This document shows, piece after piece, positions 1 to 64,000 of a stretch of DNA of 64,000 nucleotides. The translations under genes were made by a program, and so were the position numbers. This DNA is from a bacterium (GTDB lineage Bacteria > RBG-13-61-14 > DATKZS01), in assembly GCA_963674965.2 (NCBI GenBank), contig CAXXFL010000001.1, forward strand, positions 800,001 through 864,000, written 5' to 3'. Under the pieces are notes generated by a model. It ran no database searches. It saw only the letters and a list, made by a program, of their open reading frames with translations, and was not told the origin of the DNA. Each line of letters opens with the position of its first letter. Position 1 is the stretch's first letter.

Positions 1-393
1 CCCAACGTTCCCGCCATGGCCGGACTTGCCCTGGCCCTCGAGTGGCTCCAGGAGAAGGGCCATGATTTCGCGCGCAAGGAAATGGACCTGGCCCGAGGCC
101 TTCGAGAGGGGCTCTCGCAAATAGGCCGCGTCAACCTTATGGACTACGATCCCGCGGCGGAGAGGGTGGGCATCGTTTCCTTTACGGTCGAGGGCTGGGA
201 GGTCGAGGAGGCGGGCTACGTCCTGCAGGAAAGCTTCGGCATAGTCTGTCGTACGGGCCTTCATTGCGCTCCCCACATCCACGCGCCTCTGGGCTCGGCC
301 CCGGATGGGACCATACGTTTGAGTCTCTCCGGGTTTAACGTCGAGCGGGACGTTGAATACGCCGTCCAGTCGATCAAGGGTCTGGCGGCATGA
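1..393 (+). CDS. Aminotransferase class V / cysteine desulfurase-family protein, C-terminal part (5' truncated by window edge)
   Basis: Frame open from base 1 (PNVPAMAGL); RTGLHCAP catalytic-Cys loop and GTIRLSLSGFN C-terminal motif. Confidence 0.88.
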   Translation, partial: PNVPAMAGLALALEWLQEKGHDFARKEMDLARGLREGLSQIGRVNLMDYDPAAERVGIVSFTVEGWEVEEAGYVLQESFGIVCRTGLHCAPHIHAPLGSAPDGTIRLSLSGFNVERDVEYAVQSIKGLAA

Positions 394-677
394 ATATCGC
401 GAGCGTGAAAAAGGTCGAGGACTGCTTCGACGGCGGCTCGGTGTTCAGCTACGAAATGGACGAAGAGGTAACCGAGGCTTCGATAAAGAGGTTGGGCGTT
501 CTTGGCCGCCTGGATTATTTTCCACATTTTCCGAGGCCATTTTACCGTCTGATCACGGATGATGGTCTTCAGATAAAAGGAGTCGAGGGAGAGCGAGACT
601 TTCAAGTGATCTTTCCCAGAAAGGAGAAGGAAAAGATTAAGGAGGAGTTTGAAAGGTTTATCACCACTCACAATTGA
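390..677 (+). CDS. Hypothetical protein (95 aa)
   Basis: ATGA overlap with upstream stop (translational coupling); protein-like sequence (EDCFDG, YFPHFPRPFY). Confidence 0.75.
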   Translation: MNIASVKKVEDCFDGGSVFSYEMDEEVTEASIKRLGVLGRLDYFPHFPRPFYRLITDDGLQIKGVEGERDFQVIFPRKEKEKIKEEFERFITTHN

Positions 678-708
678 CAAGACGACATATTGAAAGGAGG
701 TATCCGAC

Positions 709-897
709 ATGGGAGCCAAACTGGTAAAACTTTACGAGTTCGCCAAGCAAAACGGCGGACTTCAATTGACGATGAGGATCGCCGTCAAGACCGGCGTTCC
801 CTCGAAGAACGCGGCCGGCGTTCCCGACACGCCCGATCTGATCGAGAAGGCGAAAGCGGTAATCAAGGACGCCACGGGCCAGGCGCCGCCCGTATAG
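709..897 (+). CDS. Small hypothetical protein (62 aa)
   Basis: Strong RBS AAGGAGGT upstream; GC3-rich codon usage; lies within the operon. Confidence 0.8.
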   Translation: MGAKLVKLYEFAKQNGGLQLTMRIAVKTGVPSKNAAGVPDTPDLIEKAKAVIKDATGQAPPV

Positions 898-932
898 CGG
901 CCTCATAGGAAAGGAAAACAAGGAGGAACATC

Positions 933-1469
933 ATGACCGTTATTAAAAAGACAGAACTCGAGCTGGACCACCGGTTCGATCCGGCGTCGTGCCGTCATTC
1001 TCTAAACGGCTTCACCTCGGTCCTGCATTGCCACCATTACAGCGCCCTTTACACTCAGTTGGCCGACGACTGCGGCATGCTTGACGGTAGAAAGCTCCTG
1101 TCCGAGTGCGCGGAGGATTCATTTTTCGAGGTCCTTTCCGCGTATTTCAAGGCCAAGGGCATGGAGTGCATCGAGGACAGGATCGCCATAGCCGAGCAGT
1201 ACTATGCCGCCGTGGGTCTTGGCGGGATGAAGGTCGTTTGCGCGGGCCTGGACTCGGGCAAGGTCGAGTTGAGCCACAGTCACGTGGACGAGGGATGGAT
1301 GAAGAAGTGGGGCAAGCGCGACAAGCCGGTCAACTTTATCACTCAAGGATACGTGGCCGCCCTGTTCTCGGCCGTGTTCGGCCGTCCGCCCCGGACCTAT
1401 CGCGTCGATGAGACCGAGGGCATAGTCACGGGCGCGGAGAAATCGACCTTTACCGTGGTCGTCCGCTAA
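933..1469 (+). CDS. V4R (4-vinyl reductase)-like domain protein
   Basis: RBS AGGAGG; GLG turn, PVNFITQGYVAALFSAVFG and ETE-G-x-F C-terminal V4R pattern; LHCHHY motif. Confidence 0.7.
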   Translation: MTVIKKTELELDHRFDPASCRHSLNGFTSVLHCHHYSALYTQLADDCGMLDGRKLLSECAEDSFFEVLSAYFKAKGMECIEDRIAIAEQYYAAVGLGGMKVVCAGLDSGKVELSHSHVDEGWMKKWGKRDKPVNFITQGYVAALFSAVFGRPPRTYRVDETEGIVTGAEKSTFTVVVR

Positions 1470-1488
1470 GGAAAAAAGGAGAATTAAA

Positions 1489-2100
1489 ATGGCGATCGAT
1501 AGAAAACGCATCATCGAGGCCATGTCTCAGATCGAGATCGTGGGAAATGAGGATGGACTTATCCCGGCCTTTGGGGTTTTCGTGCAGCAGCTTCCGGCTT
1601 CCTTTTGGAACGGCTTCGCGGAAAGGCTGACCTCGCGGGTCGACGCCGACACCCTCGAGGCCGCCGAGTGGCTCCTGGTTAACGCCGCTCACGAGTGCGG
1701 CTACCATACGGGATACGGTATCATCACCTCCGAGGAATGGAAGGCCGTGGTCGAGCCGATGATCGAGAACGCGCCCGAGGACGTGCTCCACGGCGCCTTC
1801 GCCATCTTCACCGCCTGGGGATGGGCCAAGGCCGAGATAGTCGAGCTGGTCCCGGGCGAGAAAATGGTGGTCAGGGCCTACGATTATTACGAGTCGGACG
1901 TGGTCAAGTACGGAAGGTCGAACAAGCACAGCGCCTACATGATCAGGGGCGTGTCGGCCGCCTTCATGGACCTGGCCTACGGCGGGGAATACGATTCCAC
2001 CGGCGAGACCGGTCTTCGGACCTTCAAGTGCGACCAGGTCAAGGGGATCGAGTGCGGCGACGACTATGGAGAGTTCGTGGTGGTCAAAGCCGAGGAATAA
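1489..2100 (+). CDS. V4R-like domain protein
   Basis: RBS AAGGAG; AWGWAKAEIVEL, YMIRGVSAAF and KCDQVKGIECGDDYGEFVV pattern. Confidence 0.75.
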   Translation: MAIDRKRIIEAMSQIEIVGNEDGLIPAFGVFVQQLPASFWNGFAERLTSRVDADTLEAAEWLLVNAAHECGYHTGYGIITSEEWKAVVEPMIENAPEDVLHGAFAIFTAWGWAKAEIVELVPGEKMVVRAYDYYESDVVKYGRSNKHSAYMIRGVSAAFMDLAYGGEYDSTGETGLRTFKCDQVKGIECGDDYGEFVVVKAEE

Positions 2101-2182
2101 AAAACCCCCGACGAAAATCCCGGCGTGGACCGCCGCCAGAGTTACGGCGTCCCGCCGGGAGACTTGCCTTCAGGCGTTAATT

Positions 2183-2959
2183 CTATCCGGGTTCCTTCTC
2201 GGCCGTGACCGGGTTTTTAAGCTCGCCCACGCCCTCGACGGACACGACGATCTCGTCGCCCGGCTCCATGGGCCCGATGCCGGGAGGTGTGCCGGTGGCG
2301 ATAACGTCTCCGGGAAAAAGAGTCATCACCCGGGAGATATGCTCGATAATTTTAGGGACGTCGAATATAAGCTCCCTGGTGGTCGAGTCCTGGACCGTCT
2401 TTCCGTTAAGCACGGCCATTACCCGCAAGTTGGCCGGGTCGAGCTCGGTCTCGATCCAGGGGCCGATGGGGCAGAACCCGTCGAATCCCTTGGCCCGGGA
2501 CCACTGCCCGTCCTTAACCTGCAGGTCCCTGGCCGTTACGTCGTTCACGCAAGTGAAGCCGAGAATATAATCATTCGCTTCTCCGGCTTTCACGTGTCTG
2601 GCCTTTCGCCCGATGACTATTCCCAGTTCCGCCTCGTAGTCGACCCGCCTGGTCAATCCCCCGTAAGGATAGGGGATGGGATCGCCCGGGCCTATGACCG
2701 TCGCGCTGGGCTTTAAAAAGATGATGGGCTCCTCGGGAACGGGCACGCCCATCTCCCTGGCGTGGTCCCGGTAATTAAGCCCCAGGGCCACCACCTTGGA
2801 GGGACAAACCGGGGCCAAAAGATCGACCTCGACCGCGCTCGCCGCCGATCCGGTCCTTGCCAGGCCGCCGAAAAGGTCGCCCTCGATAAACTCCACCTCC
2901 GAGGCGGAGAGTATTCCGTATTTAATCGAGCCGCCGAGGCGGCATCTTATCAGTTTCAT
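2183..2959 (-). CDS. Fumarylacetoacetate hydrolase family protein
   Basis: GLNYRDH, FLKP, DYEAEL, NDVTARDLQ, AKGFDGFCPIGP, TGTPPG motifs. Confidence 0.95.
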   Translation of the reverse strand: MKLIRCRLGGSIKYGILSASEVEFIEGDLFGGLARTGSAASAVEVDLLAPVCPSKVVALGLNYRDHAREMGVPVPEEPIIFLKPSATVIGPGDPIPYPYGGLTRRVDYEAELGIVIGRKARHVKAGEANDYILGFTCVNDVTARDLQVKDGQWSRAKGFDGFCPIGPWIETELDPANLRVMAVLNGKTVQDSTTRELIFDVPKIIEHISRVMTLFPGDVIATGTPPGIGPMEPGDEIVVSVEGVGELKNPVTAEKEPG

Positions 2960-2980
2960 GCCATCTCCTTTCCGGCGCGG

Positions 2981-3514
2981 CTACTTGCCGTTGAATTTCA
3001 GACCGGGCACCGCCGCGTCCTCGCCCCATTCCTCGAGGCTCCAATAAGCGGTGTGCGCGAAATAAAGAAACATGAGGACGTTGGAGGCGTCCCATAAAAA
3101 GACCCCCATGAATACGGGGAACCCATAGGCGAAGAGATAGGCCGTGAGAAAACCTATCGAGGCGTAGGCCTTCATCAGGCAAAGGGGGACCAGGACAATG
3201 TAAAAGCGCCTGACGTTGGACTGGATCATGAAGCACATGAAGGCCAGGGTGAAAACGTTTCCCGCCCCCAGAATCCGCCATATAAATCCGTCCTCCGCGA
3301 AGGGGTAGGAATCGGCCCCCAGAAGCCTTCCCATCAAGGTGAACTGGGAAATTGCTGACTGAGGACTGAAGGCGTAGGTAAAGGAGGGCAAAAGGAAATG
3401 CACCCCCAGCAGGAAGAAGGCCATCTGGAAATTCCGGTAAGCCTTGTTCGGCTGGTTCCAAAACCTCCTCCACCAGTCCTTTACGTCGTCCTTGATATGG
3501 CCGTATACGTCCAT
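2981..3514 (-). CDS. Hypothetical integral membrane protein (~4 TM)
   Basis: RBS GGAGG; several hydrophobic segments; co-oriented between the ThDP enzyme and FAH genes. Confidence 0.75.
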   Translation of the reverse strand: MDVYGHIKDDVKDWWRRFWNQPNKAYRNFQMAFFLLGVHFLLPSFTYAFSPQSAISQFTLMGRLLGADSYPFAEDGFIWRILGAGNVFTLAFMCFMIQSNVRRFYIVLVPLCLMKAYASIGFLTAYLFAYGFPVFMGVFLWDASNVLMFLYFAHTAYWSLEEWGEDAAVPGLKFNGK

Positions 3515-3562
3515 GTTTTCCTCCGCCGCGGCGACCGCGCTCGTTATCGCCGCGAAATATGG

Positions 3563-5365
3563 TTAGAGCTTTTCCCCGCTTTTCTCTTTCTCGTATCTTG
3601 CCCGCCGGGCCTTTAAATAAGCCGGGATGGGAACGTCCCACCAACCCACGGCCGGGCTGCCCGAATGGGGATATTGCCGATTTACGATGACCTCGACCAG
3701 CGCCGGTCCGCCGGCCCTGATGGCCCGCTTGATGGCCGGGCCTACCTCCCCCGGCTTTTGCACCCGCCTCGAGTTCCATCCAAAGGCCTTGGCCGCGGCG
3801 GCGAAATCGGGGGAATAGAGCTTACCCGACGGGTCCGTGAAGTCCGTGCCTATGGCCCTTCCCTCGCCAAAGGCCGCCATTTGCAGGTCCTTGATGGCTA
3901 TCCACCCCTGGTTGTTGTAAACCACGGCCACCACGTCCGCGCCGATCTGTTTGGCCGTTGCCATTTCCTGCATGGTCATCATGAAGTCGCCGTCCCCCAC
4001 CAGAGCGGCCACCACCCGGCCGGGCCGGGCCAGCTTCACCCCGATGGCCGCGGGCAAGGCGAAGCCCATGGTCGAGAAACCGGCCGCGCTTATGCAGGTC
4101 CCGGGCTCGTCGAAGGGAAACTCCTGAAGCACCTGGGCCTGGACGTTGCCCGAGCTGGTCACCACGAAGGCGTCCATGGGCAGGGCCTCCCGCGTCTCCC
4201 TCAAGGCGCGCGAGATGGTGACGGGCGACTTCCTCGAGGACTGGAGCCTGGCAACGTGCTTTGACCACTTGTCCTTATGCTTTTTCAGCTCCTTGACGTA
4301 ATCGAGTTTCCGGTAATCTCGATCCGACAAGGACTCCGTGAGGCTTTCCAAAAGGGACGCAAGGGTGGACTTGGCGTCTCCCACGATCCCCACCTGGACG
4401 GGATAGTTCTTTCCTATCTCCTGCGGGTCTATGTCCACGTGGATGAGCTTGGTGGGGGGAATGGAAAAGGTGGCGCCGTCCTTGTAGCTGGAGGAAGTCT
4501 CGTCGGCGAAGCGGCATCCCACGGCCAGGATCACGTCGGCGGTCCGGGCCATGGCGTTGCCCACGGTCGTTCCCTTTGACCCGCCCAGCCAGGCGGAAAG
4601 AGGATGGGTCTCGGGGAACGATCCCTTTCCCATCAGGGTCGTGATAACCGCCGCGCCCAGGACCTCGGCCAGGGCCTTCAATTCGGGCTCGGCGCCCGCG
4701 GACCTTATTCCGCCGCCCACCAGGATGAGCGGCCTTTTCGCCTTGGCCAAAAGCGCGGCGGCGGCCTCGATCTGGTCCGGGTCTCCCATCACCCTGCCGC
4801 CGGGAAGGCGGGTAGCCGGGTCGGGAATCTCGACGTCGGCGGCCCCGGCCTGGACGTCCATGGGCAGGTCGATAAGGACCGGTCCCCTCCTGCCCGTCAT
4901 CATGAGGTTAAAGGCCCGGTGCATGATGGTGGGTAGCTGGGCGGTCGAGTCGGCCACCCAATAGCGCTTGACCAGGGGCTCGAGCACTCGAGAGAACTCG
5001 TGGTCGTGCCGCCGCTCGATCTCCTGCAACAGGCCTTTTCCCCGCATGTGGACGTGGGCGCCTCCGGTTACGATAAGCACCGGGATGGAATCGACGTAGG
5101 CGTTGCCGGCCCCGATGGCGGTGTTGATGGCGCCCGGTCCGATCGAGGTGAACACGGCCAGGGGCTTGCCGCTTGCCCGGAAGTAGCCGTCCGCCATGTG
5201 GACCCCGGCCATTTCCTGCATGCAGGGAAGCACGCGGATTTTCTTTCGCCCTATAAAGGCGTCGCACAGGCTGAGGTTGCCGTGTCCGGGTATGGCTATG
5301 ACGTAAGGGACACCCTGCTTTACCAGGTATTCGGCCACTATTTGTCCGCCGGTTAGTTTCATCAT
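3563..5365 (-). CDS. Thiamine-diphosphate-dependent enzyme (acetolactate synthase/IolD-like superfamily)
   Basis: IPGHGN, QEMAGVHMADGY, SIGPGAIN, GDGDF...YNN and C-terminal WWDVP; start placed after a GGGGGA RBS. Confidence 0.92.
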   Translation of the reverse strand: MMKLTGGQIVAEYLVKQGVPYVIAIPGHGNLSLCDAFIGRKKIRVLPCMQEMAGVHMADGYFRASGKPLAVFTSIGPGAINTAIGAGNAYVDSIPVLIVTGGAHVHMRGKGLLQEIERRHDHEFSRVLEPLVKRYWVADSTAQLPTIMHRAFNLMMTGRRGPVLIDLPMDVQAGAADVEIPDPATRLPGGRVMGDPDQIEAAAALLAKAKRPLILVGGGIRSAGAEPELKALAEVLGAAVITTLMGKGSFPETHPLSAWLGGSKGTTVGNAMARTADVILAVGCRFADETSSSYKDGATFSIPPTKLIHVDIDPQEIGKNYPVQVGIVGDAKSTLASLLESLTESLSDRDYRKLDYVKELKKHKDKWSKHVARLQSSRKSPVTISRALRETREALPMDAFVVTSSGNVQAQVLQEFPFDEPGTCISAAGFSTMGFALPAAIGVKLARPGRVVAALVGDGDFMMTMQEMATAKQIGADVVAVVYNNQGWIAIKDLQMAAFGEGRAIGTDFTDPSGKLYSPDFAAAAKAFGWNSRRVQKPGEVGPAIKRAIRAGGPALVEVIVNRQYPHSGSPAVGWWDVPIPAYLKARRARYEKEKSGEKL

Positions 5366-5529
5366 ATCCCCCATCATTCGAGTCTCGCGGCGCAAGTCGC
5401 GGGTCTCCTCCCGCCTTGCGTCGCCCGGTCATTTTATAGTATGGATTAGGAGCGGGCAAGGCGGCGAGGACGTCTTTGCCGTTTTCGGCCGGCTTCTAGT
5501 TCGGCGCCGTCGCAAGTAGTGGAAGCAAA

Positions 5530-6402
5530 ATGAGAAGACCTGGAACAAAACGCCATATCAAGCCGATTTTAGTTTATATCGCGGCGCTTTCTTTATTTTT
5601 TCCCGCTTTCGCCTCGTCGCGTTGGGTGGAGATGGTGGGTCACGGATGCCGCGTCATGGTAAGCGACAACTGGAGCGTCGACCGCCACGAGGCGGATAAG
5701 GACATTATCTATGAATTCGCCTCGCCGGATGGCCGGTCCATAGCGCGGCTCCGGTCCTTTCCCGTGAGCGAATCGGTTGACCTCGCGACCCTGGTGGCGA
5801 CTTTCGAGTACCATTTCTTACGGTCATGCCAAAGAAAGTCGCTCGCCGACCACGAGATTAACGGTACGAAAGGAAAGCTGGCCAAGTACGAGGGAGATTA
5901 CAACGGCGAGCAAATAGCCGCACGGGTGTTTTACGTCCTCCGGGGAGGGAGAGCGTATATTTTGTGGAGCAAGGTACCTCTCGAACTGGGCGACTATGAC
6001 CAACTCGAGGCCAATAAAATTATTGAAAGCTTCACGCTCGAGCAAAAAACCATCTCTTCCTCGGGCGTAGTCGTCACCAGCCTGCTGACCGGGGAAGGCG
6101 CCGTGGGCGAGGCCGGGGTGCGCGACGTTAAGTATTCCTTCTCTCACGAGGTCTCATCTATCCTGGCGTCATTTTCCTGGACGGGCGACGCCTCGGGAGG
6201 TGGTTTTACGGTCAAATGGTCAGGGCCCGCGGGGGGCAAAGTGGAAAAGCAAGAGAAGCTGAAGGTAGCTCGGGGACCGGAGGGGGGAAGAATAAGGGTG
6301 GAGTTTCCCGCTCCGAGCGAGGGTTTCAAGCCCGGCAATTATAAGGTCGAGGTCTGGCAAAAGGACATGAGGCTTAAGGCGGTCAATTTTTCTATCGAGT
6401 GA
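5530..6402 (+). CDS. Exported hypothetical protein (PsbP-like N-terminal domain plus beta-sandwich C-terminal domain, tentative)
   Basis: Signal-peptide-like N-terminus (AFA); PGNYKVEV C-terminal motif. Confidence 0.65.
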   Translation: MRRPGTKRHIKPILVYIAALSLFFPAFASSRWVEMVGHGCRVMVSDNWSVDRHEADKDIIYEFASPDGRSIARLRSFPVSESVDLATLVATFEYHFLRSCQRKSLADHEINGTKGKLAKYEGDYNGEQIAARVFYVLRGGRAYILWSKVPLELGDYDQLEANKIIESFTLEQKTISSSGVVVTSLLTGEGAVGEAGVRDVKYSFSHEVSSILASFSWTGDASGGGFTVKWSGPAGGKVEKQEKLKVARGPEGGRIRVEFPAPSEGFKPGNYKVEVWQKDMRLKAVNFSIE

Positions 6403-9400
6403 CTCCTTCATCAGCCACCACCCCCTCGATGGCCTCGGCCAGCTCGGAGGTCAAGAAGGGTTTTACGATGGCGGCCTTGAAGCCATAGTCCTTATGGTTG
6501 GCGATAACCGGGTCGTTCGAGTACCCGCTGGCCACCATGACCCTGGCCTTCGGGTCTATGGACAGTACCGCCTTGACGGCCTCCTTGCCTCCCATGCCTC
6601 CCGGTATGGTCAGGTCCATAATCACAACCTTATAAGGATCGCCTTTTGAAAACGCGCTTTGATATTTCCGCGCGGCCTCTTCGCCGTCCGCGGCCGTATC
6701 CACCTCCATGCCCAGGGACCTCAGCATTTCCGCCGCGGTTATCCTGACCATTTCCTCGTCATCCATGATCAGCGCCTTGCCGCCGATCCTGGACGCTGGC
6801 TTCCCGGCCTTGTCAGTTCGGGTCGGACCGGCCTCCGAGGCCTGAAGGAAAACGCAAAAGGTCGAGCCTTCCCCTAACTTGGAAGTCACGGTAATGGCTC
6901 CGCCGTGTTTCTTGACGATCGAGTAAGTCACCGCCAGTCCCAAACCGCTTCCTTTTTGCTTGGTTGTGAAATAGGGATCGAAAACGCGGGGAAGGCATTT
7001 CTGGCTTATACCTATTCCCTCGTCCTCGAAGCCTAGTTTCAGGTAGCGTCCTTCTGGCAGGGCCTCGGGCGAGCCCGGCCCGACGCTCAGGTTCTCCGCG
7101 GTTATTTTCAGGGTACCGCCCGCGGGCATGGCCTGGTCCGCGTTGATGACCAGGTTTTGTACCACCTGGCTTATCTGGCCCTCGTCCACCTCCGCCGGCC
7201 ACAGGCCGTCGCTGAAATCGAAAAGGGGCTTCACGTTGGACCCGCGCAGGGCGAACTCCGTCGAGTTCCTTATGATTTCCCCGATGGACACGGATTTCTT
7301 TACCGGCGCTCCCCCGCGGGAGAAGGTCAGAAGCTGTTGGGTCAGGTCCCTGGACCGGGCGCAGGCGCTTTCGGCCATTTCCAGAAATTTTTCCCTCTTG
7401 TCCTTTTCCTCCTCCATCCTGGCCAGGGTCACGTTTCCCAGGATTACGGTGATCAGATTGTTGAAATCATGGGCGATCCCCCCAGCCAGCACGCCCACCG
7501 ACTCGAGCTTGTGGGCCTTTCTCAGTTCCTCTTCAATCATGCGGGCGTGGGTCACGTCCTTGACGAAGGACCCTATCTTCTCGACGCCGCCCTCCTCGTC
7601 CTGGATAAGCCATCCTAATACGTGAACGGGGAAAACCGTCCCGTCCTTTTTAATGTACTCCTTCTCGATTCCTATGCCGCCTCGTCCGTCCAATATCCTC
7701 TTGACCGCTCTTTCGTCATCCTCGCTCCACTTATCAGGAGTAATGTCGCGATACGTCTTTTCCCTTATTTCCTCGGCCGTGTACCCGAGCATTTCCCGGA
7801 AGGCTTTGTTGGCCTCGAGCAGGCGTCCGTCCGGCGCGCAAATAACTATTCCATCCGGCGAGGTCTCGAAGATGCTCTGATAGTTCCTTTCCGACACCCG
7901 CGCCATTTCCAGTGCCCGTTTTCTGTCGGTAACGTCGATGGCTAGACCGAGGGCCCCGATCACTTCTCCCCGCTCGTCGCAAAGGGGGGCAACGTGGCCG
8001 TCAAACCAGTTTCCGTCCCTTTCATGCTCGAAGCTGACGCTCTTCTTTTGAAAGGCCTCATACTGGACGGCGATGGGATAAAATTTTTCGTCGCTTGTAT
8101 TGAAGTACTCGAACAGCGTCGTTCCCAGTACTCGGCTCGGGTCCACTCCCAATTTGTCAAGGGACGAGCCCATCAGGCAGGTGAACCGGCAATCGAGGTC
8201 CACGGTCCAGAAAAGTCCCGGTATCTGGCCGATGGCAAAGTCGAACCTTTGCTCGCTTTTTCGAAGTTCCTCCTCGGCCAGCTTGGTTTCCGTTATGTCC
8301 GTGGCGATGGCCCAGCTCTCGATGACTTCCCCCTTCTCGTTGAAAACGGGACGCACGTAAAGTCTCGTCCAGAGGGAAGAGCCGTCGGACTTTATCATCT
8401 CGAGCTCCTCTCCATGCACTTCCCGCCCGGAGACGAAAGTCTCGATGACCCTTTGCACCTTGGGCTTGCCGTCTGGCGTGTCCGGATAAAGGTCGATGGC
8501 ATTGGAGCCGATGAGTTCCTCGAGCGTCATGTTGAGCTGATCCGCGGCCTTGCGGTTGGCGTTCCTGACGATGCCCCCCGCGTCCACCGTCACGTAGGCG
8601 TTGGGCGCCTCCTCATAAAGCTCCCGGTATTTCCGCTCGCTCTCCTTTAACGCTTCCTCCGCCTTTTTCTGCTCGCTTATATCGATGACCGAGATTAGGT
8701 CGGCGAACCGGCCCATAAGCGTAACCGGCTTGGAAAAGGAATCCAGCCATTTGATCCTCCCAGACCTGGACACGATCTTATATGAGTAATGTGGAACGGC
8801 GTCCTTGTCTCCCGCCTGTTTCTTTCTGGCCTGATCGAGCACGAACTCCTTGTGGTCCGGATGAACGACCTTGATGAATTCCTCGGCCCTCCAGGCCTGC
8901 ATTTCCTCGACGGTATACTCGGTGATCTCGGCCAATGACTGGTTGGCGTATTTGACCAGGCCGTCCTGCAGGATGATAAGGCCCATCATGGACCGTTCCG
9001 AAAGGGCCTTGAAGTTTTCCACCATTTCCTCCAAGGCTCGCTTCTGGAAGATATTATCCGTGACCTCGCGGTTGAAGATGAGAACGGACTCGACCAAGCC
9101 ATCGGCCCCGAACTCCGGGACCATCCTGGCCTCGTAATATCTCGTCTCTCCGGCCCCGTATTCCTCGGTCTCGGAGGCGGAGGGGGCCTGGAAATCGAGC
9201 ACCGGACTGGGCTTGCCCGTCCGGAAAACCTCGTCTATCCATCTGCCTTGAAGCTCGGCCACGGCCGCGGGCATTCCCGCTTCTTCGAGGGTCTTGCCCA
9301 GATAGTACTCCGGGGGGAAACCTCCCCTGGTCCGAACGCTGGGGCTGATATAAATATGGCGTTTTTCTTTATCGAAGCGGGCGATTATATCCTGGGTATT

Positions 9401-9523
9401 CTCGACGATGGAAAAAAGATTTGAGGCGGACCCGCCAAGGACCCGCTCCAACTCCTTTTCCAACTGGGCCACTCTTCTTTGAAGCTCGAGGATTTTATCC
9501 GCGCCCGATCTTTGGTCTTCCAT
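6392..9523 (-). CDS. Cytoplasmic multi-PAS hybrid sensor histidine kinase/response regulator
   Basis: About 5 PAS/PAC repeats; H-box GIAHDFNN; NLVINA, DEGIG, FTTK, GSGLGL boxes; REC domain (MDDE...MDLTIP...KPF). Confidence 0.96.
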   Translation of the reverse strand: MEDQRSGADKILELQRRVAQLEKELERVLGGSASNLFSIVENTQDIIARFDKEKRHIYISPSVRTRGGFPPEYYLGKTLEEAGMPAAVAELQGRWIDEVFRTGKPSPVLDFQAPSASETEEYGAGETRYYEARMVPEFGADGLVESVLIFNREVTDNIFQKRALEEMVENFKALSERSMMGLIILQDGLVKYANQSLAEITEYTVEEMQAWRAEEFIKVVHPDHKEFVLDQARKKQAGDKDAVPHYSYKIVSRSGRIKWLDSFSKPVTLMGRFADLISVIDISEQKKAEEALKESERKYRELYEEAPNAYVTVDAGGIVRNANRKAADQLNMTLEELIGSNAIDLYPDTPDGKPKVQRVIETFVSGREVHGEELEMIKSDGSSLWTRLYVRPVFNEKGEVIESWAIATDITETKLAEEELRKSEQRFDFAIGQIPGLFWTVDLDCRFTCLMGSSLDKLGVDPSRVLGTTLFEYFNTSDEKFYPIAVQYEAFQKKSVSFEHERDGNWFDGHVAPLCDERGEVIGALGLAIDVTDRKRALEMARVSERNYQSIFETSPDGIVICAPDGRLLEANKAFREMLGYTAEEIREKTYRDITPDKWSEDDERAVKRILDGRGGIGIEKEYIKKDGTVFPVHVLGWLIQDEEGGVEKIGSFVKDVTHARMIEEELRKAHKLESVGVLAGGIAHDFNNLITVILGNVTLARMEEEKDKREKFLEMAESACARSRDLTQQLLTFSRGGAPVKKSVSIGEIIRNSTEFALRGSNVKPLFDFSDGLWPAEVDEGQISQVVQNLVINADQAMPAGGTLKITAENLSVGPGSPEALPEGRYLKLGFEDEGIGISQKCLPRVFDPYFTTKQKGSGLGLAVTYSIVKKHGGAITVTSKLGEGSTFCVFLQASEAGPTRTDKAGKPASRIGGKALIMDDEEMVRITAAEMLRSLGMEVDTAADGEEAARKYQSAFSKGDPYKVVIMDLTIPGGMGGKEAVKAVLSIDPKARVMVASGYSNDPVIANHKDYGFKAAIVKPFLTSELAEAIEGVVADEGVTR

Positions 9524-9605
9524 ATTTAGCCCCCGCTCAGGTTGCGATTACTTTAACAGTAAATAAAAATTGGTATATAGCAAGATCGTGAAATTTATTG
9601 AAAAG

Positions 9606-10106
9606 CTAATCATCCCTCTTTGAAGAGCCGGTATAAAGGTCTCCCAGAATGTCCCGAAGCTGAATCTCCACCCGGTCGCGGTGGGTTGCCTTCCAGTAAA
9701 CTTTATTGCATTTTCCGCATCGAGTGAAATTCTCCCGCGTGGCGAACACGAACGGCGGGACCTGGTCTTTAACTTTTTCTTTTTCCTCCGGGCAAACCTC
9801 GCCGTTGCATGAAACGCAGCGGGAAAAAACGTCGATTTCAATCCGGTCCTGAAACATATCCACCACCTCGCGAAGCTGAAGGGCGGGATAATTTTCCCTA
9901 AGGCGGATTACCTTTACGCAGCCGGCCTTTTCCTCGAGCCTCGAGTCGCGAGTCAGGATAATGCCTCCTTCCTCCCCGGCCCGCCCGATCAGGACCTCGT
10001 CGTCTATGGACCCGTAATATTCCGCGAAAAGCCCGATAATACGGAGCCAGCGGGCAAGCTTGCCCAATTGCTCGTCGCAGATGAATTTTAGCGGCGCTTC
10101 TTTCAC
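9606..10106 (-). CDS. Mut7-C RNase domain-containing protein (PIN-like plus Zn ribbon)
   Basis: FICDEQLGKLARWLR, LTRD, RCVSCNG and CGKCNKVYWKATH motifs. Confidence 0.9.
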   Translation of the reverse strand: MKEAPLKFICDEQLGKLARWLRIIGLFAEYYGSIDDEVLIGRAGEEGGIILTRDSRLEEKAGCVKVIRLRENYPALQLREVVDMFQDRIEIDVFSRCVSCNGEVCPEEKEKVKDQVPPFVFATRENFTRCGKCNKVYWKATHRDRVEIQLRDILGDLYTGSSKRDD

Positions 10107-10131
10107 TATCTTCTCCGTATGCTTTCCCGCC

Positions 10132-11889
10132 TTATTCGGTCAGTATTCTCATGCCGCCGGGTCTGGGGTCCTTATGAGTCTTCCTTTTCTCCAGCCTTTC
10201 GGAGAGCGCGTCCAGTTCGCCGGGTATGTCTTCCGCGCCGGGTAAAAGTCGGGCCCGGTTAATTTCATTTTCAATCAGCGCAATATCGGCCCCTGAATGG
10301 AAAAGCAGCCAGGCGTAATCCAGGGTCGAGCCGGCGTCGCCTTTGGCGTTGGCTTTTTCTCGCGCAACTCGCCGTCCCTCTTCAATAAAGGCCCTGGCCT
10401 TCTCGGGCTTCTTGGCCAGCAAGTATTGTCTAACAACGTTATTATAATCGATTATCCTGATCTTTTCCCCGGAAGCCCAAAAGGACGCGGCGCTTATTGA
10501 AATAATAAAAAACACAATAATACAGGCATATACGCGCCTTCCTTCTTTGGCCGCCCTGACCGTTTCGATTAAACCGGCTCCAGCGAATATACAAAGACAC
10601 GGCACGAGCGGAAGCCGGAACCGGCCCAGAACGTAAAAAGCTATCGTGGCCGCCGAATAAGAGAAAAGATAATAATATAGAATAGACCATCTTTTTACGT
10701 TCCTTCTCATCAGCCAGGCCCCGGCCAGAGCGGGACCGATTAATATGGGCCATGAAACGGGCGCGAACTGGAAAAAAGGAACCAGCTTCTTTTCAACGTG
10801 ATAATTCAGGTTGTTGGGCGCCTCGTTGCCGGCGAAAAAAGCGGCCGTCTTATAAAGCTGTTTTTTGACGAAGCCTGAAGGATCGTCCCTATAAAGGCTC
10901 ATGATTTCCAAGGCCGCTTTCCCCAGTTTTCGGTCGCTTTTCAAAAGGAGATCGAACACCATTGAATCGGGGGCCCAGGCGTCAGGGGGAGAATCAGGCG
11001 CGTTTCCGGCGATGAACTCGAGGGCGCCCCGCCTGGTCATGGAAAAAAGCGGGGCCTCGGCCTTATGGTTCCTGTATGCGAGAGGACCAAAGACCATGAC
11101 AAGTCCCAGGGCCATGCCCAAGGCGGACCGCGAGCGGCTTGAGAATATGCTTTTCTTCAGGGCGGGTGAATCGGACTCGCCAACTTCCTTTTCGCTTTCC
11201 ATATGTTCGCTATCGAGTTCGTTTTCGTTTTCATCCATTTCAGGGCGCCGGGCGAATACAATCCAAACCAGGGCCGGGAGCATCACCGCCGCGTTGGGCT
11301 TGGCCAGGAGGGCCAGCCCGAAGAGAAGGCCGCTAAAAAATCCGCGCCGCGCTCCGGGTTTTCTCCAGGCCTCGTAAAGCGAGAATATAAGCGCCAAATT
11401 GAGAAAGGTTATCAGCCCGGTCCGGAGGAAATGTCCCTCGAAAAATATCAGCGGACCGTAAAAGGCAAGCATCAGTCCGGAAACGACGCCGGCGCCAAGG
11501 CCGTGAATTCTTCTCGCCAGCTCGAAAGTCATAAGGCAGGTAAGCGCGCCCAGGACAAGCTGAACGGCCCGGGCGAAATAAAGCCCGGGTCCGCCGGAAA
11601 TGGAAAACAGGAAACCGAGGAAATAAGGGTAGAGCGGGGATTGATAGAACGTCCCCTTCCCGACGAGGTCGCCGCCCGCTATGTCCTGGGCCCAGAAAAA
11701 ATAAGCGTAACAATCGGAGCCCTTCATCAGCCGGGCGTCGAAATATGGGCCGTCTCCTATCCACGCCAGATACGAAAGCCTCAAGGACAACGAACAGGCA
11801 AAGACCAGCGCCGCGCCCATCCAGGGACGAAAACGGCCCGGCCCGGTCCCGCTCGCGCCGGTATCTTTATCGTCGGAAATATTCGTCAA
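10132..11889 (-). CDS. Glycosyltransferase family 39 / ArnT-PMT-like membrane glycosyltransferase
   Basis: Many TM helices; SD-x-Y, YQSPLYPYFL, KPN, RFRLP motifs; start uncertain (TTG at 11889). Confidence 0.8.
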   Translation of the reverse strand: MTNISDDKDTGASGTGPGRFRPWMGAALVFACSLSLRLSYLAWIGDGPYFDARLMKGSDCYAYFFWAQDIAGGDLVGKGTFYQSPLYPYFLGFLFSISGGPGLYFARAVQLVLGALTCLMTFELARRIHGLGAGVVSGLMLAFYGPLIFFEGHFLRTGLITFLNLALIFSLYEAWRKPGARRGFFSGLLFGLALLAKPNAAVMLPALVWIVFARRPEMDENENELDSEHMESEKEVGESDSPALKKSIFSSRSRSALGMALGLVMVFGPLAYRNHKAEAPLFSMTRRGALEFIAGNAPDSPPDAWAPDSMVFDLLLKSDRKLGKAALEIMSLYRDDPSGFVKKQLYKTAAFFAGNEAPNNLNYHVEKKLVPFFQFAPVSWPILIGPALAGAWLMRRNVKRWSILYYYLFSYSAATIAFYVLGRFRLPLVPCLCIFAGAGLIETVRAAKEGRRVYACIIVFFIISISAASFWASGEKIRIIDYNNVVRQYLLAKKPEKARAFIEEGRRVAREKANAKGDAGSTLDYAWLLFHSGADIALIENEINRARLLPGAEDIPGELDALSERLEKRKTHKDPRPGGMRILTE

Positions 11890-12141
11890 TATCAAAATGC
11901 CTCGCCGATTAAATCGTCGGCGTCCGTTTAGTGCCGGATGACAAGCGAAAATATAGCATGTGAAGGAATGATAGGAAAACTCCGTCAAAGGCCATAACCA
12001 GTATCGACAAAAGCATACATAATCAGCGACGTCTATCTGCGCTTTCGAGAAAACTCGCCCCGGCCCTTCCCCCACGTGAAAGTTTCATGCTACAATTCGG
12101 CGCTATAAGTCGGGACGGAAAAAGCGTCCGGGAGGATCGTT

Positions 12142-14301
12142 ATGGAGAAAACCGTTCATACCTATTGCAGGGTTTGCGAGCCCAACTGCGGAATCATCGC
12201 CACGGTAAAAGACGGAAGGCTGGTCAAGGTGCAGGGAGACCCGGCTCATCCCGTGAGCAAGGGATACATTTGCCGGAGGGGCAGGGCCACCCTGGACGTG
12301 CACCTGGACCCGGACAGGCTCGACTATCCTCTCAGGAAAAAGGGAGAGGAATGGAAGCGCGCCGATTATAACGAGGCCGTAAAAGACATAGGGGCCAGGA
12401 TTCGAGCCATCCGGAAAAAGCACGGCGACAACGCGGTGGCCCTTTATTTCGGAAACCCCGTGGCTTTCGATTTTTCCTTTGGGCTCTATCTTCCCATCGC
12501 CATGATGAGCATGCGGTCGAGGAACTTTTACAGCTCGGGCAGCCAGGACTGCAACAACAAGTTCGTGGGGGCCAGGGCCGTTTTCGGCTCGCCCGTTCTT
12601 CATCCCGTTCCTGACGTTGAAAATATCGACTTCCTGATTCTGATGGGATCGAACCCGGCGGTGAGCCAGTCGAGCTTTATCTCCCTGGCCAGGCCGATCG
12701 AGCGGCTGAGGAATATCGAAAAAAGAGGCGGAAGAGTCATCGTCGTCGATCCTCGCTACACCGAGACGGCGAAAATGGTGGGCGAGCACGTGCCCATCCG
12801 TCCCGACTCGGACGCCTTTCTTCTCATGGCCATGTTAAACGTCATTATCGGCGAGGGGCTTTTCGACAGGGACAAGGTGAAAAGGACCTGCCGGGGCCTG
12901 GACGAGTTGGAGCGGTTCACCGGGAAATGGACCCCCGCGTCGGCCGAGAAGATAACGGGCATACCGGCGGACAAGATAGCCGGCCTGGCCCGCGACTTCG
13001 CCGCGGCCAAGAACGCCGGTATCCACGCCAGCCTGGGCCTTAACCTCGGCTCTTTTGGAACGCTATGCTACTGGCTCGTGCAGTGCCTTAACGCGGTGAC
13101 GGGAAGATTGGACCAGCGCGGGTCCATGGTATTTCCGGAGGGCCTGATCGATTTCGCGTCCCTTTATTCCAGGACACCCAAGCGGGTCAGCGTGGGCAAA
13201 AACTCCCGGGTGGGAGGATACCCCTCGGTCCTGGGAACGTGGCCCGCGGGAGTGATGGCGGACGAGATGCTTACGCCCGGCCCGGGACAAGTCAAGGCCC
13301 TTATTGTCGTGGCCGGAAACCCCATGCTCACCGTGCAGGACCCGCGAAAGCTCGAGAAAGCCATGAAAGGTCTCGAGCTTACTGTCAGCCTCGATTTGTA
13401 TCGAAACGAGACGGCGGAGCTTTGCGAATACGTTTTTCCCTGCACGGACATGTACGAGAGATGGGACTTCGGCATGATCGCCCTTAACTTCAACCCCTTG
13501 AGGCATATCAACTATACGGAGGCCGCGGTCAAACCCAAGGCCGAAAGGCGGGACACGTGGCGGATCATGCACGATATCATCCGGGCCTCGGGTTACGACT
13601 TCGGCGGCAACAAGGCGCTTTCCATAACTGCCGGCCTGCTTGACGGCGCGGCCAAGGCCCTGGGGCGGCCCGGGCCCTGGAGCTTTTCACCCCATCTCAT
13701 GATGCGCGCCCAGCTTTTGGCGGGCAAACGCTCTTGGCAGAGCTTGAAGGACGGCCCGCAGGGACTCCTTCTCGGCGAGCACCTGGTAGGCCGTTTCTTT
13801 AGCGGTAGGATAAGGACCCCGGACGGCAAGGCCAACCTTGCTCCCGAGCCTTTTATCGGCTCGGCGTCTGAGCTGGATGAATTTTACAGGCGGGAAAAAG
13901 ACGCCGCCGGTTTTCAGTTAATCGGCCTTAGACAACGGATAACACATAACTCCTGGTTTCATAACGCCGAATCGCTGGTCAAGGACGTCCTGACCAACAA
14001 GGCGATCTTAAACCCGGAAGACGCTGACGCGCTGAAGATTAATGATGGAGATATAGTCAGGGTAAGCACGGATTTCGGATCGATCGAGCTGCCCGCTACA
14101 GTTAGTGAAGAAGTCCCGCCGGGAGTCGTAGCCGTGCCCCACGGGTGGGGACACGGAATTAAAAGCGGTCTTTCCGCGGCGAAAAAGCGCCCGGGAGTAA
14201 ACGTCAACCTGCTCTTGCCTTCCGGCCCCGGGACCATGGAAAAACTCGCCGGCATGGCCAAAATGACCGGCGTTCGGGTGAAGATCGAGAAGGCCTCCTG
14301 A
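12142..14301 (+). CDS. Molybdopterin (bis-MGD)-dependent oxidoreductase catalytic subunit, no Tat signal
   Basis: CRVCEPNC...ICRRG 4Fe-4S motif; MGSNP, VVDPR, AGNP and C-terminal NPEDA...PHGWGH. Confidence 0.93.
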   Translation: MEKTVHTYCRVCEPNCGIIATVKDGRLVKVQGDPAHPVSKGYICRRGRATLDVHLDPDRLDYPLRKKGEEWKRADYNEAVKDIGARIRAIRKKHGDNAVALYFGNPVAFDFSFGLYLPIAMMSMRSRNFYSSGSQDCNNKFVGARAVFGSPVLHPVPDVENIDFLILMGSNPAVSQSSFISLARPIERLRNIEKRGGRVIVVDPRYTETAKMVGEHVPIRPDSDAFLLMAMLNVIIGEGLFDRDKVKRTCRGLDELERFTGKWTPASAEKITGIPADKIAGLARDFAAAKNAGIHASLGLNLGSFGTLCYWLVQCLNAVTGRLDQRGSMVFPEGLIDFASLYSRTPKRVSVGKNSRVGGYPSVLGTWPAGVMADEMLTPGPGQVKALIVVAGNPMLTVQDPRKLEKAMKGLELTVSLDLYRNETAELCEYVFPCTDMYERWDFGMIALNFNPLRHINYTEAAVKPKAERRDTWRIMHDIIRASGYDFGGNKALSITAGLLDGAAKALGRPGPWSFSPHLMMRAQLLAGKRSWQSLKDGPQGLLLGEHLVGRFFSGRIRTPDGKANLAPEPFIGSASELDEFYRREKDAAGFQLIGLRQRITHNSWFHNAESLVKDVLTNKAILNPEDADALKINDGDIVRVSTDFGSIELPATVSEEVPPGVVAVPHGWGHGIKSGLSAAKKRPGVNVNLLLPSGPGTMEKLAGMAKMTGVRVKIEKAS

Positions 14302-14476
14302 CCTTAGCCTTACTTTCGCGGCTTTGTCTTCTCCGCCTGCCGAGGCGCTTTCTTCGCCCATGGAAATAATTCATATAAAATCATTGTGTCCGGGCTATAA
14401 AATCCAGCCTTTGAAAATAGTCTATTTTCTTTTGGAGATTTCCCTTAAGTATGATAACCTATTGAATTTAAAGAGG

Positions 14477-14560
<84 letters not shown>

Positions 14561-14641
14561 GCGCTTGGTAAGGGAACTAAATAAATAGAGTTAAAGCGCT
14601 TTATTGGCGCTTGAATAGTATAATGAGGAAGGATTCAGGCA

Positions 14642-15961
14642 ATGAAGGTTGAAGTACAAGACGTCTCGGCGTCTCAAAAGCGGATCGAGGTCCAGATACC
14701 GGCCGACCGCGTGAACGACGAGATCGAGGAACAGTTCGTGGAACTCCAGAAGAAGGCCCAGGTAAAGGGCTTTCGTCCCGGCAAGGCCCCCAGAAAGCTC
14801 GTCGAGCGGATGTTCAAAAAGTACGTTTACGCCGAGGTGGCGGAGAAGCTGATCAAGGAGAGCATGGAGCCGGCTTTCGCCCGCAAGAACATCGAGCCGT
14901 TGGTCGACCCGGTGGTCGATCCCTCCGAGCTCGAGGCTGACAAGGACTACGCTTACACCATTCACGTCGAGGTCAAGCCCGAGATCGAACTGGCCGAGTA
15001 CAAGGGCATCGACGTGGTCCATAAAGACGAGGACGTGGATGAGGAGACGGTCGAGAAGTCGCTCGAGGCCCTCCGCGAGAACGCGGCCATGCTCAAGGCG
15101 CCCGAGGAGCCAAGGCCCATCAAGAAGGGCGACGAGGTCCTGGCCGAGTTTAAGATACTCGAGGGCGACGAGACGCTCTATGAGGAGGCGGAGGAGTCTC
15201 TTCCTCTTTATCGCGAAACCTGGATACCCGGGATGACCGAAAAGCTGGAGGGAAGGTCCGAGGGCGACGAGATCGAGTACTCGGCGGCCGTGGCCGAGGA
15301 CGACGAGAAGGCGCCCTCCCAGTTCAAGGGCAAGACCTTGAAGTTCACGGTCAAGGTCAAGGGAATTATGGAAAGAATCCTGCCCGAGTTGAACGACGAC
15401 TTCGCCAAGGAGTACTCCCGCTCCGACACCCTCGAGGACTTAAAAGACGCCATACGGGAAAGGCTCATCGAGCAGGTGACCTATGAGAACAAGAACCGTC
15501 TCGAGTACTCGATCATGGAAGCGCTGGTCGGCCTCAACGACTTCGAGGTCCCGCCCACGGTGGTGAAAAGAGAGGCCGCCAGGATGGCCGAGAACTTCGT
15601 CGAGCGGGCCACCGGACGCAAGGCCGACGCCGCTGGCGTCGAGCGTTTCATCCCTCTTTTCGAGGAGGAGGCGAAAAAGGGCGTCAAGGCCAACTTCATC
15701 CTCGAGGCCATCTCGAATAAGGAGGAAATCGAGGCGAGCGACGAGGACGTCGACAACAAGCTTAAAGAGGAAGCCGAGCGTATGAACATGCATCCGGACA
15801 AGCTTCGGGACCGCTTCGAGGAGGCGGGCATGGACGTGCTGAAGGGACAGATCGTTCTCGAGAAGACCCTTGATTTTCTGGCCTCTCACGCTAACATTAA
15901 AGATGAAGCGCCCAAGGAAGACAAAAGCGAAAAAGAGGGCGGGGCGGCCGAGTCCGAATAG
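14642..15961 (+). CDS. tig: Trigger factor
   Basis: GFRPGKAP ribosome-binding motif; PELNDDFAK; synteny with clpPX. Confidence 0.96.
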   Translation: MKVEVQDVSASQKRIEVQIPADRVNDEIEEQFVELQKKAQVKGFRPGKAPRKLVERMFKKYVYAEVAEKLIKESMEPAFARKNIEPLVDPVVDPSELEADKDYAYTIHVEVKPEIELAEYKGIDVVHKDEDVDEETVEKSLEALRENAAMLKAPEEPRPIKKGDEVLAEFKILEGDETLYEEAEESLPLYRETWIPGMTEKLEGRSEGDEIEYSAAVAEDDEKAPSQFKGKTLKFTVKVKGIMERILPELNDDFAKEYSRSDTLEDLKDAIRERLIEQVTYENKNRLEYSIMEALVGLNDFEVPPTVVKREAARMAENFVERATGRKADAAGVERFIPLFEEEAKKGVKANFILEAISNKEEIEASDEDVDNKLKEEAERMNMHPDKLRDRFEEAGMDVLKGQIVLEKTLDFLASHANIKDEAPKEDKSEKEGGAAESE

Positions 15962-16001
15962 TGAAGACAAACATTACGCGCGGGGCGGGGGAGACAAATA
16001 A

Positions 16002-16601
16002 ATGACATTGATTCCGATAGTGGTAGAACAGACGCCAAGAGGCGAGAGGGCTTACGATATTTACTCGAGGCTGTTAAAGGACAGGATTATCTTTATCGGT
16101 ACTCCCATCAACGACGACATCGCCAACCTGGTCATCGCCCAGCTCCTTTTCCTCGAGTCGGAGGACCCCGACAGGGACATACACATGTATATCAACTCGC
16201 CCGGCGGCGTGGTCACGGCCGGCATGGCCATCTACGACACCATGCAGTACGTCAAGCCCGGCGTCAGCACTCTTTGCATGGGCCAGGCCTCGAGCATGGC
16301 CGCCCTTCTTTTGGCCGCCGGGGCCAAGGGCAAAAGATACGCCCTTCCTCACTCGAGGATAATGATCCACCAGCCCATGGGGGGTTTTCAGGGGCAGGCC
16401 TCGGAGATTGAGATACACGCCCGGGAAATCCTCAAACTGAGGGAAAAGCTGAACGAGGTCCTGGCCAGGCACACGGGGCAGAAAATCGATACCATCGCCA
16501 AGGACACGGACCGGGACAATTTCATGGACGCCAAGGAGGCCAAGGATTACGGCTTGGTCGATGAAGTCATGGTCATGAGGAAAACGGCTAAAGATAAATA
16601 A
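16002..16601 (+). CDS. clpP: ATP-dependent Clp protease proteolytic subunit
   Basis: [30 protein letters not shown]. Confidence 0.98.
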
Positions 16602-16736
16602 ACGCGCCGGCGGCCCTCCGGCTTAATTTGGGGTAAAAAACGCCGATAATACTGGCGGAGCCGGAAAGGGGCCTTATAATATATATTGTAGATCGTCACC
16701 GTAACGATTATCGAGAACGGGTGAGGAGTAATCGCT

Positions 16737-18005
16737 TTGGCCAAAAAAAACAACAACGAGGGCGTTAGCGGCGGTAACAACCTTTGCTGTTCCTTTTGCG
16801 GAAGGAGTCAGCGGGAGGTTAAAAAGCTCATTGCCGGACCCACCGTGTACATCTGCAACGAATGCATAGAACTGTGCAACGACATCATCGCCGAGGAAAA
16901 GGAAAAAGAAAGGGAATATTACACCGGCAGGGGTAAGCTTCCCACGCCAAGGGAAATCAGCGACTTTCTTGACCAGTACGTGATTGGCCAGGAAATCGCC
17001 AAGAAGACCCTTTCCGTGGCCGTGTACAACCACTATAAACGCATATATTCCATGGGGACCGGAGGAGATATCGAGCTTCAGAAGTCGAATATTCTTCTTA
17101 TCGGTCCCACCGGCGTGGGCAAGACCCTTCTGGCCCAGACCCTGGCCAAGTTCCTCGACGTTCCTTTTACCATCGCCGACGCCACCTGCCTCACCGAGGC
17201 CGGATACGTGGGCGAGGACGTCGAGAATATAATCGTCAACCTGCTTCGCGACGCCGACGATAACGTCGAGCGCGCCGAGCGGGGCATCGTCTACGTGGAC
17301 GAGGTGGACAAGCTCTCGCGAAAAAGCGAGAACCCCTCGATCACCCGCGACGTGTCCGGCGAGGGCGTCCAGCAGGCCCTGCTTAAAATCATCGAGGGGA
17401 CCGTGGCCAACGTGCCGCCAAAGGGCGGAAGGAAACACCCCCAGCAGGAATTCCTGCAGGTGGACACGACCAATATACTCTTCATATGCGGCGGCGCCTT
17501 CGTGGGGCTCGATAAAATCATCGAGGAAAGGATCGGCCACAAATGCATGGGCTTTGGCGCCGACGTGCCCACCAAGGACGAGCGGTGCATTGGCGATCTT
17601 TTAAGCCGCGTGCAGCCCGACGACCTTATAAAATACGGGATGATACCCGAGTTCGTGGGAAGGTTGCCGGTGGTGGCCGGGCTCCATGAACTTAAGGAGG
17701 AAGACCTGGTCAAAATCCTGGTCGAGCCGAAAAACTCCTTAACCAAGCAATATAAAAAGCTGTTCGACCTCGAGAACGTAAACCTCAAGTTTACCGAGGG
17801 CGCCATGCGGGCGGTGGCCACCGAGGCCATCAAAAGGAACACCGGCGCCAGGGGACTTCGGGCCATCCTCGAGAGGGCCATGCTTGACGTGATGTACCGC
17901 ATTCCCAACGAAAGGAACGTGAAGGGATGCGTCATTAACGAGGAAGTTATACTGAAAGGAGAAGAGCCAATCCTCGAGTTGGAAAAAGAGGCCGAGATCG
18001 CCTGA
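16737..18005 (+). CDS. clpX: ATP-dependent Clp protease ATP-binding subunit
   Basis: CSFCG...ICNEC zinc finger; [31 protein letters not shown] start. Confidence 0.98.
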
Positions 18006-18052
18006 AGGGCGGTCGTATCAAATAGTTAGATCAACCTGTAACGAGGGGATCC

Positions 18053-20518
<2,466 letters not shown>

Positions 20519-20690
20519 AGACAATTTATCATTTCATCCCGCTTTCGGACCTTGATTCCGAAAGCGGGATTGTTTTGGGTATTACAAACCCGAGGCTTAT
20601 ATATAACCGCATGTTTCCCAGTACTGAACTCGGTTTTACCAGTGACGATCAAAGCCGCAACGTGATGAAGAGACGACTTATCTCGCCAAT

Positions 20691-20719
20691 TTGACATCAT
20701 TGGCCCGCGGTAATAGGAT
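20691..20719 (+). promoter_or_regulatory. Sigma70-type promoter for the TetR gene
   Basis: TTGACA-17 bp-TAGGAT. Confidence 0.65.
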
Positions 20720-20745
20720 TGAGCAAACCATAAAAGAGGTAATCA

Positions 20746-21402
20746 ATGAGCAACGAAGATTCGGGCAACAACAACAACGATAAAAGCGCCAAACAGAGGA
20801 TTCTTGACGCGGCGGTCAAGACCTTTGCCCAGCTTCCCTATCAGTCGGCCAGCACGCGGATGATCGCCAAAGAGGCCGGCGTCGATCATCCCCTTATCCA
20901 TTACTATTTCGGCACCAAAATGAACCTTTTAATGGCCGCCAGCGCCGTGGTTCACGAGGAATTCCAGAGTCAGCACCTCAAATGGCTCGAGGGCTTGAGC
21001 GTGGTTCATCCGCGAGACGGGCTGTCCACCTACCTTGACCGCCTCCTGGATTATGGATTCACCCGTCCCGAGCCGGTCCAGATAGTCATCCTCAATATGG
21101 TCCAGATAGGAAAACGAGGGTCAGAATCCATCCGCTCCGATTATATTATCAAGCACATCCAGATGACCGCCGACACCCTGCGTGAAAAACTGCCTCTAAA
21201 AGGCGACCCCGAGGAAATTACCGCTTTTCTTCAGTGCTTCCATAACCTGGTTATCAACTTCCTGGGCAGCAGGGAATGCCAGGCCGCTTCCCTTGGCATG
21301 GACCCCGACTCGGACCAATATAAAAAATGGGTCAAATCCGCCCTTATGCTCGCCTTTTTGCCCTGGCTGGAAAAGCTGGTGTTCGTAACCGATAATGATT
21401 GA
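20746..21402 (+). CDS. TetR/AcrR family transcriptional regulator
   Basis: ILDAAVKTFA...STRMIAKEAGVDHPLIHYYFGTK helix-turn-helix. Confidence 0.93.
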   Translation: MSNEDSGNNNNDKSAKQRILDAAVKTFAQLPYQSASTRMIAKEAGVDHPLIHYYFGTKMNLLMAASAVVHEEFQSQHLKWLEGLSVVHPRDGLSTYLDRLLDYGFTRPEPVQIVILNMVQIGKRGSESIRSDYIIKHIQMTADTLREKLPLKGDPEEITAFLQCFHNLVINFLGSRECQAASLGMDPDSDQYKKWVKSALMLAFLPWLEKLVFVTDND

Positions 21403-21417
21403 TTATTCCGACGGTAC

Positions 21418-21446
21418 TTGACTTAACTCCCACCCGCCGATAGGAT
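21418..21446 (+). promoter_or_regulatory. Sigma70-type promoter for the flavoprotein operon
   Basis: TTGACT-17 bp-TAGGAT. Confidence 0.6.
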
Positions 21447-21540
21447 TAAGCGTCGCCCCACCCCATCTCGAGCGGCCGCTTTTTGGCCAACTTCACCACT
21501 TTCGCCAGGCGCGACGACATTTCAAGCTGGAGTTCAGGCA

Positions 21541-23190
21541 ATGAAACACGATTACCCCGTTATTGACGCCGACGTCCTTATCATCGGCGGTGGAAGCGCC
21601 GGCGCCATGGCCGCCATCCGCGCCAAGGAGGTCGATCCCCACCAGGAGGTGGTGGTTTTCGAGAAGGGCCACGTCAAGTACTCGGGCTGCATCGCCCGGG
21701 GCATGGACGCCCTCAATATCGTGGCCATACCCGGCCTGGACACTCCCGAATTGTACGTCGAGTCCAACGGCATCGCCTGCCACGGGGTCATGGACGAGCC
21801 CCAGGCCCTGGTCATGGCCCAGAGGAGCTTTGCCCTTCTTAAAAAACTCGAGTCCTGGGACGTGTGCTTTCCCCTCGATGAAAAGGGCAATTACGAGGTG
21901 CTCCAGGTCCATCCCAAAGGCAAGTTCTGCGTTACCATGAAGGAACCCGAGCTGAAAACCATCCTTGCCAAAAGGTGCCTCGAGCTGGGAGTTCGGGTGG
22001 TCAACCGCACCATGGGCATGCGTCTCATCAAGAACGGCGGGGCCGTCACCGGCGCCATCGGCATGAACGCCCGCACGGGCGAGGTAATGGTATGCCGGGC
22101 CAAGTCGGTCATACTCAGCTCGGGAGGAACGGCAAGGTTCGGCCTGCCCAACAACGGATACCTCTACGGCGTGTACGACTTCCCCGGCAACACCGGCGAC
22201 GGGTACGTCATGGCCTACAAGGCGGGGGCCGAGCTCTCGGGCTTCGAGTACACCTGTATTTACTACATCGTCAAGGACATTAACGCGCCCCTTCTTTACA
22301 TCACCCTCACCAGGGGCGCCCACCTGTTCAACGCCTTTGACCAGGCCTTCCACGAGGAACACCCTGGGATTCCCATGATGCACGACGAGCACCAGGCCAA
22401 CAGGGGCCCCATGCGCATCCGCCTGGACCATCTGCCCGAGGACAAGATACGCGAGGTGGAGGAGCTGCTCTTCTCCACGGAAAGGCCGGTGCAGGAAAGG
22501 TTCTACGAGGGCCGGGGCGTGAATTTCAGGTCGGGCGAGATCGAGCTTTGGCCCACCGAGTGCTTCCTGTGCGGCGGCCACGGCCAGACCGGCGTTCGCG
22601 TTAACGTGAAGGCCGAGACCACCGTGCCCGGCCTATACGCCGCGGGCGACACTTCCCTGGTGGCAAGGGGACACTTGACGGGGGCCTTCGTCTACGGCGA
22701 GATAGCCGCCGAGAACGCCACCGAGTACGCGGCGTCAAAAGGCCGCGTCGAGATCGACCATGGCCAGGTCGAGGATTTCATCCGGGACCGCGACTCCCGT
22801 CTCGGCTCGGGCGCGGGTCCCATTCCCATCGAGGAGTTCGAGTACAAGGTCCGCCGCATGATCAACGATTACATCGTTCCTCCCAAGAACGACTACAAGC
22901 TGAACCGGGCGCTTTGGTGGATGGACCGCTTCAGAAAGGAGCTTTTCGAGGTGGTCAAGGTCAAAGACAGGCACGACCTGTTCAAGACTTATGAGGTTGA
23001 GAACATCATTCAATGCGCCCTTATGAGCGCCCTGGCCTCGCGCGAGCGCAAGGAGAGCAGGTGGGGCCTTTGGCACTACCGCTCGGACTACCCGAAAATG
23101 GACGAAGCCTGGAGAAAGCATATCGTGTTGACCATGGGCGCCTCGCCCGAGGACGTCAAAATAGCCCACGCTCCCGTGGTCACGCTGTGA
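21541..23190 (+). CDS. Fumarate reductase/APS reductase-family flavoprotein subunit (AprA/AsfA-like)
   Basis: IIGGGSAG FAD motif; SGCIARGMDALN; NTGDG; CGGHG; GLYAAGD; RKESRWG...HYRSDYP. Confidence 0.9.
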   Translation: MKHDYPVIDADVLIIGGGSAGAMAAIRAKEVDPHQEVVVFEKGHVKYSGCIARGMDALNIVAIPGLDTPELYVESNGIACHGVMDEPQALVMAQRSFALLKKLESWDVCFPLDEKGNYEVLQVHPKGKFCVTMKEPELKTILAKRCLELGVRVVNRTMGMRLIKNGGAVTGAIGMNARTGEVMVCRAKSVILSSGGTARFGLPNNGYLYGVYDFPGNTGDGYVMAYKAGAELSGFEYTCIYYIVKDINAPLLYITLTRGAHLFNAFDQAFHEEHPGIPMMHDEHQANRGPMRIRLDHLPEDKIREVEELLFSTERPVQERFYEGRGVNFRSGEIELWPTECFLCGGHGQTGVRVNVKAETTVPGLYAAGDTSLVARGHLTGAFVYGEIAAENATEYAASKGRVEIDHGQVEDFIRDRDSRLGSGAGPIPIEEFEYKVRRMINDYIVPPKNDYKLNRALWWMDRFRKELFEVVKVKDRHDLFKTYEVENIIQCALMSALASRERKESRWGLWHYRSDYPKMDEAWRKHIVLTMGASPEDVKIAHAPVVTL

Positions 23191-23200
23191 GGAAACCGAC

Positions 23201-24808
23201 ATGAGCCGACTCAACCTTCTCGAAGCCCTTACCGACAATATAGTCATCGATCCCGCCAAGTGCATTTTCTGCGGCGAGTGCGTCGAGGTCTGCGTCCTGG
23301 ACAACCTCCGCATGAAGCTCGCGCCCTGCCGCGCCGCCTGCCCCCTCGGGGTCAACTGCCAGGGGTACGTCCAACTGGTCAACAGGGGAGAAGACGCCAA
23401 GGCCCTGGCCGAGCTGATGAAGGTCCTGCCCTTTCCCGGGACCTTGTCCCGCGTGTGCACGGCCCCCTGCGAGAACGCCTGCCACCGCAAGGAGCGGACC
23501 GGCGAGGCCGTTTCCATTCGGGGAATAAAAAGGTACCTGGCCGATTTGGACGACTTCATCGAGAGGCCTTTGCCCGAGATGGCGGAGGCATCGGGCCAGT
23601 CCGTCGCCATTATCGGTTCCGGACCGGCCGGCATGATGGCGACTTACGATCTGAGAAGAAAAGGGCACGCGGTCACCGTCATCGAGGCCGAAAGAGAGGC
23701 GGGAGGAATGCTCAGGTGGGCCATCCCGGCCTTTAACCTGCCCGCCAAGGTCGTGGCCGCCGAGATCGAAAGCCTCCAACAAATGGGCGCGTCCTTTCAG
23801 CTCGGGACCAGGGTGGGCAAGGACCTCACCCTCGAGGAAATAAAAGACCGGCACGACGCGGTTATCGTGGCCGTCGGGTGCGGCGGACACCTGAAGCTGA
23901 ACCTCGAGGGCGAAGACCTTGGCGGCGTGTATCACGGGCTGCCCTTTTTGCGGGACGTGAGGGCGGGAAAGCCGCCTCAAATGGGCGGCAAGGTCGTGGT
24001 CATAGGAGGCGGCAACGCCGCCGTGGACGCGGCCCGGACGGCCCTTCGGCTGGGGGCCGACTCGGTTACGCTCGTGTCCCTGGAAAACGAGGACGAGTTG
24101 CCGGCTTTCGCTGAGACGGTCGATATAGCCCGCGAAGAAGGCGTTGTCCTCGAGCACTCGTGGGGGACCCTCGAAATAGCCGGCAAAAACGGCAAGGCCG
24201 TAGCGGTACGTCTGCAAAGGTGTCTTTGCGTCTTTGACGGGGAGGGAAAGTTCAATCCTTCATTCGACGCCTGCCAGATAATGGACCTTCCGGCCGACCA
24301 GGTTATCGTGGCCATTGGCCAGCGACGCGACGCGTCCTGCCTCGAGGGCATGGGGATCGAGCCGGCCGAGGCCGATCCCGTGACCAAAGCCACTTCCGAT
24401 GAAAAGGTCTTCCTCGCGGGCGACTTTATCGGCGGACCGTCCTCGATTATCGAGGCCATGGCCTCGGGACGCGCCGCCGCCGAGTCGGTGGACCTGTTCC
24501 TGAAAGGGGAACACCTGAAATACGGGCGCTCCTATCCCGGTCCCATCGAGCTCGAGTTCGAGATCGACGAGTCGCGAGGATCGGGCCTTTCCCGAATCAA
24601 GCCCAAGCACAAAATTTGCAAAGGGAAAGGCGACTTCAAGGAAACGGCCGCGGCCATGACCACGAAGCAGGCCAGGGACGAGGCCTCCCGCTGCTACTCG
24701 TGCGGTTCACCCTTCGGCAAGTACCGCACCTGCTGGTTCTGCCTCCCCTGCGAGGTCGAGTGCCCCGAGCAGGCACTATACGTCGAGATCCCTTATTTGC
24801 TGAGGTGA
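23201..24808 (+). CDS. GltD/NfnB-like FAD/NAD(P) oxidoreductase fused to a 2x[4Fe-4S] ferredoxin
   Basis: CIFCGECVEVC; APCRAACP...RVCTAPCENAC; IIGSGPAG; VIGGGNAAVD; EASRCYSC; CWFCLPCEVECP...IPYLLR. Confidence 0.9.
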   Translation: MSRLNLLEALTDNIVIDPAKCIFCGECVEVCVLDNLRMKLAPCRAACPLGVNCQGYVQLVNRGEDAKALAELMKVLPFPGTLSRVCTAPCENACHRKERTGEAVSIRGIKRYLADLDDFIERPLPEMAEASGQSVAIIGSGPAGMMATYDLRRKGHAVTVIEAEREAGGMLRWAIPAFNLPAKVVAAEIESLQQMGASFQLGTRVGKDLTLEEIKDRHDAVIVAVGCGGHLKLNLEGEDLGGVYHGLPFLRDVRAGKPPQMGGKVVVIGGGNAAVDAARTALRLGADSVTLVSLENEDELPAFAETVDIAREEGVVLEHSWGTLEIAGKNGKAVAVRLQRCLCVFDGEGKFNPSFDACQIMDLPADQVIVAIGQRRDASCLEGMGIEPAEADPVTKATSDEKVFLAGDFIGGPSSIIEAMASGRAAAESVDLFLKGEHLKYGRSYPGPIELEFEIDESRGSGLSRIKPKHKICKGKGDFKETAAAMTTKQARDEASRCYSCGSPFGKYRTCWFCLPCEVECPEQALYVEIPYLLR

Positions 24809-24889
24809 TGAAATATTAAAATTAAAGGCGCTTCCATCCAGATAAATATATCGCTTCCATAATTTCAGAGAGGTCTAGCGTCGGCGGTT

Positions 24890-25345
24890 TCAATCCACGT
24901 CCACCTCCTCTTTACATTGTCTGCACCTTTTGGCGCCGCGGAAGAGGGGGTAGCCGCAGCTTGGGCAGTGGTATCTTTTTTCCTCAGCCTTGACCCAGGC
25001 CTCGGTCCCCATCTCGCGCCACTCGGGAATGGCCCGGAGCATGACCCTCTTGCCCACGGGCATGGGAAACTTCCGGATATGCTCGCAAGGGAAGTCGTCG
25101 CACTGGTGACATCCCTCGATGCCCTTGGCCTGGACGCAGCTCTTGATGGCGCAGACCTTGCAGAAGCCGAAGACGTCGTCCGACAGGCAGCCCTTGCAAT
25201 GAAGGTCCTCGGGCCTGGTACCGTACACCGTGCAAAGACGCTCCTTGAATTTCTCGTTGCCGTCCCTGTCCGCGATCAGGATTCCGCAGACGCCGCAATA
25301 GAGCCCGCATGGAGCGAGCAGGTCTTTATTAATCGTCATATCCAT
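24890..25345 (-). CDS. DUF3795 Cys-rich protein with C-terminal Zn ribbon
   Basis: APCGLYCGVC, CKGC, CAIKSC, GCHQCDDFPC; CPSCG...CRQC. Confidence 0.85.
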   Translation of the reverse strand: MDMTINKDLLAPCGLYCGVCGILIADRDGNEKFKERLCTVYGTRPEDLHCKGCLSDDVFGFCKVCAIKSCVQAKGIEGCHQCDDFPCEHIRKFPMPVGKRVMLRAIPEWREMGTEAWVKAEEKRYHCPSCGYPLFRGAKRCRQCKEEVDVD

Positions 25346-25362
25346 CTCCTTGTCCGAAAGCT

Positions 25363-26910
25363 CTACGATTGTTTGACCAGCCAGAACGAGGGCCGGGACT
25401 TCTCCCCATCCCCCGGCGCCTCGCCCGGCGTTAGTGAATTCACGGAGCAGCCCAGCCCGCGGAGCACGGCCTCGAGCCGATCATGGGCCGCTCCTTCCCC
25501 GGGACCCACCACGATCACGCGCATATTCAGGCCCAGGCCCACCGCCGTCTGCAGTTCCTGAAGGTGTCTTAATAGCGCGTCCCTGTCCGTGACCAGGGTG
25601 GTCCGGTAGCCCGGAGAGGCCAGCCGAGCGCCGATGGCAAAGGGAAGGCCCGGCCCGGACAGGTACTTTCCGTTCATGATATGCAGACCCTTGTTGGCGG
25701 ACGCGCTGAAAAAGGCGCCGGCCATGGCCCGAGGCTCCACTCCGTCAACAACTATCCTGTCTTTGTTTGTAAAGGAGTCGGCAAGACCCTCAAACAGGCG
25801 CGCGTGCTTGGGGTCCGCCGCTGTTATTTTTTCGCGGGCCGATTTTCCCGCCCCCTTTACCTTGTTCATCCAGTCGGGCCAGGACGCCTCTTGCAAGTCG
25901 ATTTCATCGAGAAAGGAAATAGGGTCGGCGTTAACGCGGACGCCGGCTGGGATGAGTCCGTTCAAGGCGGATGGATCCAGCTCGACCTGCACGATATCTC
26001 CGGAAAAGGCGCCCATTGATTCGATCAGGTCCATGATCTCGGGGTCCACGCCGATCACCAGCAAGAGGTCGGCCTCGGCCAGGATTGCCATGCCGTCCTC
26101 ATCGCCGGCATAGGTGGCGATCAAGCCGCAATAGGCCGGGTCGGCGCCGCTCATGGCGGCGGAACTGGTGATGGACGCCAGAGCGGGCAGGCCCAGCCGG
26201 TTAAGCCGGTCCCGAAGTTTCTCATGCCGGCCAGGCCTTCCCATGCCCTGACCGATCAAGGCGACGGGCCTTTGGGCGGCCGCGATCGATCGCGATCCCG
26301 CCTCGACCTTTTCCTTTTCTCCGGGCACGCCTCCGCGGGACCTGGTGTTCCTGGCCGGCGGCGTTATTTTGGCCGCCTTTTCCTGCGTCAGCTTTCCCGT
26401 CTTGAACAGGACGTCCACGGGGACGTCCAGGTGGACGGGACCGGGCGCGTCGGCCAGGGCCTCGCGCAGGGCCCGGTTTATCATCTGAGGGACCCGGTCC
26501 CAATGATAGACGATGGCGTGCCACTTGGTGATGGGCGCGAAGATTTCGTCCTGGTTGCATCCCTGCAGGTTCTCCTGGTGCGGCTTCATCTTCCAGCTTT
26601 GCACCTGAGGAGCGACGGATATGACGGGCAGATAGTTGAACCATGCGTCCATCAGGCCCGCCACCTCGTAAACCACGCCCGCGCCCACCGTGCACATCGA
26701 GACGGCCGGAACGCCCGAGGCCGCCGCGTAGCCGCTCGCCATGATGGGGACCGCCGTCTCGTTCCTGAGCGTGACCAGCTCGAGATCCGGACGCTCGCTA
26801 ACCGCGTCGTAGACCGAGCACATCTGCCCTCCGATGATGGAGAAGACGTAACGCGCGCCCTGGTCCGCCAGGGCCTTAACCAATAACTCGCCTCCCGTCA
26901 GCCTGGCCAT
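25363..26910 (-). CDS. ThDP-enzyme-family protein with near-canonical PYR domain and degenerate diphosphate-binding domain
   Basis: LTGGELLV, RNETA, GPVHLDVP present; GDG replaced by TDRD and no NN motif. Confidence 0.85.
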   Translation of the reverse strand: MARLTGGELLVKALADQGARYVFSIIGGQMCSVYDAVSERPDLELVTLRNETAVPIMASGYAAASGVPAVSMCTVGAGVVYEVAGLMDAWFNYLPVISVAPQVQSWKMKPHQENLQGCNQDEIFAPITKWHAIVYHWDRVPQMINRALREALADAPGPVHLDVPVDVLFKTGKLTQEKAAKITPPARNTRSRGGVPGEKEKVEAGSRSIAAAQRPVALIGQGMGRPGRHEKLRDRLNRLGLPALASITSSAAMSGADPAYCGLIATYAGDEDGMAILAEADLLLVIGVDPEIMDLIESMGAFSGDIVQVELDPSALNGLIPAGVRVNADPISFLDEIDLQEASWPDWMNKVKGAGKSAREKITAADPKHARLFEGLADSFTNKDRIVVDGVEPRAMAGAFFSASANKGLHIMNGKYLSGPGLPFAIGARLASPGYRTTLVTDRDALLRHLQELQTAVGLGLNMRVIVVGPGEGAAHDRLEAVLRGLGCSVNSLTPGEAPGDGEKSRPSFWLVKQS

Positions 26911-26920
26911 GCCCGCCTCC

Positions 26921-28756
26921 TCATCCCTGGATAAAGCTTCTGTAGATGTAGCCGCCGCGCTCGACCGCTCGATGGAACCCGTCGGACCGGCTCTTCCAGG
27001 TCCCGGCCATAACGTTCAGCGGACTAAGCTCGACCCCGTCGAACTCGACCAGGGCGAAGGATATGATCGCGTCTGGATAGTTGGTCTTGTCGGTGATCAC
27101 GTTGAGAAGGGCCGGCTTGCCCGATTTGGCGGCCCTGTCGTAGGCGGGCACTATATCGTCCGCTTTTGTTACCGTCTCCGAGTAAAAGCCGAAGCCCCTG
27201 GCTATACCCGCGTAGTCGATCTCGGGCAGGTCGGTCCCGACGTAATTGCAGGCGTACATCGAGGTCTGGGCGCAGCGGATCATGTTCCAGGCCGAGTCGT
27301 TGTTGATCACGATGATGATGGGAAGTCCCCGTTCGGCGATGGTCTCGAGTTCCTGCACGTTATAAAGCATGCTGCCGTCGCCCGTGCAGAGCATGACCCG
27401 CCGGTCCGGGTTGGCCAGTTGCATGCCCACGGCCGCCGGCACGCCCGCCCCGAGGGCCGCCATTCCGAAGGGGAAATACATCTGTCCGGGCTCGAGACTG
27501 GGCGCGTACATGGCCGCGTAAAGGGCCGTGTTGCCGCCGTCGATCACCATGAGCACCTTATCCGCGAGGACCCTCTCGCCCAGGGCGTGAGCCAGCCGGC
27601 CCTGGTGGATTTGAGGCCAATCCCGGTAGGCTTCCTTTAACAGCCGCGCCCTCCTGGCCTTTTTCATGGATACAAGTTTCTCCCTCCAATCCTTCCAGGC
27701 GGAAGGCGGTGTGAAACCCCGCCGGTCCATTTCCTCCCCAAGCTGGGTCAAGAAGGTCCTAACGTCCGCCCTGACCGGCACGCTCGGGCTGACGTTAAGC
27801 CCGATCTGGAGAGGGTCCGTATCCACGTGTATGAACTTGATCTTGCCCGACCAAAGCGGCGGAAGCCCGAAGCCCTCGAGCCCGCCAAAGGCCGTGCCCA
27901 GGGCCAGCACAAGGTCGGCCTTGCGGATGGCTCGGTGGAAGACCTCCCCCGCCGCGTAGCTGGGACCGCCTATGTAACACTCGTGTTCCGAGGATATACA
28001 ACCCATGCCCGCCATGGTGTGAGTCACGGGAATCCCGGACCTGGAAAGAAAAGACGCCAGCTCTTCCTCGGCCTCGGATCGCTTCGAGCCGGCGCCGCAA
28101 AAACATAAAGGCCGCTTTGCCTTGGCCAGGAGGTCCATCGCCTCCCTTACCGCGTCCGGCTCGGCCCTCATGCGGGGGGGCTTGAACGCGGGGGGCGTCA
28201 GCCGGGAGAGGAGCGAGGCGGGGTCCGTCTCGGCCGCCTCGGAAAGGAGTCTCTCCGGCACGTCGATATGGACCGGACCGGTCCGTCCCGTCACGCTCTC
28301 GGCCGCTCCCCTGGCCAGGAGACGAGGAATATCCTCGGCCGTCTCGGCCCGGGCGCTCCATTTTGTGACCGGCTTGAAGACCGCCGTCTGGTCGAACCTT
28401 CGCCTGTCCACCCCCTTGTTGGCGTCGGGAAGACGGCCGTCGCAAAGGGAGATCGAGATAAGCGGAATCTTGTCGGCCCAGGCGTTGGTCACCGCGCTCA
28501 CCTGCGCCAGCGAGCGGCCGCCCGAGCCGGTGACCACCGCGCTTAAGGCCCTCGAGCTATAGGTATAGGCGTTAGCCATGGCTGCCGCGGCGGTCTCGTC
28601 CCTGGCCTTGACCAGCTGGAGGTCGTCGCCCGAGGCCGAGTCGATGACCTGGCCCAGGCGTCCGGTCCGGTTGTCGTCCACCGTAAAAACGTGGTCCACC
28701 CCCAGGTGAAGCAGGGTCTGTAAGACCAGTTCCGCTCCGATTACGGGTCCACCCAT
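26921..28756 (-). CDS. ThDP-enzyme-family protein with intact diphosphate-binding domain and altered PYR domain
   Basis: GDGSMLY...INNDSAWNMI intact; GPVHIDVP; N-terminal loops non-canonical. Confidence 0.9.
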   Translation of the reverse strand: MGGPVIGAELVLQTLLHLGVDHVFTVDDNRTGRLGQVIDSASGDDLQLVKARDETAAAAMANAYTYSSRALSAVVTGSGGRSLAQVSAVTNAWADKIPLISISLCDGRLPDANKGVDRRRFDQTAVFKPVTKWSARAETAEDIPRLLARGAAESVTGRTGPVHIDVPERLLSEAAETDPASLLSRLTPPAFKPPRMRAEPDAVREAMDLLAKAKRPLCFCGAGSKRSEAEEELASFLSRSGIPVTHTMAGMGCISSEHECYIGGPSYAAGEVFHRAIRKADLVLALGTAFGGLEGFGLPPLWSGKIKFIHVDTDPLQIGLNVSPSVPVRADVRTFLTQLGEEMDRRGFTPPSAWKDWREKLVSMKKARRARLLKEAYRDWPQIHQGRLAHALGERVLADKVLMVIDGGNTALYAAMYAPSLEPGQMYFPFGMAALGAGVPAAVGMQLANPDRRVMLCTGDGSMLYNVQELETIAERGLPIIIVINNDSAWNMIRCAQTSMYACNYVGTDLPEIDYAGIARGFGFYSETVTKADDIVPAYDRAAKSGKPALLNVITDKTNYPDAIISFALVEFDGVELSPLNVMAGTWKSRSDGFHRAVERGGYIYRSFIQG

Positions 28757-28789
28757 TTTCCTCTCCTTTCCGGCGGCGGGGTGGCTGGA

Positions 28790-29409
28790 TCAGGCCCCGT
28801 CCATTCCTACTGATTTGATCAACAAGTCTATGGATTCCATGTATTCCTCGAGAGTAAGGTAGTCGTATTCCAAAGAAAGGTTGACGGCCATGCCCACCAC
28901 CAGGCCGACCAGCACCCGGCCGATGCCTTTGACCGGCAGGTGCTCGGGGACCCTTCCCTCCTCCTTGGCCCGCTCGAGGAGCCGGGCGATCAGTTCCATG
29001 ATGGCCTTATCGTAAATCTGGAGCTCGGCCCGCATGTCCGCGTCCCGGGTCATGATGGGTATGAGCATGCACTTGACCAGATGGGGGTACTGGGCGTTGA
29101 TGAAATGATAGTGCAGCTCGACCACCTTGCGTACTCCCTGGTAGGGGTCGTCGTAAAGCTCCATGGTCCTCTCGACCAGGTTGATGGCCAGGCGGCGCGC
29201 CTCCCGGAGAATCTCGATAAAAAGTTCCTTCTTTCCGCTGAAGTGGAGGTATATGGTCGCCTCGCTCACTCCCGCGGCCCTGGCGATCCTGGCGGTGGTC
29301 GCTCCTCGTAACCCTCCTGGGCGAACACGTGGGCGGCCACCTCGAGTATCTGATTTTTCCTGTCCTCGCCGCTCATTCTTTTCGCGGTTTTTTTGATTTT
29401 TTCTGGCAA
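28790..29409 (-). pseudogene. TetR family regulator with a 1-nt deletion frameshift in the helix-turn-helix region
   Basis: RKNQILEVAAHVFAQEGYE continues in another frame as ATTARIARAAGVSEATIYLHFSGKKELF; shift at ~29303-29307; could be a sequencing error. Confidence 0.8.
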
Positions 29410-29452
29410 TATAATTCGGTCCTTTGTCTCGTATTGTTCCCGCATTTTATTT

Positions 29453-29468
29453 GTGAGCAATTACTCAC
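29453..29468. promoter_or_regulatory. Palindromic putative TetR operator GTGAGCAATTACTCAC
   Basis: 14/16 palindrome just downstream of a minus-strand TTGACA (29488-29493) and upstream of the TetR gene. Confidence 0.6.
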
Positions 29469-30448
29469 TAACATAGGGAAAAAAGAATGTCAAGCCAAAA
29501 ATTTGTGATATCGGTCCGTTCATTGCTTATGTCGGCGGTATAACCGATCATTCCAATGGAGCCTCCTCCACCTGGAAAGGCCATATAGCCGCGCTGGTAA
29601 TTCGCGTCCAAGTAGGCTTTTGCTCTAAGGTCCTCCACGCCGCACGCCTCATTCGACTCTTCCGCGCTATAACAACCGCTGTCGGCTATGTCCAGGAAAT
29701 TTATATCATGGAGTTTATAATACCAATTTTGCATTTGTATTCGATCGTTTTCGCTGATGCCATAGGCATAGGGCATGAGCGTGATATCCCTGTCCAGGTA
29801 TTCCAGTCCATGCCAAAGATAACCGTAAGCCGACATAACTGCATTATATTGGCCCCAGTGCCATGGGTTAAGCATGTTGTCGTCATGAAGCACGACTACT
29901 TCCGACGTCGCGTTTCTTTTTATCAGGCTCGCCTTTTTATTTACGTAATTTATCCAGGCCTGGTAATTTGACAAACCTCTTCGTCTTCCTCTTCCATCCC
30001 TGTTGCCGTGAGTATGTTCTTCATCAATCATTATTACATAATCTGGCTCAAAGACGTCCATTGTCGGCTTTATCAATACGTTCTCGAACTCATCGAAAAA
30101 CGTGGGGTCGCTCCATGAAGTTTTACCCTTTAAGTCGTACTCGACAAGGGTCCTTAAGTAATAGTTATAGGATAGGATGAGGGTGCTTCCAGCCTGAATA
30201 TCTCCACCCGGCAGCCGCCTTATGCGGAGGTCGGCCGGGTACTTTTCCGGCTCGGGATCGTATGAATAATCCACTCCCCGACGATAGATCGTGTTTCCAT
30301 TTAGAGATTTAACAATTAGTTTTGACGTTGGGTCATCCGTCTCGATAATGCCCTGGAGTTCGAAACCGCCGTCTTCCCGGCGAAGGAAAGCCGGAGCATA
30401 GAAGCCGAAACCGTCGATTTCAAGGGACAAGCCGTCTGGCGCCTCCAC
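29468..30448 (-). pseudogene. Lower-GC fragment of a glycoside-hydrolase (GH20-like TIM barrel) protein, probably truncated at both ends
   Basis: IDEEH...NRDGR...LHDDNMLNPWH resembles a GH20-like core; no clear start next to the IS; last codons run through the TetR promoter. Confidence 0.45.
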
Positions 30449-30537
30449 GCTTTTAATGATCAGCGTAATTTTCTATTAATTATCGGTCTTTTTTAAAGAT
30501 CGATAGTAATCTGATTTTATTAATAATATAATATCTT

Positions 30538-31971
30538 CTGAACTTTAGAACTTTTCGTCATGGTTTGCACCTATAACCATCAAGCAGCCTCCTTGAGGGG
30601 CGCAATTTCGTCGGGTTTGGGGTCGGAATGGAAACCGGGAGAAATTCGCAAAGCCTTGTAGAAAGCGCGTCGGAGCCTGCCCACCGCCGGCGGCCCGGCG
30701 GGGATCCACCACGGCTCGGCCTCGATCTTTTCCGCGTCCGGGACGCTCAGCGCGAGCATGCCCAACAGGCTGTATGCGACCAGGCACAGGTTGGCGTGCC
30801 GCTTGATCGCGGTGAAGGACCTCTGACGGTAGTCGCCGAACCCGCCGGTGGTCTTCACTTCGCGGAACAACTCCTCGATCTTCCAGCGACCCGAATAAAT
30901 CTCCAGGCCCCGGGCCGGGTCCATTTCGACGTCGGTGGTGAAGAACACGTTCATCTTTTTACCGGAGCGTTGCGGAAAGATGATCACAAGGATGGGCCTG
31001 TCTCCGAGGGTGACGCTGGGGATCATGACCGACACGAAGGCCTCGACGGTCACGGTCTTGCCGTAAATACTGGCCTTGATCTTTTCGCGCTTCGATCTTT
31101 TCAACCACAGTTGTTGGGGGCTGAACTTCTTGCCGCGCTTGGGCGGCCTTCCCGGACCATTCTTCCTTTTGGGCAATTCGTAAAGGGCGGCGTTGGAGCG
31201 GAGGCGGCTGATCAGGACCACCTCTTTGCCGTCGAACTCGAGACCGGCCAGCTTGGCCTCGGCGTAGAGGTTGTCCACCACCAGGACCAGTCTTCGAGCG
31301 GGCCAGGAGAGTCTCTTTATCATCATGGCGGCCAACTCGATCTTGGTTTTGAACTCCCATCCCTTCTCGCAAGCCTTTTGCGGCACGAACAAGAGCGCCG
31401 AGAGCGGGAAGGCGAACCACTTGCCCCCGCGCTCCCAAAGCAGCGCCATCGCCACCCAGCAGTGTCCGAGCACGCGTCGCTTTTGATGGCCGGGGTTCTT
31501 GTCCGTCGGGTCCGGGTAGTAGCCAAGTCCGAAGAACTTCTTGCCCCATTTCTTGACCAGGGCGTCGTCGATGGCGACGACGATCTCGTCCATGATTTCG
31601 AGGCGTTCGGACAAAAGGTCGAGCAGGGTCTGGGATACTTGCTTGCACGACCACCGGCCCTTGCGAAGGAATGCGTAAGGCGTGGTCCAGTGCATGATGG
31701 CGTGGACCTGGGTGAGGCGCATGACCTCGGTGACGCGGTGCTGGAGACCGAACAGCGCCGCGTGGGCAATGATGAAGGTCTGGAAGTGCTCGAAACCCGG
31801 CCCGGTGAAACAGTTGACAAACACGAGCAAGAGCGGCAACATAAAAGCCTGAGCGTTCATCGGCATTCACTCCCGCGTAATGACCAAGCCACACACTTAT
31901 CATTATACGGGAAAAACTGATGAACGCTATTTTTGTTTGGCTGAACATGGTCAAAAAGTTCTAAAGTTCAG
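30538..31971. mobile_element. IS701-like insertion sequence (1434 bp)
   Basis: Perfect 18-bp terminal inverted repeats CTGAACTTTAGAACTTTT (30538-30555 and 31954-31971) around a DDE transposase; no target duplication seen. Confidence 0.9.
30580..31866 (-). CDS. IS701-like DDE transposase
   Basis: AIDD...KWGKK, GHCWV, VVDNLY, ISRLRSNAALY, YSGRWKIEELFREVK. Confidence 0.92.
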   Translation of the reverse strand: MPMNAQAFMLPLLLVFVNCFTGPGFEHFQTFIIAHAALFGLQHRVTEVMRLTQVHAIMHWTTPYAFLRKGRWSCKQVSQTLLDLLSERLEIMDEIVVAIDDALVKKWGKKFFGLGYYPDPTDKNPGHQKRRVLGHCWVAMALLWERGGKWFAFPLSALLFVPQKACEKGWEFKTKIELAAMMIKRLSWPARRLVLVVDNLYAEAKLAGLEFDGKEVVLISRLRSNAALYELPKRKNGPGRPPKRGKKFSPQQLWLKRSKREKIKASIYGKTVTVEAFVSVMIPSVTLGDRPILVIIFPQRSGKKMNVFFTTDVEMDPARGLEIYSGRWKIEELFREVKTTGGFGDYRQRSFTAIKRHANLCLVAYSLLGMLALSVPDAEKIEAEPWWIPAGPPAVGRLRRAFYKALRISPGFHSDPKPDEIAPLKEAA

Positions 31972-32026
31972 CAATGATAACAGATGGATGAATTGTCTAC
32001 TAATCTCGAAGAAGGGAGATTTAGTC

Positions 32027-33376
32027 ATGAGGGCTAAGATCGGGATGGCGTTGGTTGGGGTTTTAATTATGGCCGTGGTGGTAGGCATTGCTGGGGCGCG
32101 GTCAACTCCGCAACTTATAAATTACCAGGGGCGGCTCACCAATGCGGCGGGCCAGCCGCTTGCGGACGGTACTACTGTGGATTTGACTTTCGCGTTCTAT
32201 GGCGTAGAAACGGGCGGGACGGCGTACCTCACGGTTCTCCAGGAAGACGTGGTGGTGAACGGCGGTATTTACAACGTGCTCATCGGCTCGGGCACGGTAG
32301 CGCCGGGATCCGAGCCCAACCTGGGCGCCGTGTTCCAGAACCACCAGAACGTGTGGATGGGGGTCGAGGTTGACGGCGACGGGGTGATGTCGCCGCGGGC
32401 GAGAATCGCCAGCGTGCCTTTCGCTGAAAAAGCAAACGCCGTGAACACGAGCTGGCTCGATGTATACATGGAATCTTCCGATTACGATGGGGACGGTTAT
32501 CTAAAGCTTATGGTTGGGGGCACGGACTGTGATAACAATAACGCTGCGGTAAATCCAGGCGCTTCCGAAATCTGCGATGACGGTTTCGACAACGATTGCG
32601 ATGGGGACATTGACGGAAATGATTCAGATTGTGCTCCTCCCGGCGTGGCCCTGATCCCCTCGGGCTGCTTCGACATGGGCGACGCGTTCAGCGAGGGCCG
32701 CAGCAATGAGCTTCCGATCCATAATGTATGCATTACCTCGAATTTCTACATGGACATGTATGAGGTGACCAACTCGAAGTATGCGGCCTGCGTTACCGGC
32801 GGCGGTTGCACGGCTCCGGGTAGTTCAGGCAGTTTCCGGCGAGTGTCATATTATGGAAATCCCACTTACGATGATTATCCCGTTATCTATATAGAATGGA
32901 ACCAAGCCACGGCCTACTGCACCTGGGCGGGCAAGAGACTCCCCACTGAGTCTGAATGGGAATATGCAGCCCGTGGCGGACTGGCTGGAAAGAGGTATCC
33001 TCATGGAGACAGCATATCTTGCTCAGATGCTAATTATGCTAGATATAGTTCATTTGAAGACTGCTGGGATTTCGGAGGCCTTGAAAACGATACCCACCAG
33101 GTTGGGAGCTATATTGCCAATGGCTACGGGCTTTATGATATGGCCGGAAATGCTTGGGAAATGGTCCATGATTGGTATTCAAACAGCTATTATCAGTATT
33201 GCGTAGATAACAATATAGTGAATGACCCTCCAGGGCCCGCGCCAGATAGGTATCACGTTGTACGCGGTGGCGGTTGGGACTTTGATACCTCCAACCTGCG
33301 AGTTGCGGGCCGGACCACGTACGGTGTGTCTACTTTTCTGGACGGTGCCGTAGGCTTCCGTTGCGCTGCGGACTGA
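32027..33376 (+). CDS. Exported protein with MopE-like Cys/Asp motif and C-terminal FGE-sulfatase (SUMF1/C-lectin fold) domain
   Basis: RBS AAGGGAG; signal peptide; LINYQGRLT domain; DCDNNNAAVNPGASEICDDGFDNDCDG; YEVTN, RLPTESEWEYAARG, GLYDMAGNAWE, RGGGW, GFRCA. Confidence 0.9.
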   Translation: MRAKIGMALVGVLIMAVVVGIAGARSTPQLINYQGRLTNAAGQPLADGTTVDLTFAFYGVETGGTAYLTVLQEDVVVNGGIYNVLIGSGTVAPGSEPNLGAVFQNHQNVWMGVEVDGDGVMSPRARIASVPFAEKANAVNTSWLDVYMESSDYDGDGYLKLMVGGTDCDNNNAAVNPGASEICDDGFDNDCDGDIDGNDSDCAPPGVALIPSGCFDMGDAFSEGRSNELPIHNVCITSNFYMDMYEVTNSKYAACVTGGGCTAPGSSGSFRRVSYYGNPTYDDYPVIYIEWNQATAYCTWAGKRLPTESEWEYAARGGLAGKRYPHGDSISCSDANYARYSSFEDCWDFGGLENDTHQVGSYIANGYGLYDMAGNAWEMVHDWYSNSYYQYCVDNNIVNDPPGPAPDRYHVVRGGGWDFDTSNLRVAGRTTYGVSTFLDGAVGFRCAAD

Positions 33377-33479
33377 TCCCCCCACGCCTATGAGCTTCGG
33401 AGGACGGGTTACACGTCAGTTTTTTATCTCGTTTTCTATTTTATGGAAACGTCAGCCCCCATCGGAAATTTTTTATTAC

Positions 33480-33890
33480 TAAAGAACTCCCAACCGCATC
33501 GCTCCAGTTGACGCTGGCGTTGCATGTCGGCCTCCTAACGGTCCGCGTCGTGCCAATTGTCGTTTACGCATTCGACCACCAGTCGCGCCTGTCCGCGTTT
33601 TCTTTGTCAGAAAGAAAAAGGGGAGTGCTTCGACGCCGCATCGCGAAGCTTCGTCCATGATAACCACATCGAACATGCCGGGGGCGGGAAATATCGTGTC
33701 CCAAACCCAATGGAGTGGCATGACCCATGCCGGAACCGCCTCGCGGCATTGATTGAGGTGCTCTTGAGCCTCGCGACGACGTCGCGGCGCGTGCTTCCAT
33801 GTCCCCTTGCCAAGTCGCCGCATGGACTGTTGCCAGGCTTCCATGTGAAGACGATGGTCTTCCCTGAGCCGCGAGAAACAAATTGGATTT
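33480..33890 (-). pseudogene. Degraded remnant of an SF1 (DNA2/NAM7-like) helicase plus DUF559/Vsr-like endonuclease gene
   Basis: WVMPL...FDVVIMDEAS helicase motif joined by a deletion to RLVVEC..DNWH..*EADMQRQRQLERCGWEFF (in-frame TAG at 33537-33535). Confidence 0.75.
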
Positions 33891-33968
33891 CCCCAGCGGC
33901 AAGCCGCTCATCTGCCCCACGCGCGGCATTTTGTTCCTTTCCGCTTGGCTAATGCCGTGCAAGGGTTT

Positions 33969-33998
33969 CGCAACTGGAACTAGCTAGTTCCAGTTGCG
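33969..33998. repeat. Perfect 30-bp palindrome at the IS left junction
   Basis: CGCAACTGGAACTAG|CTAGTTCCAGTTGCG. Confidence 0.95.
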
Positions 33999-35753
33999 TA
34001 ACTAGAAAAAGCCAATAAAAACAATGTGCTGTAAGCATTTTTCGCTTCCCTTTTTGGTCTTGTTATGATACAATAACTCCTTGAAAAATCAAGGATTGAC
34101 TTGCCGGGATGCTGTGAAGGGGGCGAAAAATGCGACCGAAAATTAAAATGCAAATGACCATTGAAGACCACGAATTTTTGAAAGCGGGCCATCTTTTCAA
34201 ACAAGACACTGAGCTTGAGAAGATGAGCATAGCGCTCGACGAGGCCAAGGAAATTCTGGAAGCTGTTGCCGATGATCTCCAAAGCGGACTCAAGGAGACC
34301 GGCGCCGAGGGGATGAGCGTCGAGCAGGTCCTTAGGAGCGCGGTCATCTATCAACTCAAGTGTTATTCCTACCGGGAACTCGGCGACCGCCTCGGTTCCG
34401 ATTACAATTTCCGCAAGTTCACCAGGTTCTTCGGGCGGGACATTCCCCATTTCAGCAGCCTGGAGCGGGCGATAAAACGCATCCGCCCCGAGACCTGGGA
34501 GCGGATCAACGAAATGCTCGTGGCCCTGGCCATTAAAAAAAAAGTAGAAGACGGCGAGGCGGTCCGCGCTGACACCGCGGTGGCCGAGGCCAACATCCAC
34601 TATCCGACCGACGCTTCGCTTCTTTTTGACAGCATCCGTGTATTGGACCGGTTGATGAAAGGAGCGCGGAAGGAGCTGCCGGGTCTCGGGTTCGAATATC
34701 ATGACCGGACTCGGCGGGCCAAGAAGCGCGCTTACCAGATCGCCATGGGCAAAGGCAAAGGGATCGAGAAGAAACGGGCGGTCTGGTACCGGGACCTTCT
34801 CAAGGTTTCGGCGGAAATCTTGGCCATGGCCCGCTCGGCGCGGGAGGCGCTGGACGAGGCCCTTAAAGGCGGAGAGCTTTATTTCAGCGATGCGGGCCTG
34901 GCAACCATGATCAAGAGCGAACTCGATCATTACCTGCCGCTTTCTGAGCAGTGCGTCGAGCAGTGCGAGCGGCGGGTTATAAAAGGCGAGAAGGTTCCCG
35001 CGCAAGAGAAGGTGGTTTCCGTTTTCGAGCCGCACGTTGATATCATCCGGAGAGGCAAGACCATGAGCCCGACCGAGTTCGGTCACAAGGTGATGGCGGC
35101 GACGGGAAGGTCGGGGATTGTGCTTCAATATAAAGTGTGCGAGGGCAACCCTTCCGACGCCGACCTTTTCGAGGACATTTTGCAAAAACACGTCCGCCTG
35201 TTCGGCAAGGCTCCACGCGAGTTTACCGGCGACCGCCGCTTCTATCATGAGGACAATGAGAAGCTTGCGACCGAAGGTCCTTATTATATCGAGCGCCTGG
35301 CCATTCCCAAGCCCGGCAAAAGGAGTTCGGAGCGGATCGAGCACGAGCGTCAGCGCTGGTTCAAGAAGCTTCTTCGCTTCCGGGCCGGGATCGAGGGCGG
35401 CCTTTCCGCCCTTCTTCGCGGCTTCGGTCTGAGCCGATGCCTGTGGAGAGGTTTCGAGAGCTTCAAGTCCTGGGTGGGTCTTTCGTTCTTTGCCTGGAAC
35501 CTTCGAAAACTCGCGCTGCTGACTTAGCCGCCGCCGGGCGCGCCCCTGTGGGGGCAATGAAAAACGGAAATGAAAAACAGCAAAAGGAGAGGTGTTTTTT
35601 GAAAGGATAGAAAAGGGCCGGCTCAGGCATTCAACTCGCCTGAAAGCGTTAAAATCTTTTCCGTCCTTTATGGACGCCCTGAAAATCTGCATGTCCATAT
35701 CCTCTCCGCACCGCATAATGAAAGCCATTAAGCAGTTGTGCAACAGAAACTAG
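33984..35753. mobile_element. ISNCY/IS5-like insertion sequence (~1770 bp) flanked by CTAG
   Basis: Imperfect IRs CTAGTTCCAGTTGCGTAACT and CTAGTTTCTGTTGCACAACT (16/20); CTAG directly outside both ends (33980-33983, 35754-35757). Confidence 0.88.
34130..35527 (+). CDS. ISNCY/IS5-like DDE transposase
   Basis: RADTAVAEANIHYPTD, KVVSVFEPH, EFGHKV, GDRRF, FRAGIEG...AWNL. Confidence 0.93.
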   Translation: MRPKIKMQMTIEDHEFLKAGHLFKQDTELEKMSIALDEAKEILEAVADDLQSGLKETGAEGMSVEQVLRSAVIYQLKCYSYRELGDRLGSDYNFRKFTRFFGRDIPHFSSLERAIKRIRPETWERINEMLVALAIKKKVEDGEAVRADTAVAEANIHYPTDASLLFDSIRVLDRLMKGARKELPGLGFEYHDRTRRAKKRAYQIAMGKGKGIEKKRAVWYRDLLKVSAEILAMARSAREALDEALKGGELYFSDAGLATMIKSELDHYLPLSEQCVEQCERRVIKGEKVPAQEKVVSVFEPHVDIIRRGKTMSPTEFGHKVMAATGRSGIVLQYKVCEGNPSDADLFEDILQKHVRLFGKAPREFTGDRRFYHEDNEKLATEGPYYIERLAIPKPGKRSSERIEHERQRWFKKLLRFRAGIEGGLSALLRGFGLSRCLWRGFESFKSWVGLSFFAWNLRKLALLT

Positions 35754-36920
35754 CTAGAACTCGAGGGTTATGCCTACCACCTCGGGGGGACATAGGAAGC
35801 GCATGCGGGGCGCGCCTCCGCCCTCCATGCCCACGCCCCTGGTGACCACCATGTCCATACCGTCCACCCGGAATGAGCCGTGGGCCCATCTTCGTCCGGA
35901 GCGGGTGGCGGTGTACAAGGCCCCCACCAGGGGGAAACGTATCTGACCGCCGTGAGTGTGGCCGGCCAGGTACAGCCTGACGCCGGCTCTCGCCGCCTCG
36001 CGGGCCAGGTCGGGCGTGTGATGGAGCAGTACCAGGCAAGAGCCGTCGGCGGTGGAGGAGATGGCCTCGAGCGCGGCCTTGTGCCCGTCAGGGCCGGGCT
36101 CGAAGGGCACTCCAGCCAGGCGTAGCTCCTTGCCCTTGACCTTGATCGACTCGATTTCGTTCTCGAGCAGCCGGGCCCGCGTGCCCCTGACCAGACTCCG
36201 GACCCATTCAAGATAATCGACCTCCTCGGTGCCCCTCGAGACGAAAAGGGGGGCGATGGCGGCCAGGCTGGAGATGAAGTCCCGAGTCTGCGCCAGGGTC
36301 TTCTCGTCGTCGACGAAGGACAGGTTGGTAAAGTCCCCGGGCCAGAGGATGAGATCGGGACAAAACTCGCGGGCCAACTGGAGGACCCTCTTTTCCCTTT
36401 CGCCGGCCCTGTCCAGGTGGAGGTCGGCGAGAAGGAATATCTTGACACGCTTTCCCTCGCTCTCCTCTTTATCTTTCAGCTTGATGGTCTCCTCCCTCAG
36501 CTCGACCCGGTAGGGCTCGATAAGGGACGCGTAACTCATGCACCAGAGGAGGCCGAACTGAATTAGCACGTGGACCGCGAGTATAATGGTTATGGGCGCG
36601 GTGATCAAGGGTGGTATGAGGGCCGCGCTCGCGTGGCCGAGGCTGAAGAGGAAAAAGGGGCCGCCAAAGGGGCTGGGGGACTTTTCCGACCACCGACTCG
36701 AGGCGATGATCAGGGCCTCGAGCCCGAGGGGAAAGGCAGTAATCATGTAGGCGGCGAAATGGTGGGAAGGCCAGAGCATGGTGGCCCCCGCCACCTCGAG
36801 GGAAGCCAGTACGATCCAAAGCGCGGCCGGCAAGGAGTCCATGCGGTCCAGGGCCACGATGAAATTATGGAAAATCCCGCGGGGCCGAAAATGAATTCGG
36901 TGGGAAGGAAAATTCTTCAT
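35754..36920 (-). CDS. Membrane-anchored metallophosphoesterase (YkuE-like)
   Basis: N-terminal TM helices; ADLH, GDF, HHTPD, AGHTHGGQ, RFLCPPE. Confidence 0.9.
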   Translation of the reverse strand: MKNFPSHRIHFRPRGIFHNFIVALDRMDSLPAALWIVLASLEVAGATMLWPSHHFAAYMITAFPLGLEALIIASSRWSEKSPSPFGGPFFLFSLGHASAALIPPLITAPITIILAVHVLIQFGLLWCMSYASLIEPYRVELREETIKLKDKEESEGKRVKIFLLADLHLDRAGEREKRVLQLAREFCPDLILWPGDFTNLSFVDDEKTLAQTRDFISSLAAIAPLFVSRGTEEVDYLEWVRSLVRGTRARLLENEIESIKVKGKELRLAGVPFEPGPDGHKAALEAISSTADGSCLVLLHHTPDLAREAARAGVRLYLAGHTHGGQIRFPLVGALYTATRSGRRWAHGSFRVDGMDMVVTRGVGMEGGGAPRMRFLCPPEVVGITLEF

Positions 36921-37047
36921 GCTCTCCTCATAATAAGCGCTACTCGTAAAACCGCGTTGGTCTATATGATAACTGATGAATCCGGTGAAACCATCGCCGG
37001 CGTGGCGAGTATCTCGTGATTGTATCCTTGTCCTTTTCCCTTTGTCC

Positions 37048-37075
37048 TTGACAGTCCAGTCCCTTGCGATATCCT
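37048..37075 (+). promoter_or_regulatory. Possible sigma70 promoter for purQ
   Basis: TTGACA-16 bp-TATCCT. Confidence 0.4.
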
Positions 37076-37109
37076 TTAGCGTAACCTAATGAAAAAGGAG
37101 TCCGTTAAA

Positions 37110-37916
37110 ATGGCTAAACCCAGGGCGCTGGTGTTGACGGGTTACGGTATCAACTGCGATTGGGAAACGAAAACGGCCTTCGAGATGGCGGGGGCCAGGG
37201 CCCGGCGCGTTCATATCAACGACCTCATCTCGGGGGAGGCCAAGCTGTCCGATTACCAGATTCTTGCCTTCCCCGGCGGGTTCAGCTTCGGCGACGACGT
37301 GGCCTCCGGCAAGGTCCTGGCCGTCAAGGCCAAGGTCGGCCTGGGCGACGAGATCATGCGCTTCATCGACGACGGCAAGCTCATCATCGGAGTGTGCAAC
37401 GGGTTCCAGGTCATGGTCAAGTACGGACTCCTGGCCGATCCCGGAGCCGAGTTCGGCGTGCCCCGCCTGACCCTGACCCATAACGACTCCAACCGCTACG
37501 AGGACAGGTGGGTCCACCTGAAAAGAGCATCGGACAAATGCGCGTGGACTCGGGACCTCGAGGATATCTATCTGCCCGTGGCCCACGGAGAGGGAAAATT
37601 CTATACCCTTCCCGACCGCCTCGAGGCCATCGAACAAGGCGGCCAGGTCGCCTTCAGGTACGCCGATGAACAATACGAGCCGGCCGGCGGAAGGTTCCCC
37701 TTTAACCCGAACGGGTCCCTAAACGACATAGCCGGAGTGTGCGACGAGAGCGGACGGGTCATGGGCATGATGCCGCACCCGGAAAGGTCCCTCCACGCGT
37801 CCAACCATCCACGCTGGACCGCGAGACGCGAGCTGGCCGTCAGAAAAGGCGAAAATTTCGAGAAGGAAGGAGACGGCCTTAAAATTTTCAAAAACGGCGT
37901 CTCCTATTTTCAGTAA
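37110..37916 (+). CDS. purQ: Phosphoribosylformylglycinamidine synthase glutaminase subunit
   Basis: GINCD, PGGFSFGD, GVCNGFQ, PVAHGEG, NPNGS, MPHPER; RBS AAGGAG. Confidence 0.93.
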   Translation: MAKPRALVLTGYGINCDWETKTAFEMAGARARRVHINDLISGEAKLSDYQILAFPGGFSFGDDVASGKVLAVKAKVGLGDEIMRFIDDGKLIIGVCNGFQVMVKYGLLADPGAEFGVPRLTLTHNDSNRYEDRWVHLKRASDKCAWTRDLEDIYLPVAHGEGKFYTLPDRLEAIEQGGQVAFRYADEQYEPAGGRFPFNPNGSLNDIAGVCDESGRVMGMMPHPERSLHASNHPRWTARRELAVRKGENFEKEGDGLKIFKNGVSYFQ

Positions 37917-37945
37917 CCGCCCAAGAGCATTCAAGGGAGGCAGGC

Positions 37946-38806
37946 ATGATATTCAATTCCCCGCGGAAAAACCAAAACCAAAAACGGACTCGGAGCTTTC
38001 TCATTTTACTGCTCCCTTTGATGATGGTCGCCATCGCGGCCCGGGCCGAGGATATGCCCGCGGCCGACAAAGCCGATCGCCTGGCAAGCTACGACGCCCG
38101 GGAGGTCATATCCGGGATGGAAGACCTCATGAGAAGCAAGACCAATCATTCGAGGATGGTTATGACCGTTATCAATCCGGCCTGGAAAAGTCCCCGCGCC
38201 TACGAGATGCTCAGTTGGGACGACCGGGAGGGAGACAAAAGCTTCATCCGCATCATCGCCCCTCCCCGCGACAAGGGGAACGCCTTCCTCAAGATCGGCA
38301 ACGTCTTCAAGATGTACATTCCCACGGAGCGCGAGAACAAGCCCATAACCATCCCACCGTCCCTTATGCTCCAGCCCTGGATGGGCTCGGACTTTACCAA
38401 CGATGACCTGGTCCGGGAGTCGAGCATCCTCGACGATTACGAGCAGACCCTCGAGGGAATCGAGAAGGACGAGAACGGCAAGGACCTTCTCCGCGTCAGG
38501 CTTGATCCCAAGCCGGAGGCGGCCGTGGTCTGGGGCAAGATAGTGGTCCTGGTCCGGCCCGACGACTATATTCCGGTGCGCCAGAAGTACTACGATGAGG
38601 ACGGAGCCGAGGTGCGGGAGATGCGCATGTCCGAGATCAAGGAAATGGGCGGCCATAAAATACCCACCAGGTGGGAAATGGTCAGCCTCGAGGAGGACAA
38701 AAAGGGAAGAAGCACGGTGCTCGAGATCAAGACCATGGAGTTCGACGTCGAGATCGATCCTGCAACCTTTACCGAGAAGAACCTGACCAGGCGCGACTGG
38801 GAATAA
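37946..38806 (+). CDS. Outer-membrane lipoprotein-sorting (LolA-like) protein
   Basis: Signal peptide; PPRDKGNAFLK, WMGSDFTNDDL, FTEKNL. Confidence 0.88.
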   Translation: MIFNSPRKNQNQKRTRSFLILLLPLMMVAIAARAEDMPAADKADRLASYDAREVISGMEDLMRSKTNHSRMVMTVINPAWKSPRAYEMLSWDDREGDKSFIRIIAPPRDKGNAFLKIGNVFKMYIPTERENKPITIPPSLMLQPWMGSDFTNDDLVRESSILDDYEQTLEGIEKDENGKDLLRVRLDPKPEAAVVWGKIVVLVRPDDYIPVRQKYYDEDGAEVREMRMSEIKEMGGHKIPTRWEMVSLEEDKKGRSTVLEIKTMEFDVEIDPATFTEKNLTRRDWE

Positions 38807-39178
38807 CCTGAGGCGCGCTGAATCGGTTACGGCGCCCTCGCCTGGACTTCGATAGTTATATTTCCCTTTGCCCGCGGTGGATGACCGTCACGGCCCATGG
38901 CTGGTCCGCCATGTTTACTTCCAGGTCCGTTAATGAAAATATTATAGAAGGACTAAAAGTGGGCCGGCGACATGGGGCTTACCGGACGGCTTCAGGCGGC
39001 CTGACCGAAAAACATTTTAGTCTCCAGTCCCAAAATCAATTTAATCGAAATATTCATCGCGAAAAATTCCAGGCAATGGGCGGACAATTTATAATCGGTT
39101 AAAAGCCGCGAAAACCGGACTGGATATGGGATTGCTTTCTAAATATTCAATATTTAACATAATATTTTGTATAACTCC

Positions 39179-39207
39179 TTGACGGGCGCGCGGGGTTATG
39201 ATATTAT
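39179..39207 (+). promoter_or_regulatory. Sigma70 promoter with extended -10
   Basis: TTGACG-17 bp-TATTAT with TG; AT-rich UP-like region upstream. Confidence 0.65.
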
Positions 39208-39311
39208 CAATACGTGGTTAAAGCCATTTAATTACCTTGTTTCAAGCTGGGGGTTTAAGCGAATAAAGCCTCAATGCTGACGGGGCGAAGGACGAAAAGG
39301 AGATTTGGAGG

Positions 39312-39617
39312 ATGAAAAAGATTTTATTCGCGGTCGTGGTCGGCGTTTCGTTTTCTGCCTTAATGCTCTCTTGCGGAGGCTCGAGCTCCGACGTGTCTCA
39401 TCCGCCGACGGATGATACCATGCTTCCCAACAATCTGTACTGCGGGGATTATTTTGCCCTGGGGGAATGCATAGCCAGGTACTGCGCCAACGAGGATGAC
39501 GAGTGCATCGGCCTTGATATTTTCGACGGCCCCTTCCTGGCGGCCGTGGAAAAGGGATGCGCGGACGAGGACGATATCGCCGTCTGGGAAGAGTACTGCA
39601 ACGTGCCGGAAGAATAA
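39312..39617 (+). CDS. Small acidic Cys-rich lipoprotein
   Basis: RBS GGAGG; MKK-hydrophobic-LMLSC lipobox; 6 further Cys. Confidence 0.8.
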   Translation: MKKILFAVVVGVSFSALMLSCGGSSSDVSHPPTDDTMLPNNLYCGDYFALGECIARYCANEDDECIGLDIFDGPFLAAVEKGCADEDDIAVWEEYCNVPEE

Positions 39618-39649
39618 ATCGGATAACCTTTTAATCTATCGATTCGCGA

Positions 39650-39693
39650 CCGCGGGCGGCCGATAACCTTGGCCGCTCGCGGCGCCGTCTTTT
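39650..39693 (+). terminator. Putative intrinsic terminator between convergent genes
   Basis: CCGCGGGCGGCCGA/TTGGCCGCTCGCGG hairpin followed by a short T-run. Confidence 0.55.
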
Positions 39694-39713
39694 ACCGCCC
39701 CGCCGGTCCCCGA

Positions 39714-40706
39714 TCAAATACCCAATAAGCCGGCGGCGTTATCGTGGAAAAATCCTCTTCTGAAATCCGGGTCCGAGGAAGTCGCCTCCATGCCCGCCTT
39801 GAGCGCGAACTTGGGAAGGGTAAAGGGAAAGTCGGTGGCGAACAGAAGCCTTCCCGTCCCCATCTTGTCCGCGGCTTCCCTGATGTGAAGAGGCCCGTGG
39901 AAACTGCAATCCGCGTGGACGTTATCCCTGCTTGAAGCCAGGTCGTATACGGCCTCAGGGCGGTTCATGTTGAGGTGCGCCAAAATAAACGGCGTCCCGG
40001 GAAAGGCGTCCAGCAGCCGGGCGAAGCGGGAGGCGTCGCCGTAGGAGTCGCGCTCGCTCTTGGGACCAAGGTATCCGGACGTCCCGGCGTGAAGCAGCAC
40101 GGGCTTTCCAAAGCGGGCCCATATTTCCAGCGTTTCCAGATAGGCCGGGTCCTCGGGCGCCAGGTTCTGAAGGATGGGATGGAGCTTGAGGCCAAGGCAT
40201 CCTCTTTCATGATACCTTATGAGCTTTCTCTCCTTGTCCGGGTCGAGGGGATGGACCGAGGCGAAAGTCTTGATGGTAAGCGGAGGCTCGGAGTTGTCCA
40301 CCATCTCCGAGGCCGCCATGGCCATGCCCTCCTCCCTTTTGATCTTGTCCAGGGAAAAGGAACTCGAGAGCATCATGCGCCAGCTCGATTTGTACTCGGC
40401 GATCAGGTTTAAATTGTCATCCGTCTCGCGGATGGGCTCGATGGGCTGTAGAACGCTTATCGACACGCCGAAGGGAGCCGAGCATTTGAGGAGTTGAGGA
40501 AGGTTGGCCATGCCCGCCCGGCCCGACTCCCGCTTTTGCCTCGCCTCCAGGGCGAGTTCCTCGTCCCGCTCCCGGGAGGCCGAGGCCCAAAAGCCCTCGC
40601 GCTCGATGACCGAGCCCGGGTCCCAGGGAACGCGGTCGCAAAAGGAAGGGTATTCGTCGCCAAGAAAAAGGTCCCCCACGTGGACGTGAACGTCGATGAT
40701 CTTCAT
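39714..40706 (-). CDS. Amidohydrolase_2 family protein
   Basis: IIDVHVH, GLKLHP, LLHAG, ILAHL, LFATDFP. Confidence 0.9.
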   Translation of the reverse strand: MKIIDVHVHVGDLFLGDEYPSFCDRVPWDPGSVIEREGFWASASRERDEELALEARQKRESGRAGMANLPQLLKCSAPFGVSISVLQPIEPIRETDDNLNLIAEYKSSWRMMLSSSFSLDKIKREEGMAMAASEMVDNSEPPLTIKTFASVHPLDPDKERKLIRYHERGCLGLKLHPILQNLAPEDPAYLETLEIWARFGKPVLLHAGTSGYLGPKSERDSYGDASRFARLLDAFPGTPFILAHLNMNRPEAVYDLASSRDNVHADCSFHGPLHIREAADKMGTGRLLFATDFPFTLPKFALKAGMEATSSDPDFRRGFFHDNAAGLLGI

Positions 40707-40854
40707 GACCCAACCCGCCCATTCAGGCGCGAGTTCCGTATCGCTTTTCTATGCCCGTCCGCGGCGATGGCGTCTTCCTCCATCTTTTTATGGTAAAGCG
40801 AAGAGGGGCCGCGTTCAATGGCGGGAAATATCGGCCCGCGCCGGGGCGGTCGCC

Positions 40855-41991
40855 TTATGACGAGCCCTCGCGGGTAAGAGCGCGGATTTCCTCGAGCACC
40901 GCGTCGGCCGCGGCCTCGAGCTGGGAAGGGGAAAGATGCTGGTGGACGGGAAGCGAGACAATCTCGCCCGCGGCCGCCTCGGCCTCGGGGCAGTCGCCCG
41001 GCCCCATGCCCAAAAAGGCGAAGGCCGGCTGGAGATGGACGGGCGTGGGGTAATGAATTAGGGTGGGAACGCCGCGCGCTTTGAGACGCTCGCGAAGCTC
41101 GTCCCGCTCGGAGGAAGGGACCCGGATAACGTACTGATGGAATACGTGGATTCTTCCCTCGCTCGTCACCGGCGCGTTGACGAACTCCTCCTCCTCGAAG
41201 CGGGCGCCGTAATAGGAGGCGTTGGACCGCCTCTTCCCGTTCCATTCGTCAAGCTTCTTAAGTTTGGCCATGAGCACGGCCGCTTGTAGAGAATCGAGCC
41301 TGCTGTTAAAGCCGAGACAGTCGTGCCGGTTTTTAATGACGGACCCGTAATTGGCCAGGAGCCTGACCTTCTCGTCTATCTCGGGGCTCGAGGTCGCCAC
41401 CATCCCCGCGTCGCCCACGCCCCCCAGGTTCTTGGTCGGATAAAAGCTGAAGGCCGAGGCCGCGCCCATGGTCCCCGCCCTTTTGCCTTTATACGTCGCG
41501 CCGTGGGCCTGGCAGGCGTCCTCGATAACCGCGGCGCCCCGGCCCTCGGCCCAGGATAAAATCGGGTCCATGTCCGCCGGCTGGCCGTAAAGATGCACCG
41601 GGACCACCGCCTTGACCCCGCACTCACCGTCATCGGGCAAGAGATCGGGATCGAGATTAAGGTCCATGGGATTGACGTCGATAAATAGCGGGGTCGCGCC
41701 CGCGTGAATAATGGCCATGGCCGTGGCCGTAAAGGTGTTGGCCGCCGTGACCACCAGGTCGCCCTCACCGACCCCGGCCGCCCGGAGCGCCAGGTGGATG
41801 GCGTCAGTGCCAGAGGCGACCCCCACCGCGCGGGAGACCCCGAGATACTCGGCGAAGGACTTCTCGAACAAATCCACCGCCCGCCCCTGAATGTAGTCTC
41901 CCCTTGAAAGAACGTCGGACAGGGCCGCGTCGATCTCGTCTTTCAACTCGAGGTAGTCCGCCGCCGGGTCGTTGAATTTTATCGCTTCCAA
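40855..41991 (-). CDS. DegT/DnrJ/EryC1/StrS sugar aminotransferase
   Basis: SGTDA, PVHLYGQ, EDACQAHGA, FSFYPTKNLG, NSRLDSLQAA; TTG start inferred. Confidence 0.95.
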   Translation of the reverse strand: MEAIKFNDPAADYLELKDEIDAALSDVLSRGDYIQGRAVDLFEKSFAEYLGVSRAVGVASGTDAIHLALRAAGVGEGDLVVTAANTFTATAMAIIHAGATPLFIDVNPMDLNLDPDLLPDDGECGVKAVVPVHLYGQPADMDPILSWAEGRGAAVIEDACQAHGATYKGKRAGTMGAASAFSFYPTKNLGGVGDAGMVATSSPEIDEKVRLLANYGSVIKNRHDCLGFNSRLDSLQAAVLMAKLKKLDEWNGKRRSNASYYGARFEEEEFVNAPVTSEGRIHVFHQYVIRVPSSERDELRERLKARGVPTLIHYPTPVHLQPAFAFLGMGPGDCPEAEAAAGEIVSLPVHQHLSPSQLEAAADAVLEEIRALTREGSS

Positions 41992-41993
41992 CT

Positions 41994-42740
41994 CTAGCTC
42001 CTGATCCCCAGCCTTAAATATACAAGGGGCCTTAAGATGCTCCACCAGCCGCTGAGCGGCTTCATCTTGGTGTAGCCCTCTTCCTTGCTGGGATAGAACT
42101 TGTCCACCGGCGCCTCGCCCACCTTGTACCCCAGCGCTATGGTCTTGTAAAAAAGGTACGGCTCGAGCTCGTAGCGGTCCAGCCACTCCTGCCCGAGGTC
42201 GATGCCCGGATCATCGAGAACGCGAAGGTCAAGCGCCCGAAAGCCGTTGGTCGAGTCGGTAATCCTGTGCCCGGTGAAAAGGCTCATGAGCCAGGGATGA
42301 AGGTACCTGGTGGCGAGGAAACGGTAAGCCGGCATGCCCCGGTGCCCGCCCTGGGGAAGGTATCTCGAGCCCTGGATAAAGTCGTAATCCCCCTTTAAGA
42401 CCGGATCGAGAAGACGGGGAATCTGGTCGGGGTTGTCCTTGCCGTTGCCCGCGATGGTCACCGCGGCCTTGCACCCCATCTCGCGGGCCGCGTTGTATAT
42501 CTTCCGAACCGCGACCCCCGCGCCAAGGTTCTCCAGGTGGCGCACCCACACGAAAGGATAGACGTCCTTCAACTCGTCGTAAACCCCGTCGTCCGAGCCG
42601 TCGTCAACCACGAAAACGACGAACTCGAGATTCTCCGAGCTCATCTCCTTGACGAAGCGGTCGAGCTTGGCCGAAAGCTTTTTGAACTTTTCGCCCTCGT
42701 TCAAAATAGCCGTGCCGATAAGGACTTTCACTGGGGCCAT
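41994..42740 (-). CDS. GT2 glycosyltransferase (polyprenol-phosphate glycosyltransferase-like)
   Basis: LNE, VDDGSDD, NLGAG, QGSRY, ITDSTNGFRA. Confidence 0.9.
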   Translation of the reverse strand: MAPVKVLIGTAILNEGEKFKKLSAKLDRFVKEMSSENLEFVVFVVDDGSDDGVYDELKDVYPFVWVRHLENLGAGVAVRKIYNAAREMGCKAAVTIAGNGKDNPDQIPRLLDPVLKGDYDFIQGSRYLPQGGHRGMPAYRFLATRYLHPWLMSLFTGHRITDSTNGFRALDLRVLDDPGIDLGQEWLDRYELEPYLFYKTIALGYKVGEAPVDKFYPSKEEGYTKMKPLSGWWSILRPLVYLRLGIRS

Positions 42741-42748
42741 GGCGGACT

Positions 42749-43477
42749 TCAAACCTTCCCGATAATATAATCGACGCGCCAGGAACACGCGGTGGGCTCT
42801 CCCTCCCTCCAGAAGTGGTTGAACGAGTCGACCACCTTGACCGGCGCGTCAAGTTTCTCCTCTAACTTTATATAATAATCGTCCGGAAAAAGCACGATGG
42901 GAGGAGAGTGATCGCGTGAACTGTCGCGGCCGGCGCCAAAAGCCTCGCGGCAATAGGACAGGTACCGGGCCTTTTCACGGTCGTATTTTTCCCGGCCGCT
43001 CGCGAGAGGCATCTGCCCGGCCAACACCATCCCGCCCGGCCCGGTCACCCGTAGGGCCTCCAGCAAGGCCCGACCGATATCGTCCTCGTCGGTGAAGTTC
43101 ATCAATGTAAAGTAGATGAGAACGCGGTCGAAAGAACCATTTCCAAAGGGAAGGAAAAGAGCGTCGGCCAACGCCGGCTTCAGACCGGGATAGAGGGCCG
43201 CCCGGCCTATCATGGAAGGCGCGAAGTCCACGGCGAACACGGCGCGGGCGTTCTCGGCCAGGGCCGCGCCTATCCAGCCGGGACCGCAGCCGACGTCGAG
43301 CAGGGTCATCGACGAGTCAAGTCCAAGCTTTTTCCCGACGTCCTCCATCATCAGCCGGATTTTTTTCTCGGGCCAGACCACACCCTCGATGGTATCCCAT
43401 TTGGAGAGAAGCCAGGGACTCTCGCCCAGCTTCCCGGCCCTCTCCCTGGCCCACGCTATCCAGAGCTCGCGGTTCAT
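42749..43477 (-). CDS. Class I SAM-dependent methyltransferase
   Basis: LLDVGCGPG, VDFAPSM, ADALFLPF..SFD, LRVTGPGG. Confidence 0.9.
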   Translation of the reverse strand: MNRELWIAWARERAGKLGESPWLLSKWDTIEGVVWPEKKIRLMMEDVGKKLGLDSSMTLLDVGCGPGWIGAALAENARAVFAVDFAPSMIGRAALYPGLKPALADALFLPFGNGSFDRVLIYFTLMNFTDEDDIGRALLEALRVTGPGGMVLAGQMPLASGREKYDREKARYLSYCREAFGAGRDSSRDHSPPIVLFPDDYYIKLEEKLDAPVKVVDSFNHFWREGEPTACSWRVDYIIGKV

Positions 43478-43482
43478 GGCCC

Positions 43483-44550
43483 TTACGCGAAGTATCCGTA
43501 GAGGGCCCGGCCTATCTTCTCGGTTACGCCGTCGGGCACGCCGGGCCTGGTCGCTATTGCGGTGATCTCGGAAAGGGCCCGCCTCGCCTCGGACGCGTCG
43601 TCCCCCCCTTCCCGAAGGTAAAACCTTATCTCTTGCTCGTCCGCCCCCATGTGCCGCTTGTACCTTATCAGCCCCGGCTGGTCGTCGTCGGACAGTCCCA
43701 GGTCGAAGGCCCGGAGTCCTTTTTCAACGCCAAGCCTTATCCCCTCCCAATGGAGCAGGTGGTTGGCGCGGAGGTTCGGCCGCTCATAATCCGAGGCGCC
43801 GAACTTATAAATAGTCTGGTCTTGCCAGAATAACAGGCAATGGGCCGCGGCCATGGCTCCGTTTTCGTCGAAGGCCCCGAGAAAGGTCCCGCCCCCATGC
43901 CGTATGATCTCGTTCCAGATACTTTGGAAAAAGTCCCAGGGCTGAGCCAACAGGCCGTACCGGTACTTGCGAACTCGAAGCTGCATCTCGTAAAAGGACC
44001 TAAGCTCCTTCTTTTTCAGGTGCCGGACGGTAAGGCCGTTTTTACGGGCGAGCCTGACCGCCCTTCTGAATTGAGGATGAGTCCTTTCCCAGGCATCCTC
44101 CTCGCTACTCGCCAGAGGAAGAAGGTGCCGGCGAGCGGTCTTGCCTAATGCAAAACCAAGATTGGCGGGCGGACCTTTTTCCTCGATCCACCGAAGAGTA
44201 ATCTTGTGATCGGGATACTCCCTGACAACGGCCTTGACCATGGCCGTCACCTGGGAGCGACGACTCGATACGGGGTCGCAAAAGTCGCTGAAGGCCATGC
44301 TCACCACGCGTCTTCCCAGCTCGTCCTCCACGGCCGCGAAGTGAAGGCCGGCTATATATTCGCCGTCCCGCTCGACCACCGCCGCCTTGACCGGAAAACC
44401 GTAAGTCCCGGAAACGGCCTTGATCCAGCCGGGAGAATGGAAGACGCTCGAGGGATTTTTCTCGACCAGGGAAATCCATCTCCGGTCCGCCAGGGGAAAA
44501 ATGATCTTGGTTTCGATTTTATTGGACATGGATTTCGGGGACGGGATCAT
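43483..44550 (-). CDS. GNAT acyltransferase (FemAB/CelD-BcsL-like)
   Basis: VFHSPGW, FSDFC, YKFGAS, ANHLL, FDLG...GLIRYK; ATGA overlap with upstream gene (the longer ORF-track 5' extension is spurious). Confidence 0.85.
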   Translation of the reverse strand: MIPSPKSMSNKIETKIIFPLADRRWISLVEKNPSSVFHSPGWIKAVSGTYGFPVKAAVVERDGEYIAGLHFAAVEDELGRRVVSMAFSDFCDPVSSRRSQVTAMVKAVVREYPDHKITLRWIEEKGPPANLGFALGKTARRHLLPLASSEEDAWERTHPQFRRAVRLARKNGLTVRHLKKKELRSFYEMQLRVRKYRYGLLAQPWDFFQSIWNEIIRHGGGTFLGAFDENGAMAAAHCLLFWQDQTIYKFGASDYERPNLRANHLLHWEGIRLGVEKGLRAFDLGLSDDDQPGLIRYKRHMGADEQEIRFYLREGGDDASEARRALSEITAIATRPGVPDGVTEKIGRALYGYFA

Positions 44551-45575
44551 TTGCCTCGCGCCAGGGCCTTCTGAACCATCTCGAGGGTCCTTACCACCTC
44601 GAGGCCGTTGTTCCCGTCGCTGAGGGGTTTTTGGCGCGAGCGGACGCACTCGATAAAATGCCCGTTCTGCAGGACCATGGGTTCCTCGGCGCTGATCTTG
44701 GGCATATGCACGTCGCTGGCCCGGGCCATGCGGACGAAAGACCCGAAGTCCGAGTAAAAGGGCTCCTCCAGGCTCCCCCTCGAGTGGACCCGCACCGGCT
44801 CGAGGGGATTCAAGTCGTCCCAGATAATCATGCGGTGACTGCCGACCACCATGATCTCCCGCTGCTTGCGGGGAGTGAGCCAACTCACGTGAACGTGGCC
44901 GAGGGTCCCGCCCGGATAATGGAGCGTGATGAAGCCGATGTCCTCCCGTCCCGGCTTTAAAAAGGAGGCCGCCTGGGCCGACGCCTTTTTGGGCGGGCCG
45001 CCCATAAGGTAATTGAAGATGGAAACGTCGTGGGTGGCCAGATCGTAAACCACGTTGACGTCTTCCCTGACCGGTCCCGGATTGGTGCGCATCGAGGTCA
45101 TGTAATAGACCTTGCCCATCTTCTCCGACTCGATGTACTGCTTGATCTTTTGAATGCCCGCGTTGTACATGAAGATGTGGCCCACCATGAGCACGCGCTT
45201 CTTGCGGCCGGCCAGGGAGTTGAGCTCGCGGCACTCCGCGGAGGACACGGCCAGCGGCTTTTCGCAAAGCACGTCTTTTCCGCTCTCGAGCGCGGCGCCG
45301 GCGATCTCGCGGTGGGTCTTGCCGGGGGTGGCCACCACCACGGCGTCCACTTCGCCCGAGCGCAGCACCTCACGATAATCGCCGGTAAACTCTACTTCAG
45401 GGTAAAGAGATGAAAGGGCCTCGAGGCGGGACCCGTCCGAGTCCGAGGCGAAAACCACCCGGGCGTCGGCCAGTTGTCTGAAAGTCCTCAGATAGTTTGG
45501 ACCCCAATGGCCAAGGCCGATTACGCCGATGCCGACTTGACCGGCCGCGCCGGATTTCCTTTTCGCGCTCGCCAA
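44547..45575 (-). CDS. Gfo/Idh/MocA family NAD-dependent (nucleotide-sugar) dehydrogenase
   Basis: GVIGLGHWG, VATP..H, CEKP, VGH, DLATHD, VSWL. Confidence 0.93.
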   Translation of the reverse strand: MASAKRKSGAAGQVGIGVIGLGHWGPNYLRTFRQLADARVVFASDSDGSRLEALSSLYPEVEFTGDYREVLRSGEVDAVVVATPGKTHREIAGAALESGKDVLCEKPLAVSSAECRELNSLAGRKKRVLMVGHIFMYNAGIQKIKQYIESEKMGKVYYMTSMRTNPGPVREDVNVVYDLATHDVSIFNYLMGGPPKKASAQAASFLKPGREDIGFITLHYPGGTLGHVHVSWLTPRKQREIMVVGSHRMIIWDDLNPLEPVRVHSRGSLEEPFYSDFGSFVRMARASDVHMPKISAEEPMVLQNGHFIECVRSRQKPLSDGNNGLEVVRTLEMVQKALARGK

Positions 45576-45650
45576 CTTGAATCTCCCGCTTGATTTAATA
45601 GCACCGCCCCAAGGATATTGCAAAATTCCGGGAAACGACTTTTACCCGGT

Positions 45651-47534
45651 TCAATCCAGATGAGACTTGATTTTCTCCGCGTCCTTTTTGCTCACCCCCG
45701 GCGTCCCGGCTATCTCGTCCACGCTCGCGTTTCTTATCCCGCTTATGCCGCCGAACTTCTTGATCAACGCCGCGGCCTTTTTACCGCCCACGCCGGGCAC
45801 GTCCTCCAAGACCGAGCGCTTGAACTGCCTGGACCGAAGCAGCTTGTGATAGGAAACCGCGAAAGCGTGGGCCTCGTCCCGAATCCTCTGCAAAAGAAAC
45901 ATGGCCTCCGTGGCCCGCTTCAGATGCACCGGCTCCTTGGCCCCCGGCACGAAAACGCGCTCTCCCTTTTTCTTCAGTTCCTCCGAGAGCGGGTCCCCAA
46001 TCTCGCCGTCCTTGGCCAGCCCGGCCAGGTCCACCGAGTTAACGCCCAGTTCCTCCATTACCGCCCGGGCCACGTTGAGCTGGCCCTTGCCTCCGTCCAC
46101 CACCAGGAGGTCGGGGAGGGGCGAGCCTTCCCGCAGCGCCCGTCCGAAACGGCGGGTCAAGACCTCCCGCATCATGTCGTAGTCGTTCACGCCCTTCACG
46201 TCCTTGATCCGATATCTGCGGTAGCCGGACTTGTCGGGGTATCCCTCCAGGAACTTGACCACCGAACCGACCGCGTGCTCTCCCGCCAGGTTCGAAATAT
46301 CGACGCACTCGATCCAATGAGGAGAACGGCTAAGACGGAGCCTGGCCTGCAATTCCTCGATGGCTCGTTGCCCGTCCTCGCTCCGGTCGCTCGAGCGCCT
46401 CAGGGACTCGCCCGCGTTGGCCGAGGCCATCTCGACCAGCTCTTTGCCCTCACCACGGAGGGGGACCCGAAACGAGACCTTTTTGCCCCGAGCCTCGGAA
46501 AGGGACTCCACAATGACCGCCGAGTCGGCCGGCGTAAAAGGCGCGAGTATCTCGTCCGGCGGCTCGGCCCTGTCCGGGTAAAGCTGGGACAAAAAGGAAC
46601 CCAAGACCTCGTCGTCGGGCAGGCTGAGCCTGGAAAAGTTGCTGGACTCGCTTATTAAAAGTATCCCGTCCCGATAGCCAAGAAGATGCAAGGCGACCCG
46701 GTCGCCCTCCCGGTAAAACCCGATGACGTCGCGGTTGACCGGACGGGTCGAGTCGACCTTTTGCCGCTCCAGGGTAAGCTCGATCGCCTGGACCCGGTCC
46801 CTGAGCCGCGCCGCCAGCTCGAACTTCTCCGCCTCGGCCGCCTCCAGCATTTTTTCCTTCAACTCCTTGACCAACTCAGGTTTTCTTCCCTTCAAAAAAC
46901 GCGTGACCTGGTCCACCATCGCCCGGTACTCCTCTTCGTCAACCCCACCCGTGCAGGGACCGAGACACGCCCCGATCTGATGGTTGAGACAGGCCCGGTC
47001 GCGAAGCCGGAACCTTCCCTGACAGCGGCGAAGAGGAAAAATCTCCTGCAGCGTCTTGATGGTGGACTTGACCGAGGCGCTCGAGCTGTAAGGCCCGAAC
47101 AACTCGTCCCTGCCCCCCTTTTTCGGACGCCTGGCGAGAAGAAGCCGGGGAAACTTCTCGGACGTGGTGAGCCGGACGTGGAAATAGGTCTTGTCGTCGC
47201 GAAGCCTCAGGTTATAGCGGGGCCGGTATTTCTTGATCAGGTTGTTCTCGAGGATAAGCGCCTCTTTTTCATTGTCCGTGATCACGTACTCGAGGTCCCA
47301 GGTCCCGCGCCTCAGGAATTGGACGTGGCGTCTTCCGTCGCCCGAGTCCTTGCCGTAAGACCTGACGCGCGCCCGGAGGTTCTTGGCCTTGCCCACGTAA
47401 AGGACCTTGCCTTCCTTGTTTTTAAAGATATAGACGCCCGGCGAGGTGGGCAGGGCGGGGATTTTCTCCTCCCACCGGGAGGATGGGTTTTCCCCTTGAT
47501 CCCGCTCGGTCGCTTTTACGCCGTCCTCTTCCAT
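45651..47534 (-). CDS. uvrC: Excinuclease ABC subunit C
   Basis: PGVY...YVGKAKNLRARV GIY-YIG; FELAARLRD; ECVDIS; VDGGKGQ; RDEAH; HhH. Confidence 0.98.
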   Translation of the reverse strand: MEEDGVKATERDQGENPSSRWEEKIPALPTSPGVYIFKNKEGKVLYVGKAKNLRARVRSYGKDSGDGRRHVQFLRRGTWDLEYVITDNEKEALILENNLIKKYRPRYNLRLRDDKTYFHVRLTTSEKFPRLLLARRPKKGGRDELFGPYSSSASVKSTIKTLQEIFPLRRCQGRFRLRDRACLNHQIGACLGPCTGGVDEEEYRAMVDQVTRFLKGRKPELVKELKEKMLEAAEAEKFELAARLRDRVQAIELTLERQKVDSTRPVNRDVIGFYREGDRVALHLLGYRDGILLISESSNFSRLSLPDDEVLGSFLSQLYPDRAEPPDEILAPFTPADSAVIVESLSEARGKKVSFRVPLRGEGKELVEMASANAGESLRRSSDRSEDGQRAIEELQARLRLSRSPHWIECVDISNLAGEHAVGSVVKFLEGYPDKSGYRRYRIKDVKGVNDYDMMREVLTRRFGRALREGSPLPDLLVVDGGKGQLNVARAVMEELGVNSVDLAGLAKDGEIGDPLSEELKKKGERVFVPGAKEPVHLKRATEAMFLLQRIRDEAHAFAVSYHKLLRSRQFKRSVLEDVPGVGGKKAAALIKKFGGISGIRNASVDEIAGTPGVSKKDAEKIKSHLD

Positions 47535-47571
47535 TTCCCTTTCCCGCGCGCCGTGAATGACTATCGGTCTC

Positions 47572-48504
47572 TTATTTCAACTCGAAGACGGCCCTGACCG
47601 GGCAGTGGTCGGAGATGACGCCACCCTTGGAGTTCAGAGGGTAATCCACCGACCGCTCGAGGACGGTCATGTCCCTGTGCACGATCCAGTCGATCTTGAT
47701 CGCGCACCTGGCCTTGTCGCCCTCCGGCCGGCAGCCGCCGGTGGGAGAGTTGTCGCCCTTAAACGTATTTTCCATGCCCTTTCGCGGCAGCATGGTCCAC
47801 ATAAGGCCCCAGGGCAACTCGTTGAAGTCTCCGCCTATCACGGCCGGGCCCGGGCGGCCCTCCGCGTCCTCCACTATCTGAGACATCTGAAGCCACTTGC
47901 CCAGGGTCTCGGCGTTGCTCTCCAGGTGCGCGCTGTAAACGCGTACCCGGTCACCCGAGGGAAGCACCACGGTGGCCCCGAGAGTCACGCGCTCTCCCCG
48001 CCTGGGCTGTCCGTCGATCCATCCCCACCGCTCCCAGGAGTAGACCGTCCGATGCCGGATGACGGTGACGTCCTCGAGGGGGAAAGGAGAAAGGATGGCG
48101 TTGCCATGGTCGCCCTGGTTCTCAGGCGTCTCGTCGTTATACTCGATGTACTCGGTGACGAAGGCCATATTCATGCCCAGGGCCCTGGCCATTTCCCGGG
48201 CCACGAACACCTCGCCCGTGCGGCTGTGGTTGCGGTCCGACTCACTTATCAGCAATACCGTCGCCGGCGGGTCCTTTCTTTTCGACTCGACGTAATCGGC
48301 CACGTCCTCCCAGAAAAAGCCCCGCTCGATGTTGTAGGCGATGACCTGGAGACGGCCGTCAAAGGGAGTATCACTCGAGGCGTACGACTCGATTACGGGC
48401 GTATCTATGTCCCACGTTGTCTTGTCCTTTTTTCCAGCCAGAAGCGGACCCGCGATGATCATAATAACGGCCACCATGGCCGCGGCCGCCGCGCTTTTTC
48501 TCAT
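47572..48504 (-). CDS. Exported endonuclease/exonuclease/phosphatase family protein
   Basis: Signal peptide; YNIERG, GNAILS, HLES, GGDFN, IDWI, SDH. Confidence 0.9.
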   Translation of the reverse strand: MRKSAAAAAMVAVIMIIAGPLLAGKKDKTTWDIDTPVIESYASSDTPFDGRLQVIAYNIERGFFWEDVADYVESKRKDPPATVLLISESDRNHSRTGEVFVAREMARALGMNMAFVTEYIEYNDETPENQGDHGNAILSPFPLEDVTVIRHRTVYSWERWGWIDGQPRRGERVTLGATVVLPSGDRVRVYSAHLESNAETLGKWLQMSQIVEDAEGRPGPAVIGGDFNELPWGLMWTMLPRKGMENTFKGDNSPTGGCRPEGDKARCAIKIDWIVHRDMTVLERSVDYPLNSKGGVISDHCPVRAVFELK

Positions 48505-48538
48505 CTTGATTTCCTCCATTTTCTCCGGGCCTTCCCGG

Positions 48539-49879
48539 TCATCTTTTCCAAGGCGCCTTCTCCCTCTTGGGCTTTCGGGATTTATCGCGGCGGGGCTTGG
48601 CTGAGGGCGCGGCCATGACCGCGTCGACGTCGAACGCGACGGGCTCGGGCGCCTTCTTTTTCGAGGAAGGCTTTTTCGCCGCGGTCCCCGCCAGTCCCTT
48701 TTCCTCCATTTTGCGGACGAACTCGGCGCGAAGGATTTCTTCATCCCTCGTGAGCTTGGCCTCCATCTTGACCAGGTCCTGGAGGGGAAGCCCGTCGCCG
48801 CCGCGGTGGAACAGGGCCTCACCGCGAAGGGCGGCCTGCTCGCCGTTTATTAGCCCCTTTTTCCAGCGGGAGGGAATTTCCTCTTCACCCAGCCTGGCGC
48901 CCAAAATGGCGCCCACGATGGCGGCCATGGAGTCGGTGGCCTTGCCCAGACCGATGGTCTTTTTAAGGCCGTCCTCAAAATCGGCGGCGGTAAGGGCCAC
49001 GAATAGGCAGGAAAGGCCCGCGGCCATTACGAACCCCTGGCCGGGCTCGGTGATCTTATGCTCGGGGAACTGCCGGTTGGACTCCGCCACTATCTGCCGG
49101 AAGACCATGGACTTATCCGGCAGGTCGAGAAGGCGCGGAAACATGGAAAGCGCGTCTTTGGTCATGCCGATACGGTCGGTCAAGGAAACGGGGATAAGGT
49201 GGTAATACTCGAGCCTGACTAATTTCTCGGCCTTTTGGGAAGCCTCGATCAGGTCCTCCATCATGGCACGAGGCCTCTGGCCGTCCCATTCCCCGGTGAC
49301 CGACCGGGCCGCCGCGTGGGCCACCGCGGCGGCCATGACCAGGGCGCGCGGATCAAGGTGGGTGATCGCGCCCTGCCCGACGGCCGCCCGGATCCTGGCC
49401 TCTTCATCGTCAAAGTGGAAGAGTCCGGCCGGCGCGGCCCGAGACGCGGCCCCGACGCCGGCCGAGGGGGCCGCGGCTTTTTCCGGGGTCTCTCCCTCCA
49501 TGAGCGCGAACATGACCTTGCGGAAGTTGGGTCCCGCTCCCCGAATGGCGCCCAGCTTGCGGCCCGTGTCCGCCCCGGCCAGGGCTTTCAGCATCCTGAC
49601 GAGGTGGCCGGCGTCAAAGCCCCGGCATTTTAAAAGGGAGTCGGCAAGGGCAAGGGAGAGTTGCGCTCCGTCGCCGTAAAGACCCGGCCTCATCCACCGG
49701 TGCGGCTTCTTCTTCCAGGCGATGGAAGGATCGACGTAATCCTTGACCTCACCGTAAAGCTGACGGACGTGGCCGTCCTTAAGACCCTTCACCGGAGAAC
49801 CAAGAGCGTCGCCCACGGCGAGACCCAACATGGAGCCCCTGAACCTTTCAACCCTCATCTCGTGCGTCACCTCATCCAA
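48539..49879 (-). CDS. ADP-ribosylglycohydrolase family protein (degenerate metal motifs)
   Basis: MLGLAVGDALG, ITH, TDSMAAIVGAILGA..G...IP..W. Confidence 0.85.
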   Translation of the reverse strand: MDEVTHEMRVERFRGSMLGLAVGDALGSPVKGLKDGHVRQLYGEVKDYVDPSIAWKKKPHRWMRPGLYGDGAQLSLALADSLLKCRGFDAGHLVRMLKALAGADTGRKLGAIRGAGPNFRKVMFALMEGETPEKAAAPSAGVGAASRAAPAGLFHFDDEEARIRAAVGQGAITHLDPRALVMAAAVAHAAARSVTGEWDGQRPRAMMEDLIEASQKAEKLVRLEYYHLIPVSLTDRIGMTKDALSMFPRLLDLPDKSMVFRQIVAESNRQFPEHKITEPGQGFVMAAGLSCLFVALTAADFEDGLKKTIGLGKATDSMAAIVGAILGARLGEEEIPSRWKKGLINGEQAALRGEALFHRGGDGLPLQDLVKMEAKLTRDEEILRAEFVRKMEEKGLAGTAAKKPSSKKKAPEPVAFDVDAVMAAPSAKPRRDKSRKPKREKAPWKR

Positions 49880-49917
49880 GAAAACGCGAGGCGAGACGGG
49901 ACCTTGGCCTTATCCGG

Positions 49918-50532
49918 CTAAAGAACGCCGGGATGGTGGCCAAGCCAGTCAGCCAGCTTCTTATTAAGAGCGTACAGGGCCCTTCCCCTGTGAGAAACCT
50001 TGAGCTTGTCCTTCCTCGTGAACTGGGCAAAGGTCTTGCCCACCGCGGGAAAATAGAATATCGGGTCGTAACCGAAACCGTTGACCCCGCGGGGCTCCTC
50101 CACGATTACCCCCTCGCATGAACCCTCGGCCGTGATCACCAATCCGTCCGGCGTGGCCACCGCGATCACGCACACGAACCTCGCCGAGCGCTTGTTTGCC
50201 GGGACCTCGCGAATAAGCTCTATCAGCTTTCGGTTGTTTTCCTCATCCGTCGCGTTCTCCCCGGCGAAGCGGGCCGAATATACGCCGGGCGCCCCGCCCA
50301 GGGCGTCAACCACCAGGCCCGAGTCGTCGGCTATGGCGTGCCTGTGCGCGTGCTCGGCGATGGCCCTGGCCTTTTTGACGGCGTTGGCGAAAAAGGTCTC
50401 GCCGTCCTCGATCACCTCGGGCGCCCTCGGATACCTGGAGAGGGAAACCACGTGGACGTTCGAGTCCACCAGAGCCTCCTGGATTTCGACCAGCTTGCCC
50501 TCGTTGCGGGTCGCGGCCACCAGCTCGATCAT
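49918..50532 (-). CDS. rdgB: dITP/XTP pyrophosphatase
   Basis: ATRNEGK, ADDSGL, PGVYSARF, GFGYDPIF, SHRGRA. Confidence 0.96.
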   Translation of the reverse strand: MIELVAATRNEGKLVEIQEALVDSNVHVVSLSRYPRAPEVIEDGETFFANAVKKARAIAEHAHRHAIADDSGLVVDALGGAPGVYSARFAGENATDEENNRKLIELIREVPANKRSARFVCVIAVATPDGLVITAEGSCEGVIVEEPRGVNGFGYDPIFYFPAVGKTFAQFTRKDKLKVSHRGRALYALNKKLADWLGHHPGVL

Positions 50533-51245
50533 TTGATACCCAGGACTTTCCTCTGGATGGCGAACAGATCGCCGATTCCCCCGGCCGCCAGTCCGATCAA
50601 TCGGTCGAGCTGGGCGCGGGAAAAGGGCTCACCTTCCGCCGTTCCCTGAATCTCGATCATCTTGCCCGATCCGGTCATGACTATATTCATGTCCACGTCG
50701 GCCGAGCTGTCCTTTTCATAATCCAGGTCCAGGACCGGCGCGCCCTTCCATATGCCCACGCTGATGGCCGCGCAAAGGTCGGTAATGGGAAAATTCTCGA
50801 TCTTGCCGCTTTTCACAAGGCTCCGGCAAGCGTCGTACAGGGCCACGAAGCCTCCGGTTATGGAGGCGCACCTGGTGCCGCCGTCGGCCTCGATCACGTC
50901 GCAGTCCACGATGATGGTATAGTTGTCGATGGCCTCGAGGTTGGTAACGGCCCGGAGGGACCGGCCGATAAGCCGCTGGATTTCCTGGGTCCGGCCCGAG
51001 ACGCTTCCTCTTTCGCGCCTGGTCCTGGTGCTGGTGGAACGCGGCAGGAGGCCGTACTCGGCCGTCACCCAGCCCCGGGCCTCGTTGCGCATCCACCTCG
51101 GCCTTCCCTCCTCGACGCTGGCCGCGCAAAGCACGCTGGTGCCGCCCATGGTGATTAGCGCGCTGCCCTCGGCGCTTTTAACGGCTTTCCGCTTGATCTT
51201 GGTGGGACGCATGGTCTCGAGGCCGGAGTTTTTTTTCTTTGTCAT
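50529..51245 (-). CDS. rph: Ribonuclease PH
   Basis: GWVTAEY, GRTQEIQRLIGRSLR, ADGGTRCASITG, EIQGTAE. Confidence 0.97.
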   Translation of the reverse strand: MTKKKNSGLETMRPTKIKRKAVKSAEGSALITMGGTSVLCAASVEEGRPRWMRNEARGWVTAEYGLLPRSTSTRTRRERGSVSGRTQEIQRLIGRSLRAVTNLEAIDNYTIIVDCDVIEADGGTRCASITGGFVALYDACRSLVKSGKIENFPITDLCAAISVGIWKGAPVLDLDYEKDSSADVDMNIVMTGSGKMIEIQGTAEGEPFSRAQLDRLIGLAAGGIGDLFAIQRKVLGIK

Positions 51246-51254
51246 GAGTGGTCC

Positions 51255-52529
51255 TCAGGGAGTTGTCCCGGAGCCCAGTCCTCTCCTGGCGTTGGTCTGT
51301 TCGCGATACTGGAGAATGGCCTGGGCCAGGGCCTCGACTATCTTGTCCTGCGTCTCGGGGTCGGTAATAACCTGGGCCTCGAGGGGACTGGTGAGAAATC
51401 CAACCTCCACGAGCACCGCCGGCATGGCGGCGTCCATCAACACCTTGAAGGGAGCCTGCTTCACCCCCCGGTTCTCGGACTTCATTACCCGCGACATGTT
51501 GTCCTGGATCATCTCCGCCAGGCGCTCGGAGTCGGCCAAAGACTCGGTCTGGGCCATGTCGCCCAGGATGGCCTCGAGGTCGGTAAGCACCTCGCTGGGC
51601 GCGGCCGTGTCCCCGCCGATTTCCCGGTTCTCCCAGATGGCCAGTTCCTCGGCCGCCTTGTCCGAGGCCGTGAGGCTGGCGAAGAAGGTCTCGAAACCCT
51701 GGGCGCTAACGCGCCTGTACCCGTTGGCGTGGATGGACACGAAAACGTCGGCGCCCATCTGTTTGGCCTTGCGCGGACGGTTGGCCAGGGTAATAAAGAC
51801 GTCTTCCTCCCTGGTCATGGCGGCCTTGACTCCCGGCTCGCGCTCGAGCCTTACGCGGAGCTTTTTGCCAATGTCCAGGACCACGTCCTTTTCCTGGAGG
51901 CCCGAGGGGCCCTTGGCGCCGGGGTCATGCCCGCCGTGTCCCGGGTCGATAACGATCACGTCCACCGGGTTGCGGTCGGGTGAATCGGGGACGGGAACGG
52001 CGGGGGCCGCGGCCACAACCGCCGGAGAAGGCGCGGCGGGGTCCTCGGGCGTTGTCCCTTTTTTGAACAGCCCCGGAAAAAGCGCGTTTTTCTGCACGCC
52101 CACCTCGGTCCCGTCGTAAAGAAGACGGACCTCTTTTCCCAGGGCCTTTGCCACCAGGGAGGTGTAGACCTCGCCCGGTATATAGACCTTCTCGCCTATC
52201 CAGATGGGAGCGTGCCGGAGATTTAAGTCCGACGAGCCGTAACTGGCGCGCTTGCCCGCGGTCTCGACGAATATCAGGCCTTTTTCCGTCTTGATAAAGG
52301 CGACCTTGCTGGAGGGGTCGGAAAAACAGGACAACTCGAGGGCCGCGCAAGAGTCGGCCAGGGGAAGAAAGACGGCGTCTCCCACCACCTGGAAGTCGGT
52401 GAATGAATGGACCAGACGATTGTCCACCCTCAGTTGAAGCTCCTTGGGGGCCTTTTCATCGGCCAGAGCGAAAACACCCGAAACCACAAGCAACGCCGCG
52501 ACGGCCGCGAAGAAAAATGGCTTTCTCAT
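51255..52529 (-). CDS. N-acetylmuramoyl-L-alanine amidase (Amidase_3) with N-terminal copper-amine-oxidase-like domain
   Basis: Signal peptide; IDPGHGGHDPGA, EKD, FVSIHAN, LVEVGFLT. Confidence 0.93.
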   Translation of the reverse strand: MRKPFFFAAVAALLVVSGVFALADEKAPKELQLRVDNRLVHSFTDFQVVGDAVFLPLADSCAALELSCFSDPSSKVAFIKTEKGLIFVETAGKRASYGSSDLNLRHAPIWIGEKVYIPGEVYTSLVAKALGKEVRLLYDGTEVGVQKNALFPGLFKKGTTPEDPAAPSPAVVAAAPAVPVPDSPDRNPVDVIVIDPGHGGHDPGAKGPSGLQEKDVVLDIGKKLRVRLEREPGVKAAMTREEDVFITLANRPRKAKQMGADVFVSIHANGYRRVSAQGFETFFASLTASDKAAEELAIWENREIGGDTAAPSEVLTDLEAILGDMAQTESLADSERLAEMIQDNMSRVMKSENRGVKQAPFKVLMDAAMPAVLVEVGFLTSPLEAQVITDPETQDKIVEALAQAILQYREQTNARRGLGSGTTP

Positions 52530-52587
52530 ATGGAATATTTTATCACGGCCTCGCCGAGCGAAAAACACGGCGTCTTGCGAGGTCGGG

Positions 52588-52616
52588 GTTGACGCTCAGT
52601 TGACGCTCAGTTGACG
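52588..52616. repeat. Short tandem repeat (GTTGACGCTCA)x2.6 duplicating the amrS stop region
   Basis: GTTGACGCTCA GTTGACGCTCA GTTGACG. Confidence 0.9.
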
Positions 52617-53590
52617 AAGTTGACCTTGTTCTTGCAGCTCGAGCAGGAGTCTCCCGAGAGCGATCCGATTTTCGTCCTGTAGCCCGACCTGGAGACGAGG
52701 ACGGCCCCGCAATTCGGGCAGATCGAGTCGCTTCCCTCCTCGAGAACGACGTTGCCCAGGTAGACGTAATTGAGCCTGGCCTTGGCGATCTCGTAAGCCC
52801 GCAGCATGGTCTTGGCGGGGGTGGCCGGGTTTTTCATCTTGTACATGGGACGGTAGGCCGAGAAGTGTAGGGGAAGGTCCGGCGAGACGGAGTGGATGAA
52901 ATCGACCAACTCGGCAATGTCCTCGTCCGAGTCGTTTTCGCCGGTCACGATCAAATTGGTAACCTCGACCAGGCAGTCCCCGGCCGCCCGCTCGATGGTT
53001 TTCATCACCGGCTTCACCCCTCCCCCGCAAAGGCGCCTGTAGAAGCCGTCGCGGATGGATTTAAGGTCAACGTTCATGGCGTCTATATAAGGAAGAATCT
53101 CCTCGAGGGGCTCGGGGTTATAGTAGCCGTTCGTCACCAGCACGGCGCCTATGCCCTTTTCCCTGGAAAGCCTCGCCGCGTCGATCACGAACTCGAAGTT
53201 TACGTAGGGCTCGTTATAAGTGTAGGCGATGGACCCCGATCCCTGACGCTCGGCCGCCGCGACGATATCCTTGGGATCGGCCCCGTCCGTCCTGACCTTT
53301 CCGTCCCAAAGGTGGTAATTCTGGCAAAAGTCGCAGGAGAAGTTGCATCCCACCGTGCCCACCGAAAGTATGCTCGAGCCCGGATGGTAATGATATAGCG
53401 GCTTTTTCTCGATGGGGTCCATGGCCAGGGCCGAGACCTCGCCGTAGCGCGAGGCGTAAAGGACGCCGCCCTGGTTCAGCTTATTTCCGCAAAGGCCCGT
53501 TTTTCCTTCCTTGATCATGCACAGGCGTGGGCAAAGAAGGCACCTTGTCTTTCCCTCTTCTTTTTTCTCCCAATACCTGGCTTCCTTCAT
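52607..53590 (-). CDS. amrS: AmmeMemoRadiSam system radical SAM enzyme
   Basis: CLLCPRLC; DPIEKKPLYHYHPGS; GCNFSCDFCQN; AYTYNEP; YVYLGN...CPNCG. Confidence 0.93.
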   Translation of the reverse strand: MKEARYWEKKEEGKTRCLLCPRLCMIKEGKTGLCGNKLNQGGVLYASRYGEVSALAMDPIEKKPLYHYHPGSSILSVGTVGCNFSCDFCQNYHLWDGKVRTDGADPKDIVAAAERQGSGSIAYTYNEPYVNFEFVIDAARLSREKGIGAVLVTNGYYNPEPLEEILPYIDAMNVDLKSIRDGFYRRLCGGGVKPVMKTIERAAGDCLVEVTNLIVTGENDSDEDIAELVDFIHSVSPDLPLHFSAYRPMYKMKNPATPAKTMLRAYEIAKARLNYVYLGNVVLEEGSDSICPNCGAVLVSRSGYRTKIGSLSGDSCSSCKNKVNFVN

Positions 53591-53626
53591 GCGGGGCCTC
53601 TTTAAATTCCAAGACCTGTTTTCGAG

Positions 53627-54721
53627 TCAGGCGAAACTCGAGGCCAGCTCGGCGTGCTCGGCTCGTCCGATTACCCGGGCCAGGTCTTCTCTTGGCGGAG
53701 GTTTTTCCATGAGGAACCTCTCCTTCATGGACAGGACCCTTTTCACCGCCATGGCCGTCTGGGCGTATCCCAGAATTCCCTGCTTGATTCCCTCGATGAT
53801 GGTCTCTCTCACCTCGGCGGCCTTTTCCATTCCGCTGACGGCGAGGAGCAGGTCGCACCCCGACCGTACGGCCTGGAAGGTCGCGTCCTGGGTGTTCATG
53901 TACTTGGACAGGGCTCCCATCTCGAGGGCGTCGGTCACAATGACCGAGTCGAACCCCATCTCGTGTCTCAGGAGGTCGGTAAGGATGGTCTTCGAGTGCG
54001 TGGCGGGATAGTACTTGTCCAGTTCTTTATAGCGGACGTGGGCGGTCATGATCATGGGTACCTTGGCCTCGACGGCGGCCTCGAAGGGTACCAGCTCGCG
54101 CCGGTCGAGGGTCTCGCGGTCGGCCAGGACCTCGGGGAGGTCCAAGTGGGAGTCAACCCCCGTGTCTCCGTGCCCGGGAAAATGCTTGCCGCAGCAGATG
54201 ATGCCCGCCTCGTTAAAGGCCTCGATCATGGCCGCGCCCAGGCGGGCCACCCGGTTGGCGTCGGAACTGAAGCTGCGGTCGCCGATGATGGGGTTGGCCG
54301 GGTTCGAGTCCACGTCGAGGACCGGCGCGAAGTTGACGTTGATACCCGCGGCCATGAGCTCGGCCGCCATGGCCTTGGCCACGGCCCTGGCCTTCCTCGA
54401 GTCGCCCTTCCTCTCGAGGTCCCGCGCCGAGGGCCAGGCGGTGAAAGGAGGTGACAGATGATTGACCCGCCCACCCTCGTGATCGATGGATATGATGGGC
54501 GGAAGGGTCGACGCCCGCCTTATACCGTCGGTAAGGTCGCGTATTTCCTCCGGCGTTCCCAGGTTCTTGCGAAAAAGGATCACGCCGGAAACCAGGCCCT
54601 TGGACAGGGCCTTCTCGACCTCGGACGGCAACGTCTTGCCCTCGAAGCCGGCCACCACCATCTGGCCGGCCATGATCTCGGGGTCCATTTCCATTTCCAG
54701 CATTTTCGGTTTGGCGCCCAT
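53627..54721 (-). CDS. nagZ: Beta-N-acetylhexosaminidase (GH3)
   Basis: IDHEGGRV, NFAPVLD, KHFPGHGDTGVDSH, TDALEM. Confidence 0.95.
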   Translation of the reverse strand: MGAKPKMLEMEMDPEIMAGQMVVAGFEGKTLPSEVEKALSKGLVSGVILFRKNLGTPEEIRDLTDGIRRASTLPPIISIDHEGGRVNHLSPPFTAWPSARDLERKGDSRKARAVAKAMAAELMAAGINVNFAPVLDVDSNPANPIIGDRSFSSDANRVARLGAAMIEAFNEAGIICCGKHFPGHGDTGVDSHLDLPEVLADRETLDRRELVPFEAAVEAKVPMIMTAHVRYKELDKYYPATHSKTILTDLLRHEMGFDSVIVTDALEMGALSKYMNTQDATFQAVRSGCDLLLAVSGMEKAAEVRETIIEGIKQGILGYAQTAMAVKRVLSMKERFLMEKPPPREDLARVIGRAEHAELASSFA

Positions 54722-54939
54722 GGCTCACCTCCTGTGTAAAGCATATCCGAGACGGGAGCCAATGCAAATGGATAGAGGAAAAAAATCGGGAAATCTTCCC
54801 GAGTACAATCGGCCATTCTCGACCCTCGAATCGATAAATCAATAAAACCTTTGCGGCCTTGCCCCGTTTGATCTATCTTAGATCGCGTCGCCAATTGCTT
54901 TGGCGAAGAAAAAGTCAACCGATCAAGAGGAGAGGATAA

Positions 54940-56862
54940 ATGTCTAAAAAGAGCTTGAAAAAGGCTTTTTTGCTTCTGGCCGCCCTGCCGGTGGCCTTTG
55001 GCTTATTATTTATACAAGCAAGCGGGGCCGTGGACCTCGAGAAGGCGGCGGCCGACCAGATCAAGGCGGCCAAGGAAGCTATCGCCAAGGCTAAAAAGGC
55101 GGAGGCGGAAAAATTCGCCTCCGACGCCCTCAAGGAGGCCGAAGAGCTTCTCGATGAAGCCCAGGAACTATTTAATGAAGGCGATTACGAGCGGGCCGAG
55201 GTGGTGGCCCTCTCCGCCGAAATCCAGGCGGAACGCGCCATGGAGATGGCGGCCCTGGCCAAGGAGCGCGGCGAGGAGTCCGACGAGGAAATGCTCATGA
55301 TGAGCAAGACGTCTCCCTCTCCCTCCGCTCCTCCGCCTCCTTCTCCTTCCCCCAGGCCCAGGAAAATGGCGAAAAAGCCGATGGTGACCATAGGGGGAGG
55401 AGCGATAATGGGCTCGGTACCTCCTCCTTCCTCGGCGTATCAGCCGGCCCACGGCGGGACCCGTCCGCCCAACAACGCGGCTTACGACGCCATGTTCTTC
55501 GAGACCCACGGGGTCAACCCCTTCATCGACGCCGAGGACGACCATTTGTCCACCTTTGCCGTGGACGTGGACACGGGAAGCTACACCATCTGCCGCAAGT
55601 ACATATTCGACGGGAACCTTCCCCCCAAGGAGGCGGTCCGGGTCGAGGAGTTCGTGAACTATTTCAAATACGACTACAAAAAGCCCGACGCCGAGGCTTT
55701 CAGCGTCAACCTGGAGGGAGGCCCGAGCAACTTCGGCGGCGCGCGGCACGAGATGCTTCGCGTGGGCATTCAGGGCAAGGAGGTCAAGCCGGAGGACCGC
55801 AAGAGCGCCTCCCTGGTTTTCGTGATCGACGTCTCGGGGAGCATGGACCGGGAGAACCGGCTGGGCCTGGTCAAGAAGACCCTTCGCGTCCTGGTGGACC
55901 AGCTCGAGAAGGGCGACGAGGTGGGCATAGTGATTTACGGATCTCGGGCCGAGGTGGTTCTCGAGCCAACCGGAATCAAGGACAAGCAAAAGATCATCGA
56001 CGCCATCGAGAAGCTGGGCCCGGGAGGGGCCACCAACGCCGAGGCGGGAATATATCTTGCCTACCAAATGGCGGCCGAGTCCTTCAAGCCCGGGGGCATC
56101 AACCGGGTCATCCTTTGCTCCGACGGCGTGGCCAACGTGGGCGAGACGGGCGCCGATGAGATTTTAAAGAGGATCGAGCGTTACGCGGACAAGGGCGTCA
56201 CTTTAACCACCGTGGGCTTTGGCATGGGCAACTACAACGACGTGATGATGGAGAAGCTGGCGGACAAGGGCGACGGCCAGTACGCCTACGTTGACAACCT
56301 GTCCGAGGCCAGGCGGGTGTTCGTCGAGAACCTGACCGGGACCCTCCAGGTCATCGCCAAGGACGTCAAGGTCCAGGTGGACTTCAATCCCGAGGTGGTC
56401 CAGAGTTACCGCCTCCTGGGCTACGAGAACCGGGACGTGGCCGACGAGGACTTCAGGAACGACAAGGTGGACGCGGGCGAGATCGGCTCGGGCCACCAGG
56501 TGACGGCCCTTTACGAGATCAAGTTCCACAAGGACGGCAAGCCCGGCAAGGTGGCCGACGTTTACATCAGATACAAAAGCCCCGACCGGGAGGAGAGGGT
56601 AAAGGAAGTAAAGCGGGGTATCGAGAAGTCCGAGTTCAAGTCCGACTTCGAGAAGACCGACGCCGACCTCCGCCTGGCGGCCTCGGTGGCCGAGTTCTCC
56701 GAGATTTTGCGCAAGAGCTACTGGGCCAAGGACGGCAAGCTCGAGGACGTAATGGCCGCCCTGCAGGGACTCCCGGCCGAAAGAAGGTCGAGCGCCGACG
56801 TGATCGAGCTTATCGACCTGGTGAGCAAGGCGAAAAAAATTCAGGAAGCGAACCCGGAATAA
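54940..56862 (+). CDS. Exported YfbK-like von Willebrand factor A domain protein with N-terminal DUF4398-like helices
   Basis: STFAVDVDTGSY, VRVEEFVNYF, DVSGS MIDAS, SDG.AN, YRLLGYENR, DAGEIG; Pro/Ser linker. Confidence 0.92.
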   Translation: MSKKSLKKAFLLLAALPVAFGLLFIQASGAVDLEKAAADQIKAAKEAIAKAKKAEAEKFASDALKEAEELLDEAQELFNEGDYERAEVVALSAEIQAERAMEMAALAKERGEESDEEMLMMSKTSPSPSAPPPPSPSPRPRKMAKKPMVTIGGGAIMGSVPPPSSAYQPAHGGTRPPNNAAYDAMFFETHGVNPFIDAEDDHLSTFAVDVDTGSYTICRKYIFDGNLPPKEAVRVEEFVNYFKYDYKKPDAEAFSVNLEGGPSNFGGARHEMLRVGIQGKEVKPEDRKSASLVFVIDVSGSMDRENRLGLVKKTLRVLVDQLEKGDEVGIVIYGSRAEVVLEPTGIKDKQKIIDAIEKLGPGGATNAEAGIYLAYQMAAESFKPGGINRVILCSDGVANVGETGADEILKRIERYADKGVTLTTVGFGMGNYNDVMMEKLADKGDGQYAYVDNLSEARRVFVENLTGTLQVIAKDVKVQVDFNPEVVQSYRLLGYENRDVADEDFRNDKVDAGEIGSGHQVTALYEIKFHKDGKPGKVADVYIRYKSPDREERVKEVKRGIEKSEFKSDFEKTDADLRLAASVAEFSEILRKSYWAKDGKLEDVMAALQGLPAERRSSADVIELIDLVSKAKKIQEANPE

Positions 56863-56881
56863 TACAAGACAGCGCACCGTG

Positions 56882-56910
56882 AGGGCGGCCCTGGCGCCGC
56901 CCTTTTTTTT
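56882..56910 (+). terminator. Rho-independent terminator
   Basis: AGGGCGGC-6 nt loop-GCCGCCCT followed by a T tract. Confidence 0.8.
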
Positions 56911-56932
56911 CGCTCAACGCGATCGGAAAGAG

Positions 56933-57664
56933 TTACTCTTTTCTCTCGTAGAGCCTTTGGGCGATAAAGGAAGCGGCCGTCTCGGGCAGGCATCCTTTTC
57001 CGAAGCCGGCGTCAAATCCCATTTCCAGCGCGATTTTATGGGTTATCCGGGGGCCTCCCAGCAGCAAAATAAATCTTCCTTTAAGGCCCATCTTTTCGAT
57101 TTCCTCCTGGAAGTCCCTGAGGTTGACAAGATGCGCGTCCTTTTGGGTCACCGTCTGCGAGACCAGCACCGCGTCGGCCCCCAGCTCGACCGCTTTGTTT
57201 AACAGCTCCCGGTTGGGGACCTGCGCCCCCAGGTTGTGGGCCTCGATCATAGGATACCTCTCGAGGCCGTAATGCCGGTCGTATCCCTTCATGTTCATGA
57301 TGGCGTCGATGCCCACGGTGTGGGCGTCGAACCCCGTGCAGGCCCCTACCACCACCAGCTTCCTTTCGATCTTCTCCTTGATAAAAGCGTTGACCTCGTG
57401 GAAGTCCATGGACCTCTCGTAGAGTCCGGGGTCCATCTCGACCTCGTCCGGGTCTATGCTTACGTTTGTCCATCCATAGGCCACGAACATGGTGAAGCCC
57501 TCCATGAGGGGGGACGCGTGAGCCACCTCGCACGACTCGAATCCCAGCCTTAGCACGTACTCCCTGGCCACCTCCACCGCCTTTCCCGAGGCGTCCAGAG
57601 GAAGAGTAAAGGAGAGCTGGACCGCGCCGTCGTTCAACCTGTCTCCATAGGGTCTTATCAACAT
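56933..57664 (-). CDS. kamE: Lysine 5,6-aminomutase beta (cobalamin-binding) subunit
   Basis: RPYGDRLNDGAVQLSFTLP; DAHTVG B12 motif; MNMKG PLP lysine; VSQTVTQ. Confidence 0.95.
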   Translation of the reverse strand: MLIRPYGDRLNDGAVQLSFTLPLDASGKAVEVAREYVLRLGFESCEVAHASPLMEGFTMFVAYGWTNVSIDPDEVEMDPGLYERSMDFHEVNAFIKEKIERKLVVVGACTGFDAHTVGIDAIMNMKGYDRHYGLERYPMIEAHNLGAQVPNRELLNKAVELGADAVLVSQTVTQKDAHLVNLRDFQEEIEKMGLKGRFILLLGGPRITHKIALEMGFDAGFGKGCLPETAASFIAQRLYERKE

Positions 57665-57666
57665 GA

Positions 57667-59262
57667 CTAATCCCCTCCTTTCCCGTCAGCTTGAAACAAC
57701 TCCGACTCGAGGGCGTCCTGTATGGGGTTCCAGTAGTCATCGGCTTTTTCGATCACGCCTTCAAGACCCTTGCCTCCGTCCGGCTTTCTTTTCACGTCGG
57801 CGAACAGGCCCTCCTCGATGGCGGCGAAAAGTCCCGACTCGGCCACCCTCTCGAGGAACTCGGCGGCCATGTCCAAAACCAGGGCCGCTCGTTTCGCGAT
57901 GACGCCGTCCTTTTTATACTCGATCTCGTCACCCAGCGAGGAGGCGGCCTTCATCACCAGCCGCGCGTTGTCAATGGCCAGGAACCTGTCCTGCATAGAC
58001 GGAGTATGGACCGCCTCGGTTAGCATGCCAAGCAGGTGAATCGACTGGCCCGAGATTTTCGAGACGAGGTTGAACATGGAGTTCATGACCAGGCCCCGAA
58101 ACACGTCGCCGGTCATGTGCTTGGTGGGCGGCATATACTTAAGGGGCGACTTGGGAAAAATATCTCTAGCCATCTGGGCCTGGGCCAGCTCGTATAAAAG
58201 TGAGTTCTCGATCTCCGGATTGATCTCGTAGGCGTGGCCGAGGCCGATCAAGGAATGGTCGAGGCCCGCGTCCAGGGCCAGCCTCTCATTGATGAACTGG
58301 GACGCCAGCACCACGTGGGCGGCCTCGAGGGCGTCCGAGGTGGTCAGGTAGTTGTCCTCCCCGGTGTTGATGACCTCACCGGACAGGGCGTTCACCATCC
58401 GGGCGAAATGCTGGTCCACGAAGGTCCGGTAAACGTTTATGTCGCGAAACAGCACGCCGTACATGGCGTCGTTGAGCACCATGTCGAGCCGCTCGAGGGA
58501 GGCCATAACCGCTATCTCGGGCATGCAAAGTCCCGAGCAATAATTGACCAGCCTCACGTATTTCCCGATCTCGTCGCCCGCCTCATCGAGGGCTTGGCGC
58601 ATTACGCGGAAATTCTCCTGGGTGGCGTACGTGCCTCCAAAGCCCTCGGTGGTCGGCCCGTAAGGAACGTAATCCAGAAGGCTCTGGGCCGTGGACCGGA
58701 TGACCGCTATAACGTCCGCCTCCTGCAGCGCGGCGGCCCGGGCCTGTTTGGCGTCCTCGTAAACGTTGCCCGTGGCCACGATCACGTAAAGGAGTGGAGA
58801 GTTCTCCCGCTCCGACCTCTCGCTTATTTTCTTTGCTCGAAAAGCCAAGTTGTCCTTTACCCTCTTGCAATAGGCCCGAGTAAGTTCCCCGGCTTTTCGC
58901 TCGACTCCCGCCTTATCCACTACTCCCGCCCTAGAGAGCTCGTATCCCGAGGCCAGCTTCAGATTCATCTCCTCCACCGTCCATCCGGTCTCAACCAGCG
59001 CTCCGACGTAATACCTGGCGGCCCCTTTTCCCAGCTCGCCTTTGACGCTATCCACGGCCAGGTTGGGCACGGGAACGCCGTCGCCGCTCGCGCCGTCCGC
59101 TCCCAGCGCCCGCAAGGTTGACCGCTCGATGGAAATAGTCGTGTGAATCGATATGTACTCGTGGATGGGCGCGGCGATCCGGCGGGCGCACTCTCTCGCC
59201 CTGGCGATCTTTTCCGCGTCCAGCCCCAGCCTGCCCGCAGCTTCTTGTAATTCCTGACCCAT
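57667..59262 (-). CDS. kamD: Lysine 5,6-aminomutase alpha subunit
   Basis: YVIVATGN, QSLLDYVPYG, NYCSGLCMPE, KYMPPTKHMTG. Confidence 0.96.
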   Translation of the reverse strand: MGQELQEAAGRLGLDAEKIARARECARRIAAPIHEYISIHTTISIERSTLRALGADGASGDGVPVPNLAVDSVKGELGKGAARYYVGALVETGWTVEEMNLKLASGYELSRAGVVDKAGVERKAGELTRAYCKRVKDNLAFRAKKISERSERENSPLLYVIVATGNVYEDAKQARAAALQEADVIAVIRSTAQSLLDYVPYGPTTEGFGGTYATQENFRVMRQALDEAGDEIGKYVRLVNYCSGLCMPEIAVMASLERLDMVLNDAMYGVLFRDINVYRTFVDQHFARMVNALSGEVINTGEDNYLTTSDALEAAHVVLASQFINERLALDAGLDHSLIGLGHAYEINPEIENSLLYELAQAQMARDIFPKSPLKYMPPTKHMTGDVFRGLVMNSMFNLVSKISGQSIHLLGMLTEAVHTPSMQDRFLAIDNARLVMKAASSLGDEIEYKKDGVIAKRAALVLDMAAEFLERVAESGLFAAIEEGLFADVKRKPDGGKGLEGVIEKADDYWNPIQDALESELFQADGKGGD

Positions 59263-59266
59263 GTTT

Positions 59267-60532
59267 TTATCCTCGCGGTGGATGTCTCCTTTGCAGGCCC
59301 GCCGGCTCGAGCAGGCGCTTGCCGTCGATCAGGCATTTGGCCACCCCGTCCAGCGGCTCGTACAGGGCGTCCCGGCAAAGCTCGCACCAGCACTCGGAGT
59401 AGACGTTCTCGGGCTGGGAATAGCTGGTAATTACTCCCTCGTAGTTGCGGAGCACCACTCGTTTATCGGACCAGGACAGGATGTAGTCCGGCATGAGGGG
59501 AATCTTGCCGCCGCCGCCAGGGGCGTCCACCACGAAGGTGGGCACGGCCATGCCCGTGGTGTGGCCGCGGAGGTTCTCGATGATCTCGATGCCCTTGGCG
59601 ATGGAGGTCCGGAAATGGGAGATGCCCCGTGACAGGTCGCACTGATAGATGTAGTAAGGCTTCACCCGAATGGCCAGAAGGTCCTGCACCAGGCGCTTCA
59701 TGATGCGCGGGCAGTCGTTCACGTCGCGCAGGAGCACGCTCTGGTTCCCCAGCGGAACCCCGCCGTCGGCCAGCATGGCGCAGGCGCGGGCCGACTCCTC
59801 GGTGATCTCCTTGTAATGGTTGAAATGGGTGTTGACGAAAACTGGGTGATGACGCCGGATGGTCTTTACGAGAGACTCCGTTATCCTTTGCGGCATGACC
59901 ACGGGGGTACGCGTGCCTATTCTGACGATCTCGACGTGCTCGATCTTCCTCAACTCGCCCAGTATCCAGTCTATCGCCTCGTCCGACATGACGAGCGGGT
60001 CACCGCCCGAGAGCAGAACGTCCCGCACCTCGGGCGTCTTCCTAATATAATCGAGGCCCGCCTCGAGGGACTCCCTGGTAAGATGGTGGTCCTCGGACCC
60101 GACCAGGCGACGACGCGTGCAATGACGGCAATACATCGAGCAACGATTGGTCACGAGAAACAACACCCGGTCCGGGTACCTGTGAATGACGCCGGGGGCT
60201 GGAGAGTCCAGGTCCTCATGCAGAGGATCGTCCATGTCGTCCTCGTCATAAGCGGTCTCCCTGACGCTGGGGACCGCCTGGAGACGGACGGAGCAAAGTC
60301 TGTATTCTCTGTCCATAAGAGAAGCGTAATAGGGCGTTATGGCCATCCGGAAGCGACCAAGACACTTTTTCACGTCCTCCTTCTCCTTATCGTCAAGCTC
60401 GATGATTTCGCCTAAGGTCTCCACGTCGCGGATGCGGTTTTTAAGCTGCCAATGCCAGTCGTTCCATTCCTCGGGCTTCACGTCACGGTAAGGCGGGAGC
60501 GCCTTGTAATCGACCGATGGAAATTTTTTCAT
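59267..60532 (-). CDS. kamA: Lysine 2,3-aminomutase (radical SAM/PLP)
   Basis: HRYPDRV, CSMYCRHCTRRR, LLSGGDP, DAPGGGGKIP. Confidence 0.97.
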   Translation of the reverse strand: MKKFPSVDYKALPPYRDVKPEEWNDWHWQLKNRIRDVETLGEIIELDDKEKEDVKKCLGRFRMAITPYYASLMDREYRLCSVRLQAVPSVRETAYDEDDMDDPLHEDLDSPAPGVIHRYPDRVLFLVTNRCSMYCRHCTRRRLVGSEDHHLTRESLEAGLDYIRKTPEVRDVLLSGGDPLVMSDEAIDWILGELRKIEHVEIVRIGTRTPVVMPQRITESLVKTIRRHHPVFVNTHFNHYKEITEESARACAMLADGGVPLGNQSVLLRDVNDCPRIMKRLVQDLLAIRVKPYYIYQCDLSRGISHFRTSIAKGIEIIENLRGHTTGMAVPTFVVDAPGGGGKIPLMPDYILSWSDKRVVLRNYEGVITSYSQPENVYSECWCELCRDALYEPLDGVAKCLIDGKRLLEPAGLQRRHPPRG

Positions 60533-60533
60533 C

Positions 60534-61598
60534 TCATCCTCCCTTGCCGCCGGTAAAGGACTCGATAAGATCGAGAACTTCGGGAGATCTCCGGACCAGC
60601 TCGAGCGCGTACTCGGCGTGACCTCTCGCGTACCCGTTGCCGATGATCATGTTCACGTCCTTGCCGACGCCCTCCGCTCCGAGGGCGGCCCTGGTAAAGG
60701 ACGTGGCCATGCCGAAGAAATAGATAGTTCCCCCCTCACGGCACGACAGCACCGAGGCCATTTCCGTGTCCGGCGAATTGACGCAATTGATTACCAGGTC
60801 CGCCATCTTGCCGTCCGTTAGCCTCTCAACCTCTGAGTGACAAAACAGTGGATCGGCCGCGTCCACGATGGAGTATTCGTCGATCAGCCCGGCATTTTTC
60901 AGGCGCTCTAGCTTTTTCCCTGACCTCGAGAAGCCGATCACGAAGCCGTCTTTCTCCATCACGTTTTTGGCCACCCTCGAGCAAAGAACGCCCGATTTGC
61001 CCGAGGCCCCGAGGATCAGGACCGTCATGCCCTTTCGCGCCAGCCGACTCGTCTGGATGGGCGCGCCGCACACGTCGAGCACGGACAGGGCCGCCCGCTC
61101 GGGAATATCCTCGGGTAGCCCGGCGATGACCCCGCTCTGGAAAATAATCGCGTGGCCCTCAACCTGTACCTGATCGGAATTGGTATCCACGTTCAGGATG
61201 GCGTCAATCTTCAGTGGCGTCAGGGACAGAGAAACCAGACTCGCCACTTTATCCCCATCCTTCACGCCGCGATCGGGCGCCGCGCTTCCGATTTGGACCA
61301 CCTCTCCCATCAGCATCCCGCCCGAGCCGGTGACGGGGTTTTGCAGCTTTCCCCTTTGCCCGACTATCTCGAGTATGGTTTGCTTTATCTTCTCGACGTC
61401 GCCGCCGGCTTGTTTATGAATCTGGGCGAAGCTGGCCGAGTCCACGTTCAAGGTGCTGACCTTTATCATGGTCTCGCCGGCCCAGACGCGGCTCATGTCA
61501 TTATCCAGCTTGAGCGCGGGCTGGGGCAGCGATCCCTTCGGCTCGACGACCCGATGCGACCCGTAAGGACAGCCGCCTGAAATTTCCTTGACCCTCAT
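60534..61598 (-). CDS. kdd: L-erythro-3,5-diaminohexanoate dehydrogenase
   Basis: CPYGSHRV..P...LPQPA, LNVDSASF, NPVTGSGGML, AALGAEGVGKD, IGNGY. Confidence 0.95.
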   Translation of the reverse strand: MRVKEISGGCPYGSHRVVEPKGSLPQPALKLDNDMSRVWAGETMIKVSTLNVDSASFAQIHKQAGGDVEKIKQTILEIVGQRGKLQNPVTGSGGMLMGEVVQIGSAAPDRGVKDGDKVASLVSLSLTPLKIDAILNVDTNSDQVQVEGHAIIFQSGVIAGLPEDIPERAALSVLDVCGAPIQTSRLARKGMTVLILGASGKSGVLCSRVAKNVMEKDGFVIGFSRSGKKLERLKNAGLIDEYSIVDAADPLFCHSEVERLTDGKMADLVINCVNSPDTEMASVLSCREGGTIYFFGMATSFTRAALGAEGVGKDVNMIIGNGYARGHAEYALELVRRSPEVLDLIESFTGGKGG

Positions 61599-62431
61599 TT
61601 CACTTTACTCCTTGCCTTGCAAAGGCCCAGCGCCTCGCGCGTTTCGCGCGGCGTGGCTATTTCGAAACCAAGCTCGCGAGTCACCCTGGCGGCCCGTTCC
61701 ACGAGCTGGGCATTGTCGCGAGCCAGGGTCTTGGGCGCGTAGTAAACGTTGTCCTCGAAGCCGGTCCGGATATTGCCTCCGCCCGCCAGCGCCCCGGCCA
61801 GGGCCGATATCGAGCCTCTTCCCCCGATACCGATGGCGGTCCATAACGAGCCCGGCGGCAACCTGTCAACCATGGCGGCCAAGCTGGAAAGACTCGCGTC
61901 AAGGCCGCCCGGGACCCCCAGCACCAGGCCATAATAATAAGGCCCCTCCACCAGTCCCTCCCGGATGAGGACCTTCGAGGCCTCGAGGTGGGAAAGGTCG
62001 AAACACTCGAGGGTCGGCTTTATTCCCTTTTCCTTCATCTCCGCCGCCGCCCTTCTCATCATGGGAAGAGTGTTGACGATGTAGTCGTCGCCGAAGTTGA
62101 CGGTCCCGCAGTCAAGGGACGCCATCTCGGGATGGAGCTTAAGAGGAGCCAGCCGCTCCTCCAGGCTCATGCCGACCGCGCCGCCGGTGGTCACCTCGAT
62201 GACGGCGTCGCACTCGGCCTCAATCATCCCGATGGCGCGGCGGAAGGTATCCGCGTCCTGCGTGGGTCGGCCCTTTTCATCCCTGACATGGAGATGGATT
62301 ATCGAGGCCCCGGCCGCGCAGGCGTCAGCCGAGGCTCGGGCTATCTCCTCGGGAGTGACGGGCAGGGCCGGGTTTTGCTCGGTCGTGGTTTCCGCTCCCG
62401 TTACGGCGCAGGTGATGATTATTTTTTTCAT
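61595..62431 (-). CDS. kce: 3-keto-5-aminohexanoate cleavage enzyme (BKACE)
   Basis: IITCAVTGAE, HLHVRD, TTGG, GTVNFG, RTGFEDN; operon context. Confidence 0.92.
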   Translation of the reverse strand: MKKIIITCAVTGAETTTEQNPALPVTPEEIARASADACAAGASIIHLHVRDEKGRPTQDADTFRRAIGMIEAECDAVIEVTTGGAVGMSLEERLAPLKLHPEMASLDCGTVNFGDDYIVNTLPMMRRAAAEMKEKGIKPTLECFDLSHLEASKVLIREGLVEGPYYYGLVLGVPGGLDASLSSLAAMVDRLPPGSLWTAIGIGGRGSISALAGALAGGGNIRTGFEDNVYYAPKTLARDNAQLVERAARVTRELGFEIATPRETREALGLCKARSKVK

Positions 62432-62500
62432 GTTTCCTCCCTTGTCGGCCGGCGGTTGATTATTATTTTCGGTATCGCGTCGCCGTCCCGCCCAAGCAAT

Positions 62501-62524
62501 TAGTAACCACTCAAGTAGCTACTA
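62501..62524. promoter_or_regulatory. Putative TrmB operator 1 (TAGTAACCACTCAAGTAGCTACTA)
   Basis: 24-bp imperfect palindrome overlapping the -10 of the kce promoter; matches operator 2. Confidence 0.7.
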
Positions 62525-62549
62525 TATAGCAAATCCTATCGGGCGTCAA
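62521..62549 (-). promoter_or_regulatory. Sigma70 promoter for the kce-kam operon
   Basis: TTGACG-17 bp-TATAGT on the minus strand. Confidence 0.7.
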
Positions 62550-62644
62550 GATAATTTTTAAGGCGAGCGATATTTTTCTTTCTTTGCAAATTACCGATAT
62601 ATAAGGCTAATCGCCTTAATCACGACGGAGCGGCTCGTTTTTTC

Positions 62645-62674
62645 TTGCCTTTTCAAAATTTCTCGTGCTATAGT
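62645..62674 (+). promoter_or_regulatory. Sigma70 promoter for the TrmB regulator
   Basis: TTGCCT-18 bp-TATAGT with extended TG. Confidence 0.55.
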
Positions 62675-62694
62675 GGCTACGATGGAAGTCACTA
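62671..62694. promoter_or_regulatory. Putative TrmB operator 2 (TAGTGGCTACGATGGAAGTCACTA)
   Basis: 24-bp imperfect palindrome overlapping the -10, just upstream of the RBS. Confidence 0.7.
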
Positions 62695-62705
62695 AGGGAG
62701 CATAA

Positions 62706-63542
62706 ATGGACGACTCGTTAAAATCGCTCACCGCCATCGGCTTCAGCGAGTATGAGGCCAAGGCCTACGGCGCCCTGTTGGTCGAGTCTCCGGCCAACGG
62801 TTACCAGATATCCAAGCTCAGCGGGGTCCCCCGCGCCAAGATATACGAGTGCCTCGAGCGGCTGGCCATGCGGGGGGCCGTGGTGAGAGTCGACTCGCCC
62901 GACCCCGAGGCCCGGCTCTACGCTCCCACCGACCCCAACGAGCTTATCCGCGACATGGAGAAGAACCTGGGGTCCGCCCTCGAGCGGGCCCGGGAGAGCC
63001 TAAACAAGTTAAAGAGCGACCCGAGCGTGGTCGAGGTCCTCTGGCGCGTCACCTCCCAGCGTGACCTGGTGGCCAAGGGAAGGACCCTGACCGGCGAGGC
63101 CCGGCGGACCTTGCACGTGGCCCTGTGGGACGAGGAGTTCGACTCCCTCCTTCCCGACCTCGAAAGAGCGGCGGAAAGGGGCCTTAAAATGGCGCTGGTC
63201 CTGTACGGAAAACACGCGGGACTGCAAAGGCTCCAGGATTACGGGGTGGGCGCCATACTTCACGGCCGCGTGAAAAGGCAGGCCATCCCGGTGATGGGCC
63301 GCCAGTTCGCGCTTGTGTCCGACGGGGAGCGCTGCATAACCGGGTCGATTTTCGAGGACGACAAGGTGGAGGGCGTCTTCACCATGAACAAGGGCCTGGT
63401 GACCAACGCGGTCGATCTGGTAAACCACGAGATATATCTCGAGCGGATTATCCTGGCCGAGGGGGACGTCATCCTCAAGAGATTCGGCAAAAACCTCCAG
63501 CGCCTTGACGCCTTCGACTCGCCTTTCAAGGACGTTAAATAA
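62706..63542 (+). CDS. TrmB family transcriptional regulator
   Basis: GFSEYEAKAYGALL...ANGYQISKLSGVPRAKIYECLERL wHTH plus C-terminal effector domain. Confidence 0.93.
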   Translation: MDDSLKSLTAIGFSEYEAKAYGALLVESPANGYQISKLSGVPRAKIYECLERLAMRGAVVRVDSPDPEARLYAPTDPNELIRDMEKNLGSALERARESLNKLKSDPSVVEVLWRVTSQRDLVAKGRTLTGEARRTLHVALWDEEFDSLLPDLERAAERGLKMALVLYGKHAGLQRLQDYGVGAILHGRVKRQAIPVMGRQFALVSDGERCITGSIFEDDKVEGVFTMNKGLVTNAVDLVNHEIYLERIILAEGDVILKRFGKNLQRLDAFDSPFKDVK

Positions 63543-63589
63543 CTCGCCCTCTTGGGGGCTCATTCTATTAAGACGATGGGGAGGACTTC

Positions 63590-64000
63590 ATGACGGATAG
63601 CAATAACTCGGCCGGACCCAGGGTAATAAAAATCGAAATGACGCCGGTCCACGTTCCCTTCCGCGAGATCGTGCGGGAGACCATGCAGGCGGGCCCGGGC
63701 GGCCTGGGCATGATGATACCCAGCGAGGAGCCCTGGCTGGGAGGAGACTTCGTCATCTGCCGTCTCGAGGCGGAGGACGGGAGCGTGGGCCTGGGCGAGG
63801 CCTTCGTCTGGCTGGCCGAGACGGGCATATCGCCGGACCAGGTTATTGACGGGGCGGCGGGCGCCTTAAGCGGTTACGTGCTTAGCCAGAGCCCGTTCAA
63901 CGTCGAGGCCATCAGGCAAAGGATGGACGCCAACGTGACCCGCACCGAGGTGGCCAAGGGCATGCTCGATATGGCGCTCTACGACCTGATGGGCCGGATC
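63590..64000 (+). CDS. Mandelate racemase/muconate lactonizing enzyme (enolase superfamily), 3' truncated by window edge
   Basis: RBS GGGAGG; translated by hand: ...RLEAEDGSVGLGEA...AKGMLDMALYDLMGR; absent from the ORF track because no stop is in the window. Confidence 0.88.
   Translation, partial: MTDSNNSAGPRVIKIEMTPVHVPFREIVRETMQAGPGGLGMMIPSEEPWLGGDFVICRLEAEDGSVGLGEAFVWLAETGISPDQVIDGAAGALSGYVLSQSPFNVEAIRQRMDANVTRTEVAKGMLDMALYDLMGRI

What the first reader, a model, noticed from the sequence alone, without database searches (positions are those of the whole stretch)
25363..28756. Tandem ThDP enzymes with reciprocal loss of active-site halves: predicted obligate heterodimer
Established: ThDP active sites form between the PYR domain of one subunit and the PP domain (GDG...NN) of the other. 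Seen: the 515-aa protein keeps PYR features (IIGGQ loop, RNE Glu, TVGAG, PQ, LQ) but its PP motif is destroyed (TDRDA, no NN, shortened C-terminus). The 611-aa protein has an intact GDGS...INNDSAW, but its PYR loops are eroded (VDDN for the G-x-PG loop, GGRSLAQ for GPG-x-N, no GQ or FQE), although the Glu remains. The genes are 10 bp apart. Inference: subfunctionalised paralogs forming an alpha-beta enzyme with one active site per pair, perhaps for a bulky acyl-CoA or other large substrate.
Basis: partly seen in the sequence, partly recalled or inferred. Interest (0 to 1): 0.75.

Follow-up and report, generated by a model that had tools for sequence, protein, structure and literature searches.

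The report
Two-gene thiamine enzyme with complementary halves
Two adjacent genes encode full-length copies of a thiamine-dependent enzyme in which each copy has kept only the half of the cofactor site that the other has lost, so they most likely work only together, a conserved but apparently undescribed way of building this kind of enzyme.

Summary
Window 26921-28756(-) encodes a 611-aa ThDP enzyme ("alpha") with an intact GDGS...NND motif. After a 10-nt gap holding GGAGG, 25363-26910(-) encodes a 515-aa paralogue ("beta") with D-R-D in place of G-D-G and about 80 C-terminal residues missing.

The pair is not a local decay product.
- In 31 of 32 other loci examined, an alpha orthologue lies directly upstream of beta, abutting or overlapping it.
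- Conservation is reciprocal. Beta's PYR domain is its best-kept part (33% invariant columns, Glu51 in 77/77). Alpha's M and PP domains are its best-kept parts (GDG Asp and the Mg-binding Asn in 88/88), and its PYR active-site loops vary freely.
- All domains are under purifying selection (dN/dS 0.06-0.47).
- A rare single-gene relative joins a beta-type PYR domain to an alpha-type M+PP+tail.

Best reading (about 0.78): an obligate alpha-beta heteromer with one competent ThDP site per pair, probably a BAL/HACL-like C-C lyase or ligase of unknown substrate. My searches found no paper describing this arrangement. This scan reported the same pairing earlier in another genome (e1-367358).

The parts
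26921..28756 (-). alpha subunit gene, 611 aa. Full three-domain ThDP enzyme with a competent PP (diphosphate/Mg) site, a conserved middle domain and a C-terminal tail.
   Evidence: AF2 model pLDDT 90.1.
25363..26910 (-). beta subunit gene, 515 aa. Same three-domain fold, with a highly conserved PYR domain and a degenerate, shortened PP domain.
   Evidence: AF2 model pLDDT 90.1, pTM 0.92. Foldseek TM 0.82 to AHAS and BAL.
26911..26920 (-). 10-nt alpha-beta junction. GGAGG Shine-Dalgarno lies directly after alpha's TGA and 5 nt before beta's ATG.
   Evidence: In other loci the junction ranges from 8-nt overlap to an 18-nt gap, with starts chosen by my script.
27296..27382 (-). alpha ThDP-Mg motif, G459-D460-G461-S...N485-N486-D487.
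   Evidence: G459, D460, N486 and D487 are present in 88/88 alpha-family sequences.
26386..26910 (-). beta PYR domain (aa 1-175) with the catalytic Glu51 and the invariant loops FSI.GGQM, TVGAGVVYE, QVQSW and QE.LQ.
   Evidence: 33.5% invariant columns in 19 pairs. E51 in 77/77. dN/dS 0.06-0.19.
25501..25587 (-). beta vestigial metal site. D442-R443-D444 replaces G-D-G, and G469 sits at the Mg-ligand Asn position.
   Evidence: In the family, position 443 is K in 55 and R in 9 of 77, and position 469 is D in 73 of 77. A basic-acidic pair occurs in 63/77. The window's R/G combination is unique.
28202..28756 (-). alpha vestigial PYR domain (aa 1-185). The fold is kept and E54 is kept, but the active-site loops are variable.
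   Evidence: 8.9% invariant columns. Positions 26-30 and 77-84 are highly variable, and no Gly appears among the six commonest residues listed at the position of superfamily Gly27.
26924..27076 (-). alpha C-terminal tail (aa 561-611), helical and conserved (P561, S566, F567, E571, G574), absent from beta.
24890..25345 (-). DUF3795 Cys-rich protein, 17 nt downstream of beta and probably co-transcribed here. It is not a conserved partner.
   Evidence: No tblastn hit in any other locus.
28790..29460 (-). TetR-family regulator gene directly upstream of alpha, apparently frameshifted. It is not a conserved partner.

Best explanation
The two genes encode the subunits of one heteromeric ThDP-dependent enzyme of the decarboxylase (AHAS/BAL/HACL-like) superfamily.

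In this superfamily each cofactor site lies between the PP domain of one chain and the PYR domain of the partner chain. That is established knowledge, and the superfamily positions used here are taken from PMC3534367.

Here alpha supplies the PP domain that anchors ThDP-Mg (GDG...NN), the middle domain and a C-terminal lid. Beta supplies the PYR domain with the activating Glu51 and the loops that line the active site.

The mirror-image site (alpha PYR plus beta PP) is dead. The Mg-ligand Asp is replaced by Lys/Arg, the Mg-ligand Asn mostly by Asp, the residue that wedges ThDP into its V shape is not conserved, and the end of the PP domain is missing.

Each alpha-beta pair therefore has one competent site. 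The holoenzyme is probably a dimer of such pairs, as the family is usually tetrameric (inferred).

The pair arose by duplication of an undivided homomeric enzyme followed by complementary loss.

The chemistry is most likely C-C bond cleavage or formation next to a carbonyl (benzaldehyde-lyase / 2-hydroxyacyl-CoA-lyase-like). The substrate is unknown.

Shown: gene structure, motifs, synteny, conservation patterns, selection, and the undivided relative. Inferred: physical association, one ThDP per pair, and the reaction.
For: 1. Synteny. An alpha orthologue lies directly upstream of beta in 6/7 genome-contig loci, 18/18 assessable metagenome loci, 5/5 further loci of the window's phylum and 2/2 further genomes of a 301-genome class sample. 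That is 31 of 32 loci, some of them near-duplicates (L001/L025, L036/L037). The junctions range from 8-nt overlap to an 18-nt gap. In the window, GGAGG follows alpha's stop.

2. Reciprocal conservation in 19 pairs, as mean column identity / invariant fraction:
- alpha: PYR 0.65 / 8.9%, M 0.71 / 24.5%, PP 0.72 / 18.8%;
- beta: PYR 0.78 / 33.5%, M 0.56 / 3.5%, PP 0.62 / 7.3%.

3. Residues. Alpha has G459, D460, N486 and D487 in 88/88 and the wedge Leu435 in 85/88. Beta has E51, F23, S24, I25, G27 and T74-V79, Y81, E82 in 77/77. Alpha's loop 26-30 is hypervariable. Beta's GDG Asp is K/R in 64/77.

4. Undivided homologue. A 606-aa single gene in a genome of the same phylum has all three Pfam domains strong (112/107/119 bits). 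Its PYR domain is 50% identical to beta against 31% to alpha. Its M domain is 48% to alpha against 22% to beta, and its PP domain is 40% against 19%. Its tail is 36% identical to alpha and has no counterpart in beta.

5. Domain trees. Alpha, beta and the undivided form make one clade (support 0.999 for PYR, 0.982 for M+PP). Stem lengths are reciprocal: in PYR, alpha 0.51 against beta 0.26; in M+PP, beta 1.12 against alpha 0.11.

6. Co-diversification. Pairwise identities of alpha and beta correlate at r=0.97, with 0 of 2000 Mantel permutations reaching this value.

7. Purifying selection in every domain (dN/dS 0.06-0.47 in 7 pairs). Both proteins give confident three-domain models.
Against: Alpha keeps its own PYR Glu: E54 in 19/19 syntenic pairs and in 73/88 of the wider alignment, with Asp in the other 15. 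A fully dead site does not explain this. It leaves room for alpha-alpha catalytic dimers or for some function of the second site.

One locus (L002, from a 97%-complete MAG) has an intact beta beside only a 127-aa C-terminal remnant of alpha, and no other alpha orthologue was found in that genome. This may be an assembly artefact or real decay.

No direct evidence of binding was obtained.

The domain-tree position of the undivided form relative to alpha is weakly supported in the PYR tree (0.21), so the order of events is not resolved.

Synteny and co-diversification alone would also be seen for two separate enzymes of one operon.
Confidence: 0.78

Rival explanations
1. Alpha forms ordinary alpha-alpha catalytic dimers with two active sites. 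Beta is a non-catalytic paralogue that acts as a regulatory or stabilising subunit in an alpha2-beta2 assembly, in the manner of a 'prozyme'.
For: Alpha has all three Pfam domains above threshold and keeps E54 in 19/19 syntenic pairs. Beta cannot anchor ThDP-Mg itself. Dead paralogues that activate their active partner are known in other enzyme families (PMC5201418 and PMC3663545, seen as search listing and abstract only).
Against: Alpha's PYR loops that would line such a site are hypervariable among orthologues, and the superfamily's Gly27 is lost. A merely regulatory beta would not need Glu51 and about one third of its PYR columns invariant. The undivided relative carries a beta-type PYR domain, not an alpha-type one. 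In the PYR tree, the alpha stem is about twice as long as the beta stem.
Confidence: 0.12
2. A heteromer as in the best explanation, but the second site (alpha PYR plus beta PP) is not dead. It binds a ligand without Mg, such as ThDP held by the Lys/Arg, a nucleotide or a CoA moiety, and has a structural or allosteric role.
For: Alpha E54 is conserved. Beta keeps D389-G390 and G419-x-G421-L-P-F-A-I-G-A of the PP fold as invariant or nearly invariant. A conserved basic residue sits at the metal-ligand position, with an acidic partner in 63/77. Beta's PP domain is under purifying selection (dN/dS 0.12-0.42).
Against: The conserved beta PP residues are also fold determinants. The wedge position (beta 418) is variable. 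The end of the PP domain is missing. A Lys-Asp pair is more simply read as a salt bridge filling the empty metal site. No ligand was tested.
Confidence: 0.08
3. Beta is a decaying duplicate with no function, or the two are independent enzymes that merely share an operon.
For: Beta's PP motif is destroyed and its C-terminus is short. In one locus beta persists beside a broken alpha.
Against: Beta is intact across four named phylum-level groups plus the window's own unnamed phylum, at 35-60% identity. Its dN/dS is 0.06-0.47. Fifty-one columns are invariant in 77 sequences. It is always adjacent to alpha, with abutting or overlapping genes. Alone, it lacks the ThDP-Mg anchor that the superfamily needs.
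Confidence: 0.02

Closest known systems
Split ThDP decarboxylases: sulfopyruvate decarboxylase ComD/ComE and phosphonopyruvate decarboxylase RhiE/RhiF
   Same: The PYR and PP functions sit on two different polypeptides encoded by adjacent genes, and the cofactor is bound at the hetero-interface (PMC12141560, passages read).
   Different: Those subunits are single-domain halves, PYR-only and PP-only. Here both subunits are full-length three-domain proteins that keep a vestigial copy of the lost half. They descend from a duplication of a whole gene, not from a split or a pre-fusion state.
Benzaldehyde lyase, 2-hydroxyacyl-CoA lyase / oxalyl-CoA decarboxylase, cyclohexane-1,2-dione hydrolase (homomeric DC-superfamily enzymes)
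   Same: These are the best solved relatives of alpha by sequence: formolase/BAL E 2.5e-57, HACL 3e-50, CDH 8e-49. They share the fold and the ThDP motif, and the likely chemistry is similar (C-C cleavage or ligation next to a carbonyl).
   Different: They are homomers with two equivalent sites per dimer. Alpha scores far below the curated cut-offs (HACL model 226.6 bits against 600), so it is not a member of those families.
Heteromeric ThDP enzymes of other superfamilies (2-oxoacid dehydrogenase E1 alpha/beta; two-subunit 2-oxoacid:ferredoxin oxidoreductases)
   Same: PP and PYR domains lie on different chains (recalled knowledge; PMC5020499 seen as abstract only).
   Different: They have a different domain order and superfamily, and neither chain carries a vestigial second half.
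Dead-paralogue activators ('prozymes') such as trypanosomatid AdoMetDC prozyme and deoxyhypusine synthase
   Same: A duplicated enzyme in which one copy has lost catalytic residues and the active enzyme is a heteromer (abstracts of PMC5201418 and PMC3663545).
   Different: There one paralogue is dead and the other is complete. Here the loss is reciprocal, so neither copy is complete.
Acetone-activating ThDP enzyme of Desulfococcus biacutus / Desulfosarcina cetonica
   Same: An uncharacterised AHAS-like ThDP enzyme of anaerobes, thought to act on ketones and CoA esters (PMC7888143, passages read).
   Different: It is a single 77.6-kDa protein encoded beside a B12-dependent mutase. No mutase lies in the loci studied here, and none of them has that architecture.

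Membership tests
ThDP-dependent decarboxylase (DC) superfamily (Pfam TPP_enzyme_N / M / C) | Three-domain PYR - middle - PP architecture | tested here: met
   All three Pfam domains are above gathering score in both proteins. Beta's C domain passes only narrowly (25.6 bits against 21.9) and is partial (13-80/151). The AF2 models are three-domain, and the beta model has TM 0.82 to AHAS and BAL.
ThDP-dependent decarboxylase (DC) superfamily | Activating glutamate of the PYR domain (standard position E51, 94% of the superfamily; PMC3534367) | tested here: met
   Beta has E51 in 77/77. Alpha has E54 in 73/88, with Asp in the other 15.
ThDP-dependent decarboxylase (DC) superfamily | GDG-X24-27-N(N) ThDP-Mg motif in the PP domain (G443 98%, D444 91%, N471; PMC3534367) | tested here: not met
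   Met by alpha (G459, D460, N486 in 88/88). Not met by beta, which has D-K/R-D/E at G-D-G and Asp (Gly in the window) at the Asn position. The pair meets it only jointly.
ThDP-dependent decarboxylase (DC) superfamily | Gly at standard position 27 in the PYR active-site loop (91% of the superfamily; PMC3534367) | tested here: not met
   Met by beta (G27 in 77/77). Not met by alpha: the aligned position 28 is T/S/E/A/D/H, and the whole 26-30 loop is variable.
Biosynthetic acetolactate synthase large subunit (TIGR00118) | Score at or above the curated cut-off of the equivalog model | tested here: not met
   Alpha scores 265.3 bits and beta 169.2 bits against a cut-off of 538.35.
2-hydroxyacyl-CoA lyase (NF058623) / oxalyl-CoA decarboxylase (NF006721) | Score at or above the curated cut-off | tested here: not met
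   Alpha scores 226.6 bits against 600 and 197.7 bits against 557. Beta is not among the best 25 hits.
Split ThDP decarboxylases (ComDE / RhiEF type) | Subunits are single PYR-only and PP-only domains | tested here: not met
   Both subunits carry all three domains.
Obligate paralogous heteromer (the claim made here) | Physical alpha-beta association with one ThDP per pair | not testable with these tools
This needs co-purification and cofactor stoichiometry.

The most novel reading that the evidence does not exclude
This is a natural 'frozen half-of-the-sites' ThDP enzyme. After duplication of a homodimeric ancestor, one of the two symmetric sites was permanently silenced by complementary loss. 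Its metal position was refilled by a Lys/Arg-Asp salt bridge, and the silent site, with alpha's still-conserved Glu54, was kept as a structural or allosteric partner of the live site. The live site, built from lineage-specific loops of beta PYR and alpha M/PP/tail, catalyses a not yet described C-C cleavage or ligation in anaerobic breakdown of a keto or hydroxy CoA ester.
Probability: 0.2. Interest if true: 0.8.

Novelty: new variant of a known kind. Interest (0 to 1): 0.66.

Why it matters
ThDP enzymes of this superfamily are textbook homodimers with two symmetric shared sites. Whether both sites are needed and whether they communicate ('half-of-the-sites' reactivity) is an old question.

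A conserved natural enzyme with one site permanently removed, plus a living undivided relative for comparison, would be a clean system for that question. It would also be a clear case of complementary degeneration (subfunctionalisation) acting on the two halves of a single active site.

There is a practical point too. These genes are annotated as 'acetolactate synthase large subunit' or 'thiamine pyrophosphate-binding protein'. Anyone expressing either gene alone, for example when screening for carboligases, would probably get an inactive protein.

The family is patchy but widespread in anaerobes. The source names seen include Desulfatibacillum, Syntrophaceae, Smithella, Brocadiaceae, Actinobacteria and Bacillota MAGs. 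Its substrate is unknown.

Tried and rejected
- Complex prediction (alpha full length plus beta 1-190). The one accepted job failed. The tool was then declared unavailable. No result exists, so nothing can be said on binding from it.
- Expression.
- Literature. Eight searches found no paper on a full-length, reciprocally degenerate ThDP paralogue pair. They found only split forms (PMC12141560) and dead-paralogue systems in other enzyme families. Subscription journals and unsearched PMC articles are not covered.
- Acetone-activation enzyme of sulfate reducers. It has a different architecture (single 77.6-kDa protein beside a B12 mutase). Rejected as the same system.
- The window's own neighbours as functional clues. 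DUF3795 and TetR have no counterpart in any other locus. The flavoprotein genes at 21541-24808 are convergent, not co-transcribed. None of the SDR, crotonase, VOC, ACAD or AraC neighbours seen elsewhere has a homologue in the window.
- NCBIfam naming of those neighbours gave only generic SDR, enoyl-CoA hydratase and acyl-CoA dehydrogenase hits below cut-offs.
- Promoter/terminator scan. There were no promoter-like sites, and the terminator-like hits lie inside coding sequence.
- ESM Atlas. It returned only generic ThDP clusters.
- The pseudogene reading of beta was rejected.
- The partner of the roughly 604-aa actinobacterial alpha-like clade with Glu-to-Asp could not be checked.
Full report
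**What is there**

Two ORFs lie head to tail on the minus strand: 26921-28756 (611 aa, 'alpha') and 25363-26910 (515 aa, 'beta'). Alpha's TGA is followed directly by GGAGG, five more bases, and beta's ATG.

Pfam finds the three domains of the ThDP decarboxylase superfamily in both.
- Alpha: C-terminal (PP) domain full and strong (124.6 bits), N-terminal (PYR) domain weaker (54.7 bits).
- Beta: the reverse, with N 82.6 bits and C only 25.6 bits over the first half of the profile.

The two are 27% identical. No curated NCBIfam model reaches its cut-off for either protein. Alpha's best solved relatives are formolase/benzaldehyde lyase (2.5e-57), actinobacterial 2-hydroxyacyl-CoA lyase (3e-50) and cyclohexane-1,2-dione hydrolase (8e-49). 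Beta's best is E. coli AHAS I (6e-38).

**The motifs**

The pairwise alignment puts beta's D442-R443-D444-A on alpha's G459-D460-G461-S, and beta's V468-G469-P470 on alpha's N485-N486-D487. Beta therefore lacks both Mg ligands of the GDG...NN motif. Its chain ends a median of 53 residues after that point in the family, against 135 in alpha.

Beta keeps FSIIGGQM, E51, TVGAGVVYE, APQVQ and QENLQ. Alpha has TVDDNR and GSGGRSLAQ at the corresponding loops but keeps E54.

**The pair is conserved, not a local accident**

Beta has about 90 relatives of 283-839 aa (mostly 508-540) at 33-60% identity. Most have no recorded PF02775 hit. They come from MAGs that their sources name Desulfatibacillum, Syntrophaceae, Desulfosudaceae, Brocadiaceae, Actinobacteria and others. 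Alpha has a matching set at 45-81% identity. Twelve alpha-beta couples in the two lists share the same longest-contig length.

DNA context is the stronger evidence. An alpha orthologue sits directly upstream of beta in:
- 6 of 7 loci from species-representative genomes;
- 18 of 18 metagenome loci that include the upstream flank; L043 starts inside beta and L044 is not an orthologue;
- 5 further loci in the window's own small phylum of 13 genomes;
- 2 further genomes from a 301-genome sample of the class that holds the Smithella MAG, where beta was found in only 4 of 301.

That makes 31 of 32 loci, with some near-duplicates (L001/L025, L036/L037). Using start codons picked by my script, the genes overlap by up to 8 nt (usually 4) or are at most 18 nt apart.

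The exception is L002, from a MAG rated 97% complete. There an intact beta follows only the last 127 codons of alpha, and no other alpha orthologue was found in that genome. I cannot tell assembly error from real decay.

**Reciprocal constraint**

In 19 non-identical syntenic pairs, mean column identity and invariant fraction are:

| Subunit | PYR | M | PP | Tail |
|---|---|---|---|---|
| alpha | 0.65 / 8.9% | 0.71 / 24.5% | 0.72 / 18.8% | 0.65 / 17.6% |
| beta | 0.78 / 33.5% | 0.56 / 3.5% | 0.62 / 7.3% | 0.46 / 0% |

In the larger alignments (A1 with 77 beta, A2 with 88 alpha):
- Alpha's G459, D460, N486 and D487 are invariant, and the ThDP 'wedge' Leu435 is present in 85/88.
- Beta's E51, F23, S24, I25, G27, the run T74-V79 with Y81 and E82, and Q104, Q112, E113, L115 and Q116 are invariant.
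- Alpha's loop 26-30 shows six or more residue types per column. It has lost the glycine that 91% of the superfamily keeps at standard position 27 (PMC3534367, passages read).
- In beta the Mg-ligand Asp is Lys in 55 and Arg in 9 of 77. The Mg-ligand Asn position is Asp in 73 of 77. A basic-acidic pair occurs in 63 of 77. The simplest reading is a salt bridge filling the former metal site (inference). The window's own beta is the only R/G combination.
- Beta's wedge position 418 is variable.

**Selection and co-evolution**

Nei-Gojobori dN/dS in seven pairs of orthologues is below 0.5 in every domain.
- Beta: PYR 0.06-0.19, M 0.11-0.47, PP 0.12-0.42.
- Alpha: PYR 0.11-0.21, M 0.08-0.23, PP 0.07-0.15.

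So even the vestigial parts are kept as folded scaffolds. Both proteins give confident three-domain AlphaFold models (pLDDT 90.1 each). The only poorly predicted stretch of beta is 107-113, inside the conserved SWKMKPHQE loop, as expected of a loop that orders only in a complex (inference).

Pairwise identities of alpha and beta across loci correlate at r=0.97, with 0 of 2000 Mantel permutations reaching this value. That shows inheritance as a unit. By itself it does not show binding.

**The undivided relative**

One genome of the same phylum has neither alpha nor beta. It has instead a single 606-aa gene with no paralogue beside it (L023/L045). All three of its Pfam domains are strong (112/107/119 bits), and it has Glu, GDG and the Mg-ligand Asn.

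Domain by domain, averaged over the 19 alpha and 19 beta sequences:

| Domain of the undivided protein | Identity to alpha | Identity to beta |
|---|---|---|
| PYR | 31% | 50% |
| M | 48% | 22% |
| PP | 40% | 19% |
| Tail | 36% | absent from beta |

It shares beta's lineage-specific QVQSWKM.P..E.LQGC loop. It also shares alpha's GGPSY..G..FH.AIK...VVLA.G..F.GLEGFG.PP.W and SFA.VEF.G elements. The parts that selection preserves separately in alpha and beta therefore sit together in one chain in a relative. This is the strongest indirect evidence that beta PYR and alpha M/PP/tail form one active site.

Only five close orthologues of the undivided form were found. FastTree domain trees put alpha, beta and the undivided form in one clade (0.999 and 0.982) with reciprocal stem lengths. 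The branching order inside that clade is weakly supported (0.21 in the PYR tree).

**What is not explained**

Alpha's Glu54 is kept in 19/19 syntenic pairs. In the wider alignment it is Glu in 73/88 and Asp in 15/88. Fourteen of the 15 Asp cases belong to a roughly 604-aa actinobacterial clade whose pairing I could not check.

A wholly dead second site does not need this residue. It may be structural, part of inter-site communication, or a sign that the second site binds something. I keep those readings as rivals.

**Function**

The window's own context is uninformative.
- The TetR gene upstream is apparently frameshifted.
- A DUF3795 gene lies 17 nt downstream, with no counterpart elsewhere.
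- An IS-type transposase is nearby.

In the Desulfobacterota-type loci the pair is followed by an SDR (12 of 32 locus rows, window included), a 345-aa crotonase-family protein (8) and a VOC/glyoxalase-like protein (5). It is preceded by an AraC regulator (8). Acyl-CoA dehydrogenase and DUF362-ferredoxin genes lie nearby. An acyl-CoA-ligase-type gene lies near the undivided form.

Together with alpha's nearest solved relatives, this points to C-C cleavage or ligation on a keto or hydroxy compound, possibly a CoA ester. Nothing here identifies the substrate.

**Comparison with what is known**

Putting PYR and PP on different chains is well known: ComDE and RhiEF (PMC12141560), and E1 alpha/beta and OFORs (recalled). 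Catalytically dead paralogues that complete an enzyme are also known in other families (abstracts).

The difference here is that two full-length DC-superfamily paralogues each retain a vestigial copy of the half they lost, and an undivided relative is still extant. Eight literature searches found no description of this. The library misses most subscription journals.

An earlier agent of this scan reported the same arrangement in another genome (e1-367358). That is not independent evidence, but my tests agree with it.

**Verdict**

Association and activity are untested. I class it as a new variant of a known kind, with interest 0.66.

Noticed in passing
window 28790-29460 (-): The TetR-family gene directly upstream of alpha looks frameshifted. 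The first HTH helix (MSGEDRKNQILEVAAHVFAQEGYE...) is in the frame of 29266-29460. The rest (…ARIARAAGVSEATIYLHFSG… to the end) is in the frame of 28790-29446.
   Followed up: partly
window 30580-31866 (-), with 30628-31920 (+) antisense ORF: A DDE transposase (DDE_5 / DDE_Tnp_1) lies about 1.8 kb upstream of the operon. A 430-aa ORF with no family runs antisense to it and is probably a shadow ORF.
   Followed up: no
window 3563-5395 (-) and 2183-2959 (-): A second ThDP enzyme with strong matches to several acetolactate-synthase/ThDP models (610 aa; TIGR00118 404 bits, below its cut-off) lies upstream of a fumarylacetoacetate-hydrolase-family gene. The genome holds at least 8 DC-superfamily paralogues.
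   Followed up: partly
L002:2849-4813 (a genome of the window's phylum, G004): An intact beta gene is preceded by only the last 127 codons of alpha. No other alpha orthologue was found in that 97%-complete MAG. This is either a chimeric assembly or a decaying locus.
   Followed up: partly
proteins P0201-P0238 (about 604 aa, MAGs named Actinobacteria, Anoxymicrobiaceae, Solincola): A deep alpha-like clade has Asp in place of the PYR glutamate (PLGDIAG) and an even more degenerate PYR domain. Whether it has a beta partner could not be checked.
   Followed up: partly
G005 (contigs C225 and C265; loci L024, L018): One genome of the window's family carries two complete alpha-beta pairs (alpha 66% and 64%, beta 51% each, relative to the window's proteins).
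   Followed up: no
window 21541-24808 (+): A FrdA/AprA-like flavoprotein (PRK08275, 546 bits) and a GltD-like Fe-S NAD(P) oxidoreductase (PRK12771, 423 bits) lie behind a TetR gene (20746-21402). They are convergent with the ThDP operon, and their function is unknown.
   Followed up: no
window 31880-33376 (+): A 498-aa protein combines a MopE-type metal-binding motif with an FGE-sulfatase (formylglycine-generating enzyme-like) domain.
   Followed up: no
beta residues 107-113 (window about 26572-26592, -): This is the only low-confidence stretch of the beta model (pLDDT below 50). It falls in a stretch where most residues are invariant or nearly invariant (SWKMKPHQE), suggesting a mobile active-site or interface loop.
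   Followed up: no
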